Shown here: piece after piece, positions 1 to 64,000 of the stretch
Layout of the letters: the number at the start of each line of letters is the position of its first letter
How positions within the stretch are numbered: the first letter of the stretch is position 1
NCBI GenBank assembly: GCA_963807605.1
Contig: CAWECG010000003.1
Coordinates: 864,001 to 928,000 of the forward strand
Direction: 5' to 3'
Origin: Candidatus Bathyarchaeota archaeon
GTDB taxonomy: Archaea; Thermoproteota; Bathyarchaeia; 40CM-2-53-6; RBG-13-38-9
DNA: 64,000 bases
Notes under the pieces: model-generated
The model's input: only the letters and a program-made list of their open reading frames with translations
What the model was told of the DNA's origin: nothing
Databases searched by the model: none
Program-made: the position numbers and the translations under genes

Positions 1-287
1 CCCCGACCCGAGACTCCACCCTGACAATCAATTCGAAACCATAACATCCGTAGTGATGAACCTTAAGCAGGGGAGACTCTATATGACCGAGGGAAACCCT
101 TGTAAAAATCAATACAAGTCCGTCCCTGTTGAATTGTGACAATGACATAAAAATGGTAAGATACAGGCGTAAAGGGTCCTCTTAAGAGCGTGAATATACA
201 TAAAAGTGGTAAAGAACTTATCTTGCATACTGATGTCTAATTTCTTCTTTATATAGATTTTAGCATGAAAAGTTCAATATCTGCAAT

Positions 288-554
288 CTAGGTCAATCGT
301 TGTTGACCTACGTTGGTTAGTCTCCAAACCAAGGAACGCCCCACTTTGGTAGGTTTCACGATTGCCTCCTTCCTCAAGATTCTTAGATGGTAAAGTATAG
401 AACGATAAGATAGACCCGTTTCCTTGGAGATCTTCTTGGCTTGGCTAGGCTGCCCTTCAATATATTCTATTATTCTTGTTCGGGCTCGCAAGCCTGCAAG
501 TACATTTCTCTTGGTCGTAAGGTATGCTTTGGGATGGAATGGGAAAACTGGCAT
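288..554 (-). CDS. ArsR-like winged-helix DNA-binding protein
   Basis: HTH pattern AKKISKETGLSYRSILYHLRILRKE. Likely start is ATG 554, directly downstream of polC. Confidence 0.75.
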   Translation of the reverse strand: MPVFPFHPKAYLTTKRNVLAGLRARTRIIEYIEGQPSQAKKISKETGLSYRSILYHLRILRKEAIVKPTKVGRSLVWRLTNVGQQRLT

Positions 555-564
555 GATAGTGTCA

Positions 565-3500
565 CTACATGAAGTCTGCAAGCTCAGGCTGTTTCTTCAT
601 GTGTTTTCCTTGAAATAGGGACTCTATCTCGTCTGAGATTAGTTCCAGCCATTGTTGATAGTAGAGTCCTATTTTATAGTTCTTTACTAGATTCTGAGCG
701 ACATCCAGATATTTTTCGATAGCGCCTCGATGTACAGTCAGGGAGATCTTTCCGCCGCACCGAGAACAGATTCCACGTAGTGGTATTCTTCTGAACTTGG
801 AATTGCACCTTGAGCATCTGAATCTCTGAGATGAGAAGGCCTTCAGATTCCCTACTACGTCTCGCATCAAGTGAGTTGAAAGAACTTTCTTCGCGACTTC
901 CTGCGATCCAACCGCTCTCACTATGTCAGCCAGTCGTAATTGCTCTTCGATCTTGGCTAACATGGATGGGAGGCGCTTATATGAACTCTCCAGATTCCCT
1001 TCGTTGATATCATTCGTGTTGTGAGTAAAGCCTACAGGCGCATAGACATTCTCGCTATCCAGTCGGTTGCCTATTGTGGTGACAATACTGGTTGTGCTTT
1101 TTGAGTCAGCATGTTTGCCTGTTTCATAGAAGAACTGCAGTGGAAACCTGTCTACGACTTCTATGTTGAAGGCTTGTCTTGCTATCTCGTTAGGATTGAC
1201 GATTAGGGAAAGGAGAAGCGGCGCGTCCATTAATCCTCCAATTCGGCTTGGTAGGAATGATTTGGAGAAATTAAGGAGAACGTCAACTAATAGGATAACT
1301 GCATCTTCATCGCCGTCACAATCACGTCTTTTGGCAGCATGCCAGAATGGATGTGCAAGGCACACACTAGCTTTTGTGAATCCAATTATTCTGCCAATAA
1401 CGCCGACTGATGTGTGAGGGGATAGGCCTACAACTAGGTGGCCTATGAAATCTTCCCTTTTCTTGACATTGTAATAGGGTGAAAGGTTGTAAAGCCTCTT
1501 TAGCAACTCGTCTATGAACAATGCGGCCTTAACAAAGTAGTCGCCGCAACTCTCTGGGATAATGATATCTTGTATTCCTAGTGAGAATAGTTGCTCTGGT
1601 CTATATGCCTGTTCACCATGTATATCGTGAGCATAACCAAGTTCGAGCAACTTGTCGTGAGGCAAGCCAATTTCTAGTGGTTTGAAATGTGTCAGCGGAG
1701 CGTTAGTGGCATCAAATCTGACTGTTCCATCCTTGAACACTGAAAGATCGTATTTGGCTCTTAACAACCCCTTTTCTAGAGGTTCAGGCTTCTTGGCGTC
1801 GCTCATCATACCCCGCACGCATTTGACAAGCTCTGGAGGGGTTACCATTCCGAGCCTTCTTGCGGCGAGTTCCAAGAACATTCTGATGTTTACGGGTAGT
1901 TTTTCATGGGTAACGGCTTCAACTTTGCACACGGGGCACTGTCTACTTTCACAATTCCTGCCGCACTTAGGACAGGTTCGTTGTATAACTGTTGGAGAAC
2001 CGCATTTTAGGCATAAATTCGTATGTGTAAATTCATGACATTTAGGACATAATCTTTTCTCTATGTCTACTGACACAAATGTGTTAATTTTCGCTGCTTC
2101 AACAATGTTTCTCCTAGCTCCGCCGGCTAAGCCTATTGGGAAAAGCCCATGAACCATAGGCTTCATTTGCCTAGGATTTGCTTTCTCAGGTCTTCCCATC
2201 CTAGCCCCTATGAAAGTAGGAGCCTTTTCTTGAATAGGTATTCCAGATGCCTTCGTGATATATTCTATAGTTGATGAAAACTCCTTAGGTGGATTCCAAA
2301 ATCCCCCGAGACCTAAGCATTCATTCAGTATTTTACCTTCTGGGAGTATTACTTGTGTACCCTCAACTTCGTGAGGCACACATAACTTCTCAAGTGAAGT
2401 CTTGACTGCGCTATCCAGTTCTGTAAGGATCATCTGTTGTGAAGTGTCGACTTTGTTCAGGGAGTTAAGTAGTTCCTCTCTTAACTGGAGTATCTCGTTC
2501 GTGTTTAGACTATTCCAGAAATAAGTATACCTTGGATGTAGAGGTATCGCAAGAACCTTTGAGAGAATTAACGCTTCATGTGGGGATGGAATGTATTCTA
2601 GTGGAGCAGTCAAAAGTAAGCTAAGTCTTTCATTGTTGATTCCTAATTTATCACTTGCGGTTGCTATGGAATCATATTTGTTGTGGATCTCCTGACTGAG
2701 AAGTTCATTCCACCACTCTTCGACGAGACCAGATGGGGCTAGGGGTTTGTTATTTTCAACGAATTCACCAAATGAGACGAGAATGTCTCCCAGAAAAAGT
2801 ATATCGGTCACAGAACTCGCTATTTTTTTCGCTAGTTGAGGATCGTCAACTCTTTTGACCGAGCCGTTTACAAGTTTTACTATAGGTGGTTCGATGGAAT
2901 CTACGGGTGCAGCAACTCCCGCCTTGCCAGGCTTCTCTATTCGAAGTTGTGTACCGGCAGCAATGAAATCATGCAGAACATGCATGGTTGAAGGGTGTAT
3001 TCCAAGGGCGGTTAATCCTGTATTTCTTGATCTTCCATATCGTAGTCTGAAGCCGCCTGCAGTTGCTGGCATAGAGAAGATTGGTCTCCCGCCGACAACA
3101 TCCTCAAGATACATAAAATCACGGCTTTCTTCGACTTCTGATGTGCGTGGTCTAAAGTCTTTCAACCAGTTCCATCCGCTGATACCCAGCTTTTCAACTA
3201 TTTTCATGACTTTCTGAGTGCGACCTATCAGGCCGTCATTGATAACTCGGAGGGCTCCACCACGAACGCCATTGGTCTCGATCCTCGGCAGATTCCTGAA
3301 AGATGCCACTTCAATGGGGTCTGTCTGTACACCGTTGACTTCCACAGGAAGATTCATTACAACATTTGATAACTCCTCGTCGGATACTTTATACTGGAAT
3401 CGAGATACCTCTCTTTCGTAGAGTCTGAGTTCCTCTACAAACCTGCGGGCCTCGACCTCTGTCGCTCTATATCTATTCAGACCCATTAGATGTTGAATAT

Positions 3501-3987
3501 AGTCCGCAATAACAAGGATCAATGCCATATCAGTTCCGCCTGCAGAGCGTATGGGACCGGCAAAATATACCGCTAGATATCTGCTGCGGTCAGGGTTTGT
3601 CTTCACCCTGATGCTTGAGATTCCCTGTATGGGCGCTATTGTGACTCCCTCGCCCAGCATCGCCAGAGCAGTCCTGATAGCCTGATCTGCAGCTGATTCT
3701 TCACCGATTTTGCTGAAAGTTTGGGCTATCTCCTCGGCTATCTTGAAAGCCACCTCTTCTCTAGGCATGTTCTTGGTTAGTTCCCTAATCCTAGTTGCTA
3801 TACCAAGTGGTCCGACGGATTTCTCCACCCGCTCAGCTAGATCAACTGCAACAATGGACTCTGGCTCGGGTGAAGGATCGTAACCAAGGGAACGTGCTTT
3901 CTGAGCGATCGAGAAACCTTCTTTAAATCGTACCTCTAGCTGTTCCGTGTAACGTCGATACCAATCTGGAATGGAGCTCAAGAGCAC
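565..3987 (-). CDS. polC: DNA polymerase D large subunit DP2
   Basis: 1140 aa with YFAGPIRSAGGT, GFRLRYGRSRNTG, RMGRPEK, catalytic KRRDCDGDED and C-terminal Zn fingers. No intein seen. Confidence 0.97.
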   Translation of the reverse strand: MLLSSIPDWYRRYTEQLEVRFKEGFSIAQKARSLGYDPSPEPESIVAVDLAERVEKSVGPLGIATRIRELTKNMPREEVAFKIAEEIAQTFSKIGEESAADQAIRTALAMLGEGVTIAPIQGISSIRVKTNPDRSRYLAVYFAGPIRSAGGTDMALILVIADYIQHLMGLNRYRATEVEARRFVEELRLYEREVSRFQYKVSDEELSNVVMNLPVEVNGVQTDPIEVASFRNLPRIETNGVRGGALRVINDGLIGRTQKVMKIVEKLGISGWNWLKDFRPRTSEVEESRDFMYLEDVVGGRPIFSMPATAGGFRLRYGRSRNTGLTALGIHPSTMHVLHDFIAAGTQLRIEKPGKAGVAAPVDSIEPPIVKLVNGSVKRVDDPQLAKKIASSVTDILFLGDILVSFGEFVENNKPLAPSGLVEEWWNELLSQEIHNKYDSIATASDKLGINNERLSLLLTAPLEYIPSPHEALILSKVLAIPLHPRYTYFWNSLNTNEILQLREELLNSLNKVDTSQQMILTELDSAVKTSLEKLCVPHEVEGTQVILPEGKILNECLGLGGFWNPPKEFSSTIEYITKASGIPIQEKAPTFIGARMGRPEKANPRQMKPMVHGLFPIGLAGGARRNIVEAAKINTFVSVDIEKRLCPKCHEFTHTNLCLKCGSPTVIQRTCPKCGRNCESRQCPVCKVEAVTHEKLPVNIRMFLELAARRLGMVTPPELVKCVRGMMSDAKKPEPLEKGLLRAKYDLSVFKDGTVRFDATNAPLTHFKPLEIGLPHDKLLELGYAHDIHGEQAYRPEQLFSLGIQDIIIPESCGDYFVKAALFIDELLKRLYNLSPYYNVKKREDFIGHLVVGLSPHTSVGVIGRIIGFTKASVCLAHPFWHAAKRRDCDGDEDAVILLVDVLLNFSKSFLPSRIGGLMDAPLLLSLIVNPNEIARQAFNIEVVDRFPLQFFYETGKHADSKSTTSIVTTIGNRLDSENVYAPVGFTHNTNDINEGNLESSYKRLPSMLAKIEEQLRLADIVRAVGSQEVAKKVLSTHLMRDVVGNLKAFSSQRFRCSRCNSKFRRIPLRGICSRCGGKISLTVHRGAIEKYLDVAQNLVKNYKIGLYYQQWLELISDEIESLFQGKHMKKQPELADFM

Positions 3988-4051
3988 TAGCTCCTAGTCT
4001 GAGTATGTAAGGCGTCCCATCTACCTAAGCTTAACCTCGAACGGTTGCACT

Positions 4052-5086
4052 GTGCACCGACAGTATTTTGGTGTGAACAGTTTGAGAAGTTACGAAGCTG
4101 CATCCAAATTACCCATGATAAGTTTGGGTGACATCCAGATTCCACGATTGATTCTGGGATACCTCCCTTTTGTGGGAGAGTCATACCAAGGACCAGCTAA
4201 GAACGCTGAATATTCTAGAAGATTCTCTAACATCGAAAATACGGTAGCTATCTTGACCAAAGCTGTGAAAGACTATGGCATAACTGTTATTGGTGCTCCA
4301 ACCCCAATTGAGGGTGATTCGGCAAGAAGATTTGTAAAAGCAATTGAGCAGACTTCTCACAATCTAGAGATAGATGTGGCGCTGATTACATGCCTACGAA
4401 TCCCTCTGCGCATAGGAGGCAATAAGATAGATGATTACAGGCGGTGGTTGACCTACTACAAAGTTGAGAGGAACCACGGTGGAAAAGATCTCTTAAGCAG
4501 ATACCTCGGTGATCCGGTGCTCCAAGCAAGAGAAAAGTGGAAGTCTAGATTTCTTGAGAATCTGAAGAATTCGCGTCCGTATTGTGGAGAGCTAGGAAGC
4601 CTTGAAATTGATTATGATTCGGTCAACAGAGCACTAACTGAATTAAATAATCTAAATGTCCTCTTTGTTGATCTTGGTTCAGAGACAGACCTCCTTGCCA
4701 TGGGTGAACGTACGGATCTGCTAGCCGATTTAGTTGATTGTATTTCTGACAACTATGGATATAGATGTCTCTTGAGTTGTCATCATGCAGGGTCAACCTT
4801 ACCGATCTTGGAATCCTCAAAAGTTGACTTCTATGGTTACTTGACTCCACTAAATAAGTTGGGGGTAATGATGTTTCCAACCCAGAGAGCAAGCGAAGAC
4901 GCTGTGAAAAACTCAAAGCAACCTGTAATAGCGATAAAGCCTTTTGCAGGCGGCAGACTACATCCTAAAGTAGCTCTTGAGTATGTCTACAACGAGCTTG
5001 ACATTCCAAGTTGCATGATTGGCGTAGCTTCATTAAAAGAGCTCGAACAAGACGCCTCAACGGCCTTACAAATTCTCTCTAGGTAA
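4052..5086 (+). CDS. Hypothetical protein, aldo/keto-reductase-like TIM barrel
   Basis: IPRLILG near the N-terminus and VIAIKPFAGGRL...CMIGVASLKE at the C-terminus. The true start may be slightly downstream. Confidence 0.6.
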   Translation: MHRQYFGVNSLRSYEAASKLPMISLGDIQIPRLILGYLPFVGESYQGPAKNAEYSRRFSNIENTVAILTKAVKDYGITVIGAPTPIEGDSARRFVKAIEQTSHNLEIDVALITCLRIPLRIGGNKIDDYRRWLTYYKVERNHGGKDLLSRYLGDPVLQAREKWKSRFLENLKNSRPYCGELGSLEIDYDSVNRALTELNNLNVLFVDLGSETDLLAMGERTDLLADLVDCISDNYGYRCLLSCHHAGSTLPILESSKVDFYGYLTPLNKLGVMMFPTQRASEDAVKNSKQPVIAIKPFAGGRLHPKVALEYVYNELDIPSCMIGVASLKELEQDASTALQILSR

Positions 5087-5091
5087 GCCAT

Positions 5092-5829
5092 ATGAGACTC
5101 ATTGATACACATGTTCACATAGAGGAGCTTGCTGCCATTAAGGGGGTTCTTGAAAGAGCTAAGGCTACAGAACTTGTAGCCATAGTGGCAGTTGGCTCAA
5201 GCCTAACATCAAATATGATGATACTCGAATTGACGAAGGAATATAGCGACTTCATCTATCCAGCTATCGGTATACATCCGCTAGAGGCGGGAACAAATTT
5301 GCAAGAGGCTGTCAGACTGATCGATGATAATGTACATAGATGCGTTGCAATTGGTGAGATCGGACTGGATTATAGCTATAAGGTAAATGGCACTCGCCAG
5401 AAAGAGGTCTTTGAGAGTATGTTAGAACTAGCGAAAAGGCATCGGAAACCAGTCTCGTTGCATTCTCGTGGTGCATGGGATGATGTTCTTTCTTATGTCG
5501 AAAAGCATGGCATCCGTGAAGGTGTCTTTCATTGGTACAGTGGATCCACTGAGACTCTGAGGAGGATCCTTGACAGCGGTTTCTATATCTCCGCAACGCC
5601 GGCTGTTGAATATAGTATAAAGCACAGGGAGGCTATCCAAAGGACACCGGTTGAACGCATTTTATTGGAAACTGATACACCCGTAAGATATCGTGGTGTA
5701 TCGAGTGAACCGAGTGATGTCGTTAAGGTCTTAAATACCGTCGCTAAGATCAAGGATCTTGCAGTCAGCCGTTTGGCCGATATCACGACATGTAATGCTA
5801 GTAATCTCTTCAATATACCAATTGACTAA
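5092..5829 (+). CDS. tatD: TatD family nuclease
   Basis: DTHVH, GIHP, AIGEIGLDY, LHSR and LLETDTP motifs. Confidence 0.93.
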   Translation: MRLIDTHVHIEELAAIKGVLERAKATELVAIVAVGSSLTSNMMILELTKEYSDFIYPAIGIHPLEAGTNLQEAVRLIDDNVHRCVAIGEIGLDYSYKVNGTRQKEVFESMLELAKRHRKPVSLHSRGAWDDVLSYVEKHGIREGVFHWYSGSTETLRRILDSGFYISATPAVEYSIKHREAIQRTPVERILLETDTPVRYRGVSSEPSDVVKVLNTVAKIKDLAVSRLADITTCNASNLFNIPID

Positions 5830-5841
5830 ATGTGACTTCCC

Positions 5842-6183
5842 ATGGCCCGTATAGGCTTATTTGAGTTCGCATTCGCACTCAGTGTTGTTGGAGCATTAAC
5901 CCTGATCATATTTAGCCTGTTTCGGCTTTTTGGAATAGCCGATGTTATTATTCCCTACTACTGGCTGATACCTTCTAGGTACCTCTTTCCTGTGGTGGGG
6001 GGGCTAACCGGAGATATCATCATAAACATTGTATGTGGTGTAATTGCACTCATCAGTTCTGGAAAAATTCACAGCCTTGCACGGACAGTTGTTCTAATTG
6101 TTGTTGGCGTCATTGCTGGCGGTGTAGGAGGTACACTGGTCCTGTTAGGTGGTATCTTAGGGCTGATCGGGAAGCTTACTTGA
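5842..6183 (+). CDS. Small membrane protein
   Basis: 113 aa, hydrophobic and Gly-rich TM segments, follows tatD. Confidence 0.7.
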   Translation: MARIGLFEFAFALSVVGALTLIIFSLFRLFGIADVIIPYYWLIPSRYLFPVVGGLTGDIIINIVCGVIALISSGKIHSLARTVVLIVVGVIAGGVGGTLVLLGGILGLIGKLT

Positions 6184-6189
6184 TGTACA

Positions 6190-6864
6190 TCATAGGGTCG
6201 TAACAGTCACTAGCATTTTTCTAAGGACGTCAAGAATTATCGGGGCTACAAAGACTATTATGATTAGGTATGTTGCCAGCAAGCTTAATGTGATCAAAAG
6301 GTTACGAACCCATCTTGGACTCCAAGCCATCCCGAACGGGATGCCGATGAGAAAGCCAATTACATGGGAGACATAAGCCACGCCTCCCGAGAGACCGCTG
6401 TATACAGCAAAGACATTGTATAGAAAATAGATTATTGCTACCAGACCAACTGGAAGAAAAAGAAAGAGCCAAGAAAATTTAAGTGGTTTTACAAGCATGG
6501 CCGTTGCTGCCAATGTGAATATAGCAGCAGAGGCTCCTACAAGCGGGATGTTGGGTGGGTAGAAAGGTATTCCAAAGATTAACGTCGTGACACCTCCTAT
6601 AAAGAATGCTACTAGTGTATTCCTTCCACCTACAATGTTCTCTAAAGTGTTGCCGAACACATAGAGGAATAACATATTGCCCAGCAAATGAATCAGATTT
6701 GCATGTACAAAGAGGGTTGTGATTAGGGTCCAGATTCTCCCTGCTTCGAGGTTTGTTGTGCTGAAGGAAAGCAGGTTAGTTGTCTGCGGGTTTGCTGCCC
6801 AAACAAACAAACTGACTAACACGCATATTAGAATCAAGTTATTTGTCTGACTCGTCTTAATCAC
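6190..6864 (-). CDS. Rhomboid family intramembrane serine protease
   Basis: HANLIHLLGNM, GASAA (catalytic Ser) and SHVIG (catalytic His). Confidence 0.92.
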   Translation of the reverse strand: MIKTSQTNNLILICVLVSLFVWAANPQTTNLLSFSTTNLEAGRIWTLITTLFVHANLIHLLGNMLFLYVFGNTLENIVGGRNTLVAFFIGGVTTLIFGIPFYPPNIPLVGASAAIFTLAATAMLVKPLKFSWLFLFLPVGLVAIIYFLYNVFAVYSGLSGGVAYVSHVIGFLIGIPFGMAWSPRWVRNLLITLSLLATYLIIIVFVAPIILDVLRKMLVTVTTL

Positions 6865-6973
6865 CTGCGCGTCGAGTATATCACTACAACAAAGACTGCT
6901 ACAAAAGCTCTCGATAGGCGAGAGGCTAAGGGAAGCGGCCTAATTTGGATTGTCTCAAACTGATCATCTTGGC

Positions 6974-7468
6974 TCAGCTTGCTTGTACCTCCTCCTTTCG
7001 CTCACTAGCAACAAAGGCTCTGGGGATAGCCCTTACACTTGAATCTCCGGTCTTGGAAAGCGGTGATTCTGCAGGGGCTGTCGGACTTATTGGAGGTTGC
7101 CCGAAGCTGACGGGCGCTTGACCCTGTGTCTGTTGCATCACCTGAGCCATCTCGGGAGTCCATTGGACGATTTTACGTTCTTGAGGTAGCTGGAGCTGGA
7201 TCCGCTCGACACCCTTTTCGAGTACGCCCAGTCCCTTCTCGACAAGTTTGATGACGCCCTTGCCTTGAGAGGAGTCGCCCAAGAGGCCAGCCTCTTTGAT
7301 TGCTTGGACGGTCTCGGTTAGGGTTTGGACTTGGGTCTTGAGTTGGCCGATTGGATCGGGTACACGTGCGCGCGTGCTAAGGCTTTTTCGTTCCAATATA
7401 TCAGCGCTCGGGCGAAAATGAAATGCTAAGCTGGGTATGCACCAAGTGTGGTAAGACGGTAGCCACAA
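6974..7468 (-). CDS. Hypothetical protein (coiled coil plus P/Q-rich tail), possibly a 5'-truncated remnant
   Basis: Protein-like composition from PDPIGQLK onwards. The N-terminal part looks non-coding and the start is uncertain. Confidence 0.45.
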   Translation of the reverse strand: MWLPSYHTWCIPSLAFHFRPSADILERKSLSTRARVPDPIGQLKTQVQTLTETVQAIKEAGLLGDSSQGKGVIKLVEKGLGVLEKGVERIQLQLPQERKIVQWTPEMAQVMQQTQGQAPVSFGQPPISPTAPAESPLSKTGDSSVRAIPRAFVASERKEEVQAS

Positions 7469-7629
7469 CGCCGACGCTTTTGGATACGATGGATAAACTT
7501 GCAGGGAAAGTCAAGCCTGCTATTAGATGGCACGCTTTTGGGGCAAATTTCTATATAGTATTCGAGCGCACGAAAACCCCTCTAGCCATGCTCTATCTTC
7601 TTCCAGAGTTCAGGATACTTACTCGCTAG
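7423..7629 (+). CDS. Small hypothetical protein with CxxC
   Basis: ATG start, WVCTKCGK. Overlaps both neighbours. Confidence 0.3.
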   Translation: MLSWVCTKCGKTVATTPTLLDTMDKLAGKVKPAIRWHAFGANFYIVFERTKTPLAMLYLLPEFRILTR

Positions 7630-7872
7630 GCTGTCCTCGATGAGCGAGGCCGAGACTTTACTGATATTGAATTCCGGTTGTGTCTTACGTAGGTAGAGAA
7701 GGAGAGCTTTCGCCTTTGGGCTGACTAGGGTTATGCGTGGCTCTGCTTGTGCTAGCGTTTGGGCGTCCTTCCATGCGTCGGTGGTTGCTGCTTCAGGCTT
7801 CTCTTGGCTCTTGGTAGGTGGAGGCCCGAAGATTGTTTCAAGACCTCTTCCTAGACATGGCTTCTTACTCAC
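7582..7872 (-). CDS. Small ParA partner protein (LGRGL N-terminal peptide, RHH-like C-terminus)
   Basis: MSKKPCLGRGLETIFG resembles the ParA-stimulating N-terminal peptide of ParB. Start overlaps the parA stop (GTGA). Confidence 0.7.
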   Translation of the reverse strand: MSKKPCLGRGLETIFGPPPTKSQEKPEAATTDAWKDAQTLAQAEPRITLVSPKAKALLLYLRKTQPEFNISKVSASLIEDSLASKYPELWKKIEHG

Positions 7873-8625
7873 TTGCCTACCACCTCCCGCGCTAGTTGTC
7901 GGTAGGCTTCGCAGCCTGCGGAGTGAGGCGCGTATACTGTGATAGGCTTCAAGAAGGACGGCGCCTCTGCAAGCTTGACGCTTCTGGGAATCATCGTCTT
8001 GAAGACGTGTCCTGAGAAGTGCTTCCTAACCTGAGCTATGACCTCGCTGTCTAGGCGTCTGCGCTGGTCTACCATGGTGAGGAGAACCCCCCTAAGATTC
8101 ACAGTCTTGCCCAGCCTGATCTTGACCGTCTCAATGGTCTGGCATCAGTTTAGGCATGGCCTCAAGTCCGCCCCAATACTCGGTCTGACAGGGTATGATT
8201 ATCGAGTCAGCAGCGACTAGGCTGTTTACAGTGAGCAAGCCTAAGGATGGAGGCGAGTCTATGAGTATGAAGTCAAATCGGTCTTTGATGGGTGCTAGGC
8301 TCTCAGCTAGAATCTTCTCCCTACCGATGACACCAGCCAGTTCAACCTCTAAGGCTGCCGCGTTGATGTGTGAGGGTAAGAGCCAGACGTTTGGAACCGC
8401 CTCAATTTGGACTATTGCACTTGACGTGGGAGTTTTTTCAGACATGACGTCATAGATGGTTGAGCTTCCAGCGTTCCCGAAGCCGTTGGTTAAGGTCGCT
8501 TGTGGGTCAAAGTCTACGGCAAGGACTTTCTTTCCCAGCTCACCCAATGCAGGCGTTAGGTTGTAAACAGTGGTTGTCTTGGAGCATCCACCCTTCTGCA
8601 TGAGTATGCTTATGACTTCGCCCAT
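7869..8625 (-). pseudogene. parA: ParA/Soj/SegA family ATPase split by a 1-nt insertion (frameshift or sequence error)
   Basis: QKGGCSKTT Walker A, VDFDPQ, IDSPPSLG, then IPRSVKLAEAPS in the next frame. Removing one base at 8141-8142 gives ...KLMQTIETVKIRLGKTVNLRGVLLTM. Confidence 0.9.
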
Positions 8626-8687
8626 AATTATCGTATACAGTATACCATATAACTACCATATATGATATATAGTATACACCTAGGGTT

Positions 8688-8701
8688 TTCGTCCGGACGA
8701 A
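8688..8701. promoter_or_regulatory. Perfect 14-bp palindrome TTCGTCCGGACGAA upstream of parA
   Basis: Directly visible, next to an AT-rich GTATAC/TACCATATA repeat tract (8633-8677). Confidence 0.55.
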
Positions 8702-8722
8702 CAAATATAAATTCTTTGGTTT

Positions 8723-9037
8723 CTACCTTGTCAGAATAATTATCTCTCTTCCGCACCTGTCGCAATACCTCGCTTGTAGATCCTCAAGTTGAGATCCGCA
8801 TGAGTCACAAAACTTCGACGGGGCCTTCTCAATCAATGGAAGTCTCTCAAAGTCTATCCTAGGCGTTTGGTATCCGGCTAGACCTCGCCACGCAAGACGT
8901 GAGATCATCTCCGAGAAACTAGGGATCGGTCTTTCTCGACCTCTCACCTCATCAATCTTGAAAGCCAGCTTCTCGTCCATGTAGATGGTTCTTCTCAAGC
9001 CTATTCGCTCTGAGGTATGAAGGTATGAGCTTATCAC
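8723..9037 (-). CDS. RHH-like DNA-binding protein with C-terminal double zinc ribbon
   Basis: RRTIYMDEKL...SFSEMISRL followed by CDSCG...CDRCG. Real start is probably TTG near 8998. Confidence 0.65.
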   Translation of the reverse strand: MISSYLHTSERIGLRRTIYMDEKLAFKIDEVRGRERPIPSFSEMISRLAWRGLAGYQTPRIDFERLPLIEKAPSKFCDSCGSQLEDLQARYCDRCGREIIILTR

Positions 9038-9094
9038 ACTTCGTATGAAGGTATGAGGAAGTCACACAAAGTATGAAAGTATGAAAAGCACAAA
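9015..9094. repeat. Three tandem ~28-bp iteron-like repeats, each with two GTATGA
   Basis: GTATGA at 9015, 9023, 9043, 9051, 9071 and 9079 (8-bp and 28-bp periodicity). Confidence 0.85.
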
Positions 9095-9424
9095 TACTGA
9101 CGCAGCAATCATGATCATCAGCGTGAAAATGAGTCGTGACAAGATAACTACTGTAAACAGTAACACCGCTATTATTCCGTACAATTTCAAGCGGTGAGGT
9201 GGCTTTCTTCAGCCTTCGATCGAACTCAGGTAAGATTAATGCAATCGTCATAATAGTGATCAGTACAAGCTCTCCGATACCTAGGAGCATGTTACTAGCC
9301 TAGGAATTTCATACTGAGGACTGCCCTCAATTTGCCGCATACTGGTCTTTTTAACACAAACCAGTTAAGAATCCCGTATCAGAGGGGAACTATTTTCATC
9401 CAACAAGCTGATTCGTGTAAAATA

Positions 9425-9685
9425 CTACGCTTCTTGGGGTTGTTCTGAGGGAGTTTTTACACCGTAATACTTGTCAGTAAATTTGCAGTAGACATCGACC
9501 ATACTTGATGGTGGTATAACAGGAAATTCTTCCTTGATTTTGCAGGATCCGCATTGAACAAGCGCTTTGTCAGATCCCTTCTTCATAATAACCTTCACAG
9601 ATTCTTCACCGCATGCTGGACATGTAAAGATCGTTGGAAGTTTCTTCTTTACAATTTTAACTACTCTTCGTTTCCTTCGACCCAT
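9425..9685 (-). CDS. elf1: Transcription elongation factor Elf1
   Basis: MGRRKRR...LPTIFTCPACG...CGSC...VDVYCKFTD. Confidence 0.92.
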   Translation of the reverse strand: MGRRKRRVVKIVKKKLPTIFTCPACGEESVKVIMKKGSDKALVQCGSCKIKEEFPVIPPSSMVDVYCKFTDKYYGVKTPSEQPQEA

Positions 9686-9709
9686 CTCTTTTTTTCACCT
9701 AAATCTTAT

Positions 9710-10507
9710 TCACATTCTGCCTCTTCCAATGGCCAAGTTCTTGCCTGTCCCGCCCCGTCTGTGTTTAATCACTTCTGCTATTATGCTTGTGGCAATCTCC
9801 GCTGGCGTCTCAGCACCTATATCGAGTCCGATAGGTGCGTAGACCCGTTTAAGGCTATCTTCAGGTATACCCTCTTTCATCAACGTGTTAAATGCCATCT
9901 CTACCCTGTTCTTGCTTCCGACCATTCCTATGTAAGTTGCTTCTGAATTGATGACTTCTCGTAGGGCAGGTTCATCGTACTGATGCCTAGTCACTATAAC
10001 TATGTACGTCTGTGGAGTGATTTTAAGCCCGGCAACTCCTGCATCTACGGGTTTGGCTACTACGGTTTCGGCATCCGGGAACTCTTCTTTCTTGGCAAAG
10101 GGGTCAAGCACAACGACTTTAAAGTCTACCAATTTACCAAGAGTCGATAACGCTATTGCGATGTGACCGCTTCCGATGATTAAAAACACTGGTTTTGGCT
10201 GGAGTACCTCGATAGATAATTCAAGCTTACCTCCACATCTCATGCCCACCCCACCTTTCTCTTCCTCCTCCAAGGCATAGTCTACGATTCGAGACTTTGC
10301 TTCCTTTAGTGCTTCGAGAGCCGATGTCACTACTGCTGCTTCAACACAACCGCCACCGATGGTTCCGTAGATCGTTTGATCGTTCATGATAATCATCTTT
10401 GTGCCAACGCCCCTCGGAGTAGAACCCTCAGCTCTGATTATGCTAGCGACAGCAAACGTCTCTCCACTTTGCAGAAGTTCTGTAATCTTTTGGTATATGT
10501 CCAGCAA
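9710..10507 (-). CDS. xdhC: XdhC/CoxI family molybdoenzyme accessory factor
   Basis: GSTPR, GTIGGGCVE, CGG, YIGMVGS and PIGLDIGAETPAEIA. Confidence 0.92.
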   Translation of the reverse strand: MLDIYQKITELLQSGETFAVASIIRAEGSTPRGVGTKMIIMNDQTIYGTIGGGCVEAAVVTSALEALKEAKSRIVDYALEEEEKGGVGMRCGGKLELSIEVLQPKPVFLIIGSGHIAIALSTLGKLVDFKVVVLDPFAKKEEFPDAETVVAKPVDAGVAGLKITPQTYIVIVTRHQYDEPALREVINSEATYIGMVGSKNRVEMAFNTLMKEGIPEDSLKRVYAPIGLDIGAETPAEIATSIIAEVIKHRRGGTGKNLAIGRGRM

Positions 10508-10658
10508 CCTAATCGCTTCAGTCGGAATCTTTTGTGGTATACTTTCAGTTCCATTCTATTAAGATATCTTCAGCTCCCCAGTGATTGTCTATCGCACGTA
10601 TTGCTACCTAATGCTTAATTTGGTTACTCTGAAGGTGTATATTGGTGATCGAATAGCC

Positions 10659-11536
10659 ATGCGTTTGACGACAGAACTTTTGAGATTGGATAATCCAGAT
10701 GGAGCTATCGAGCGTATCGTCAGCTTTCTCAGAGACTATGTTAAGGGGGCCTCGGCTGATGGTTTTGTTATTGGTATGTCTGGAGGACTCGACTCAAGCG
10801 TTACAGCTGCTCTCTGTTCAAGAGCTCTCAACGACCGTAACAAGATCCTTGGTTTGTCTATGGCTGAGGAGGAAACCTACAATGAAAAGAATATAGCTGA
10901 TGCCGAACGTGTAGCACACATCTTTAACATACAATTCAAGAAGGTCGACATAACTTCAATTATCAAAGACTTTCATAAGAACATGAAACTCTTCGATCCG
11001 AGGGATCGAATTGCTAATGGTAATGTTAAAGCGAGGATCCGCGCGGTAACTCTCTTCTACCACTCTAATGTTCTCAATCGCCTCGTCATCGGAACTACCG
11101 ATAAGAGTGAAATGATGCTCGGATAGGATAAGTCCTTCATGAATTTATCCCCGAAGATTTCACAAAGTTTGGCGACGGGGCATGCGACATAGAGCCTCTG
11201 GCAGATCTCTTTAAGACAACCGTTAGACAACTTGCAACCACCTTGGGAGTTCCTACAGAAATAGTAGCGAAGCGGCCATCACCCGATCTTTGGCCGGATC
11301 AACAAGCAAGCCAAGAACTAGGAGCGGATTATGACGTACTTGATCTTGTACTATGGGGAATTGAGCACTGGTGGTCGATAGACAAGATCGCAAGTGAACT
11401 ACAGCTCCCCGAGAAGTTTGTTAAGAATGTAGTGGAGAAGTGGAAATTAGCGGAGCATAAGAGGCGCACACCACTTATCCCCAAACTCTTCTTTAGAACT
11501 GTGGGTCATGATTTCCGTCTACCCTACATGCCTTAG
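10659..11536 (+). CDS. nadE: NH3-dependent NAD+ synthetase, two exons (10659-11124 and 11157-11536), 281 aa after splicing
   Basis: GMSGGLDS, GNVKARIR, GTTDKSE; spliced LGYFTKFGDGACDIEPLADLFKT; PSPDLWPDQ and EHKR. Confidence 0.93.
11125..11156 (+). other. 32-nt bulge-helix-bulge (archaeal endonuclease type) intron in nadE mRNA
   Basis: Central helix TCGG(11119-22)/CCGA(11151-54), 3-nt bulges ATA and AGA, 8-bp intron stem GGATAAGT/ATTTATCC. Removal restores the frame and the conserved motif. Confidence 0.9.
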
Positions 11537-11674
11537 CATTCTTCTCGTGTTAAAGAATATGTTAATATCTACAACAAATCTGGTCTTATATGCACATGAA
11601 AGTAGTTTGATTCTTCTAAATTCAATTTTGTCCACATCTTCATAAATTTCGTTGAATACTAATGTTGGATAACA

Positions 11675-12502
11675 ATGAAGCAAATCAAGGTAGGCCTTGC
11701 CCAGACTTCCATCAAAAATGGTGATAAGTCTCACAACCTCCAAGTAATGAGGAGGACTTTAGACGAGGCCAGAAAGAAAGAAGCTAACTTACTTATCTTT
11801 CCTGAGTTATCTCTCACAGGATATGTTTGTCGCGACTTTTTCTATGAGCTCGCGGAGACTATTGATGGACCCTCTATAAAACTTGTATGCCAATTTACAA
11901 GAGAGAATGGATTGACAACGATTTTTGGAATGCCTTTGGAAGAGAATGTCAAAGGCGTAATTTACAATTCGTCGGTCATGATCGATGAAGACGGTGATGT
12001 TGTTAGCTACAACAAGTTGTATTTGCCTACCCACTCGGTCTTCGATGAAAAGAGATATTTCCGCTCTGGCAACGAGACAAAATGTTTTCAAACCAAGAAA
12101 TGCAGGATTGGGCTGACAATTTGTTATGATGTTTATTTCCCAGAGATATACCGGATCCTCGCACTTGAGGGAGCTGAGCTCGTGACTTGCATCTCTGCAT
12201 CTCCTTCTACACGTCAAGAATATTTCCAAACTTTGACTAAAGCTAGGGCAATTGAGAATGGAGTTTTTCTTGCTTTCGTCAATCGTGTTGGAATTGAGGA
12301 TGGACTACAGTTTTGGGGAGGAAGCAACGTCGTGAGCCCAAACGGTGACATTCTGGCGAAGGCCCGATATTATGAAGAGGACTTAACCTTCGTTACATTA
12401 GACTTGGAGGATCTAAGGAGAGTTAGACCGTTTGTCCCAACCATTAAGGACCTCAGAATGGAGATCTTGGACAGATTGGTACTGCGAGCCCACGAGATAT
12501 GA
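11675..12502 (+). CDS. Carbon-nitrogen hydrolase (nitrilase family)
   Basis: E-K-C triad: FPEL, YNKLYLP, ICYDVYFPE. Confidence 0.92.
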   Translation: MKQIKVGLAQTSIKNGDKSHNLQVMRRTLDEARKKEANLLIFPELSLTGYVCRDFFYELAETIDGPSIKLVCQFTRENGLTTIFGMPLEENVKGVIYNSSVMIDEDGDVVSYNKLYLPTHSVFDEKRYFRSGNETKCFQTKKCRIGLTICYDVYFPEIYRILALEGAELVTCISASPSTRQEYFQTLTKARAIENGVFLAFVNRVGIEDGLQFWGGSNVVSPNGDILAKARYYEEDLTFVTLDLEDLRRVRPFVPTIKDLRMEILDRLVLRAHEI

Positions 12503-12661
12503 GATCGAATACTTAGTATATACATTTTTTCGCAAATTCACGTAAGTAATCGAATCAGGGATATGCATGTTTCAGTGAAGGCTTTGCAGCGACGGTTAAT
12601 TCCTTTCCTTGATCAGATTGTCTCAGTATGACTTAATAGTTCTGCATACAATGTTGTATGC

Positions 12662-13171
12662 ATGAACGGGGGGAGCCGTAGTAACGACACACCGTCACTC
12701 AAATTGGCTAGAAAATCAGTAATGGAGACTTTTCAAGACGAAATATTGAAGATTCTGCTTAAGAACAGCAATTTGACCAGAAAACAGTTCGAAACCTTGC
12801 TAATAGACACCTTGGCTGGTGATCTCCTTGAAGAGGAAGCTACGTCAAGGGCAAGACCAAAGCTACGAACCGATAGAAGCTCACTCAGCCGTGGATCGTT
12901 CGATAGAACTCTGATTCAAGGCAGGAGGAACATAATTGAAGCCGTCTATACGATTCTGCTCTTAGGCTACACTGGACTCTTTGAGACTGCTCAATTGGAA
13001 CCTTTCTTAGAAGTTGGAAGTCGTCTAAAGGTCTACGTTGAGTCTAGAGGGAAACAGAATGTTGACCAAGACAGGGAGATGAGAAGCACTCTGTCGAAGG
13101 AGTTAACCGAGATTCTGGAAGGACTGGTAAGGGGTAGAAGAAAAGAGTCAGATGAGACGCTGAATAAGTAG
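12662..13171 (+). CDS. Hypothetical protein
   Basis: 169-aa ORF with normal composition, convergent with and abutting the next gene. Confidence 0.7.
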   Translation: MNGGSRSNDTPSLKLARKSVMETFQDEILKILLKNSNLTRKQFETLLIDTLAGDLLEEEATSRARPKLRTDRSSLSRGSFDRTLIQGRRNIIEAVYTILLLGYTGLFETAQLEPFLEVGSRLKVYVESRGKQNVDQDREMRSTLSKELTEILEGLVRGRRKESDETLNK

Positions 13172-13600
13172 TTATTTTAAAGGATCGGCGATAGAATTGC
13201 TATCTGCAGGGTTGACTGACTTAACAGAATATCTCCACTCGAAAGTAGAACCAGACCGCGTAAGGACACCTCTCTCTACAAGTCTAGAGAGATATGTTGA
13301 AATTGTGCTTAGAGGAACGTCTTCGCTGTAGACCGAATTGTATGTTCGCTGCAGATCTTTAGACAAAAAAGTCTTGTCAGAAAAATGTGAAAACACAAGA
13401 GAAAGAGTCTTCTCAAAACGATTGTTGAGCGATCTTTGAATGAGCCTGGTGGTTGGATAGCTCCCATCAACTCCACCCATTAGTTCGACGTAGTCGAGAA
13501 CTTTTCCCACTTTTTCTCGAGTCACACGACCTTCGATTGCCATGGTATGTTTTATCCCTTCCTTGTCATAGAACTCTATCTTGACTCGATGTGCCGGCAA
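13172..13600 (-). CDS. Hypothetical protein with C-terminal winged helix
   Basis: FLSKDLQRTY...LSTISTYLSRLVERGVL.R.G wHTH signature. Confidence 0.75.
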   Translation of the reverse strand: MPAHRVKIEFYDKEGIKHTMAIEGRVTREKVGKVLDYVELMGGVDGSYPTTRLIQRSLNNRFEKTLSLVFSHFSDKTFLSKDLQRTYNSVYSEDVPLSTISTYLSRLVERGVLTRSGSTFEWRYSVKSVNPADSNSIADPLK

Positions 13601-13619
13601 TCAAAGCACCGATGTTAAG

Positions 13620-14050
13620 TTTGCTGTTCACAGGTAAATGAAGTATTAGTGAACACTCTTATTTGTTTTGCCATAGAAGCTGAGTTATGTGAACGAGAGT
13701 CTTTCGTTTCCACTTGAAAAGACGCGCCTGCAGAGGAAATGGGGGGGTTATGGTTTATTTCACAGAAAGTGAAGCCGTAATGGGTTCTAATATTATTGAT
13801 AGTTTTTTTTTCACAACAATAAAGAGGTGTTGACAATCGTTCACTCACACATACACCATCGTTTCCACTGGACAAAAGATGAATAAAAGGAGTAACAAAG
13901 ACTACTATATTGAACATTTCAGTATTGTTTTCTTATGTATAACATAATTATACAATAGAAAGGCATTACCATTCGAGGTATATTTCATTACTTAAACTAC
14001 TCAACATATAAAAGGTATATTCTTCTCCACAGGAAATGAAGGGGTGGCTG
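13620..14050. other. Probable replication origin (oriC) with ORB elements and an AT-rich unwinding region
   Basis: TCCACAGGAAATGAAGGGGT (14026-45), TGCAGAGGAAATGGGGGGGT (13729-48), TTCCACTTGAAA (13708), GTTTCCACTGGA (13861), AT-rich tract ~13900-14020; cdc6 and the PolD genes are nearby. Confidence 0.75.
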
Positions 14051-14056
14051 GCACCT

Positions 14057-16693
14057 CTAAATATCATATGTCTTAACCATTTCTTGGGCCGCAGCCAATC
14101 TTGCTATTGGAACTCTGTAGATTGAACAGGATACATAATTCACACCAATGAGGCTACAGAACCTTATCGATTCTGGATCCCCTCCATGTTCACCACAGAT
14201 GCCCACTTTTAGGTTAGGTCTAACCTTTCTACCATCCTCAATAGCTATTTGCATTAACCTACCAACCCCGCCTTTATCTAACGTTTCGAACGGATTGTAT
14301 GTTAATATTCCCTGTTCAAGATATCGAGGCAGAAACTTGTTCTCAGCATCTTCTCTTGAGAATGAGAAGGTACCCTGTGTTAGATCGTTAGTTCCGAATG
14401 AAAAAAATTCCGCAAAGTTGGCTATCTCACCGGCTGTCAAGCAACTTCGTACAACCTCTATCATTGTTCCGAAGCTATACTTTACTTGAACCCCAGTTCT
14501 TGTCATAACTTCTTGGGCAACCCTATCTAGCCTCTGTTTAACACTATATAACTCGGAGGCCATGGAAACTTGGGGAATCATAATCTCCGGTTTAACATGG
14601 TAACCCTGCTTAGTCAGCTCAGCCACAGCCTCAATTATGGCTTGCGTCTGCATTTCATATATCTCCGGGTTTGTTATTCCTAACCGGACTCCCCTGTGAC
14701 CCATCATAGGATTGACTTCAGCCAGAGCCTTTGCTTTCCTATAGATTTCTTCCTTCTCCTTGGTGTCAACATTCTTAGACTTCATATTCATTATCTCATG
14801 AAGCAGAACCTCTAATGACGGTAGAAATTCATGGAGTGGAGGATCAAGAAGTCGCACCGTCACTGGTAGACCATTCATTACCCTGAAAATTTCTTTAAAG
14901 TCGTTTCTCTGAATTGGTAACAAGGCTGAAAGGTGTTTCTCCCTTTCCTCATAGTTTTCTGCTAGGATCATCTTCTGAACTATCGGCAGCCGATCTACTG
15001 CATTGAACATTCTCTCAGTCCTGCATAAACCGATACCTTCCGCACCGAATTCCCTCGCTTTCCTTGAATCTTCTGGGGAATCGGCATTGGCTCTCACACC
15101 AATTCTTCTTTTTTCATCGGCCCAACCGAGTACCTGTCCAAACTCCTTTGGAAGCTCAGGTTCGATTGTAGGAACATCGCCAACATATACCGAACCCGTA
15201 CTCCCATCGATCGTAATGATCTCCCCCTCCTTAACAACTCGTTTTTCTATAAGGAAGAGTTTGAGCAGACTATCGATCTTTATCTGTTCACAACCCGAGA
15301 CACAAGGTTTACCCATTCCCCTCGCGACAACCGCGGCGTGTGAGGTCTTTCCTCCTCTTGAAGTTAGAACTCCTTGAGCAGCGAAGAAACCGTGGATATC
15401 CTCAGGTTTTGTTTCCTCCCTGACGAGGATCACCTTCTCCCCTTTTGCGCCAAGCTGAGCCGCGGTGTCAGCGTCGAAGACTACTTTGCCCGAAGCTGCA
15501 CCTGGCGAAGCAGCCAAGCCTGAGGCAACAGGCTTTGTCAGAGACTCGGGATCGATGGTCTTGTGGAGAAGTTGTTCAACCTGTTCTGGTCTAACTCTAA
15601 TGAGTGCTTCGTCTTTAGTAAGTATGCCTTCATTATACATTTCTACTGATGTCTTAACTGTTGCGAGGGCATTCATTTTGCCGTTTCTTGTTTGTAAAAT
15701 ATAGAGCTTGCCTTTCTCGATCGTAAATTCGAAGTCTTGAACCTCTTTGTAATGTTTTTCTAGGATTTCACGCACTTTACATAATTCTTCGTAACTCTTT
15801 GGTAGCTCTTTTCTCATTTCAGTTATTGGTTTAGGCGTTCTGATTCCCGCAACAACATCTTCTCCTTGAGCGTTGGTCAGGTATTCACCATAGAAAATGT
15901 TTTGGCCAGTAGCTGGATCTCTTGTGAAAGCAACGCCAGTAGCGGAATCTGAACCTCTATTCCCAAAAACCATGGTTTGAACATTGACTGCCGTTCCGTT
16001 GGCCATGTCAGGGGTTATCTTGTTGAATTTTCGATAGTCTACAGCCCTCTTTCCCATCCAAGAACGGAAGACTGCTTCAATGGCCATCTCTAGTTGCTTG
16101 TGGGGGTCGTCGGGAAACTGTCGGCTAGTTTCATCTTTGCATATTCTCTTGAAGTCCTCAACGATCTGTTTTAGTGCCTCCGACGGTAGATCCGTATCAT
16201 ACTTTGCGTTGCACTTTTTCTTCGATTCCTCAAACTCCTTGTCAAATCTTTCTCCGTTAGCTTGCATCGCTATCTTCGAAAATAACTGTATGAAACGCCT
16301 GTAGCAATCATATGCGAATCTTTCGTCTCCCGTTTGTTTAGCAAGTCCAATTACGGTTTCATCATTAAGTCCCAAGTTTAAGATAGTGTCCATCATCCCA
16401 GGCATCGAAAGGGCAGCTCCAGAACGCACAGAGACGAGCAGCGAATTCTTAGGGTCGCCAAACCTTTTCCCAGTCTTCTCTTCTAGGGTGACCATATACT
16501 CTTTTACTTCACCTAACAACCCGCTTGGTAACTTACCACCATTCTGGTTATACTCAATACAAACCTCTGTTGTAATTACAAAGCCTGGAGGGACTGTTAG
16601 ACCTATTCTGGTCATCTCGCACAGTCCGGCACCTTTTCCACCCAGTAACTTCTTATTCTTCCCATCACCTTGCTCAAAGTCGTAGATTCTCAT
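14057..16693 (-). CDS. ppdK: Pyruvate, phosphate dikinase
   Basis: LGGKGA, SVRSGA..SMPGMMDT, GGKTSHAAVVAR, GTNDLTQ and CGEHGG. Confidence 0.97.
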   Translation of the reverse strand: MRIYDFEQGDGKNKKLLGGKGAGLCEMTRIGLTVPPGFVITTEVCIEYNQNGGKLPSGLLGEVKEYMVTLEEKTGKRFGDPKNSLLVSVRSGAALSMPGMMDTILNLGLNDETVIGLAKQTGDERFAYDCYRRFIQLFSKIAMQANGERFDKEFEESKKKCNAKYDTDLPSEALKQIVEDFKRICKDETSRQFPDDPHKQLEMAIEAVFRSWMGKRAVDYRKFNKITPDMANGTAVNVQTMVFGNRGSDSATGVAFTRDPATGQNIFYGEYLTNAQGEDVVAGIRTPKPITEMRKELPKSYEELCKVREILEKHYKEVQDFEFTIEKGKLYILQTRNGKMNALATVKTSVEMYNEGILTKDEALIRVRPEQVEQLLHKTIDPESLTKPVASGLAASPGAASGKVVFDADTAAQLGAKGEKVILVREETKPEDIHGFFAAQGVLTSRGGKTSHAAVVARGMGKPCVSGCEQIKIDSLLKLFLIEKRVVKEGEIITIDGSTGSVYVGDVPTIEPELPKEFGQVLGWADEKRRIGVRANADSPEDSRKAREFGAEGIGLCRTERMFNAVDRLPIVQKMILAENYEEREKHLSALLPIQRNDFKEIFRVMNGLPVTVRLLDPPLHEFLPSLEVLLHEIMNMKSKNVDTKEKEEIYRKAKALAEVNPMMGHRGVRLGITNPEIYEMQTQAIIEAVAELTKQGYHVKPEIMIPQVSMASELYSVKQRLDRVAQEVMTRTGVQVKYSFGTMIEVVRSCLTAGEIANFAEFFSFGTNDLTQGTFSFSREDAENKFLPRYLEQGILTYNPFETLDKGGVGRLMQIAIEDGRKVRPNLKVGICGEHGGDPESIRFCSLIGVNYVSCSIYRVPIARLAAAQEMVKTYDI

Positions 16694-16873
16694 GAGAAAC
16701 CCCTGTTGGTCATTGGCGGATCGAATTTGGCGTAGCCTAAATGATCGAGTTGTATTTAATCAGTTCCCCTGTGGACAGATAATCTGCTAGTGACACCACT
16801 GGCGTAGATTGAATTTTTCGCTGTTCTTTATCGGGTTTGATGTACAGAAATTCTTAATATTAGTGCAGGGCAG

Positions 16874-18154
16874 TTGCGCTCAGTTATCGGTGGACACGTT
16901 TTGCCTAGCTCTGAGACTCTCGAAGGCATCTTTGAAAAGTTCTTGTCGGGTAGCAAGATCTTCTCAAACCGAGAGGTTCTCAGACACGATTATATACCTA
17001 AAGATCTTCCCCACCGCCACCAAGAAATCGATCGACTGGGAAGGATGCTAGCCCCAGCCCTTACGCTCTCTAAAATCTCAAACCTCTTCATCTATGGTAA
17101 AACAGGTACTGGCAAGACAGCCGTCGTTAGGCATGTAATTGATGGTTTAGGTAAGAAAGCTGATGAGTTAGGTGTCAGACTGAGGCTGTCGTATGTTAAC
17201 TGTAGACTTTCTGGAACCAATTACAGAGTCTTAGCAGAGATTTGCCGTTCTGTTGGGATCCAAGTTCCCTTCACAGGATTAGCTGTTGGTGAGCTTTTTG
17301 ACAGATTCAGAAATGGTATCAACAAGGCAAAGTTTTGTCTTCTGATAGTTCTGGACGAGGTTGATACCCTAGTCAAGCGGAACGAAGAAAATAGTCTGCT
17401 GTATGAACTAACAAGAATAAACGAAAGCCTACGCGGTGGCTGGGTAGGCCTTGTGGGAGTATCCAATGATCTCCACTTCAAGGAGTTTCTTGATCCACGA
17501 ATTCTAAGTTGCCTGGGAGAGGAAGAGGTTATCTTCAAGCCCTACCTGGCTGACGAGCTATGTAACATCCTACAGGCGAGAGCCAGCATGGCCTTTCACG
17601 AAGGATCTCTAAAAGAGTCCGCAATTAGGCTCTGTGCTGCGCTAGCTGCTGGTGAGCATGGAGATGCTCGAAGAGCGCTAGATCTTCTTCGTATTGCAGG
17701 GGAATTGGCTGAACGAAGCGGAATTAATCAAGTTACCGAAGATCATGTTACGGCTGCGCAGAGAAAGGTGGAGCATGATCGAATAAGTGAGATTCTAACC
17801 TCTCTTCCTTTACATTCAAAACTTGTCTTGTTGAGTGTATTTCTGTTCCGGAATCATTCATCGAATGATGCCGTAACAGGCGACATTTACACTATCTACC
17901 AAGAGTTGTGTAAGGAGATCAGAGTTGATGTACTGACTCAAAGGCGGGTAAGTGGTCTGATAAGTGAGCTCGACATAATGGGAATACTTAGCGCGAGAGT
18001 CGTGAACTTTGGAAGATACGGAAGGACTAAGAAGATACGTTTAGGGATCCAAGAGAAGTCGATCATTGAAGCGTTATCTGAAGATGGTTTAGTCAATCCT
18101 CTCTTTCGTTATGTGCCTCGAACGCTTAGAAGACCGATTAGTTTGACGAGATAG
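16874..18154 (+). CDS. cdc6: Orc1/Cdc6 replication initiator
   Basis: YGKTGTGKT, VLDEVD, GDARRALDLLR and C-terminal wH GRYGRTK. Confidence 0.96.
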   Translation: MRSVIGGHVLPSSETLEGIFEKFLSGSKIFSNREVLRHDYIPKDLPHRHQEIDRLGRMLAPALTLSKISNLFIYGKTGTGKTAVVRHVIDGLGKKADELGVRLRLSYVNCRLSGTNYRVLAEICRSVGIQVPFTGLAVGELFDRFRNGINKAKFCLLIVLDEVDTLVKRNEENSLLYELTRINESLRGGWVGLVGVSNDLHFKEFLDPRILSCLGEEEVIFKPYLADELCNILQARASMAFHEGSLKESAIRLCAALAAGEHGDARRALDLLRIAGELAERSGINQVTEDHVTAAQRKVEHDRISEILTSLPLHSKLVLLSVFLFRNHSSNDAVTGDIYTIYQELCKEIRVDVLTQRRVSGLISELDIMGILSARVVNFGRYGRTKKIRLGIQEKSIIEALSEDGLVNPLFRYVPRTLRRPISLTR

Positions 18155-19706
18155 TATCTTCACTATACCTGAAATTCATCATACTCAAATTCATCGTTTG
18201 CAGGTTTAGAATGGGCATAACCCCAGGCGTTGGTTCGATTCCCATCCTTTTCTGATACTCCGTTTGATCTTGCCAAGCTCCGCAGTTTACTATGACTGTA
18301 CCTCGATATACCGAGTTTTTGGCGACATGAATGTGTCCAGCTTGGAAAACATCTGGGGGTTGAGCAATAACTAAGCGGTCTGTACTCTCAGGTGCCAAAG
18401 AGGTTCTTGCACCATATTCAGGCGCTAAGTGTCTACATCTCAAAAGGTACTCCATTGCTTTCTCTGGCGTTCTGAGACTAAGGTTCGGAACCCTAGCTAT
18501 AACATCATCCAAACTCCTTCCATGGTATAACAAAAAATGGAGTCCATGAACTCTGATCTCAGACGGATTTCCCAAGCTCGTAATGTTTCTAGCTTCGTAA
18601 ACCGGTTCTGCAAACTCCTTGGGAATTGCAGGTTGAGGAAGTGCCTGTCTGACAGCGTCGTGGTTACCAGGAATAATTACAACCTCTATGTAATCTGGTA
18701 TCTGCTCAATGTATTGGGCTACCATTTTGTACTGTTGGTGGATGTCAGTGATAGACAAATCCTCTTCCTGACGGGGATAGACACCTATGCCATCTACGAG
18801 GTCGCCTGCTATTATCACATATTTGGTTTTCGAGGCTGCATCTATCTGTCTCGGGTTTCCAACTTTGCCATTTAGCCACATAATGAATCGTTCGAAGGCA
18901 TCTACACAGAATGTCTTGCTACCAAGATGAATGTCCGATAGAAGCGCAGCGTTGATTGGCTGGTCAGTACCGATAGGTCTCTTATCGGGAATATCGGGCA
19001 AGACAATTTGTTCTGCTATCAAAAGGTCGTTCTTACCGCGTAACGCTTCTATTCCGACGACTTGGTCCAAGAGGATCCTCCGTGCGGTTTCAAAGAGTTC
19101 TCGACTCTTGTTTGACAGTACCATTAGCGTCGCGGCATTTTCTTCATCTTCGATCTCGAGAAAGAGCTGATTGCCGTACTCGCGTTTACTCATGACAATA
19201 GCTATAATTCTGATTCTTTCGCCATATTTAGCCTCAAGAGCTTTGGTAACGTCACCTGCATCTCTGAAATCTAGTCTCTCACGAAGGATTCTTGCGAGTC
19301 TCTCGAATCTGTCTCTAAAGTATTGGTTAAAGTCACTTATGTCTCCGCTTGACTCCGCTTCCTCACTTCCATTTTTGAGGATCTCCATGTCACTGCTAAT
19401 TTCTTTGGCGAGAGGAATGGATGACCTTAACTCCACTCTCTTTAGTGTGGCTTCTTTTGGATGTGTTACCTTAGTGAGCGCCTTCTCTATGATTTCACGT
19501 GTGATCACCATTGGTTTTGGAGTGCGTCGTTCAACCTCATTTATCGATTCGTTAATGAGAGAACTGAAATGTTCCTCGCTCTGTAATACTTTAAGGAGTT
19601 CAAAGGCTGTCGGGTCCAGTTGGTAACCTGCAAGTGTTATGTTTCCAAGTGCTTCTTTGACATTTCTGGAAAAGTTAAGTCGACTTTTTGGCATGTTGGA
19701 TATCAA
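18138..19706 (-). CDS. polB: DNA polymerase D small subunit DP1 (PolD naming)
   Basis: SDIHLGS, AGDLVDGIGVYP, PGNHDA, YHGRS and GHIH phosphoesterase motifs plus OB fold. Confidence 0.95.
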   Translation of the reverse strand: MISNMPKSRLNFSRNVKEALGNITLAGYQLDPTAFELLKVLQSEEHFSSLINESINEVERRTPKPMVITREIIEKALTKVTHPKEATLKRVELRSSIPLAKEISSDMEILKNGSEEAESSGDISDFNQYFRDRFERLARILRERLDFRDAGDVTKALEAKYGERIRIIAIVMSKREYGNQLFLEIEDEENAATLMVLSNKSRELFETARRILLDQVVGIEALRGKNDLLIAEQIVLPDIPDKRPIGTDQPINAALLSDIHLGSKTFCVDAFERFIMWLNGKVGNPRQIDAASKTKYVIIAGDLVDGIGVYPRQEEDLSITDIHQQYKMVAQYIEQIPDYIEVVIIPGNHDAVRQALPQPAIPKEFAEPVYEARNITSLGNPSEIRVHGLHFLLYHGRSLDDVIARVPNLSLRTPEKAMEYLLRCRHLAPEYGARTSLAPESTDRLVIAQPPDVFQAGHIHVAKNSVYRGTVIVNCGAWQDQTEYQKRMGIEPTPGVMPILNLQTMNLSMMNFRYSEDTISSN

Positions 19707-19950
19707 GAGAGTCTAGCATTCCATTGATTGCTGCCTTAGTATAGCTTAGTTACTTATCTTTGTTCTTAGGAATAGATTTAGTGTATACTCCCGCTTTCAC
19801 CGAAGTATCTTGAATAGACACATTACATAAAATTTTCCCTGTTTAGTGCAAAGCTTAGACATATAATATTTAACATATTCTTGTCAATGTCTTCGAATAA
19901 GAATAACAATAGATTCCACATATACAATCTTCTATGTCCTCCTTAGAGGT

Positions 19951-21381
19951 TTGAAATTGGAAGATATTGCAGAATTTGCTGTCAACTATGCTGGAAGCTT
20001 GGGCTCATCGTATGCTGAAGCTAGGGTCCGGAAGGAGATAAGTAACACAAGTATCATCAAAAATGGGACCCCCCAATTCTCTGGTTTCATGAGAGAACTG
20101 GGAATTGGCATCAGATTGATCATTAATGGTGGACTTGGTTTTGCTTCAACAAATGAACTTAGCCACAGTAGCATCACTGAGACCATTTTGTCAGCGGCCA
20201 CTATGGCTCGAGTTTGTACAGATACACTGAGAACCCCGGTTCTATTGTCTAAGGTGGAAGTTAATCGGGATAGCTGGGAGGTCGGTCAGAAACAGAAATT
20301 TGGATCCGTTAGTACAGAAGATGAGCTTAGACTTCTTCTGGAGGTGGACAAGTCCTTCAAGGCTCAGAAGGATGTCAAGTTTCCCTCAAGAATTCTCTCC
20401 TTAAACAAAACTATTACAGAGCAGAGGTTCCTGAACACTGAAGGTACATCAATACTGTCAAAGATTCCTAGAATCGCCTTTTTTTACGTAACAACAGCAT
20501 ACAGCCCAAGCAAAGGTACAGTCCAACGGTTCAACCAGATAGGAGAAAGTGGCGGTTGGGAGGCAGTCTCATCTTGGAGACTAACTGAATTTGTTTCAAA
20601 AGAAGCCAAAATTCTGGCCTCAATCTTAACCAAGGGAAAACGTCCTCCCAAAGGTCACCTTGATGTAATCCTAGGCAGTGAAGTAGTAGGAATAGTATGT
20701 CATGAATCATGTGGCCACCCGTTCGAAGCTGATCGCATTCTTGGAAGAGAAGCAGCTGCCGCTGGCGAGTCATTTGTGAATATAGACACGTTAGGAAAGA
20801 GGATTGGTAGTCCCAAAGTAACTGTAATTGACGATCCTACAGTACCAAGATCCTATGGTTACTATCTTTATGACGATGAAGGTGTCAGGGCTTCACGCCG
20901 TGAACTGATAAAGGATGGGATAGTGAATAATTTCTTACACAACAGAGAGACCGCTGCAGAACTAGGGATCAAGAGCAATGGAGCAGCTCGATCAGTCTCT
21001 TACAGTCGAGAGCCATTAATCAGAATGTCAAACACCTACATGGAAAGAGGTGACTATAGTCTTCAAGAACTCATGGAAGATGTCTCGAAAGGAATTTACA
21101 TCAAGAGCTTTATGGAGTGGAATATAGACGATCGAAGATTCCGTCAACGTTATGTCGGTTTGGAAGCTTATTCAATAAACAAAGGCGAGTGCACACAACT
21201 AATACGCAATCCAGTTCTTGAGATGACTACGCCTGCTCTCTTTAGAAGTGTTAATGCAGTCGGGAAGGATGTGTCTTTCAGCGCTGCGACATGTGGAAAA
21301 GGAGATCCGCAGCAAGGAGCACCTGTCTGGACGGGTGGACCTGACATTAGGTTGAGAAAAATAATGTTACGAGGTTCCTAA
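19951..21381 (+). CDS. tldD: TldD family metalloprotease
   Basis: HESCGH, DDEGV, RMSNT and CGKG. Confidence 0.92.
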   Translation: MKLEDIAEFAVNYAGSLGSSYAEARVRKEISNTSIIKNGTPQFSGFMRELGIGIRLIINGGLGFASTNELSHSSITETILSAATMARVCTDTLRTPVLLSKVEVNRDSWEVGQKQKFGSVSTEDELRLLLEVDKSFKAQKDVKFPSRILSLNKTITEQRFLNTEGTSILSKIPRIAFFYVTTAYSPSKGTVQRFNQIGESGGWEAVSSWRLTEFVSKEAKILASILTKGKRPPKGHLDVILGSEVVGIVCHESCGHPFEADRILGREAAAAGESFVNIDTLGKRIGSPKVTVIDDPTVPRSYGYYLYDDEGVRASRRELIKDGIVNNFLHNRETAAELGIKSNGAARSVSYSREPLIRMSNTYMERGDYSLQELMEDVSKGIYIKSFMEWNIDDRRFRQRYVGLEAYSINKGECTQLIRNPVLEMTTPALFRSVNAVGKDVSFSAATCGKGDPQQGAPVWTGGPDIRLRKIMLRGS

Positions 21382-21382
21382 T

Positions 21383-22708
21383 ATGCGACCAACAGACTTC
21401 GCTTCATTGGCAGTCAAAGAAGGAAGAAGAGGCGGAGCAGATGATGTAGCAGCTACGTGCGTCAGGGAAGACGTGAAGATGATAAGGTTCTCAAATAACC
21501 AAGTCACAGTTAACCAAGCTTGGCATTCATGTATAACGAATGTCATGGTTGCAGTAAGAAAAAGAGTTGGAATAGGAAGTATAGAAGATCTTTCTAGAGG
21601 TTCCATCAAGCACTCTGTAGCAGAGCTACTCAAGTTGGCCAACGCAAGTAGACCAAACAAGGATTATGCTCGTCTTCCTCGAGGGCCATTCAAGTACACA
21701 CCCTTCCAAGTCAGTCTCGGTTCCATAAAGAGTTCTGATCTGATCGCGTATGTCAAAGCTGCTATTTCAGGTGCCATTTCAAATGGTGCAGAGAGAGTCG
21801 CAGGTGCACTAATACTCAGAAAGATGGATACTGAAATAGAAACATCTGCCGCTGTATCAGGCCACGATTCCTTATCATCTCTTGAGATATCTGTTAGGGC
21901 ATTTTCTGATAATGAAGCGTCAGGTCAAGCCAACTCATGTTCAAGGATAGAGAAAGACTTTCTTCCCGAACAGGCAGGTCAAGCAGCAGCCGAAGTAGCC
22001 AAGAAAGCAATCAGTCCGGTAGAAGGCAAACCGGGAACGTATCACGTGATTCTGGGGCCAAACGTCGTCGCGAGCTTAATGAACGAGGTGATGAGTGCAG
22101 CATCTGCATTCAATATCGACGCAGGCCTTTCATTCATGACTGATATGCTGGAGAAACGAGTGGCTTCCAATAATCTTACACTCATCGACGATGGAACACT
22201 TCCTGATGGAGTGAATTCAAGAGCGTTTGATGATGAAGGCATCCCAACCAGAAGAACCGCAGTCGTCAAGAAGGGTATCCTGAAAAGTTATCTCCATAAC
22301 TCTTTGACTGCCAAGAAGTTCAACAGTTCAACTACTGGAAATGCCGGCTGGATTTTTCCTCAGCCTTGGAACATAATAGTCGATGGCAGTCAACTTAGTG
22401 AAGAGAAGTTGTTTCAGAGTTTGGATGAGGGCATATACATTACTAACAATTGGTATACACGATTTCAGAATTACAGAACGGGAGACTTCTCAACTGTTTG
22501 TAGGGATGGCTTGTTCATGATCAGACACGGGCAAGTAGTTCAGTCTCTAAAAGGGCTGAGGATCAGTGACAGTCTTCCAAAGATCCTGCGAAAAATTGTA
22601 GATGTATCAGACAAACAGTATTGGGTGAAGTGGTGGGAGGTTGAGGTGCCAACTCTAGCTCCTCATATGCTAATTAGAGACGTAAATCTAACAAAGTCGG
22701 TCAGCTAA
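21383..22708 (+). CDS. pmbA: TldE/PmbA family protein
   Basis: FDDEG, TTGNAG, no HExxH; paired with tldD. Confidence 0.88.
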   Translation: MRPTDFASLAVKEGRRGGADDVAATCVREDVKMIRFSNNQVTVNQAWHSCITNVMVAVRKRVGIGSIEDLSRGSIKHSVAELLKLANASRPNKDYARLPRGPFKYTPFQVSLGSIKSSDLIAYVKAAISGAISNGAERVAGALILRKMDTEIETSAAVSGHDSLSSLEISVRAFSDNEASGQANSCSRIEKDFLPEQAGQAAAEVAKKAISPVEGKPGTYHVILGPNVVASLMNEVMSAASAFNIDAGLSFMTDMLEKRVASNNLTLIDDGTLPDGVNSRAFDDEGIPTRRTAVVKKGILKSYLHNSLTAKKFNSSTTGNAGWIFPQPWNIIVDGSQLSEEKLFQSLDEGIYITNNWYTRFQNYRTGDFSTVCRDGLFMIRHGQVVQSLKGLRISDSLPKILRKIVDVSDKQYWVKWWEVEVPTLAPHMLIRDVNLTKSVS

Positions 22709-22730
22709 GCATTCGGGATAGTTCCTCAGG

Positions 22731-22847
22731 CGCCGGGGAGGGGACTTGAACCCCTGCTCTCCTAGTGGAGAACCGGATGTGTTGACTTTTCGTTCTCGAG
22801 TCCGGCGCATTGGCCCACTTTATGTTTTGCCACTCTGCCACCCCGGC
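22731..22847 (-). tRNA. tRNA-Ser(CGA) with two introns (D-loop ~22810-22825; anticodon 37/38 at 22779-22794)
   Basis: Acceptor GCCGGGG/CCCCGGC, anticodon stem CCGGA/TCCGG, long variable arm, GTTCAAGT T-loop. Confidence 0.88.
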
Positions 22848-22902
22848 CAAACAATACCTAGCGTTGCGGCATTAAATTACTTTTCAGTCGTCCTACTCAC
22901 TG

Positions 22903-23355
22903 TTACTGGCTGATCTTTACGACCATACCATTATCCAGTTTTATGATATCTTGGATCCGCAATTCTAGTAGTCTATTACGAGATCCTCCACCGCAGTATA
23001 CAGTTTCGTAATCGAGCAGCTTACTATCTATGATAGTTCTCATTCGTGTTTTGTGGCCAACCGATGGGGTGCCCCCAGGTGCATAGCCACTTATTCGCTC
23101 CGCTTTCTCGAAACGAACTAGTTCTACTTTCTTTGCACCGATAGCCTTGGCGGCCTCGTTTAGGTTAACCTTCCTATCTCCTGGCACGATGAGTAAGATA
23201 TACTCGCCGGCTTCGGTTACTGAGACAAGATTCTTTGTCACTCTGTTAAGCGCTATTCCCGTAGCCTTAGCTGCGTCAGCTGTATGTATTGTCTCAACTT
23301 TCTCTACGAAACGGTACCATACGTTATTCTCCGAGAGGTACTGTTCTAGGCTCAA
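22903..23355 (-). CDS. YbaK/EbsC aminoacyl-tRNA deacylase
   Basis: VTKNL, SGYAPGGTPS and VYCGGG. Confidence 0.9.
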   Translation of the reverse strand: MSLEQYLSENNVWYRFVEKVETIHTADAAKATGIALNRVTKNLVSVTEAGEYILLIVPGDRKVNLNEAAKAIGAKKVELVRFEKAERISGYAPGGTPSVGHKTRMRTIIDSKLLDYETVYCGGGSRNRLLELRIQDIIKLDNGMVVKISQ

Positions 23356-23771
23356 TTCAACATCACAATCATGTACTTTATCATATATGTGTAAAAAATC
23401 GTTGCAGTCACATACCTTTAGGGAGTCTTACTTTAGTCAAAACTGTAAAAACCGCACATATTTACTAGGGACCTGTCTAATACAAATCTCTGTCAATTCA
23501 GACCAGTATTCAACCTATAGATAGACACATTATATTAAGAAGATTGTTTTCTTCTTCATCGTTTGCAAAGGCTATGCCAATATCATATCTTTTCATTGGA
23601 TATCACACCATGCCCTATCGACTAATAGGATGGGAATAAATGGCTTGTGATGACAATGATTCCTTAACTTAGTGTCTTAACGAGTCAATACCTGCTTAGC
23701 CTTTTCTTGGTGGCTGGAGGCAAAGAGAAGACTTCAATACTTCTTTTGATATCATTAGTGTTGATGCAGTC

Positions 23772-24188
23772 ATGATGAAGAAGCTTCTGGTACCGATTGA
23801 CGGTTCCAAAAGTGCCGACGAAGCAATAAGATATGCATGCACTATCGCTAAGAAGTTCAATTCAGAGATGACATTACTTTGTGTCATTCCTCCACCAATA
23901 ATACTAGGCGTTGAGGCGGGAATCATTGACTACAGACCACTTGAAGAATCAGGGCGCAAAGTACTTGAAAATACGAAGAAGATGGTCGATTCTGCAGAAT
24001 TAAGAGCTTCAACGAGACTCGAGACTGGGCAAGTTGCCGACACAATAATTAATGTCGCCAAAGAAGAAGGAAGTGATTTAATCGTTATCGGTAGTCGCGG
24101 CTTAAGTGGAGCGAAGCGATTTCTTCTTGGCAGTATTAGCAATAGTGTAAGTCATCATGCACCGTGTCCAGTTCTCATAGTGCGGTAA
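23772..24188 (+). CDS. uspA: Universal stress protein
   Basis: LVPIDGS, IVIGSRG and LGSIS...HAPCPVLIV. Confidence 0.95.
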   Translation: MMKKLLVPIDGSKSADEAIRYACTIAKKFNSEMTLLCVIPPPIILGVEAGIIDYRPLEESGRKVLENTKKMVDSAELRASTRLETGQVADTIINVAKEEGSDLIVIGSRGLSGAKRFLLGSISNSVSHHAPCPVLIVR

Positions 24189-24352
24189 GTCAAGAGTTCC
24201 TCAAGAGAAGTGTACGCGCGTCAAACGTTGGAATGCGAGAACACCGCCTATGTAATCAAAGATTTCGAATGAGGTGCCTAAATCACCTAAAATTCACATC
24301 TTTATGTTCAGATAGGGAGGATCAATAACCGCACGGCATTGGAGATTAATGC

Positions 24353-27205
24353 ATGACTGAGAGCATATTTCAACTCTTGCAAGAGCCTGTCAGGCGCCAG
24401 ATTGAAAGGCAGGGGATAACAGAGGCCAGCGGCATTCAGAAGCTTGCAATTCCGCCGATATTGAAAGGACACAATGTCCTTCTGATCGCTCCTACCGGAA
24501 CAGGAAAGACTCTAGCTGCCGTACTTCCAATACTCGATCTCTACATCTCTTCCAGAAGAACACAACAATCCAAAGGAATAAAAATACTATACATCACGCC
24601 TCTCAGAGCCCTCAACCGTGACCTTCTAAGAAGACTTCTGGAAAGCGGAAAGGATCTTGGAATCGACATACAAGTTAGACATGGGGATACACCAAGAAAT
24701 GTAAGAACAAAACAGGCAAGAACTCCACCAGACATGCTAATAACGACCCCTGAGACTCTCCAAGCGATTCTCCCAGGAAAAAGGATGAGAGAGCACCTCA
24801 AGCATGTAAGATGGCTGATAATAGACGAGATTCACGAGCTAGCGACCGACAAAAGGGGTGCCCAGCTCTCAATAGGCCTAGAAAGACTAAGAAGGCTCGC
24901 TGGTCGAGAATTCCAGCGTGTAGGACTCTCGGCAACAGTAGGTGAGACTGAAAAGATAGCCAAGTTTCTTGCTGGATCAGCAGACAATGTTAACGTAATC
25001 AAATCGACTGACCTGAGAGGCCTAGATGCCACAGTTGAGTCTGTCAATCTGACTAAGAAGGATTATGAAGAGGCTAGGAGACTGGGCATTCCACCAGCAG
25101 CTGTAAGTCGGGCCAGAAGAATATGCGAACTTCTTTCTGAACAACGATCCACCCTTGTATTCACAAATACACGGGAACATGCCGAAGCCTTGGGCTCACA
25201 GATAAATGCAATTGGGTGTAAGAATTCGGTTAAGGTTCACCACGGATCACTTTCCAGAGAGATAAGAGAAGAGGTTGAGGCTGAATTCCAAGCGGGCACT
25301 GTAAAAGGTGTCATATGTACTTCATCTCTTGAACTCGGAATAGACATTGGGACAGTCGATCTGGTAATCCAGTATATGTCACCCAGAGAAGCCACAAGGC
25401 TCATCCAGAGAATAGGGAGAAGTGGGCACCAGATCAAATCGTTACCTCATGGTCGGATAATAGCAGCGTGGACCGATGATATACTTGAGTCAGCCGTACT
25501 GTTGAAACACGCCAAGGATGAGCAACTTGAGAAGGTCAAGATTCATGAGAATGCTTTGGATGTGCTTGCTCACCAAGTGGTAGGTATACTCTTAGACGCA
25601 AGGAAAGTAGTTCTTGAAGAAGCCTACCAGATCATAAGGGGGGCTTATCCCTACAGGAATATCGATCCTGAAACTTTCCATAGTGTCATCAAGCAACTCC
25701 AACAACAGCGAATATTGAACTTAAAAGAAGAAATGTTATTTCCCAGGTTTCCTAGCGCACATAGATACTATTACGAGAATCTCTCAGTAATTCCAGATGT
25801 TAAGAAGTATACCGTATTTGACTTCACATTAAAGAGACGCCTTGGAACGCTTGATCAGGAGTTTGTGGCGAGGCGATGTCGTGCAGGCACCGAATTCATT
25901 ATGCATGGCAACACTTGGCGAATAATAAGCGTTGATGATGAGAAGCTGATTGTAGAGGTTGAAGCTGCGGCTGCGAGTCTTAAAGCGATACCTAGCTGGG
26001 AAGGGGAGATAATTCCAGTAGAGTACGATGTCGCTTTCGAGGTAGGGCGTCTAAGAGAAACCTTCTCACAAACAACAACGGGAAGTCAAGAATTATTGAG
26101 TCTTTCGCAAACACTGCATATTGATTATATAGCGGCTACAAAGATTCTGGAAACTGTTGAAACGCACCTCCGGGATTATCCTTTACCAACAAATACTCAA
26201 ATGGTTGTGGAGCGTTTCGAGAATTGTATTATAATTCATGCATGCTTTGGTAACTTGGTTAATGAAACCCTTGCCCTGATTCTGGCCACATTACTGCAGG
26301 CGAAGTTTGGAATAAACATCGTCACCCAAGTAGACTCCTACAGGATTGCACTAGTGACACCACTTAAAATGAATCCCAAAACCGTTGGGGATGAACTATC
26401 AAAACTGAGACCTGACGAGATTACTACAATAGTAAGAAGTGCCGTTGAGAACACAGAGTTCTTCGCTTGGAGACACTGGCACATCGCGAAGAGATTCGGA
26501 GCAGTTGAGGCAAAGGCAGATTACAAGTTGCGAAGAGCAAAACTTCTTGTGGAGATATTCCGTGGGACTCCACTGAGTGAGGAGACTCTACGTGAGATAT
26601 GCCTAGAGAAGATGGATGTCGGAAATGCAGTTAAGGTTATTCAAAAGCTCATCTCTGGAGATATAAAGATCGAGTTGGTAGAACAGAAAGGAATGAGTTG
26701 TTCACCTTTTGCTTTACCGATAGTCGACAAGATTGTTCCCCATAACCTCTTGAGACCCGCGGTACCTACTCAATCTCTAGCAGACATAATAAAAGAGAGG
26801 CTCATGTCAACCAACGTAAGGTTGGTGTGCATCTTCAATGCCGATTGGGAAAGCGTAAGAGGTGTAAAAACTCTACCTGAGACTATAAGTTGTCCAAAGT
26901 GTAGGTCAACACTGATAGCAGCCGTATACCAAGGAGATCAAGAATTACTGCCCATAGCTATCAAAAAGAAGAATCATGTCATATTAACCCACGAAGAAGA
27001 GGAGCGTTGGAGAAGAGCTTGGAGATCTGCTAGTTTAGTTCAAACCGCCGGAAGAAAGGCTGTTGTGACTATGGCTGCGAGGGGGGTTGGGCCTATGACA
27101 GCTGCGCGTATACTAAGACATTACGTGCGAAGTGAAGTTGAGTTCTATTCAGAGATTCTTAAGGCTGAGAGAGAATACCAACGTACTAGGCTTTTCTGGG
27201 ACTAA
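24353..27205 (+). CDS. lhr: Lhr-like SF2 helicase
   Basis: APTGTGKT, DEIH, GLSAT, HHGSL, LELGIDIG, QRIGRSGH, IPSWEGE and a C-terminal Zn finger. Confidence 0.93.
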   Translation: MTESIFQLLQEPVRRQIERQGITEASGIQKLAIPPILKGHNVLLIAPTGTGKTLAAVLPILDLYISSRRTQQSKGIKILYITPLRALNRDLLRRLLESGKDLGIDIQVRHGDTPRNVRTKQARTPPDMLITTPETLQAILPGKRMREHLKHVRWLIIDEIHELATDKRGAQLSIGLERLRRLAGREFQRVGLSATVGETEKIAKFLAGSADNVNVIKSTDLRGLDATVESVNLTKKDYEEARRLGIPPAAVSRARRICELLSEQRSTLVFTNTREHAEALGSQINAIGCKNSVKVHHGSLSREIREEVEAEFQAGTVKGVICTSSLELGIDIGTVDLVIQYMSPREATRLIQRIGRSGHQIKSLPHGRIIAAWTDDILESAVLLKHAKDEQLEKVKIHENALDVLAHQVVGILLDARKVVLEEAYQIIRGAYPYRNIDPETFHSVIKQLQQQRILNLKEEMLFPRFPSAHRYYYENLSVIPDVKKYTVFDFTLKRRLGTLDQEFVARRCRAGTEFIMHGNTWRIISVDDEKLIVEVEAAAASLKAIPSWEGEIIPVEYDVAFEVGRLRETFSQTTTGSQELLSLSQTLHIDYIAATKILETVETHLRDYPLPTNTQMVVERFENCIIIHACFGNLVNETLALILATLLQAKFGINIVTQVDSYRIALVTPLKMNPKTVGDELSKLRPDEITTIVRSAVENTEFFAWRHWHIAKRFGAVEAKADYKLRRAKLLVEIFRGTPLSEETLREICLEKMDVGNAVKVIQKLISGDIKIELVEQKGMSCSPFALPIVDKIVPHNLLRPAVPTQSLADIIKERLMSTNVRLVCIFNADWESVRGVKTLPETISCPKCRSTLIAAVYQGDQELLPIAIKKKNHVILTHEEEERWRRAWRSASLVQTAGRKAVVTMAARGVGPMTAARILRHYVRSEVEFYSEILKAEREYQRTRLFWD

Positions 27206-27254
27206 TCAACTCACTTTCATAATGATAACATTACATGGGACTTAGATCTTGTCC

Positions 27255-27370
27255 ATAACGAGTTTGATGTATCATCCAGATTATGTCAAGCACGAACTAG
27301 GATAAGATCAGCCAAGAAAGCCAGAAAGAGTCAGCAAAACTATTGAACACGTCAAAAGGAACCAAGAAGT
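27255..27370 (+). pseudogene. N-terminal remnant of a histone-deacetylase-family gene
   Basis: Translates as ITSLMYHPDYVKHELG*DQPRKPERVSKTIEHVK, resembling the HDAC/AcuC YHPDY..H...HPE.PER start. Confidence 0.5.
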
Positions 27371-27451
27371 TGAAGAACAAATTAAGAAATCTGAATCCGT
27401 TCTCAGTGACTATTGGCAAATTTTCAAGATGCCCATCGTGGAATCGGTATT

Positions 27452-29002
27452 ATGAACCTTGAGAGTATAATAAAGAGGATGTTGGAGCACAGGAAAGACC
27501 TCAGAAGGGAGAAATTACTAGAGCTAATAGAAAAAAAGAAGGTCGAAGCGCAAGGCTTACTTTCTGATGAGGGAGCCGCGAGACTCGTAGCTCAAGATTT
27601 ACTGATTAAGTTAAATGGGAGAAGCTTCAGCGAAGTCAAGATAGCAGACCTTGTAACTAACTTGAATGATGTAACACTAACCAGTAGAGTGATCGCACAA
27701 TGGCCTCTTCAGGAGTTCCAAAAGAAGGACGGAACTCTTGGGAAGCTACTCAGAGTAGTCCTAGCGGACAAAACTGGCACAATAAAATGCGCGTTATGGA
27801 ATAGCAGGGCTGAGCAGATCGCAACCGTAGGTGAGCTTCAAGGGAGAATAGTTCGGATAGCACACGGATACACCCGTGAGGGTCTACTTGGTGCACCTGA
27901 ACTCAATGGAGGAGATAGGTGCGATATCACGATAATGCCCTCAGATTCAGAGGAAGATTACCCTGACGTTTCTGGATTCTTCAGAGGTCTTCATGATATA
28001 AAGTTGGGCGACGGAGACATTAACGTTGTTGGAGTAGTCGATCTGCCCCCTAAGATAACGACATTCCGAAGGAATGAACAGGAAGGAAGTGTGCTTAGGA
28101 CAGTCCTCAAAGATGAGGCTGGAACAATCAATGTGGTTGCTTGGAATGACCAAGTGCAAAGCTTGGTCAAACTCAAAAAAGGCGACATCCTTCAGATCGT
28201 AAGTGGTCGGGTAAAGGCGGGTTTGTCCGGATCCCCAGAAGTACACTTAAGGAATGGAAGCGTAGTAAATGTATTGAAAGAGAAACCGCCATTTCTCAAA
28301 GTGAAACCGGTAAGATACTGCAAGACCTCGGATCTAAAGCCAAACAGAGATTTATCGCTGCTCGTCAGAGTCCTAAATTTGGGTAAGGTTAGGGAGTTCG
28401 CAAAGACAGATGGTGGAATGAGCCGTTACGGGAGTCTGCTTGTAGGAGACGAGACAGGACTTGTTAGGCTTTTTCTCTGGGATGATAAAACGAAACTCAT
28501 AAGCATGGTACGTATGGGTACTATCCTTCTTGTGGAGGGAGGGCAGGCAAAGGAGAAAGGGGGAGAGATATTTGTCGCCGTTGGTAATTCTGGAAGTCTA
28601 ACGATCGATCCACAGCTGGATGACGCAAGGACACTCAGCTATCCAAAGCAAGTAGCCCTCGGCCAAGCAGACAATTTCTCGAGACCTATCATTATTAAGG
28701 GCACTATTTCCCAAGATGTGGAGCTAAGGAATGTTCAGATTGCAAGCGGTGAAAACATTGAGGTCGCAACTTTGATACTGAGTGATGGTAGTGGTAGGGC
28801 TAGGGTCTCTCTGTGGAGGGAACTTGCTCAAAAGGCCAGCAACTTAAAAACGGGTATGGAGATAAAAATCATTGGCGTACAACCAAGGTCCAGTTTGTCA
28901 GGCGAAGTAATAATGACCTCAAACGATTTGACCTTACTCGAAATCGTTGATCGTGATCATCGGAGCCTAGGCGATGACGGATTGATCAGCCACTACACCT
29001 AG
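27452..29002 (+). CDS. rpa: Replication protein A (multi-OB-fold ssDNA-binding protein)
   Basis: Repeated DxTG.I...W OB folds and N-terminal GLLSDEGAARLVA. Confidence 0.88.
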   Translation: MNLESIIKRMLEHRKDLRREKLLELIEKKKVEAQGLLSDEGAARLVAQDLLIKLNGRSFSEVKIADLVTNLNDVTLTSRVIAQWPLQEFQKKDGTLGKLLRVVLADKTGTIKCALWNSRAEQIATVGELQGRIVRIAHGYTREGLLGAPELNGGDRCDITIMPSDSEEDYPDVSGFFRGLHDIKLGDGDINVVGVVDLPPKITTFRRNEQEGSVLRTVLKDEAGTINVVAWNDQVQSLVKLKKGDILQIVSGRVKAGLSGSPEVHLRNGSVVNVLKEKPPFLKVKPVRYCKTSDLKPNRDLSLLVRVLNLGKVREFAKTDGGMSRYGSLLVGDETGLVRLFLWDDKTKLISMVRMGTILLVEGGQAKEKGGEIFVAVGNSGSLTIDPQLDDARTLSYPKQVALGQADNFSRPIIIKGTISQDVELRNVQIASGENIEVATLILSDGSGRARVSLWRELAQKASNLKTGMEIKIIGVQPRSSLSGEVIMTSNDLTLLEIVDRDHRSLGDDGLISHYT

Positions 29003-29732
29003 CGTTGACCTCTAACCTACCATACACCTCATCATTGCTCCAATATATCTCTCCGGCTCTGCGATGACTCTGATACCAATTACAGCAATGTCCCAGCAGG
29101 CATACTAAACATCGGGGTCTGATAGGTCGACAGACTCTCTGACCGAATTTCACAAACTCTTCGTTCAGGTCCAGCCAGAATCGTTTCTCAACACTTTTAC
29201 GTAGCTCAAATTCGGTCTGTTCAGCGGTCTTTGTCTTAACTATAGCTAGCCGGTTCGCTATTCTGTGTACATGAGTGTCTACTGCAATTGCTGCGATACG
29301 GAAGCCGTAGGTCAGGACACAGTTGGCTGTCTTACGACCAACTGACGGAAGTTCAAGCAACTCGTTAGGATCCCTTGGCACGATGCCTCCGTGTTCCTTC
29401 AAGAGTACCTTCGCAACGGATATTATTGACTTAGCTTTCATATGGTAGAACCCTGAAGAGTGAATTAACTTCTCTACGTGCTTTGCATCTGCATTCGCCA
29501 GACTCTCAACGTCAGGGTAATGGAAAAAGAGTTGATCTGAAGCCCTTCGTGTATTCTCATCCTTTGTTCGTTGTGACAGTATAGTTGTTATCAGAACCTT
29601 GAATGGATCTGCGTCTGATTCTGAAGATACCTCCTGCAGAACCGTGGTTTGCTTCGGCTCTGTCAGGCGATTCATCTTCTGTAGGAGTCTGAAGATTTCC
29701 GAAAAGCTACACCGCAATATGTGGATGCTCAC
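28986..29732 (-). CDS. nth: Endonuclease III
   Basis: ILSQRTKD, HhH LPSVGRKTAN, VDTHVHR and a 4Fe-4S Cys cluster. Confidence 0.93.
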   Translation of the reverse strand: MSIHILRCSFSEIFRLLQKMNRLTEPKQTTVLQEVSSESDADPFKVLITTILSQRTKDENTRRASDQLFFHYPDVESLANADAKHVEKLIHSSGFYHMKAKSIISVAKVLLKEHGGIVPRDPNELLELPSVGRKTANCVLTYGFRIAAIAVDTHVHRIANRLAIVKTKTAEQTEFELRKSVEKRFWLDLNEEFVKFGQRVCRPIRPRCLVCLLGHCCNWYQSHRRAGEIYWSNDEVYGRLEVNARCSG

Positions 29733-30805
29733 CGTTTTAGTTTATAGTCACTTCGAAGCTTCGCAAGAAGATTTGGTCTCTGTGGATACAATCGCTTCAA
29801 CCGTTTCTCCTTTCTTGTTGAGATGATGTACCCAAACAGAATTGGAGCTGCAATAGTTGCATCTGCATAAACAACCACATTATTACTGGATTCATGCGGA
29901 TTGACTTTTCCCCACGATATTGCCTCTTGGAAGGTTGCGCCTGAAAGACCGCCCCACTGCGGAGAAGATGTGGTTATTTGAATTAGAAAGTCTTGACCCC
30001 CTCCCCCAACATCCAAGATCTGCGATAATTGAGGTTGTGTCTGAAGGTAGAAATTCTTGGGTGAACCCCCTCCTATCTCTACACCACCGTTCTTTCTACT
30101 TCCATATACTATTGCAGTCATCTCCATCACATCTAGGTCTGGATCCACTGTGACTGTACCTCCACTCATTTTTGCTGCGCTTAGGTTCATACCTATTGAA
30201 GAATCCCCAGGGGAAGATGTGTAAATTGGAACATCATATTTCACCGCTTGGGCGACTATAGATCTCTGTGGATGTCTTGCTTTATCAATAGCAGTTTCAC
30301 CGATCATTCGGTGGAGTTCTGCTGTTGATAATGGCTTGCTCGGTTTTGATGAGAGGAAAACGTCTCTAAGGAACTTGTCGGTCTCGAGCAGGGCTTCCTC
30401 TGGAATAAATATATCGTAAATTCTTACAATCCCCCTTTCTCTGAGTTGGACATCATTAGCTCTGAAATCTCCTTGGTATACGGGAAGATCAAGTGCGAAA
30501 TGCAAGTTGTGATAGAGATTGGCTCCAGTCGATACTATGAAGTCAATAAAGCCGTACTCCATGAGTTTGATTATCGGGCCACCCATGCCAGCTGGTGCCA
30601 TGGCACCAGCTAACGTTAGCGCGATTGTGGCATCCTCATCGAGCATCTTCTCATACAGTTTACATGCCTCATAGAGTCTACCTGCATTGTAGGCACGGGA
30701 ATCTCCAAACATATTGACTAACTCATCTATCGTCATGTGTGGCGTCAAGTTAAGTGGGAATATTTGTTTGCCTAACATAGAACACCGCCTGATGGTCTTC
30801 TTCAC
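29729..30805 (-). CDS. Deoxyhypusine synthase family protein
   Basis: STGANLYH, GGGSPKN and GGLSGATFQEAISWGK. Confidence 0.9.
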   Translation of the reverse strand: MKKTIRRCSMLGKQIFPLNLTPHMTIDELVNMFGDSRAYNAGRLYEACKLYEKMLDEDATIALTLAGAMAPAGMGGPIIKLMEYGFIDFIVSTGANLYHNLHFALDLPVYQGDFRANDVQLRERGIVRIYDIFIPEEALLETDKFLRDVFLSSKPSKPLSTAELHRMIGETAIDKARHPQRSIVAQAVKYDVPIYTSSPGDSSIGMNLSAAKMSGGTVTVDPDLDVMEMTAIVYGSRKNGGVEIGGGSPKNFYLQTQPQLSQILDVGGGGQDFLIQITTSSPQWGGLSGATFQEAISWGKVNPHESSNNVVVYADATIAAPILFGYIISTRKEKRLKRLYPQRPNLLAKLRSDYKLKR

Positions 30806-31033
30806 TATTCAACTACACCTTTACTATAAATATCTGAAAGGTTGTCTCTTGTCTGCCCGATCCAAACAATGAGGTGGACCAATTTCTGAAGCTCGAACTT
30901 GGAGGGGTGTTATGACGCCAGAGATCTTGTGTCAATTTTGAAAAGAATTCAATGGACCTCATGCAACTCGATGGGAGATTGGAAACAATTAAGTTAGACC
31001 ATCCTCAATGGCCTTAATGGGATGGTGAGAAAG

Positions 31034-31198
31034 ATGGCGTCCAAAACCACGAAGGTTGAGATAAAGGTCGATGGGAGGGCAATATCGGTGAATAGGTTTG
31101 TGCAAAAGATAATCTGGAACATTCTTGTTGGAATGTTAGATTCACTTCGAGAAGTCGACAACTGGAAAGAGGTCACGATCTCATTAAGAAGGTCTTAG
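31034..31198 (+). CDS. Small 54-aa protein resembling the MobB C-terminal extension domain
   Basis: MASKTTKVEIKVDGRAISVNRFVQKIIWNILVGMLDSLREV...; below the ORF track cutoff. Confidence 0.55.
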   Translation: MASKTTKVEIKVDGRAISVNRFVQKIIWNILVGMLDSLREVDNWKEVTISLRRS

Positions 31199-31270
31199 AG
31201 GTGGGGGTACACGTACCTAATATCAAACTAGTCGGCATGTTCAAGACTAGAGTCAGAAAAGGTTAGAAAA

Positions 31271-31456
31271 ACAGCTAGCAAGATTCAGGTTCCTATATGT
31301 CATTCAAGAAAACGCGGTGGAAATTTAGGCTGGTTCGGACATGGTCAGATGATGAAGGAATTTGAGAAAGCCACTTTTGGTTTAGAGAAAGGACAAGTGA
31401 CAGAGGAGCCTATCAAGACGCAGTTTGGTTATCATATAATCAAGAGGCTTAAATGA
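31271..31456 (+). pseudogene. Parvulin (PpiC-type) PPIase remnant
   Basis: [28 protein letters not shown]...[12 protein letters not shown] with no start codon and the HILVK region missing. Confidence 0.8.
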
Positions 31457-31617
31457 AGCCAAAGATGGGGTCTACTTTCTAGCGGGCTCGACAAGCAGCA
31501 AGATGTTCATGAGACCTCTTTTATGTAAGAATAGTTTCTTCTGCGTAATTTCCGTATGGTGAAAGACTTCCATGGTAGCAAATCAAGTTTCACTACCTGA
31601 GGTGAGGCAGACCAACA

Positions 31618-32472
31618 TTGCGTGACGGAATCTTGGTCAAGTGTGGCGTGCACATTTCTATAGCCGGAGCAGTTGATAGGGCAGTCGATCGGGCCAAAGA
31701 GAAGACATGTGACACATTTCAGGTGTTCACACGTAATCCTCGCAGTTGGAAATCTAAGAAACTCAAGCCTCATGAGGTGAATCTATTCAAAGAGAAACTG
31801 AAGGACTCTGGAATTCGGCCGGTAGTTGCACATATGCCGTATTTGGCTAATCTCTCATGTCCCAAACAGACTACCTACAGGAAGTCCGTTAAGACGTTGA
31901 TAGAGGAACTTGATAGGTGCAACGCACTTGGTATTCCATATATTGTGACTCATCTAGGAAGTCACCTTGGGAAAGGTCGAAAGGTTGGGCTTGAGCGGCT
32001 CATTGAAGCAATCGGTTCAGCATTGGATGCCTCCGAAGGTAAAGCAACGTTGCTACTTGAGAATACGGCAGGGACAAGAAACAGCATGGGATCATCTTTC
32101 GAGGATATGCAAGAGATTATGGAACACACCACTCAATCTCGTGTAGCTATATGTTTTGATACAAGTCACGCCTTTGCGGCAGGATACAATCTTAAGGACA
32201 CAGAATCAGTAAACGAGACTATACAGAAGCTCGATAATACCGTGGGGATAGATTCACTCAGAATAATCCATGCAAATGATTCCAAAGGGAAACTGGGTTC
32301 ACGAATAGATAGACATGAACACATTGGTATGGGATACATTGGTGACGCAGGATTCAAAGCAATACTTCATACTGATGTATTTAGAAACTTACCTTTGATA
32401 CTTGAAACTCCAATTGATACGCGCGGAACCGATGTAATGAATCTTAGAAGGATACGCAGGCTCGCTACCTAA
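31618..32472 (+). CDS. nfo: Endonuclease IV
   Basis: GVHISIAG, HMPYLANL, LENTAG, DTSH, HANDSK, DRHEHIG and ILETP. Confidence 0.95.
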   Translation: MRDGILVKCGVHISIAGAVDRAVDRAKEKTCDTFQVFTRNPRSWKSKKLKPHEVNLFKEKLKDSGIRPVVAHMPYLANLSCPKQTTYRKSVKTLIEELDRCNALGIPYIVTHLGSHLGKGRKVGLERLIEAIGSALDASEGKATLLLENTAGTRNSMGSSFEDMQEIMEHTTQSRVAICFDTSHAFAAGYNLKDTESVNETIQKLDNTVGIDSLRIIHANDSKGKLGSRIDRHEHIGMGYIGDAGFKAILHTDVFRNLPLILETPIDTRGTDVMNLRRIRRLAT

Positions 32473-32821
32473 AGGCAGTTGATTAATCTGCTTTAATTGC
32501 ACAATTGTATGAAATATGAACCGAATAATGTCAGCGATTATCAACATGCCCTATACTAAATTGAGTTTAGGATGGGTAAGGGAATTCTCAGGGTTTGTGT
32601 TTAGCACTCTATTCATGCACATTTGAACGTTTGTTTCCGACAATCTTTTGATGGAAACAACGGAGGCCTAGGTCTCTTGGCTGGGGTTGAATCTGCTTGG
32701 AGGGATCCCTGCAAAAGTTTACTAGCAACATGTAGTGAATCAAGCCGATCGAACTGTTGCTATCGGAATCCTGAAAGTGGAAGAATCGCATCAACAATTT
32801 GGGCATATTGGAGGAATAGGG

Positions 32822-35476
32822 TTGCAGCAAACCGTTATAAGCAAAATAGGGTCGCGCAAGGTAAAAGAATTCACAAAGCTTGCTGAGCGCTATCTGGGAT
32901 ACGATTCTCTATACATCTGGAATGTTAACATAAACGGAATAATAGTCCAACTACGCACGAACGACAGCACCCTAGACACATTCTGGAAAGAGAACTGGTA
33001 TCCAGCGGCCTACAGCCATAATCTGAGACCACATGGAATCATCTACGCAATCACTCAAACGCCACACATCGAGACAGGGACCTACTATCATCCAGAGACA
33101 AAGACAGGGATCATATTCAATCCTCGAAGTTACGAGGCCATTCGAGATCTTGGACTCAGAATCGTGATGGATGTTTCATTGGATCAGAAACAAGTCAGTC
33201 TCCTGCGTGGGGCTCTAGTCGATATAAACGGTGAAGGAATAATGTTAACTGGAGCAAGTGGAAGCGGAAAGTCAACACATGCCTTCCTTTTGTTAGATCT
33301 AGAACGAGCAAGAATACATTCGAATGATCTATTTGCTGTAGAACAATTAGGGGGCGAGAAGGGGCGCCTTTCAACTCAAGCTTGCGAACGCAAATTCTAC
33401 CTCAAAACGGAACTTTCTAAAATAAGCGCTCGCCTCCAAGAGTTACTCCACAGATGCCAACGGGAAGATGGTCATTTCATGCTCGATCCTTGGTGGATCG
33501 GAGGAAACGAGAAGTTTGTTGACACAACCCGAATCAAACTGATCCTATTCTTACAGCCTGACAAAAACAATCAGATAGTAGATAGACGGCTTGGCAACCA
33601 AGAAGCTCTTACCCTTCTGTCAGGTGCACCGACAGGCTTGGACATCCCAGACAGTCTGAGTGAGGACGAGAAAGAACCACTTACATCATTCTTCAAAGAG
33701 ATACTTCAGTTTGTAGCATGCTATAGCATAAACACCGCCAAACCAATATTCGAAGTTCAGAAGAGACTACACGAAATCATACTCTTCAGAGAGTATCTTG
33801 AGCCATTAATCTCCCCAAGACCAGCCGAGGTGACGACAGCTCCAGTCAATTTAGACGAGATAAAGAACACGGTTGATGCCTTGAGAACACGCTCCAATGT
33901 GACCTTTCTCGATGAAAATCAGGTGAGAGCCATGGCAGAGGAACACGGCACTAAAACAAACTTTGGTAACTACAACTTCACTTCCACGGTGAAAAACCGA
34001 AACGCTAACCTAACAGTTTACGTTGGTAGCCCACAGATTCAACAACGAAACTTAAATCCGCGCCAGAGGGAGATACTTCGAAATCTACCTCAGACCATAG
34101 CCGACCTTCACAAGTACTTAGAGCGGGCTCCACTAGTAGCAATTGAAAGGACGATGGGTGATAACCCACTATTCACTCCTCACTGCACCCTCTACGTTTC
34201 TGTCCAACGTAAAGAGATGGTGCGCCTTGCCTACATGGTCAGCCAGACACTCTTCCCACCAAAATGTAGCGAACCCATTCTTCAGCTAGTATACATTCCT
34301 GAGTGGCAAGAGAAGGATCGGCAGATACTAGTTTTCCCAGATATTGGCATAACATACGTACTTGGCACCGACTACTACGGTGAAGCGAAGAAAGGCTTCT
34401 TGCGTATGGCAATGTGGATAGCAAAGCAACGTGGAATGCTGGGCTTGCATGCAGGTGCGAAGATAATACGCGCCAAAGCCTCCGACCGCAAGATCCATCG
34501 GTATGGCACACTTATTTTCGGATTGACAGCCACAGGCAAAACCACCCACACCTGTCACAATCACGGTTTGACTGAGACAGGAGAAGGCATAGAGATAATT
34601 CAAGACGATGTCGTATTCCTAAGGCCAGACTGCTCAGCCCTTGGAACCGAAAAAGGCTTCTACCTAAAGACTGAAGGGGTAACCCCAGAGATTCAACCCC
34701 TCATCTACGCTGCGGTTACAAAGCCAGATGCAATCTTCGAGAATGTTCTAGTCGACTATTTGGGGAACGTGTATTTTGGGGATGAAACTCTAACAGGGAA
34801 CGCACGTGGCATAATGCAGAGGGATGATTTCGGTGAGTATAAGAGCGTCAGCGTAAATCTACCACAGATAGATAAACTTGATGGATTGATTATTCTCTTC
34901 ATAACACGCCGGAACACAGTTGTCCCAATTGCCTCAAAACTTACAACCGAACAGGCGGCCGCGGCTTTCATGCTCGGTGAATCTATAGAAACCTCAGGAA
35001 GCGACCCTCGAAGAGCAGGTGAATCAGTACGCGAGGTTGGAACTAACCCTTTCATAATAGGAGACGAAGCTGAAGAGGGCAATCGCTTTTACAAATTCAT
35101 CAAAGAACATGAAAGTAAGATTCAGGCATACCAGCTTAACACAGGTGGAGTGGGAGAAATAGTACTCAGGGCTGAGGATGGTAGCAGAGTAGTCAAACAG
35201 AAGGTTGTCAGAGTGGAGATACCAGAGATGGCAGCGATAATTCGAGGCATTTCAAGAGGAGAGATTGAGTGGTCTGACGATCCTAATTTCGGTACAAAGA
35301 TACCTGCGAAAGTCCCTGGAGTAGATATGAAGAAATTTGCCCTCAAGAAATACTACTCCCCAGAACAGGTAGCACACTATGTCCAGTCGCTCAAGAAAGA
35401 GAGAGCGGACTATCTAGAGAAGTTTCCAAAGCTCCACTCCGCCATAATAAACACTTGTACCGCAAGTGTAAACTGA
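32822..35476 (+). CDS. pckA: ATP-dependent PEP carboxykinase fused to an N-terminal HprK-like P-loop domain
   Basis: N-domain TGASGSGKSTH; C-domain DYYGEAKKG, LHAG, FGLTATGKTT, QDD, GTEKGFY and NTG. TTG start follows GGAGG. Confidence 0.85.
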   Translation: MQQTVISKIGSRKVKEFTKLAERYLGYDSLYIWNVNINGIIVQLRTNDSTLDTFWKENWYPAAYSHNLRPHGIIYAITQTPHIETGTYYHPETKTGIIFNPRSYEAIRDLGLRIVMDVSLDQKQVSLLRGALVDINGEGIMLTGASGSGKSTHAFLLLDLERARIHSNDLFAVEQLGGEKGRLSTQACERKFYLKTELSKISARLQELLHRCQREDGHFMLDPWWIGGNEKFVDTTRIKLILFLQPDKNNQIVDRRLGNQEALTLLSGAPTGLDIPDSLSEDEKEPLTSFFKEILQFVACYSINTAKPIFEVQKRLHEIILFREYLEPLISPRPAEVTTAPVNLDEIKNTVDALRTRSNVTFLDENQVRAMAEEHGTKTNFGNYNFTSTVKNRNANLTVYVGSPQIQQRNLNPRQREILRNLPQTIADLHKYLERAPLVAIERTMGDNPLFTPHCTLYVSVQRKEMVRLAYMVSQTLFPPKCSEPILQLVYIPEWQEKDRQILVFPDIGITYVLGTDYYGEAKKGFLRMAMWIAKQRGMLGLHAGAKIIRAKASDRKIHRYGTLIFGLTATGKTTHTCHNHGLTETGEGIEIIQDDVVFLRPDCSALGTEKGFYLKTEGVTPEIQPLIYAAVTKPDAIFENVLVDYLGNVYFGDETLTGNARGIMQRDDFGEYKSVSVNLPQIDKLDGLIILFITRRNTVVPIASKLTTEQAAAAFMLGESIETSGSDPRRAGESVREVGTNPFIIGDEAEEGNRFYKFIKEHESKIQAYQLNTGGVGEIVLRAEDGSRVVKQKVVRVEIPEMAAIIRGISRGEIEWSDDPNFGTKIPAKVPGVDMKKFALKKYYSPEQVAHYVQSLKKERADYLEKFPKLHSAIINTCTASVN

Positions 35477-35568
35477 GACTGGTAGCTTTTTGGTAGGAGG
35501 GCTTATCACAAACAGCTGTGAGATGTATCTTGATACTACATCTCATTCAACGTCAAGAGTCGGTTGAG

Positions 35569-35754
35569 TCAACTCTTCTCGTAGCCAACAAATAGAAACG
35601 CTAGAATTACTGTTGCAATTCCCAGAAACATTATTCCCAATTGAAGTAGCTCATAGTATTCGTCGATACTCATGGTCTTAGCCTTCCCGCTCCGAATCTT
35701 GATTTCTGTCTTTAAAAGGTGACTGATCATCCTTACTTTATAGTCTTTTTCCAC
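35569..35754 (-). CDS. Small membrane protein
   Basis: C-terminal TM helix; start uncertain. Confidence 0.4.
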   Translation of the reverse strand: MEKDYKVRMISHLLKTEIKIRSGKAKTMSIDEYYELLQLGIMFLGIATVILAFLFVGYEKS

Positions 35755-36149
35755 CGTCGGGTGATTCTTCCATATTCAATATCGTGATTCTCTTCTTTCT
35801 CGAATCTGTCAAGGGCTAGAGCTATTTTTTGCGCTATTATGTGGTAACAAAGTTGCTTCTTTGCATTCATAACCCTGAAGTAGTAATCATCACAGTTGCA
35901 GAAGTTTGTGTGTGGCATCACTTGGTACGTGGAATTCTTTCCACGGACTTCCCAGATTACACGGCCACTTGGTTTGAAGAGATAACGCTTTATCGCCCCT
36001 CTTTCAACTAGACCAAGTGCTTTCTCATATCTCTCTCCAAAAGATTCCTCCAACTTTTTGGCTAGACTCTTTTCTAAAGAGCGTCGTGACTCTATCTCTT
36101 TACATATTTGGGTAATCAACAAAGTCTCACTCTCTCCTGCCGGCTTCAT
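35733..36149 (-). CDS. SWIM zinc-finger protein
   Basis: FCNCDDY...CYHIIA. Confidence 0.85.
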   Translation of the reverse strand: MKPAGESETLLITQICKEIESRRSLEKSLAKKLEESFGERYEKALGLVERGAIKRYLFKPSGRVIWEVRGKNSTYQVMPHTNFCNCDDYYFRVMNAKKQLCYHIIAQKIALALDRFEKEENHDIEYGRITRRWKKTIK

Positions 36150-36322
36150 CTCTTACCACAGCATCTATCAAAGGCTCAATCTTTAATCCGTAGAGTTCTG
36201 CACATTATTTATGAGGCTCTCATAGAGTTAAACTGGATACTAGGAGGAGTTTCAGCTTCGCAAATCTTGAACCTGTTGCCCCCTATCCGGCCATTTGTTA
36301 CCAAAGTGGCCGAGAGAAGAAC

Positions 36323-37108
36323 TTGATCATAGGGGATCTGCACATCGGTTGGGAAGCCTCCCTTAAAGAACATGGCGTATATATACCTTCACAGACACCC
36401 AGACTTCTTGAGAGGCTTAAAGACATAGTTAAGATAGTTGACCCTGTACGTATAATTATTCTTGGGGATATCAAACACAGTATTGCAAAAATGAGATCCA
36501 TCGACTGGCATGATGTACCACCTTTCTTTGAGGCTCTCACGAGACTCGTAAAAGAGGTTTGGGTAGTACCTGGAAATCATGATGGAAATCTAGAGGCGCT
36601 TGTTTCAGAGAGTGTAAAGATCCTCCCAGTATCAGGACTCACTTTTGATAGTGAAGTGGGAATAATTCACGGCCATGCTTGGCCTAAACCGGAGATTCTC
36701 AGATGCAAAAACATAATTATGGGGCACCTTCACCCGATGATTACACTAATAGACACTCTAGGTTTCGTGACAACTCACCAAGTATGGCTTAGAACACACT
36801 CTGACGGCGAAGCACTGGCTAGAGGACTCTTGAAGAACTTGCAAATACGAATTGAGGATGATGCCAGAATTACTATGAAAAAGCACTTCAACATAATCCT
36901 AAGCAATCCACGTTGCACAATCCTTCCTTCGTTCAACAATCTCCTCAGCGGTCAAGCTATAAACAGGAATTTTGCGGATACTGACTCGAAAGGACCGTAT
37001 CTGGGGCCTTTGCTGAAATCCGGCGGGATCGATCTGAGGAATGGCGATGTCTATTTGTTAGATGGATCGTATCTTGGCAAACTCAGTCTACTACAGCAGC
37101 TCTCCTGA
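36323..37108 (+). CDS. Calcineurin-like metallophosphoesterase
   Basis: GDLHIG, LGDIKH, PGNHDG, HGH, GHLHP and LPSFN. The frame stays open upstream. Confidence 0.9.
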   Translation: MIIGDLHIGWEASLKEHGVYIPSQTPRLLERLKDIVKIVDPVRIIILGDIKHSIAKMRSIDWHDVPPFFEALTRLVKEVWVVPGNHDGNLEALVSESVKILPVSGLTFDSEVGIIHGHAWPKPEILRCKNIIMGHLHPMITLIDTLGFVTTHQVWLRTHSDGEALARGLLKNLQIRIEDDARITMKKHFNIILSNPRCTILPSFNNLLSGQAINRNFADTDSKGPYLGPLLKSGGIDLRNGDVYLLDGSYLGKLSLLQQLS

Positions 37109-37356
37109 AATCTATATACATTAACGTGTAAATTCCCCTTGTAAGAATGTACTGTTTTTTGTATAGAACAGATATAAGATACAGAGCCAAAGGCGTTAGT
37201 GTACAGCGATGAAAAGCTGGCGGAACGCAATATTTTGCTACTGCACTTGGTCTGTCATTAAACATATTGACACTAAGAGGCATGGATTGAACATCGGAAA
37301 GGACTGGCACAACAATCAGAAGCATCTACGGCTTGGTTATTTGGAGGCTAGCTGAG

Positions 37357-37623
37357 ATGCCAAGCTTTGTCGTAGAGATAGTTATTGAGAACAAGAAGAT
37401 GGCCCGAGATCCTGAGGGCGAAACTATAGCTAGAGAATTGATCAATAGAGAGGGATTCTCAGCAATAAAGAGTGTAAGAACGGGTAAATATTTGCGATTA
37501 CTCGTTGAGGCAGTAGACAAAGAAGAGGCGGAGCAACTTGTCACAAGAATGTCCAATACACTCAGAATATTCAACCCCGTAGTTCACACCTGCAACATCC
37601 GCGCTAAGAGTGAGGTAGAGTGA
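37357..37623 (+). CDS. purS: FGAM synthase subunit PurS
   Basis: DPEGETI, VRTGK and NPVV. Confidence 0.93.
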   Translation: MPSFVVEIVIENKKMARDPEGETIARELINREGFSAIKSVRTGKYLRLLVEAVDKEEAEQLVTRMSNTLRIFNPVVHTCNIRAKSEVE

Positions 37624-38312
37624 AGGTCGCAGTAATACAATTTCCAGGCTCAAACTGTGACCTCGATGTCTTTCACGTTCTCAGGAATGTCCTCGGAGTG
37701 GAAGTGGACTTAGTTTGGCACAGAAGTTTTGAAGCTGAAGATTGTGATGCAGCTGTTCTACCAGGGGGTTTCTCTTACGGCGATTATCTCAGAGCTGGAA
37801 TAATCGCAGCCCATAGCCCCGCCATGAGACACATAAAAGAGATGGCAAAACAGGGAAAGCCCATAATCGGGATCTGCAACGGCTTTCAGATACTTATAGA
37901 ATCAGGACTCTTGCCAGGAGCGCTCCTAAGAAATCAAGGTATGATGTTTATCTGTAAGTGGGTCAAGCTCAAGGTTGAGACTGAGAATACCCCATTCACA
38001 AAGGCTACAGCAAAGGGTACTATTCTTGACATGCCAATAGCGCATGCTGAGGGGAGATACGTCAACGAACCTGAAGGTCTTAGAGAACTACACGAAAATG
38101 ATCAGGTTGTTTTCACATATACAGACACGCAAGGTAACCTTACCCAGGCAGGAAACCCAAACGGCTCTGTGGACTGCATAGCAGGTATATGTAACCTAGA
38201 AAGGAACGTCCTCGGCCTTATGCCTCATCCTGAGAGAGCTTCCGAATCGATACTCAGTCCATTCTCGGATAATGACGGTCTTCAAATTCTGAGAGTATTC
38301 ACTGAGATGTGA
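37620..38312 (+). CDS. purQ: FGAM synthase glutaminase PurQ
   Basis: FPGSNCD, PGGFSYGDYLR, GICNGFQ and MPHPER. Confidence 0.97.
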   Translation: MKVAVIQFPGSNCDLDVFHVLRNVLGVEVDLVWHRSFEAEDCDAAVLPGGFSYGDYLRAGIIAAHSPAMRHIKEMAKQGKPIIGICNGFQILIESGLLPGALLRNQGMMFICKWVKLKVETENTPFTKATAKGTILDMPIAHAEGRYVNEPEGLRELHENDQVVFTYTDTQGNLTQAGNPNGSVDCIAGICNLERNVLGLMPHPERASESILSPFSDNDGLQILRVFTEM

Positions 38313-38323
38313 GGAGCTAGGTT

Positions 38324-40537
38324 GTGGAAACTACAGCAACGATCAAAATTAACCTGACTCCTAAGGAGCAGACAGAGGCTTACAGAAGACTGGGCAGAGA
38401 CGCAAACGAGACTGAGCTCGGAATGATAGACATAATGTGGTCTGAGCACTGCTCTTACAAGAGTAGCAGAGAAGTCCTACGGCGACTCCCGATAAGTGGA
38501 AGAAGAGTAGTTGTTGGACCAGGATACGATTCAGGTGTGGTGGACATTGGTGACGGCGACGTCATTGCATTCAAGATTGAGAGCCACAATCATCCGTCGG
38601 CAATAGAACCTTACAACGGGGCCGCAACAGGGATAGGCGGTATAATCAGAGACATTCTTTGCATGAACTGTAGGCCTATCGGCCTCCTAGATTCCTTACG
38701 ATTTGGAAATCTAAGTAGCAGTCACAGTAGATGGCTCTTCCATAACGTGGTAAAGGGAATAGCTGACTACGGTAACTGCACTGGAATCCCAACTGTAGCT
38801 GGTGAGGTTGAATTTGACGATAGTTTTGAAACTAATTGTCTGGTCAACGTTGCATGCTTTGGCTTCGGGAAGGCTAGAGATCTTACTCTCGGGAGAATGG
38901 ATCGACCCGGCGACGTCATCATTCTAGCAGGAGGAGCAACAGGCAGAGACGGCATACATGGTGTCACATTCGCGTCTAAGGTCATCAGTGAGGAATCCGA
39001 ATTAGACAGACCTGCAGTTCAGATCGGCGATCCCTTCACCAAGAAATTGGTCATTGAGGCCACACTCGAAGCTTTGAAAACAGGCAAAGTAAGGGGAGTT
39101 AAAGACTTAGGTGGGGGAGGATTGACTTGCGCTCTGTCAGAGATGTCAAGTAAGGGCGGCACGGGTGTCGAGGTAGATCTAGAAAAGATACACATCAGAG
39201 AGCAAGGGATGACGCCCTATGAGCTGTTACTTTCGGAATCTCAAGAGAGAATGCTATTCACTGTCGTTCCTGAAGGTCAGGAAGAAATCTTCAATATATT
39301 TCAAAAATGGGGGCTTCCATTCTCAACCATAGGAAAGGTGACAGGAACCGGTCGTCTGGTGGCCAGAAATCATGGCAGGTCAGTTGTAGATATTCCATCA
39401 AAACTCCTAACTCACTCCCCTCTTGCACGAAGAACAGTAAGAAAGCCTAAGGCTTTAGATAAAGGAGCAACTTCAAAATATCCTGCTCCAAAGAATCTGG
39501 CAAGTATACTATATCATATTTTGTCGAATTCGAACGTAGCTAGTAAAGAAGTTGTCTATAGACAATACGATCATGAAGTTGGAGCAAGAACCGTGCTGAA
39601 ACCTGGCGATGCCGATGCAGCAGTCCTAAGGATGATCGGCAGCGATAAGGCTATCGCAGTTAAAGTTGACTGTAATAGCTCGTATTGCCACCTCAACCCA
39701 TACCACGGTCATGCTGTAGCCGTAGCAGAAGCAGCTCGAAACGTCATTGCTGTAGGCGCTAAACCAATCGCCATAACTGACTGCTGCAACTTCGGTAATC
39801 CAGAGAACCCCGAGGTCTATTGGCAATTTAGAGAGGCAATTCGAGGGATTACATACATGCTAAAGGGCTTGAGGATACCATGCGTGGGGGGAAACGTTAG
39901 CTTCTATAATGAGGACCAGAAAACGGGGAGAGCCATCAAGCCTACAACAATGATAGTGATGCTAGGCCTGATCGAAAAGCTGAGTCTTGTGACCAATATG
40001 TTCCTCAAGAAAGATGGAGAATCAATAATTGTTGTGGGAAGGACTCTTCCTGAGTTGGGCGGCTCACAATACCACAGAATCATGAATGTAAAGGGAGGTA
40101 GCCCACCGCGAGCTGTCGTCTCCAGAGAGAAAGCCTCCACACGGACTGTAATTGAGGCAATTCGAAAGGGGTATGTTACGGCAGCTCATGATTGCTCGAA
40201 GGGGGGACTTGCCATATCCCTTGCCGAGATGACCATCAAGGGAGGACTAGGATTGACAGTTGACCTTAAGACTATTCCACGTTCACCAACCATGAGATCT
40301 GATGAAATACTCTTTTCTGAGTCATCGGCCAGATTTATAGTGACTACAACAAGAGCCCAGACAACAAAGTTACTTCGTTTGGCGAGGAAAAATGGTGCCC
40401 CCGCGGCGAGAATAGGCGAAGTTTCAAGATCAGGTTATGCGATCACTTCGGGATCGAAAAAACTGATCGAATACCCAGTTGAGCGTATGCAGGAGGCTTG
40501 GCGAAGCGCAATTCCTCAAGCTATGGAGAGTACATGA
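38324..40537 (+). CDS. purL: FGAM synthase PurL
   Basis: MWSEHCSYKS, ESHNHPS, DLGGGG and SESQERM. Confidence 0.97.
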   Translation: METTATIKINLTPKEQTEAYRRLGRDANETELGMIDIMWSEHCSYKSSREVLRRLPISGRRVVVGPGYDSGVVDIGDGDVIAFKIESHNHPSAIEPYNGAATGIGGIIRDILCMNCRPIGLLDSLRFGNLSSSHSRWLFHNVVKGIADYGNCTGIPTVAGEVEFDDSFETNCLVNVACFGFGKARDLTLGRMDRPGDVIILAGGATGRDGIHGVTFASKVISEESELDRPAVQIGDPFTKKLVIEATLEALKTGKVRGVKDLGGGGLTCALSEMSSKGGTGVEVDLEKIHIREQGMTPYELLLSESQERMLFTVVPEGQEEIFNIFQKWGLPFSTIGKVTGTGRLVARNHGRSVVDIPSKLLTHSPLARRTVRKPKALDKGATSKYPAPKNLASILYHILSNSNVASKEVVYRQYDHEVGARTVLKPGDADAAVLRMIGSDKAIAVKVDCNSSYCHLNPYHGHAVAVAEAARNVIAVGAKPIAITDCCNFGNPENPEVYWQFREAIRGITYMLKGLRIPCVGGNVSFYNEDQKTGRAIKPTTMIVMLGLIEKLSLVTNMFLKKDGESIIVVGRTLPELGGSQYHRIMNVKGGSPPRAVVSREKASTRTVIEAIRKGYVTAAHDCSKGGLAISLAEMTIKGGLGLTVDLKTIPRSPTMRSDEILFSESSARFIVTTTRAQTTKLLRLARKNGAPAARIGEVSRSGYAITSGSKKLIEYPVERMQEAWRSAIPQAMEST

Positions 40538-40538
40538 A

Positions 40539-41981
40539 ATGAAAGGCTTCGAAAGGCCGAAGAGGGATGCTTGCGGGGTTTTCGGGCTCTTCAATCCCAA
40601 ACACGACGTTGTCAGCAATATCTACTACGGACTAATGTCTCTTCAGCATAGAGGTCAGGAAGCCGCAGGAATCTCAACAATCAAGGATGGGACAATATCA
40701 ACCCGAAGGGTCTGGGGTTTAGTTTCTCAAAACCTTAGGCCCAAACTGTGGAGGCTCTCAGGCCACATGGGAATAGGTCATGTTAGGTACTCAACAACAG
40801 GGACTTCAACGTTGGCCAATGCTCAGCCGATGACAGATAGAATTTTCTCATTTGCACATAATGGTAACCTTGCCAACTACATGGATATCAGAAGAAGGAT
40901 GGAGAATCAAGGGCTCAGACTTAAGGCAAAAAGCGATGCAGAACTAATGTTAAGATTATTCAGAGCTAACTATGAAAGGTGCGGAGACTATGTCAAAGCC
41001 TTCGAAGAGCTGTCCTACCAGGTCGAAGGTGGATACTCAATCGTAATACTCACAAGAAACCGAGAATTGATTGCGGCAAGGGACCCTCTTGGTCTGAGAC
41101 CACTCTGCCAAGGAGAAATGGGAGAGGCAGTAGCATTTGCATCAGAGAGCGTAGCTCTGGACAGCAACAACATGAAAATTACTGGGGATGTGAAACCCGG
41201 CTCAATAGTTGTAGCTACTGAGAACACGTGCGACCAGTGGCAGTATCTTCCCTGCGAACGGAAGGCCCACTGCATGTTCGAATATGTCTATTTCAGTCGT
41301 GTCGATTCGGTTCTTGAAGGAAAGAGTGTATACGATGTCAGGTTCAACTTAGGTGTCAACCTAGCAAAGACCTATGACACCAAACCTGATGTCGTAATTC
41401 CTGTCCCTGACACTTCTAGAACAGCAGCTGAAGGTTACTCCAGCTACACGGGGATTCCAGTAGCTGAAGGCCTGATAAAAAACAGATATGTTCACAGAAC
41501 GTTCATCATGCCGAGACAGAGGGATTGAGATGCTGCCATGAAACTGAAGATAAATCCTCTCAAGTCAGTGGTCTCGGGGAAAGAAGTTCTCATAATAGAT
41601 GACAGCATAGTCAGGGGTACCACAAGCAGAGCAATAGTCGATATGGTTAGAACTGCTGGGGCCAAGAAGGTGTATATGATGAGCACATGCCCCCCCATCG
41701 TCTCTCCATGTTTCTACGGAATAGACATTGCAACATACAGTGAATTGATTGCAGCAAAAATGGATGTCGAGAATATTAGAACAAAGATAAAGGCTGATGG
41801 TCTAGGCTATCAAACTCTTGACGGCCTCATCAAAGCCATTGGGCTAACGAAAGAGGATCTATGCCTAGGATGTCTTACAGGTGAATACCCAACACCTTAT
41901 GCACAGAAGATTCTGGAGTCGATTAAAGAGAAAACAAAAACCAGTAGTGTTAGGCTGTGGGAGACTGAGCTCTCAGCTTGA
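40539..41981 (+). pseudogene. purF: Amidophosphoribosyltransferase with an in-frame TGA at 41526-41528
   Basis: CGVFG, QHRGQE, GHVRYST, then in the same frame DDSIVRGTT, PCFYGID and CLGCLTG. Confidence 0.92.
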
Positions 41982-42391
41982 AGACAGACCAACCCGAGAA
42001 AGAGAAGCTTGTGGCTGTCGTGATCGGTAGCCAGAGTGATATGCCCATCGCTGAAAAGGCAATCAGAGTACTAGACGAATTCCGGATACCGTATGAACTT
42101 ACAACACTCTCTGCTCATAGAAATCCAAAGGAACTTGAAGAATACGTAGAGTCTTCAAAGGCCTTGATTTTCATAGCTATAGCAGGACTATCCGCACAAT
42201 TACCCGGATTCATAGCGTCGAGAACCTCTAAGCCGGTAATAGGCGTCCCAGTAAATGTCAAGCTTGAGGGTTTAGATGCGCTTTTGTCAATCCTGCAAAT
42301 GCCTAAAGGAGTGCCAGTAGCAACAGTAGGAATTGACAATGGCGAGAACGCCGCCCTTTTTGCTGCAAGAATCCTGTCAATGCTCAACTAA
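41978..42391 (+). CDS. purE: AIR carboxylase / N5-CAIR mutase
   Basis: GSQSD, SAHRNP, PVIGVP and [11 protein letters not shown]. Confidence 0.95.
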
Positions 42392-42413
42392 GATCCAAGT
42401 CGGAGAGATAAGG

Positions 42414-43478
42414 TTGGGCTGGAGCTATAAGAAAGCAGGCGTGGACCGTGACAAGATAAGAACAGCACACTCAACAATCGCAGAACTAATCCAGAGAACG
42501 TACAAGGTGAGAAAAGGAGAGTTTGGAGAAGTTCTTGCTGGATTCGGCCACTATGCATCCCTTATTGATATAGGTGAGGGAAGAGCCCTAGCCCTTCATT
42601 CCGACGGATGTGGAACCAAAGTCATCATCGCCCAGCTAATGAACAGATTCAGCACTATAGGTATAGACTGTGTCGCGATGTGCGTCAACGATCTCGTGTG
42701 CCTTGGAGCCGAGCCAACAACGTTAATCGACTATCTAGCGTTGGAGCGTCCGGACGACGCCATGGTAAACGAAATTATGGTAGGATTAGTCGAGGCCGCA
42801 GATAAAACAAGAATCACAATAATTGGCGGTGAGACGGCAATAATGCCTGATGTAATAAAGAGCGTTGTGCCGGGACGAGGATTTGATCTAGCAGCATTCT
42901 GTCTGGGCTTGGTCAGGAAAGACCAAATAGTGTGGGGAAACCGCCTTGAGCCGGACGATGTAATCCTTGGACTTAGGAGTAGCGGGGTACACAGTAATGG
43001 TCTCTCACTTGCAAGGAAAGTACTACTTGACGAGGCTAAACTTGATCTCAAGAAGAAGCCTCAAGAACTGCAACGAACCCTTGGAGAGGAACTTCTCGAA
43101 CCTACAACTATCTACCTAGAAGCCGTCATTCACGCAATTGAGAATTCTGATGTACACGCAGTAGCTCACATAACCGGAGGAGCCTTTACCAAGCTCAAAC
43201 GGTTCGAATCCTATTCCAAAGTTGGCTTCCGCCTAGATAAGATGCCTGAACCCCAACCCATCTTCAGACTGATACAGAAGCTAGGAAGGATAACCGATGA
43301 GGAGATGTATAGAACCTTCAACATGGGGATCGGCCTGTGCATCATGACCCCAAAGAAACATGTCAAAGAAGTAACGAAATCTTGCGAGGCCTCAGGTTTT
43401 GAGACCTATGATATTGGAAAAGTCACCGCCAAATCTGGAGTAAGCCTTGATTTGAGAGGCAGAACTATCACCCTGTAA
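42414..43478 (+). CDS. purM: AIR synthase
   Basis: YKKAGVD, DGCGTK, GGETA, SSGVHSNG, HITGG and TFNMGIG. Confidence 0.96.
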   Translation: MGWSYKKAGVDRDKIRTAHSTIAELIQRTYKVRKGEFGEVLAGFGHYASLIDIGEGRALALHSDGCGTKVIIAQLMNRFSTIGIDCVAMCVNDLVCLGAEPTTLIDYLALERPDDAMVNEIMVGLVEAADKTRITIIGGETAIMPDVIKSVVPGRGFDLAAFCLGLVRKDQIVWGNRLEPDDVILGLRSSGVHSNGLSLARKVLLDEAKLDLKKKPQELQRTLGEELLEPTTIYLEAVIHAIENSDVHAVAHITGGAFTKLKRFESYSKVGFRLDKMPEPQPIFRLIQKLGRITDEEMYRTFNMGIGLCIMTPKKHVKEVTKSCEASGFETYDIGKVTAKSGVSLDLRGRTITL

Positions 43479-43575
43479 AGGAGAAAGTCGACAATACTCT
43501 TGACATGAACTAGGCAAGTCAGGTAGACTTATATCGTGACCTCATTGCCATTCTTGTGGCTTTGGGGTAGAGTTA

Positions 43576-44958
43576 TTGATTTACGATGTCACAATCGTCG
43601 GCTGCGGCCCTGCTGGCATCTTTTCGGCGCTTGAACTCACAGATCGAACAGATTTGCACATTCTAATGCTCGATATGGGACCACAGTTAGAACAACGAAG
43701 ATGCTCAGCTGACCGTGGATTCGGATGCGTAAGATGCAAACCCTGCTCCCTACTTACGGGCTGGGGAGGTTCCGGCGCCTTCAGTGACGGGAAACTTACA
43801 CTCTCAACGAAGGTAGGAGGTTGGCTTGACGAATATGTCGATGCGGCTGAGTTGAATAAACTCATAGACTATGTTGACAACATTTATGTGAAATTTGGAG
43901 CTCCTAAACACCTCTACGGGACCGACCTGGGAAAGATCAACGAAATAGAGAGAAAAGCAGCCCTTGCAGGGCTAAAATTGATTCCATCTCGAATACGACA
44001 TCTAGGAACAGAGAACTGCACCCGTATCCTTAGCAAGACCAAACAAGCTCTTCAGAAAAATATCGAGATTCGAACAGGAACTGAGGTTAAGAGCCTAACA
44101 GTGAAGGAGGGGGAGATAAGAGGTGTCGAGACTACAGATGGAGAGAAGATCGAAAGTAAATATGTCATCGTGGCTCCCGGCAGAGTAGGGGCAGAATGGC
44201 TGACAGCCGAGGCCCAAATGCTTGGTCTCAAAACGCTCAACAATCCTGTTGACTTGGGAGTTCGAGTTGAGGTCCCAGCCGCTGTCCTAAACGAGTTGAC
44301 TGAAGCACTCTACGAGCCCAAATTCATTTACTACTCAAGATCCTTCGATGACATGGTTAGAACATTTTGCATGAATCCTTCAGGAGAAGTCATCACAGAG
44401 AATTACAGCGACATAGTCACAGTTAACGGCCAGAGTTACGCTGAGAAGAAGACAGGAAACACAAACTTCGCCATACTGGTAAGCACAAAGTTTACGGAAC
44501 CTTTCAGGGAACCAATAGCCTATGGCAAGTACATAGCTAGGCTCGCAAATCTGTTGGGAGGCGGTATCTTGGTCCAGCGGCTTGGAGATCTCGAAGCAGG
44601 CAGAAGGTCAACCGAAGAAAGACTGGCGCGAAACCTAGTCGTCCCAACCTTAAAATTTGCGACGCCTGGTGACCTTAGCTTCATTCTACCATATCGGTAC
44701 CTTGAAGACATAAAGGAAATGCTTCAGGCCATGGACAAAGTTTCTCCCGGCGTGTATGCTAAACATACCCTGCTGTATGGGGTTGAAGTGAAATTCTACT
44801 CATCGAGACTTGAGTTGAATAATAGTTTCGAGACGAAAGTTCGAAATCTATTTGCTATAGGGGACGGAGCTGGAATAACAAGAGGATTAATCCAAGCATC
44901 CGCCTCGGGCGTGGTTGCTGCAAGAGAGATTGAAAAAAGAGAGAAAAAAGCAGCATAA
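43576..44958 (+). CDS. FAD-dependent oxidoreductase
   Basis: GCGPAG, GGSGAFSDGKL, RTFCMNP and GDGAGITRG. Confidence 0.88.
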   Translation: MIYDVTIVGCGPAGIFSALELTDRTDLHILMLDMGPQLEQRRCSADRGFGCVRCKPCSLLTGWGGSGAFSDGKLTLSTKVGGWLDEYVDAAELNKLIDYVDNIYVKFGAPKHLYGTDLGKINEIERKAALAGLKLIPSRIRHLGTENCTRILSKTKQALQKNIEIRTGTEVKSLTVKEGEIRGVETTDGEKIESKYVIVAPGRVGAEWLTAEAQMLGLKTLNNPVDLGVRVEVPAAVLNELTEALYEPKFIYYSRSFDDMVRTFCMNPSGEVITENYSDIVTVNGQSYAEKKTGNTNFAILVSTKFTEPFREPIAYGKYIARLANLLGGGILVQRLGDLEAGRRSTEERLARNLVVPTLKFATPGDLSFILPYRYLEDIKEMLQAMDKVSPGVYAKHTLLYGVEVKFYSSRLELNNSFETKVRNLFAIGDGAGITRGLIQASASGVVAAREIEKREKKAA

Positions 44959-45028
44959 ACTTCACTCACTTCTGAAAAACCAACGCTCGATCTTTTGGTA
45001 TGCCATCAGAAGCATTTCCACCTAATGA

Positions 45029-45140
45029 TGGTGGGGCGGGCGGGACATTCATGGTGCTGTCACCATTTTGAACCCGCGATCTCCGGCTCTCTCGCTAAGA
45101 CCCGAGACCGGGATCTTAGACCAAGCTGGACCACCGCCCC
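45029..45140 (-). tRNA. tRNA-Pro(CGG) with two BHB introns (37/38 at 45089-45100; T-loop 59/60 at 45046-45066), CCA encoded
   Basis: GGGGCGG/CCGCCCC acceptor; BHB helices CTCG/CGAG and TTCA/TGAA. Confidence 0.93.
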
Positions 45141-45550
45141 GGACTGATGAACTAAGTGCATCAGCTTTAAAGGCGTTGTCGCTACGAAATTCAATGGTCT
45201 TGGAACAAACGCTGAAGCTAGACCGGCAGCTATAGTGCTATCTTTAGTTAGGGCCCGGGAGAGCCCGAATAGGAGAAAAGAAAAGCAAGGAAGATTATTC
45301 TACACGCTGTCGAAATAATCCAATAAACATTGAATTGAGAGTCTGCCGGTGAACACGTCAAAGCAACTCCACGAGTAATTAAGCATAGCTCCAAAGCCTC
45401 GTTACTTCTTCCTCAATTAATAGAATGTAGCTAGTTTGACCTACAAATGCTACTATGTAACACACATCTACAAATTGTTGGTAGATGAGCCATATGCACA
45501 AACCTTGTCAAGATTACTGACTTGAGGAAAGTGTACTTTACTGGAACAAA

Positions 45551-47876
45551 TTGTTTATTCTTTTAAACAAACCTGATGCTAGACCGCCAATAAGAGGATC
45601 CGCATTGTCTTTGCCTTTCGAGAAGTCTGGAGTTGATATTCTTAATGCTGCCTCCTCACCCGTCAGGTTACGAATACTGAAACTGCTAAAGTCTAGGGGG
45701 CCCCTACCCTATACAGAAGTGATGTCCACACTCGGACTCGATCCGATAAGAGATGCTGGTAAATTCGTCTACCACCTCAAGAGTGTAACTGGAACCCGCT
45801 TGGTCGCACTTGATAAGAACTCAAAAAAATATGCGATAACAGAGCTTGGCGAGATAGTAGTCAGTTTTGAGAGGGACTTGGAAGAGTACGTTGCAGCGAA
45901 GAAAGGGAAGCTTTATGTCAGAACATCTAGGTTATCGCTAGAAGAATTTGAGCGGGAGAAGATAGTAAACTCGCTTGTAAGCGAGGCTGGTGTCCCCTAC
46001 GAGCTGGCCCAAGAGATAGCTGCAGAGGCTGAAGAGAGGCTACTAAGGCTTAGAACGAGTTATTTGACAGCACCCTTGATAAGGGAATTCATTAATGCAA
46101 TACTCATTGAGAAAAGGCTTGAGGACTATCGACATAAACTTACAAGATTAGGGATGCCCGTATACGATGTTTCGGAGCTACTGAAGTACTCAAGCGAGAA
46201 GATGCTTAACGCCCAAGCTGTAAAAGATACCGCTGGCAGTTCAGTCATCGAAGAGTATGTCCTTCTAAATTCTCTTCCGAGAAATATTGCTGATGCTCAT
46301 CTCTCTGGAGCCTTGCATATTGACAATCTGGGAGAATGGATTCTCAGGCCAAGCGAGGTGTTACATGATCTCCCGATTCTTCTTCAAGCATGGTCTGCCA
46401 ACAAAGAAGGCTCCAAGGACATTCCAAAGTGCCTTAGCGATGGCACAACTAGTCTATCAACTTGCAAGAAATGAAGTAGCTAGCGAACAATGCTTTGACA
46501 TGTTCAATGTATTCTTAGCTCCATTTGCGTCAAAACTCTCAAAGGAGCAAATAAAAGATGCACTCTATCAATTCTTCACAAGTATCAGACAGGATGCTTA
46601 TTCATATGACTTCAATAATGGTCTCTCCTTGGGTTTCGAAGTTAACGTCCCAAGATTCCTCGATAACACTAAGGTAATAGGACCCGAAGGTTCCAGTCTA
46701 GAAAAGTACTCTGATTACGTCGAGGTGGCGGATGAGATTCTTGAGGCAGCAGTAGACATCGCAACTGAGGTGTCTCAAGAGAAGCCTCTTTTCAATCCTC
46801 GTTTCATAATCAAGTTAAGGGGCACGGAATCAGGGGGCAAAAGACATGACAGCCTAATGATGAAGATCCATCAACTCGCAACTAAGACTTTCCTTCCATA
46901 CTTTGCAAATCTGGAAGATGACGAAAAAGCCGCTTATACTGCTACAGGCTTGAGAATTGATAACTCTTGGACTGGTAATTGGGAAGACGATTGTATGAGA
47001 ACAGGCAATGCAGATAGCATCTTTCTCAATCTCCCTAGAATAGCTTACGAATCACGTAGAAAGATCGATAGATTCCAAAGCATACTTGAAATGCATCTTA
47101 ATCTCGCGAGCGAAGCTCTCCAACGAAAGAGCGAGATTCTCAAAGAGAGGCTTCAACAATCGCTTCTTCCACTTCTATCGGGGGTCAACGGAGACTCCTA
47201 TTTTATCGAGAAGAACTCAACGTATGCAATAAGTTTCCTAGGGCTGAATGAAGCTGTCAAAACGTTCATAGAATCACCCCTGATTGGAAGCGAGAGAGCC
47301 TTAGAATTCGCTTCGAAAATAATGAAATGGATAGGTGACTTCGCGGAGTCTGCCTCAAAGAAGTCAGGCAATCGGTTTGTTGTAGCACAGAGACCCCAAG
47401 ATGAGGCTTCCTTCAGGCTCGCCAAACTTGACATTGCGAAATATGGTCCGGGGCAGATTGCGAGCGAAGGAATCAGGGATTATCCATACTATACAGACTT
47501 GTTTACAGTACCGCTTTCAGCAAAAATAGATCTCAAAGAGCGAATATCTCTGGAGAGCAAGTTCCAGGAGAGTTCTTCTGGAGGACACCTAGCGTCTATC
47601 TGTCTAGCTCCGATAGAACAGGATCCCAAACAACTAATCAATTTGACAGAACAATTGTGCAATGGTAAGTTGCATTTCTTCACCTACACCAGTAATCTTT
47701 CCTACTGCAAAAGATGCAACAAGACATTTCTTGGCACGGCTTCAACATGCCCTCAATGTGGCTCCACAAACCTCATAGTATTCGGAAGATCGTCGGCAAC
47801 CTACATGCCACTTGAGCTGTGGCCCGAAGCTAAGAGAAGAGATATCGAGAGCAGAACCATATATTCCATATCTTAA
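45551..47876 (+). CDS. ArsR-HTH + ATP-cone + class III ribonucleotide reductase-like protein (degenerate active site), frameshifted at 46372-46374
   Basis: N-terminal wHTH, ATP cone (VRTS...FEREKI), RLGMPVYD, AHLSGALH, NLPRIA, GLNE and C-terminal CxxC/CxxC. Deleting one C gives HDLRFFFKHGL. Confidence 0.82.
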
Positions 47877-47895
47877 ATTAGATTGACGACCATCA

Positions 47896-48816
47896 TCAGG
47901 CAGAGCCAAGCAAAAGACTGAGCAGCCCCATCCTGACGAGAAGGCCGTACCATACTTGCTTGAAGTATCTTGCATGAGAGGTGTTGTCCACATCAGCATC
48001 AACTTCGTCGACTCTAGGTAGCGGGTGCATCACAATGGAATTCCTCTTTGCATCTCTCAGATCCGCCTGAGCAAGTCTGTATGACCCCCTAACAGCCTCA
48101 TACTCGGCTGGGTCGGCAAATCTCTCCTTCTGTATACGAGTCATATAGATAACATCAACCTCATTCAGGATACTCTTGAGATCTTTTCCTTCCTCAACAT
48201 CTATGTTGCGGCCAATATCCTCAAGCACCTCTCTTCTCATCCTCAAGAGATCAGGCGATATCAGGAATAGTCTAACGTTTTTGTAAAGAGCCAGGGCGTA
48301 AGCAAGAGAATGGACAGTTCTACCATATCGAAGGTCGCCTACCATAGCAACCTTCAAGCCATCTACTGAGCCACACTCACGTTTCATGGTGTAAATGTCA
48401 AGGATCGCTTGGGTCGGATGTTCTTCGGAGCCTGAGCCAGCATTTATTACAGGGACACTTGCAACTTCACCTGCTAAACGTGAGGCCCCCTCTAAGGGAT
48501 GTCTGATCACCAGAACGTCGGCGTAGTTTTCGACAACCTTGACGGTATCTGAGAGGTTCTCGCCCTTCTGGATTGATGCTGTACCAGGTTCAGCAAAACC
48601 TAGGCTCGTTCCTCCCAAGCGATACATTGCGGACTCAAAACTCAATTTCGTCCTTGTGCTCGGTTCGAAGAAAAGTGTAGCCATTATCTTTCCTCGAAGC
48701 ATATCGGAACCTTTTCTTGCTTGGGGCTCCATCTCATCTGCGATTGAGAGCATGTGATCGAGTTCAGCTCTTGTGAAATCTCGTATCGAAATAATGTCTT
48801 TTCCACTGAGATCCAT
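47896..48816 (-). CDS. pyrB: Aspartate carbamoyltransferase catalytic subunit
   Basis: FFEPSTRT, HPTQ, RIQKER and HPLP. Confidence 0.97.
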   Translation of the reverse strand: MDLSGKDIISIRDFTRAELDHMLSIADEMEPQARKGSDMLRGKIMATLFFEPSTRTKLSFESAMYRLGGTSLGFAEPGTASIQKGENLSDTVKVVENYADVLVIRHPLEGASRLAGEVASVPVINAGSGSEEHPTQAILDIYTMKRECGSVDGLKVAMVGDLRYGRTVHSLAYALALYKNVRLFLISPDLLRMRREVLEDIGRNIDVEEGKDLKSILNEVDVIYMTRIQKERFADPAEYEAVRGSYRLAQADLRDAKRNSIVMHPLPRVDEVDADVDNTSHARYFKQVWYGLLVRMGLLSLLLGSA

Positions 48817-49041
48817 TCGTGACCCTCAGATCATGATGCTTGCTTTGGATAAATAACTTAAAGGTCACGCAACGAGATTAAATTCCAATTGGAATACTAT
48901 GTTCAGCATAGTTTAAGAAAATAGGTTCATTAAAAGGACCCATCTTAACCTAGATTGGATATCGCCTAAGACACTTGATAAGAACGTAGAACACGTTCAT
49001 GTCATTATGTAGTCTTAAGACCTGTGTTGAGGATGAAATGA

Positions 49042-50217
49042 GTGGAAGAAGGATCTGGAAGAATAGTCAAAACACAACGCTTTACCTTTGCTCATAAACC
49101 AAACGAGATGGTTCTCGAAAGTGGAAGAAGACTCGGGCCTATCACTCTAGCCTATGAGACGTATGGAAGACCTGATTCAAGGAAGAGCAATGCCATACTC
49201 ATCTTTCACGCTCTCTCAGGCGACGCTCACGTCGCGGGCAAACATCGCCAGAGTGACCCTAAACCGGGTTGGTGGGACAACATGGTTGGTCATGGAAAGG
49301 CTTTCGATACTGACAGATATTATGTAATCTGTGCCAATGTCATAGGCGGATGCAAAGGTTCAACAGGCCCTAGCTCAATAAACCCCAAGACTGGTAAGCC
49401 TTACGGGCTCAGCTTCCCCATGGTCACGATAAGAGACATGGTGAAAGCACAGAAAGAACTTATTGATAACCTAGGTATTCATCAGCTGCTTGCCGTGGTT
49501 GGGGGATCGATGGCGGGTATGCAAGCACTACAATGGGCAATTACATACCCCGATCGCGTAGCTCTTTGCATTCCCATTGCTACAGCAACTAAACAGTCAC
49601 CGCAGAACATAGCCCTCGACGAGGTTGGGCGTAGAGCAATCATGAGCGATCCCAATTGGAACCATGGAAATTACTATGGAAGGAAGCAACCTGTAAATGG
49701 TCTAGCTGTGGCTAGAATGATTGGCCACATAACTTATCTGAGTGATGAGACTCTGCGCATAAAGTTTGGTCGTAGGCTCCAAGAAAAAAAGAGACTCAGC
49801 TTCAGTTTCAAACCTGAGTTTCAAGTCGAAAGCTACATCCATTACAAGGGTGAAACCTTTACCAAGAGGTTCGATGCCAATTCCTATCTCTACATCTCTA
49901 AAGCGATAGACTACTTCGACATATCAAATGGTTACGGTTCTCTTGAGACAGCTCTGAAAATCACAAAGACAAAATTTCTTGTGTTCTCTTTCAGCTCGGA
50001 CTGGCTTTACCCACCCTCGGAGTCTGAAGAACTAGTTGCTGGCCTGCGAGCAGCAAACAAAGAGGTGGCATACTATGAGATACCTTCAAGCTATGGACAT
50101 GACGCCTTCTTAGTTGAGGGTGAGAAAATAACGCATTTGATCTCATACTACCTCGCTCACGCACGAGAGAAAGAACGACTGGAGAGCTATCAAGTTGAGA
50201 ATCAGCCGCTCAGCTAA
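49042..50217 (+). CDS. metX: Homoserine O-acetyltransferase
   Basis: [28 protein letters not shown] and GHDAFL. Confidence 0.93.
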
Positions 50218-50293
50218 CTCATCTGAGAAGCAAGGGTACACATACAAGTTATACTCACATATGTTTACTACAACAATTTGATAGTGAAGGTTC

Positions 50294-50767
50294 ATGTTTC
50301 AATCTGGCAGAGCTGAACTCTACGTAAAGAAGATTAGGAATGGGACTGTCATAGACCACATCTCTGCTGGCTATGCTCTTGATGTGCTGAAGATACTGAA
50401 CATCACAGGCAAAGAAAGTAACACAGTTGGCGTTGTCATGAATGTCCCAAGTAAAAACATTGGAAAGAAAGATATCGTGAAGATCGAGGGTGGAGAGCTA
50501 AAGGCGGAAGATGTTGATAAAATAGCACTGATATCACCAAAAGCCACGATAAACATCATTCGCGAATATGATGTTGTAGACAAGAAGAAAGTCAGCCTGC
50601 CCAAAGATATCAAGGGAATAGTCAAGTGTAGCAATCCCTCCTGCATATTAAATTCTAAAGAGCCTGTAAACTCCCTCTTTCACGTTCAAGATGTGGAGCC
50701 TATCCGGCTCCGTTGCCACTACTGCAATAGAACGATGGAAAAGAAGGACATACTCAAACAGTTCTAG
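50294..50767 (+). CDS. pyrI: Aspartate carbamoyltransferase regulatory subunit
   Basis: IRNGTVIDHI, KDIVKIE and CSNPSC...CHYC. Confidence 0.96.
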   Translation: MFQSGRAELYVKKIRNGTVIDHISAGYALDVLKILNITGKESNTVGVVMNVPSKNIGKKDIVKIEGGELKAEDVDKIALISPKATINIIREYDVVDKKKVSLPKDIKGIVKCSNPSCILNSKEPVNSLFHVQDVEPIRLRCHYCNRTMEKKDILKQF

Positions 50768-50831
50768 GATAAGTCTACAAGAAAAAAAGAAGATTTAAAG
50801 GAACAACGTACGTTAGGCATAGAATTACAAT

Positions 50832-51191
50832 TTGGTTGAGTCATTAATGACCACCATAGGAGTGCTAGCCGATCAGGAAACTGCTACCTACCTCAAGATA
50901 ACCGGGATAAAAAATAGCTTTCCGGTCAACAGCGGAGAGGAGGCCGAGGAGAAATTAACCAAACTGCTTCAAGATCAGGATATTTCTCTTATACTGGTTA
51001 CAGAGGAAGTGAATGATTGGTTGGGCTCTACCCTCAGCAGGGTTCGAAGAAGCAGAGAATACCCTTTGATAGTATCTATTCCCGGAAAAGGGGGAAAGAA
51101 ACCCCGCATAGACCTGCTTGCAGATTTGGTGAAGAAGACAGTCGGCATAGAGATAAAGATAGGACAAGAGACAGCACACTCACGTAAGTGA
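50832..51191 (+). CDS. atpF: A/V-type ATP synthase subunit F
   Basis: IGVLADQETA, YPLIVSIP and LVKKTVGIEI. Confidence 0.8.
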   Translation: MVESLMTTIGVLADQETATYLKITGIKNSFPVNSGEEAEEKLTKLLQDQDISLILVTEEVNDWLGSTLSRVRRSREYPLIVSIPGKGGKKPRIDLLADLVKKTVGIEIKIGQETAHSRK

Positions 51192-51226
51192 TTGGTCATA
51201 AATAAGTTCCTTGATATGTCTGCCTT

Positions 51227-51455
51227 TCAGTAAGGTTCAGAATGAATCTTGACAGTAGAGTCAGGGAAGGCATCTTTCAGCTCCTCCTCTACGTGGCTTA
51301 GTACTCGGTGCACTGCCTAAACTATCAAATGCAGCATGTGATGCATCACCTAAGAGCGCGAAACTGTTGGCTATCAGGCCTGCCGTAGACTCTAGCAACT
51401 ACGCTTGTTATCAACACAAGGGAGATTTCAGCGCACTTACGTTGGTATATTTCAT
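51227..51455 (-). pseudogene. Cation diffusion facilitator remnant with a large internal deletion
   Basis: AGLIANSFALLGDASHAAFD (TM2 HxxxD) directly joined to VHRVLSHVEEELKDAFPDSTVKIHSEPY* (C-terminal dimerisation domain). Confidence 0.75.
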
Positions 51456-51574
51456 TCCAGCCAACTTTACCGTGAACTGTAGGGAGGGAGATTGCGGGAC
51501 ATCAAAACGAGTCAATGTAGACGCTATCCGCTGGCCATGCTCGCATCATTACTGTACTTTCTTGGCAAATGATA

Positions 51575-52186
51575 CTATCGAGAAGCTACTTTCAGAGCAG
51601 TATCTAACCGATTGTTCACAATACTCCAGTTGACGTTCTCAAAAAATGCATCTATGTAGGGTCCCCTCTTAGGTCCTTGGTCTGTGTAGTAGGCGTGCTC
51701 GTATACATCCAAGACCAATAACGGAATCGCGTTCAAAAATCCGTACGTGTTGTGGGCATCCAATCCGTTGTTCATGAGCCTTTTGCTGGAAAGATCGTAT
51801 ACAAGGACAGCCCAGCCCCTTAGCGCCGTCCCACATGCCTTGAAGTCCTCTTTCCACTTATCGAATGATCCGAAGGTCTCATCTATCATTTGGGTTAGCC
51901 TAGTTCCACGCTGTGTTCCTTGGCCCCCCTTTATGTTCTCAAAGTAGAGTTCATGGAGAACCACTCCCATCCAGTTAAAACTCTCTTCAACCTTCAGTGC
52001 TCTGTAATCACTATAGTTCTGGTTCGCCTTGCTACGATCGACAGTCTGCTGTTTTTCCCATATCTCGTTTATCTTGTTGACGTATCCTTTGTAATGTGTC
52101 TCAAAATGGTACTCTATCTGTTGATCGGAGATTACCTTCAATCCTTTAGGTTTGAGTCCGTCTTTAGGAGCTATCTTTACGGCCAT
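51575..52186 (-). CDS. sod: Fe/Mn superoxide dismutase
   Basis: HFETHYKGYV, LHELYF and DVYEHAYY. Confidence 0.95.
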   Translation of the reverse strand: MAVKIAPKDGLKPKGLKVISDQQIEYHFETHYKGYVNKINEIWEKQQTVDRSKANQNYSDYRALKVEESFNWMGVVLHELYFENIKGGQGTQRGTRLTQMIDETFGSFDKWKEDFKACGTALRGWAVLVYDLSSKRLMNNGLDAHNTYGFLNAIPLLVLDVYEHAYYTDQGPKRGPYIDAFFENVNWSIVNNRLDTALKVASR

Positions 52187-52699
52187 ATTTTTTTCACCTC
52201 AGGTATCGGTGTGGCGTGACGTGACCATTCTGCTTGGTCAAAGTCGAGTTATAATATAACATAGTATTAACCGCAATTGACAGCGAAAGCCATTGTGCCA
52301 GCGTCGCCTTTGAAGCGGTGCCTCCTTGCAGCTTTCGGTCTGGTCAAACCACACACACGATATCTAATGGCTTCTCATTTAATAAAGACTTTTGAAAGGT
52401 GCCATTCGTGGACAATCTCTTCATAATTGTTTCCTTTGACTTAATCGTTAGTAATGGGGAGTACGCTTGCAAGACGGTAGAATCTGAATGACCCTCGGAG
52501 GCGGCTTCTCGGGGAAACAAGCTAACGTAAGAAAAACGAATCTATGTGAAATAAGGAAAGGTTCACTTGAAATATTCTGAACTCTACCCCCTTCCATTTC
52601 AGGTATTCCAAAAGGAATTGTTGTCCCAGTCAAGTACTAATATAGGAATAATGTAGCAAAGGGGAACCTAAATCGGAAACCAGTTTCACTTACGGTGGT

Positions 52700-53728
52700 G
52701 TGACAATGCGCATAATACTTGTAGGGTTCGGCAATGTCGGAAGGGCTTTTCTCCGCATGATCGCGGAAGAGGCAACATCACTTAACGAGCGATTCTGGTC
52801 AGGGCTGAGAGTTGTCGCCGTCCTTGACAGGAGAGGAGGCGCATCTAACCAGAACGGTCTCAACATTGCAGAGCTTCTCGAGACCGACCTAAGGGAAGGC
52901 ACGGTCGCTGCTACTCCAAAAATTGGCCAATTCGGTATGTCAGCAATATCAACAATCAAAGAAGTTGAAGCTGATGCGGTGTTGGAGTTGACTCCAACAA
53001 ATCCTGTTAATGGCGAGCCAGGAATCAGTCACATTACGAGTGCTATCAGAAGCGGTAAGCATGTAATCACTACAAATAAAGGACCTCCCGCACTTGCAAT
53101 GCGAACTCTCCAAGATTTGGCCTCAGTGAACGGAGTTGAATTCAGATTCAGTGGAACGGTGGGGGGAGGAACCCCAATATTAGAGTTTGTAGAGCAAATC
53201 GGAGCAACCGACAAGATACACTCTATGAAGGCGATCCTGAACGGAACAACGAACTATGTTCTATCGCGGATGTATGATGTCGAAATATCAATGGAGAAGG
53301 CCCTCAGAGAGGCTCAACAACTAGGATATGCAGAAAGCGATTCTTCTCTTGATGTCAATGGCATCGATCCTGCACTCAAACTGACAATAATAGCCAATTA
53401 CGGTCTTGACCAAGAGCTTACCTTGAAGGATATCAGAGTACACGGTATCGGTGACATCAGTCTGGAAGAGGTTCAGAGATTTAAGAAAGAAGGAAAGAAA
53501 GTGAAACTCGTATGCTCAATCGACAATGAAGTTGCGGTTTCTCCTGAACCGCTTGAAGCATCTCAACCAATTTGTGTGGATGGATCGCTGAACTCAATCC
53601 AGCTGAAGACCAAATACATTGGGGATGTAACTATGATAGGTCCCGGTGCAGGAGGCTATCAGACTGCAACAGCAATACTGAGCGATCTGTTAACCATTGA
53701 GGAAAGAATTCGGGATCGCAGAGGGTAG
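52700..53728 (+). CDS. hom: Homoserine dehydrogenase
   Basis: GFGNVG, TTNKGP, TVGGGTP, NGTTN, AQQLGYAE and GPGAGG. Confidence 0.95.
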   Translation: MTMRIILVGFGNVGRAFLRMIAEEATSLNERFWSGLRVVAVLDRRGGASNQNGLNIAELLETDLREGTVAATPKIGQFGMSAISTIKEVEADAVLELTPTNPVNGEPGISHITSAIRSGKHVITTNKGPPALAMRTLQDLASVNGVEFRFSGTVGGGTPILEFVEQIGATDKIHSMKAILNGTTNYVLSRMYDVEISMEKALREAQQLGYAESDSSLDVNGIDPALKLTIIANYGLDQELTLKDIRVHGIGDISLEEVQRFKKEGKKVKLVCSIDNEVAVSPEPLEASQPICVDGSLNSIQLKTKYIGDVTMIGPGAGGYQTATAILSDLLTIEERIRDRRG

Positions 53729-53950
53729 CTTTTCTAAGAGAAGTAATGAGACATATTACTATATCCAATAGAAGTACTATGGTTCAGAGGACAGTTCTCT
53801 AGTTATCTGACATGGGAGTCGCAAGGCCTATCATCACACAGATCATCTAGTAGGCATAGAACACAACTGAATGATGCCATATAACACCAAATTAAAAGAG
53901 AACAGAATAGACGAAGAGCTTAAACATACGGTAAAACATCGGCTCAAGAA

Positions 53951-54841
53951 GTGATGCGAGAAGTGAAGACTGGTTGGTTTGGGGTTTTATGCCTTCTCAC
54001 AGCCGCTTCTTTCATCAATCATCCCAACTATCAATTAGTAAACAGCACCTCTCAAGGATTCTCACTTAGGGGTCCTACACACTGTTTCAGTGTAGGGGTT
54101 GGGTACGATTCCAAATTCCTATTCTCAATAAGATCGCTCGGGTATACTGGACGTATAGATTTTGAAGTGAGTGCTCCAGATGGAATAGAGGTCAATTTAG
54201 AAACTCCTGTCTTTCTAAACTCTACAGGAGCTGGAGCCTACTGCCCCATAACTGTGCGTGCGACCTCAAAGGCCAACTACGGGAATCAGTCAATTCGAAT
54301 TATGGCACGGGGAGAGACTTATACAGACTCTATTACGGTATGCATAGAAGTCGTGAGTTTAACGACGCTTACGATGCAGACATCCCCAATAGGCATCGCA
54401 GTTGATATTTTCTTAGATAACACCAAGTACCACTTAGAATCACAACCCCTTGTACTCAGGATCCGTGCGGGTCAGCACTCAATACAACTGATAACAAACT
54501 CATCCACCATAGGATCAAATAATTATGTAAGCGAGGAGTTGGACTTCACGAATATTGATGGAAATACGACTTATTATGCAAGCTCAGGTAGACCGCTGAC
54601 TCTTGACATCTTTGGCAAGAGCACTCTCACAATTCGATTTAGAGAGGAATTATTAACTACAACCGAAACTTCGAAGTTGACAACAACAGTCTCCACTGAT
54701 ATGATCTTGTTCATTGTACTAGCGGTTGTGATCTTGGCGACAATCGCAGTATGCCTTAGGAGAAGACAAACCAGAGTGGCTTCCGTTGAAGTCACGAAGG
54801 GCAACGACGCCCCAGCTGCCAGCATTGTTCTAAATTCGTGA
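53951..54841 (+). CDS. Secreted, C-terminally anchored beta-rich surface protein
   Basis: Signal-peptide-like N-terminus, Thr-rich linker, TM helix followed by RRR. Confidence 0.7.
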   Translation: MMREVKTGWFGVLCLLTAASFINHPNYQLVNSTSQGFSLRGPTHCFSVGVGYDSKFLFSIRSLGYTGRIDFEVSAPDGIEVNLETPVFLNSTGAGAYCPITVRATSKANYGNQSIRIMARGETYTDSITVCIEVVSLTTLTMQTSPIGIAVDIFLDNTKYHLESQPLVLRIRAGQHSIQLITNSSTIGSNNYVSEELDFTNIDGNTTYYASSGRPLTLDIFGKSTLTIRFREELLTTTETSKLTTTVSTDMILFIVLAVVILATIAVCLRRRQTRVASVEVTKGNDAPAASIVLNS

Positions 54842-54899
54842 AATATATCGTTCTTAAACTTAATATTATTCCGTCCACTCTAAAACATATGGACGACTT

Positions 54900-55229
54900 T
54901 TGTCAAGAGTAAAATTCATCACAACTGAAGATCTCCTTGAGATGCATGCCAACGACCAGAATTTCAAGCTCGTAGAGGTTTTGGCTAGAGAAGAGTTTGG
55001 GAAGGGACACATTCCTAGAGCCATTAACATACCTCTTGATCAGTTACCGGAACTCTCAAAAAAGTACCTAACTAAGAGCGACACCATTGTAGTCTACTGC
55101 GCAAGTTATCAATGCAATGCCAGTACTAACGCTGCTAGGGCACTCGTGAAAATGGGGTACAAGAAGACGCTTGATTACAAAGCGGGTAAGAAAGGCTGGC
55201 TTCATGCTGGTTTTGAGTTAGAGAAGTAA
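54900..55229 (+). CDS. Rhodanese-like domain protein
   Basis: GHIPRAINIP and IVVYCAS. Confidence 0.9.
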   Translation: MSRVKFITTEDLLEMHANDQNFKLVEVLAREEFGKGHIPRAINIPLDQLPELSKKYLTKSDTIVVYCASYQCNASTNAARALVKMGYKKTLDYKAGKKGWLHAGFELEK

Positions 55230-55337
55230 CCAAAGAGAGAATTAGAGAATGGAATAATCGCGATCTATAGAACACATATTTGCTGGAAGTTGAATCTGAT
55301 TCTTAGCTTATTTGCGAGATTTTGTCTCGATGAAAAG

Positions 55338-56240
55338 TCATAGGTTCGGCAGATCAGATTTTGTGGGTAGACCATTTCTACCACCGTATTCACTGATACA
55401 TCGTAAGGCCACGAAATTTCCTAGTTTACCACAAATATACAGATCTTTTTCATTCAGTAGACCGTATAGAAAGCCAGCGCAGAAGGCGTCACCCGCTCCA
55501 GTTGTATCTTTAGGTTTCTTCTTGTGTGCTGGAATTAGGTAGCTCTCTCTACCGTCGGTGATGTAACATCCTCTCTCGCCCAACTTCACAGCTATTGTCT
55601 CTACTCCTCGAGCGAGGAGATCCTTTGAACCTCTCCTGTAGTCCTTCTTCGTCATACTTCTCAACTCGTTCTCATTTGGAAGAAAGACTGATGTTCTCTT
55701 AAGAATCGGATCCAAGGCTCGAAGTCCTCTCTTGGCGTAGAGTGCACCTGGGTCAAGACTAACCCACGCCTTTTTGGAATTCTTGACCAAATGGTTCTGG
55801 GCATTGAATGGCGCGTCCCCGACAAACGATGTTAGATGAAGGATCTTTGATGAATCTGCATAAGTCACCTCGACTTCCCTAGAGGTGAGCTTATCGTTCA
55901 CCCCTGGGTCGATGTATAGTGCCCTTTCCCCACTATCATCCACGAGACCTATACAGACGCCGGTTCTTCCATTTTTTGAAATTATTACTCCACTAGTGTC
56001 TATTCCCTCTCTTTTGATGTCACCAAGAAGGTATCTGCCTTCTGGGTCATTGGTCAACTTGCCGATATATCCTGTGTTCAACCCGAGCCGGGCCAATCCC
56101 ACTATGGTATTCGCAGCTGAGCCTCCAGCGGAGACTGTTAGACTCTTTACAAATGTTTCCTCTCCTGCTCCAGCTATCTTATCGACGCTGTATAGCTTAT
56201 CTAAATTGAGCGCTCCGAAGCCTACCACATCTAGCCTCAA
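55338..56240 (-). CDS. PfkB family sugar/nucleoside kinase
   Basis: GGSAAN, PNENE and DTTGAGDAF. Confidence 0.93.
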
Positions 56241-57151
56241 ATGAATAACCCTCGTAAGCCCACTCGGTATCGTCCGAGTTTTCCTCCGTAGTTTCCAGCA
56301 GATATCTTGGTAACTTCAGGCATATCCCAGATGCTTTCTATACCAGCTTTCATTGCTTTGGAGACCGTAGGTAAGGAGACACCGTTTATGACAATTTCCG
56401 GTATATAGTTAACATCTTCAGGAACTTTAGAGCGACTTCCTAGTTTCTCCCTCAAAGACGGACAGTAGACCTCGTTGGTTGTTGGTCCGATCCAAGGAAA
56501 TTTGGTTTCTGGTTTTGAGCCTGCTGAACATATGTTAAATGGTGTTACTGCCCCATAAATGTGATGAACTGCTTCCAGAGCTCTTTTTCCCGCCTCAAAC
56601 ACTGCTTTCTTGCTTCTGCACATATACCAGAAGTTTCCCCCCATCACGCCAAGATTGTATCCCAAATATCTCTCTATTCGAAAGTTGGGAATCATTATTG
56701 GGATGTTTATGATCCTTCTACCCCTGTATTCTTCTTCCCACTCAAAGCCGTCACCGCAGTGACCAACCCTTTCCATGGTGTCTATCTGACCAACTGAGTC
56801 TTCAAGTGCGTTGAAGACTGCTGTGAACGGCTTGACAAGAATGTCCTGCCTTATTCTGTAAGAAAGCTCAACCTCAAACTTTTTGATAGAGTCCTGCAAA
56901 GGCTTGGATGTGTCTATGCCCCCCCAAAACTGGATGATTGCGCCCTTGCGGCCATCAGGGGTATCTTCATTTGAAATGAACTCCTCGATACCGCCTTCGA
57001 CTCTTCCAATCACAATGGATGGCGTGCTCGTAGAGTCGTCAGCGGCAGCCTTCAGAGTTTCATCGTCTTCAGCGGTCACGATGATTCTCACGAAGACTCC
57101 TTCAAATGCTTCTGCGTATGTATCTTCCAGTTTTTCTATTCCCATTTTCAA
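56237..57151 (-). CDS. Formylmethanofuran:H4MPT formyltransferase (Ftr) family protein
   Basis: [30 protein letters not shown] and [11 protein letters not shown]. Confidence 0.88.
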
Positions 57152-57163
57152 ACCTCGTTTCGA

Positions 57164-58243
57164 TTACCCCAAGCTTCCGACGACTTCGCCTCTAACCTTC
57201 TTTCTAAAAAGGCAACTTTCCTTTGTCAATCTTTCCTTATTACCCTCGGATATTGCTTCGACTTGAGGAAGTTTACTTCCATAGACCTCCACTGATAATG
57301 CATACATTTGTTCACCACAGATCTTTTTTATCGATTCGTATCCCCAACTTGACACAAGCATCTTCACAGCCTCTCTTCCTCCGTTATTGAAAGCAAGGCT
57401 AAGTATGCCTATTGCAAGTGTATTCTCCGAAAGCACTGCAAGCTCCGCTTCTCTGATTGCGTACTCGTTTCCGTTAAAAGAGATTGGAAGACCCTGATTT
57501 TCTTTGACATACCTGAGTGGTGCTGAGTCGGTTATGCTATCTCCGATGTAGATCACTTGTCTTGGCTTACAGAGATTCTTTTCAATTATATCTTTGACGG
57601 CTTCGACTTTCTCCGCTCCGCCGACAGGCCTAACTTCCCTGATAATTCTTCCAGCGGCCATCTTCTGGATCTTAGACCAAAAGATATCGTCAAGATACCC
57701 AATGGTTTCTTGATCCTGTCTTTCAAGGTCTGTAACGGAGCGTGCATCAATAGGAATGGTTGGCAGTGGCAGTTTAGCCAATTCACTTGCCCAAGATCTG
57801 AGTTTATCGTTCTCCCAATTGGGGATCTGAAATTGATCAAGATCAAGCTTGGTACAATAGACACTAATCATAGGAAAGTTCGTGAGTCTGCATAATGCTT
57901 GGATGTACTGTTCATAGCTGGTGCTTACTATGAACGAGGGCATTAACCTCCTCACAAGTGAGAGCGTCTCCCTCGCTCTAGGGATCAGAACGACCCCTTC
58001 AGCGGAAAGTTCTCTCAGCACTTCATTCGTTGCGCCAAAAGCCTTCAGGAAGGGAAGGATGAGCTTTAATGTATCACCAGGCCTGTAGCCGGGCCTTTTT
58101 ACCAGATCAGCCTGCACATCATCATATTTGCTGAGTAGCGTGAATAGTGCAGCGCCTTCAGGAATTAGCTTGTCCGTAAGCTCAAATGCGTTATCGTTCT
58201 TAGAAATCGGTCCTTCACAATCTGTTACGAAAATCCTCTTCAC
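57164..58243 (-). CDS. HAD-superfamily hydrolase (EhaR-like)
   Basis: TDCEGP, VSTSY, YIGDSITD and SFNGN. Confidence 0.8.
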   Translation of the reverse strand: MKRIFVTDCEGPISKNDNAFELTDKLIPEGAALFTLLSKYDDVQADLVKRPGYRPGDTLKLILPFLKAFGATNEVLRELSAEGVVLIPRARETLSLVRRLMPSFIVSTSYEQYIQALCRLTNFPMISVYCTKLDLDQFQIPNWENDKLRSWASELAKLPLPTIPIDARSVTDLERQDQETIGYLDDIFWSKIQKMAAGRIIREVRPVGGAEKVEAVKDIIEKNLCKPRQVIYIGDSITDSAPLRYVKENQGLPISFNGNEYAIREAELAVLSENTLAIGILSLAFNNGGREAVKMLVSSWGYESIKKICGEQMYALSVEVYGSKLPQVEAISEGNKERLTKESCLFRKKVRGEVVGSLG

Positions 58244-59676
58244 GCCATCCTCAGCCGCTTCATGTGTTCGATACTCTTACCGATATGTTCTCGGGATGCG
58301 ATATCGCTTCTATACCACAAGGCGCCTCCACGGATCCTCTTTATTCCCTCAAGAGCAAACTCTCTTGCCTCCTCTATTGTTGCCGCTGTCCCAACTGAAG
58401 AGATTGTTCTTGAGGAGAGTGAGTAGAGGTTACCATCAGATCGCACTTCAATAGAACCAGGATAGATCCTAAGATTGAGGAAATTTGCCTGTTCATATTG
58501 TATAGCATCACCAAGATATATTGGCGAGTCTTTCTCTTTCGTGGAGACTCTGGTTGGATATTGCGTGAAATAACCGCCATACGACAGAGGAGCTTTGTAG
58601 ATAACCACACTTGACATAGGTTTGATTCGGACTGACTGGAGTTCACCATCGATCATCTTCAGGCAGATCTCAACAAAATCTTGATCTACTATCGGCAGAA
58701 TATTCTGAATCTCGGGATCCCCCGGTCGACTGTTTATTTCAAGAACCTTAGGTCCGTCAGCCGAATGCATGAATGCAACGTAGAAGGGAATACCCCTCAG
58801 GTTAGCGTTGTTTCCTCCTCCGGAGAACTCTCTGAAGATGTTCTCCGCTATCTTAACCTCCTCGCTCATATCCGACGGTCCCATGAAAGGAAGCAAGTTC
58901 CCTGTGCCCTTGTATGAACCCATGCCGCCCGTGTTTGGTCCCTTATCTCCCTCAAAGGCCCTCTTGTAATCTCGAGTCTCAGGGAGAGCAAGCAAGTGTC
59001 TTCCGTCACAGAAAGCTTGGAAACTTGATTCCTCGCCGTCTATCTTCTCTTCGACTATGACTTTCTCACTTCCTCCTCCATATATCGAATAGAAGTGGAG
59101 GTAGGCTTCCTGCATAGAGAAGAAGTGTTCGCCACCAACGCCAACTCCTTTGCCGAAACCAGGCCTATCAGGTTTTATCACAACATTCTCTGGGCCTCCA
59201 AGCTGAGTCAGCCATTCTTCAAAATCAGGTCTGGGCTCAGCTCCCAAGTTCTTTGGGTCAAAGACTTTGAACAAAGGATTCGCTTTCGGTGCACACTCTT
59301 GGAGCAGGCGTCTTTGGGAGACCTTGCTGCCCTCGATCGCATACTCACGTGTCGGGCACACAAGTGGAATGCCAGTCTGCTTCTCGATGAGATCTCGGAT
59401 ACCCTGAATTATTGGTCCTTCAGAACCAACTATACCAAAACGTATCTTATCTCTATACTTCTCTGCAAAGTTGCAGATCTCATTAAGCGAGAGATCTGGG
59501 ATAACCCTGTGTTCTCCACTGTTCTCAACTTTCTTGATATTGAAAGGATTGGATTGTTTGTCAGCTATGTAGAACTCTACATTGTATTCTTCGCTTCGGG
59601 ACAAGGCGTCGACTATAGCCACGTCTCGTGAGCCATAACTGACAACTAGGACGCCAATCTTTTCCATCCGGTTCAT
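58240..59676 (-). CDS. purD: Phosphoribosylamine-glycine ligase
   Basis: IEGSK, GKGV, DYKRAFEGDKGPNTGGMGS and EINSRPGDPE. Confidence 0.95.
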   Translation of the reverse strand: MNRMEKIGVLVVSYGSRDVAIVDALSRSEEYNVEFYIADKQSNPFNIKKVENSGEHRVIPDLSLNEICNFAEKYRDKIRFGIVGSEGPIIQGIRDLIEKQTGIPLVCPTREYAIEGSKVSQRRLLQECAPKANPLFKVFDPKNLGAEPRPDFEEWLTQLGGPENVVIKPDRPGFGKGVGVGGEHFFSMQEAYLHFYSIYGGGSEKVIVEEKIDGEESSFQAFCDGRHLLALPETRDYKRAFEGDKGPNTGGMGSYKGTGNLLPFMGPSDMSEEVKIAENIFREFSGGGNNANLRGIPFYVAFMHSADGPKVLEINSRPGDPEIQNILPIVDQDFVEICLKMIDGELQSVRIKPMSSVVIYKAPLSYGGYFTQYPTRVSTKEKDSPIYLGDAIQYEQANFLNLRIYPGSIEVRSDGNLYSLSSRTISSVGTAATIEEAREFALEGIKRIRGGALWYRSDIASREHIGKSIEHMKRLRMA

Positions 59677-59684
59677 CTTACTTT

Positions 59685-60500
59685 CTAGTTTGTCAGCAAG
59701 GTTCTTGATTTCTCAGTTGCCTTAATTACAGCTTTCATCAAAGTTGCGCGTATCATACCTTCCTCAAGTTGCAGTAGTCCCTCAATGGTAGCGCCCCCAG
59801 GGGTAGTGACCATATCTTTCAGTTTAGCTGGATGCTCCTTCGTTTCAAGAACCATCTTAGCAGCTCCCAATGCAGTCTGCGCAGCTAGAAGAGTTGCCAA
59901 GTTCCTTTCCAACCCAACTTTTACTCCACCATCACTCAGAGCCTCTATCATAGTGTAAATGTAGGCGGGGCCGCTCCCACTTAATGCCGTAATTGCATCC
60001 AGATGCTTCTCATCGACAACCACAACTCTGCCGACCGAACTGAAGATCTTCTCAGCCAACGCAATACTTTCAGGTGAGCAATTTGGTCCTTTGGAAAGTG
60101 CAACCATACCCTCGCCAACGAGAACAGCTACATTCGGCATTGCTCGAACTATTGGAATGTCACCTCCAAGAATCTTCGAAAAGAACTCTGCAGACACACC
60201 TGAAACCAATGTGATGATAAGCTGCCTCGTTGTGATGAACATCTTGATACTTTCAGCAGCACTCTTCGCGTCTTTAGGTTTCACCGCGATGACGATCACA
60301 TTGCATTTATGTGCTACCTTGAAGATGTCTGAGTCGCACTTTATGCCATACGCTTTCGATACGTATTGACAACGTTCCTTTAGTAGGTCAGCAGCAAAAA
60401 GTCTGGAGGGTTCAAGGACTTTTTCAGATAATAGACCTCGTATCAGAGCCTCACCCATCTTGCCTGCTCCAACTATACATGCCTTCAAGTCTTCAATCAT
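59685..60500 (-). CDS. proC: Pyrroline-5-carboxylate reductase
   Basis: GAGKMG, RAMPN, ALSGSGPAY and VTTPGGAT. Confidence 0.96.
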   Translation of the reverse strand: MIEDLKACIVGAGKMGEALIRGLLSEKVLEPSRLFAADLLKERCQYVSKAYGIKCDSDIFKVAHKCNVIVIAVKPKDAKSAAESIKMFITTRQLIITLVSGVSAEFFSKILGGDIPIVRAMPNVAVLVGEGMVALSKGPNCSPESIALAEKIFSSVGRVVVVDEKHLDAITALSGSGPAYIYTMIEALSDGGVKVGLERNLATLLAAQTALGAAKMVLETKEHPAKLKDMVTTPGGATIEGLLQLEEGMIRATLMKAVIKATEKSRTLLTN

Positions 60501-60934
60501 CTTTCAACACTGCTTTCCTATTCTCTATTTGCTCCAAAATAAAAGACCACACACACATATTCATCTGATCGGAGCATAAAAATTCGCAACTAGCTCATTA
60601 TGCGATAAGTCGCTGACCTTGTGCCTTGGGTAGTGCGCGATAAATTCCGCTGCTGCAGCCTCTGTCAGAAAGTCGTTACTTGCCAACCATAGATAACATC
60701 GTTGGTGCTTGGATCTGAAAATGTTTGGTGCTATGGAAATGGTTCTCATCTTTTAATTCATTCATCCGAAGCGAGCCTAACTTCTGTGTTGGCGGTTAGT
60801 TGATATTAGCTTCGGAGTTTTGACTTCAGCTTAAGTATGATGTATGGCCAAATATTAGAACCGGCTTTCCCTCTTGAGGTTGTCTAAGAAGATCTTTACG
60901 GTGTACTAGAATTCGGTTGACTGCAATCGTAGAC

Positions 60935-61306
60935 TTAGACGAGGAGAGCTCTCTGCATACACTTTGGGCAGATCAGCTCGTCTTCCTTCATTGTGGCACC
61001 ACAATAAATGCAGAGCTTATTTCCAATGGGCGACGCAGGTAGATACAGTTGGGGTGTCTGGTATACTGGGTAAGAAGGTCTGCGATACGTGGGAGGGGTT
61101 CCAGAATAGGCGGGATATGGACGTTGAGGATTGCTGTACTGGGGAGTATAGCCGTATTGAGGATAAGCTGGAGAGGGGTAGGCTTGGGCAGGTTTGTAAC
61201 ATTGAGGGCAGATCCATTTGTTGTACTGCGATGACCAGACTTTGAATCCACCACATTTCCAACATTTCTTAGGTTTCTGATACGGTGAATACAAAGCATT
61301 TCCCAC
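60935..61306 (-). CDS. Zinc-ribbon protein with Pro/Tyr/Gln-rich linker
   Basis: CWKC...CPQC, P/Y-rich middle, CIYC...CPKC. Confidence 0.7.
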   Translation of the reverse strand: MGNALYSPYQKPKKCWKCGGFKVWSSQYNKWICPQCYKPAQAYPSPAYPQYGYTPQYSNPQRPYPAYSGTPPTYRRPSYPVYQTPQLYLPASPIGNKLCIYCGATMKEDELICPKCMQRALLV

Positions 61307-61373
61307 CTGAAGAGTCGTACAGTACTCCCTTTAAGGTTTAGCCTTTTCTTGAACCAATTAGTTGTTATACAGA

Positions 61374-62618
61374 CTATTCCTTTCTCAGAGCTATCAATGG
61401 GCTGAAGCGCGAAGCTCTCCAAGCGGGGTATAATCCAGCTACACAGCTCAACACCAACGAGAGCAGAGCCACGTATGCGAGATCGATGGGAACGAATAGA
61501 GGCTTTACTCCCGTGCTTCCGACGCCAAACGGCAAGACGCGGATCATGAGGTAAGCTCCACCTATCCCTATCATGACTCCAAGCATGCCCCCCAGTATCC
61601 CGATCATGATTGATTCTGTGAGGAACATTAAGAGTACCATCAAGCTGTTGAAGCCTAGGGCCTTTAAGAGTCCTATTTCTTTTGTTCTCTCAATCACAGA
61701 AGTGAAGAGAGTTGTGATTATGCCGACGGCTCCGACGAACATCGAGACCGAGGCTATACTGGAGATGAACGCGTTGAACGTCGAGAATACACCCTGTATT
61801 GTCTCGGTGATCGCTTTAGGAGTAATGATTCCAATGGTCTTACCGAATCTGGTTCTGATCTCCTGTTCAACCTTGTCATTAAGGGCCGGGTCTTTCGTTA
61901 TGACATAAATGCCATCGTATTGCGAGCCTTTTTCAAAGAAAGTGTTGGCGGCACTCAGAGAAATGTACACGTTAGTGTCGACAGCCATTGTTCCTAGTTT
62001 GCTGATGACGCCTTTGATTTGGAAGGATTTTGTCTTTGTCGTCACTTTCTGGGTCTGTCCGACGTTTTCGGTCTGGGCGATCTCCATAATGAGCATTTTT
62101 CCTTGAGGTGCAAAGAGCGTGGTCTCACTTGGCGGGAGTGATACGTCCATTCCGACAATCATTCCGCTGGAGTCAGAGGTGGAGACGTAGGAACCCGATG
62201 CTAGACTGATTTTTGGAATTACTAGTCGGAGTTTGCTCTGGTCCATTCCGATTACTTGCGCGGTTAATTCTTTGCTTCCAGATCTAAGGGTTGCAGCGCT
62301 CTGTATAGTTGGAATGGCTTGTTCGACGCCTGGCATTCTAGCAATGGTTCTCACTGTATAGTCATTTATGATAATCTTTTGGCTTTCTTGTTGACCACCG
62401 CCGAACCTACCCAGTGGTTGTGAGGGTGACACGATTACTAGGTTGGCTCCTAGGGAGCCAAGCTGGTCTGCTATGAAGACGTTCATTCCCCCGCTAAGTC
62501 CGTTTAGAGACGTCATCAGAGCAGCGCCTATTATTACCATAAGCACAGTTAAGCCAGTTCTAAGCTTCCTCTCGCTGAGGGCGCTGGAAGCCAATTTGAA
62601 GAGGTCAAGGGGGGTCAA
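61374..62618 (-). CDS. MacB/FtsX-like ABC transporter permease
   Basis: RTGLTVLMVIIG, ERTKEIGLLKALG and GLYPAWRA. Confidence 0.93.
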   Translation of the reverse strand: MTPLDLFKLASSALSERKLRTGLTVLMVIIGAALMTSLNGLSGGMNVFIADQLGSLGANLVIVSPSQPLGRFGGGQQESQKIIINDYTVRTIARMPGVEQAIPTIQSAATLRSGSKELTAQVIGMDQSKLRLVIPKISLASGSYVSTSDSSGMIVGMDVSLPPSETTLFAPQGKMLIMEIAQTENVGQTQKVTTKTKSFQIKGVISKLGTMAVDTNVYISLSAANTFFEKGSQYDGIYVITKDPALNDKVEQEIRTRFGKTIGIITPKAITETIQGVFSTFNAFISSIASVSMFVGAVGIITTLFTSVIERTKEIGLLKALGFNSLMVLLMFLTESIMIGILGGMLGVMIGIGGAYLMIRVLPFGVGSTGVKPLFVPIDLAYVALLSLVLSCVAGLYPAWRASRFSPLIALRKE

Positions 62619-63379
62619 TCTGGGATCACCCTCTCCTTATCTGTTGGCTGTTTACCCCATATCCCGATCGATTCTTTCTCTATCAAACCGTCTCTGAGGT
62701 GAAGGATTCTGTCTGTTTCGTTTGCTAATTCAGGGTTATGGGTGACCATTACTATGGTTGCTTTCTGTTCTTTGTTAATTTCGCGCAGGAGTTCCGCTAT
62801 TTCGCTTCCCGTCTTTGAGTCGAGATTTCCTGTCGGTTCATCTGCTAAGATGAAGGCTGGTTTGTTTATGAGAGCTCTTGCTATCGCGACTCTCTGTTGT
62901 TCCCCGCCGCTCATGAAATTAGGTTTTCGGTTGACTTTGTCTCCTAGCCCGACCATTTCAAGCAGATGCCTAGCCCTTTCCCTCCTGATCTTCGCTGGCA
63001 CGCTACTTACGATGGCAGGGAGTTCGACATTTTTTAGAGCGGTCGTGCGTGCCACAAGATTGAAGCTTTGAAAGATAAAGCCAATTTTTCTATTTCTAAA
63101 GCTTGCTAGACCCCAATCGTTGAGGTTTGTTATGTCGATCTCATCTATGATGATTCTGCCCTTTGTCGGCCTATCGAGGGCACCAAGCATGTTAAGGAGG
63201 GTCGACTTTCCGCTTCCTGATGGTCCCACGATGGATACGTATTCACCTCGTCCAACCTTCAGGTTGACTCCACGGAGCGCAGTTACTACTACGTCACCGA
63301 ATTCGAAGGTCTTGTGCAGATCGGTTGTCTCTATCGCTAGTTCTTCTGCTGTATTAGCTTGTGACGGCAAGGTCTGCAC
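62615..63379 (-). CDS. ABC transporter ATP-binding protein (LolD/MacB-like)
   Basis: GPSGSGKST, SGGEQQR and ADEPTGNLD. Confidence 0.96.
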   Translation of the reverse strand: MQTLPSQANTAEELAIETTDLHKTFEFGDVVVTALRGVNLKVGRGEYVSIVGPSGSGKSTLLNMLGALDRPTKGRIIIDEIDITNLNDWGLASFRNRKIGFIFQSFNLVARTTALKNVELPAIVSSVPAKIRRERARHLLEMVGLGDKVNRKPNFMSGGEQQRVAIARALINKPAFILADEPTGNLDSKTGSEIAELLREINKEQKATIVMVTHNPELANETDRILHLRDGLIEKESIGIWGKQPTDKERVIPD

Positions 63380-63427
63380 GTTCCTATCAGGTCTATGAAT
63401 GATGCGGATCTATTCGAGCATGGACTA

Positions 63428-64000
63428 TTAGGTTGCACTTTCGAACATGCTCTTGAGTGTTGAGGTGAGTCCAAGTAAGAATGCGTATGATTCTTCTGGT
63501 TCTGGGCTCGGTAGCCGGTCGTGAAATTGTATTATGCCTGTATCTACATGCACTGGCGTAATGGAGACCATGCCTTTGTCAATTTGTTCATTCAGGTGGA
63601 GTTGAACCTGTTTTTGGTCTAATAGCGGGAGTTTCTTCTCGGCCCTGATCTTGTTTGATCGTTCTGTTATCAGTTGCGCCCACCCCGATATCTTCGTCAG
63701 GTCGTATGGGAATTTTTCGGCTGGCAGAATTATGTTCAGTAGACTGTATATCCAACAGCTCAGGAGTTCCGTGTATGATGGAGTATTTATCGCTTGAACA
63801 GCTGTCGACAACTCCTCATCATATTCCAACGTTCGTTGCAAGTGATCATCGACTGCGGCTCTGCTTCCGTCGAATGCTATGGTGAGTTTGAGTTTGAATG
63901 CTAGAGCTTTCTTAAGGTAATCAAAAGCCTCACTCTTCTTGCCATCTCCCAGCAGGGAGATGAATCCTGAGTAGGCTTGGTTCAGAATCTCAGCAATATT
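63428..64000 (-). CDS. Hypothetical protein, 5' end outside the window
   Basis: The frame is open from the window end (NIAEILNQAYSGF...) into ORF 63428-63841. Confidence 0.7.
   Translation of the reverse strand, partial: NIAEILNQAYSGFISLLGDGKKSEAFDYLKKALAFKLKLTIAFDGSRAAVDDHLQRTLEYDEELSTAVQAINTPSYTELLSCWIYSLLNIILPAEKFPYDLTKISGWAQLITERSNKIRAEKKLPLLDQKQVQLHLNEQIDKGMVSITPVHVDTGIIQFHDRLPSPEPEESYAFLLGLTSTLKSMFESAT

Follow-up and report, generated by a model that had tools for sequence, protein, structure and literature searches.

A very probable tRNA-type intron within the NAD synthetase gene nadE of Bathyarchaeia

Introduction

How does an archaeon obtain NAD synthetase from a gene whose reading frame meets a stop codon partway and resumes downstream in a different frame? 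This question is raised by nadE, located at positions 10659-11536 on the plus strand of a 64,000-nt window, the window being the whole stretch of DNA analyzed here. The host genome, a member of Bathyarchaeia, comprises 2.65 Mb in 5 contigs, with 47% G+C and 94% completeness. A search of this 94%-complete genome for a second nadE found none, leaving the interrupted copy as the sole nadE. A preliminary description of the locus proposed that a 32-nt tRNA-type intron is cut out of the transcript by the splicing endonuclease EndA and that the exons are then joined by the RNA ligase RtcB. Judged from sequence comparison, positions 11125-11156 are very probably a real, spliced tRNA-type (endonuclease-type) intron of the nadE pre-mRNA. 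This reading draws on the anatomy of the insert, on how it is conserved and covaries, on the selection acting upon both exons, on the enzyme genes of the genome and on the recurrence of the same pattern in five other genes, all of which are observed here.

Introns of this type are rarely described in archaeal protein genes. Over more than 20 years of searchable literature, cbf5 is the sole archaeal protein-gene family with a tRNA-type intron, accompanied by an intron in the 5' UTR of HVO_1309 (PMC7714728). A 2025 paper on splicing endonucleases likewise cites only the cbf5 work for such introns. A search for a nadE intron, or for mRNA introns in Bathyarchaeia, found no report in the searchable literature, outside of which most subscription journals lie; this agrees with the statement in the preliminary description that no case was known in NAD synthetase.

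Anatomy of the interrupted gene

The first reading frame of nadE begins at ATG 10659 and translates for 155 codons to ...TTDKSEMMLG, followed by TAG at 11124-11126. The second resumes at 11159 with FTKFGDGACDIEPLADLFKT in a different frame and runs to the stop codon at 11534-11536. Pfam NAD_synthase (PF02540) aligns its profile positions 2-136 with the first piece and 138-242 with the second, so that the exons jointly span 2-242, as a NadE protein should. The gap in the profile at the break is exactly one residue (137), and no position is duplicated. Alignment of exon 1 with its orthologues starts at residue 1. The PP-loop SGGLDSS lies in exon 1, and the G-Y-FTKFGDG block straddles the junction.

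Excision of the 32 nt at 11125-11156 joins T (11124) with AT (11157-11158) into a TAT tyrosine codon and yields a product of 155 + 1 + 125 = 281 aa that matches the Pfam profile without a gap. A cut one base further on, removing 11126-11157, would leave an identical mRNA, since both bulges end in A. The features are listed in Table 1, together with the other interrupted genes of the genome. Every position that the preliminary description gave for the helix, the bulges, the stem and the 32-nt excision matches the sequence. Its further claim, that splicing restores the GYFTKFGDG motif and a single 281-aa open reading frame, is borne out by the continuity of the Pfam match and by tyrosine, encoded by TAT or TAC, at the matching codon in 30 of 30 intronless homologues.

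Table 1. Features of the interrupted nadE gene, with positions in the window, and introns in five further protein genes of the same genome.
Feature	Positions	Strand	Description
nadE exon 1	10659-11124	+	155 codons, MRLTTELL...SEMMLG, plus T 11124 of the Tyr codon; Pfam E 6e-37
Outer pairing GUGAAA/UUUCAC	11107-11112 with 11158-11163	+	6 nt from the central helix; in the minimum-energy fold
Central 4-bp helix, 5' strand UCGG	11119-11122	+	Exon 1, codons CTC GGA; pairs with 11151-11154 in 15/15 sequences
5' splice-site bulge AUA	11123-11125	+	Predicted cut 11124/11125; invariant in 15/15 sequences
Predicted intron	11125-11156	+	32 nt; unspliced exon-1 frame stops immediately at TAG 11124-11126
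Intron hairpin	11126-11150	+	8-bp stem GGAUAAGU/AUUUAUCC, 9-nt loop 11134-11142; within the minimum-energy fold
Central helix, 3' strand CCGA	11151-11154	+	Intronic; three relatives have CCGG, with U-G as the resulting pair
3' splice-site triplet AGA	11155-11157	+	Predicted cut 11156/11157; ARA in 15/15 sequences; no adjoining conserved helix
nadE exon 2	11157-11536	+	AT of the Tyr codon, FTKFGDG...LPYMP (125 codons), stop; Pfam E 3e-29
EF-2 intron			31 nt; junction QIR/NIGIIAHVDHGKT; same cut rule
aIF5B intron			37 nt; junction VVLGH/VDHGKT; same cut rule
argF (ornithine carbamoyltransferase) intron			31 nt; junction KPSTR/TRASFE; same cut rule
RNase HII intron			26 nt; junction GVDEAG/RGPLLGP; same cut rule
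cbf5 intron			19 nt; junction GHGGTL/DPMVTG; same cut rule

The unconstrained minimum-energy fold of 11100-11170 is the very structure drawn from these features, with an energy of -17.9 kcal/mol (z = -3.2) that no shuffled sequence out of 200 reaches. The inner stem pairs the DNA letters GGATAAGT (11126-11133) with ATTTATCC (11143-11150) over 8 bp, including one G-U. Each bulge lies 3' of its own strand of the central helix, and the 4-bp helix with its two 3-nt bulges has the dimensions of a BHB (bulge-helix-bulge) structure. A bulge 3' of each helix strand is also the arrangement found in pre-tRNA introns at position 37/38. The strict hBHBh' form, in which an outer exon-exon helix abuts the 3' bulge, is absent here, with C 11118 unable to pair with U 11158. 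Rfam at its gathering threshold and default ARAGORN gave no match in the window.

The outer GUGAAA/UUUCAC helix is 75% pairable in intron-bearing genes and 77% pairable at the same codons of intronless homologues. These figures suggest that it is a by-product of the codons and probably plays no functional part. The nadE motif is accordingly a relaxed BHB, with a true bulge between two helices at the 5' site and a 3' site at an open helix end; it is classed as relaxed because its outer helix is unconserved and its 3' site has no closing helix. Of the fold originally drawn, then, the central helix, bulges and inner stem hold up in the comparison with relatives (95.6% of cells paired; see below), and the outer helix, while present, does not stand as a selected feature.

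Conservation across a single NadE clade

Comparison with relatives shows that the interruption is no peculiarity of one genome. Orthologous nadE occurs in nine of the 16 genomes of the GTDB family, and all nine copies are interrupted at the same codon. Twelve JGI metagenome contigs and one short contig labelled Zixiibacteriota bring the interrupted loci to 22. The inserts measure 30, 31, 32 or 34 nt and so represent all three classes modulo 3, placing exon 2 in frame 0, +1 or +2 relative to exon 1, depending on the genome. With all three length classes present, no fixed frameshift could read through the inserts. In every interrupted sequence the exon-1 frame stops directly at TAG or TAA, and the exon-2 frame, from its upstream stop to the eighth codon past the junction, offers neither ATG, GTG nor TTG in 15 of 17 sequences. 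Taken together, the three length classes, the instant stops and the scarcity of exon-2 start codons mean that only precise removal gives a protein throughout. The same cut rule rebuilds T/AT or T/AC in all interrupted loci and at every insert length, the third base varying synonymously.

Maximum-likelihood analysis places the 18 distinct intron-bearing proteins together in a single clade (support 100/99), and the neighboring NadE clade, from another family of the same order, is intronless. Homologues whose C-terminal half is at most 59% identical are all uninterrupted. Among 5.8 billion protein clusters, no full-length relative (at least 220 aa) of exon 2 exceeds 61% identity, so the intron clade is known only in interrupted form. 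Neither a protein from a spliced transcript nor an intronless allele of the clade was seen in those clusters. A single gain, at the stem of this one Bathyarchaeia NadE clade, is the most likely origin of the intron.

The structure alignment covered the 15 distinct sequences of the 22 loci and counted 12 pairs, namely the central helix and the inner stem. Across these sequences 95.6% of cells are paired, versus 31-53% when the partners are slid by 1-3 columns; for the inner stem alone the value is 93%. Three pairs are changed on both sides, and one of them occurs as G-C, A-U, U-A and C-G. Ten cells are changed on both sides, a number matched by none of 500 shuffles. Covariation scores 0.216 here, compared with 0.116 for shuffles and no more than 0.07 for the slid controls, and the score is to be read for a sample of related sequences in which only three pairs have two-sided changes. 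The preliminary description had suggested aligning nadE from relatives in search of covarying stems, and the alignment shows an insert shared by the whole clade and an inner stem that covaries.

Selection is visible at two levels. At the codons that encode the central helix, CTCGGA is present in 22 of 22 intron-bearing genes and in only three of 30 intronless ones, leaving the synonymous sites frozen. Across 14 genomes, median dN/dS is approximately 0.13 in the first exon and 0.10 in the second, with most pairs synonymously saturated and no stop codons. By this measure of codon substitution, both exons are under strong purifying selection.

Among the findings that would overturn it, the preliminary description had named raw DNA that lacks the 32 nt. 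DNA contigs from two other, unrelated studies (four DNA runs) speak against such an artefact: all of them span the insert, and none is without it. One soil contig of 2,716 nt carries the entire gene with 15 substitutions and no gaps, and among the marsh contigs one has an insert 1 nt shorter. The stretch, or part of it, is contained in 20 sequencing datasets from 12 studies, among which no RNA-type entries are on record.

Splicing enzymes and further interrupted genes

The genome encodes two EndA paralogues and one RtcB. Alignment of the 188-aa EndA (alpha) with the catalytic subunits from Sulfolobus tokodaii, Aeropyrum pernix and Pyrobaculum aerophilum requires no gap, and the protein keeps both the Crenarchaea-specific loop (GKPVGIPKPKPDQ) and the Tyr/His/Lys catalytic triad. 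The 175-aa paralogue (beta) matches the endonuclease fold more weakly and has no catalytic His, as would be expected of a structural subunit. The genome thereby possesses genes for a crenarchaeal-type, two-subunit EndA with the broad-specificity loop, so that a predicted broad-specificity splicing endonuclease and an RNA ligase are both encoded. It is also rich in tRNA introns. Crenarchaeal EndA recognizes relaxed motifs outside the tRNA context (PMC2738675), and the EndA types reported to cleave non-canonical motifs are the two-subunit and the epsilon2 form (PMC5829648; PMC12397907).

Five further protein genes of the genome are interrupted under the same cut rule (Table 1). One of them is cbf5, in which exon 1 carries the DKCLD domain and exon 2 holds TruB_N from profile position 17, TruB_C_2 and PUA. 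The crenarchaeal cbf5 intron occupies the matching position, where cDNA has confirmed cleavage between bulge bases two and three (PMC2738675). The intron in this genome splits the catalytic Asp codon between its first and second letter and serves as an internal positive control for the cut rule applied to nadE.

A genome-wide search for BHB motifs at frameshifted genes, proposed in the preliminary description, is represented here by the five additional genes; an unbiased count did not emerge. Three genome scans built on motif geometry together with open frames and codon scores performed no better with the true rule than with decoys (746 versus 724-784), and, with true and decoy rules equal, no genome-wide number can be derived and the six genes are a lower bound. 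Adding an A-N-A / A-N-R bulge filter left 14 candidates, six of them real by motif or Pfam, a count that is biased in that the filter was derived from known cases. It is likely that nadE belongs to a lineage-wide set of mRNA introns in Bathyarchaeia, with at least six interrupted protein genes in this genome, among which EF-2, aIF5B and cbf5 serve translation or ribosome biogenesis.

Proposed mechanism

The predicted steps are EndA cleavage, RtcB ligation and translation of the spliced nadE mRNA. In the transcript, exon UCGG would pair with intron CCGA, and the hairpin GGAUAAGU...AUUUAUCC would stack at one side of this central helix. Such stacking would present AUA as a true bulge of 3 nt, with the 3-nt stretch AGA at the helix's open end. 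An (alpha-beta)2 EndA would then cut both triplets after their second base; at the 3' site, cleavage would depend on the tolerance known for crenarchaeal-type EndA. RtcB would ligate ...CUCGGAU to AUUUCAC..., creating the UAU tyrosine codon, and translation of the joined mRNA would give the 281-aa NAD synthetase with GYFTKFGDG. The expected sequence of the spliced junction is CTCGGATAYTTYAC, in the clade form CUCGGAUAYUUYAC. The preliminary description held that EndA/RtcB-type splicing is needed to express this enzyme, and such splicing is the one reading that fits both the comparative data and the enzyme set.

The preliminary description also suggested that splicing might gate NAD synthesis. 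This idea found no support: equivalent introns lie in cbf5, EF-2, aIF5B, argF and RNase HII, and their presence in several unrelated housekeeping genes points to general, constitutive removal and not to an NAD-specific switch. The insertion is more likely tolerated and constitutively removed than a regulator.

Alternative explanations

Among the alternatives, removal of the insert from RNA by machinery other than EndA and RtcB, such as another nuclease and ligase pair, or its excision from DNA in some cells, is very unlikely. EndA is connected to nadE RNA by inference, and the 3' site has no canonical closing helix, both of which leave some room for other enzymes. The 4-bp helix, the 3-nt bulges and the cut after the second base are nevertheless the geometry of an EndA substrate, and six genes show this geometry, among them cbf5 at the classic position. 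Excision at the DNA level is contradicted by every contig that covers the site, each of which has the insert. At 32 nt, the insert is also far below the size of self-splicing introns.

Translational bypass, in which the ribosome would take off at GGA before UAG and land downstream on uncut RNA, is highly improbable. The likeness to bypass in T4 gene 60 is local: in nadE, GGA is followed at once by TAG and then by a stable hairpin. In most members of the clade, however, the 3' end of the gap offers no GGA on which to land (CCGAAGAC or CCGAAAAC), and where GGA is present (CCGGAGAC), landing there yields G-D-F instead of the invariant G-Y-F. The tyrosine codon is absent from unspliced RNA and arises solely by joining. 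Hopping also has no need of the exon UCGG-CCGA pairing, which is conserved, and the other five genes follow the bulge rule yet have no GGA-stop take-off site.

Equally improbable is a split NadE, made as two separate polypeptides that assemble, with the insert as an intergenic spacer. Split enzymes exist in archaea, and purifying selection on both halves would suit such an arrangement. The second half, though, would have to be started: start codons are missing near the junction in the 15 of 17 sequences noted above, and the first one available to the exon-2 frame in the window is TTG 11243, 28 codons in and past FTKFGDG. What the break takes out, moreover, is exactly one residue, an invariant one in mid-motif, and a spacer requires neither a conserved helix with exon bases nor frozen synonymous sites.

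Least probable of all is that nadE is a pseudogene or a sequencing or assembly error, with NAD amidation lost or performed by another enzyme: the literal reading does contain a stop and a frameshift, and a second, distant NadE-type gene does exist in part of the family, but the insert recurs at 22 loci across many assemblies as well as in the DNA contigs of two further studies, the halves remain open with dN/dS near 0.1 despite synonymous saturation, and the genome has no other nadE.

Comparison with known introns

The endonuclease-type intron proposed for nadE most closely parallels the cbf5 intron of Desulfurococcales and Sulfolobales (Watanabe 2002; Yoshinari 2006; Yokobori 2009; PMC2738675). 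Both are short, lie within an open reading frame and split a codon inside a conserved motif. Both have a BHB, often relaxed in cbf5, whose cut site, predicted in the case of nadE, follows the second of the three bulge bases, both are attributed to a hetero-tetrameric EndA, and in both the interior varies while the borders are conserved across the clade (PMC2738675). In every computationally testable respect the nadE insert agrees with the cbf5 type, departing from the strict canonical motif alone. The differences concern the host gene, a metabolic enzyme instead of an RNA-modification enzyme, and the lineage, which is Bathyarchaeia. Splicing of cbf5 has been confirmed with cDNA, whereas that of nadE is predicted from DNA sequence. 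Finally, nadE shares a single genome with at least five other interrupted protein genes, whereas the earlier description concerned one gene family.

Relaxed-BHB (bulge-helix-loop) tRNA introns of archaea, processed by (alpha-beta)2 or epsilon2 EndA, offer a second parallel. They share with nadE the central helix, the 3-nt bulge and the inner stem (PMC5829648; PMC12397907), each having one site that is missing its flanking helix, and the matching EndA class is encoded in this genome. Unlike them, the nadE substrate would be an mRNA with no tRNA body, in which single-base accuracy is needed to keep the frame.

Two other systems involve mRNA. In Haloferax volcanii, HVO_1309 mRNA has a BHB intron within its 5' UTR and has been shown to be an EndA substrate in vivo and in vitro (Schwarz 2020, PMC7714728); this intron differs from that of nadE in lying in an untranslated leader, where the protein is uninterrupted, and in belonging to a euryarchaeon. 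HAC1/XBP1 splicing in eukaryotes, by IRE1 and a tRNA ligase (RtcB in animals), resembles the nadE case in the small size of the intron, structured cut sites, change of frame and removal by protein enzymes (PMC13149111; PMC8718801). Its nuclease is IRE1 and not EndA, and it is regulated by stress; the likeness implies no homology, and nothing that points to regulation was found for nadE.

Implications

Within the literature searched, the new element is that nadE, a metabolic gene, joins the archaeal introns in protein-coding mRNA so far reported for cbf5 only. Its gain can be dated on the tree, with one clade carrying the intron and its sister clade free of it. Introns of the nadE type also provide natural, minimal, relaxed-motif mRNA substrates for studying the single-base accuracy of EndA outside tRNA.

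The finding bears on annotation as well. The preliminary description had expected automated pipelines to label nadE a pseudogene, an expectation that the intron reading supports; such genes will receive pseudogene or split-gene calls, and in metabolic reconstructions of Bathyarchaeia the synthesis of NAD and arginine, along with other pathways, will be wrongly scored as missing.

A conserved nadE intron with five equivalents would make mRNA splicing by protein enzymes routine in a widespread, uncultured archaeal class. If the lineage-wide set is real, small introns would have entered new coding sites again and again, and EndA together with RtcB would constitute a general, essential mRNA-splicing system in a prokaryote.

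Other interrupted protein genes

Besides cbf5, four further protein genes of the source genome carry inserts: those for EF-2, aIF5B, argF and RNase HII. Each insert, 26-37 nt in length, combines a 4-bp helix with A-rich 3-nt bulges. The rule applied to nadE, in which cleavage falls between the second and third base of each bulge, also restores the conserved motifs of all four.

Features of the source genome (G000; contigs C1, C3 and C4), the window and contig L041
Feature	Location	Strand	Details
cbf5 BHB intron	C3:1143681-1143699 (locus L199:282-300), outside window		19 nt
EF-2 insert	C1:210688-210718	+	restores IRNIGIIAHVDHGKT
aIF5B insert	C1, central helix start 451354 (reverse-strand coordinates)		restores GHVDHGKT
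argF insert	C1, central helix start 511344 (reverse-strand coordinates)		restores STRTRASFE
RNase HII insert	C4:128220-128245	+	restores DEAGRGPLLGP
Elf1-type zinc-ribbon transcription elongation factor	window 9425-9685	-	86 aa; just upstream of nadE
XdhC/CoxI-family protein	window 9710-10507	-	just upstream of nadE
Carbon-nitrogen hydrolase	window 11675-12502	+	275 aa; Pfam CN_hydrolase, E 7e-60
tRNA-like gene	window 22729-22847	-	acceptor GCCGGGG.../...CCCCGGC; long variable arm
G+C-rich contig ends	C3:1151000-1157264; C4:725000-732006, outside window		
Short contig L041	JBARPA010000406.1		2,673 nt; bin label Candidatus Zixiibacteriota

Genomic surroundings of nadE

The CN_hydrolase gene follows nadE in the same orientation, 138 nt downstream. 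Glutamine-dependent NAD synthetases with two subunits exist, and the hydrolase could be a separate glutaminase partner for the one-domain NadE. The Elf1-type factor and the XdhC/CoxI-family protein are both unremarkable.

The tRNA-like gene appears to contain more than one intron. ARAGORN called it tRNA-Asn solely with the intron option, and neither default ARAGORN nor Rfam gave a match. Across the whole genome only about 31 tRNAs were called, many of them dubious, and an intron-aware finder is therefore needed for the tRNA set.

Binning and assembly

Despite its label, L041 encodes a Bathyarchaeia-type nadE with a 31-nt intron. This contig has most likely been mis-binned, since its nadE clusters with that of the Bathyarchaeia genome G003 in the NadE tree. 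In the source assembly, the final 5-7 kb of C3 and C4 have 65-70% G+C, compared with 47% for the genome. Both stretches probably represent foreign DNA or chimeric joins.

The cbf5 intron

The cbf5 intron, with a CCCU/GGGG helix and AGA bulges, splits the codon for the catalytic Asp between its first and second letters (GGTL|DP). The crenarchaeal cbf5 intron occupies the identical codon position (PMC2738675), and because of this identity the two introns may share a common origin.
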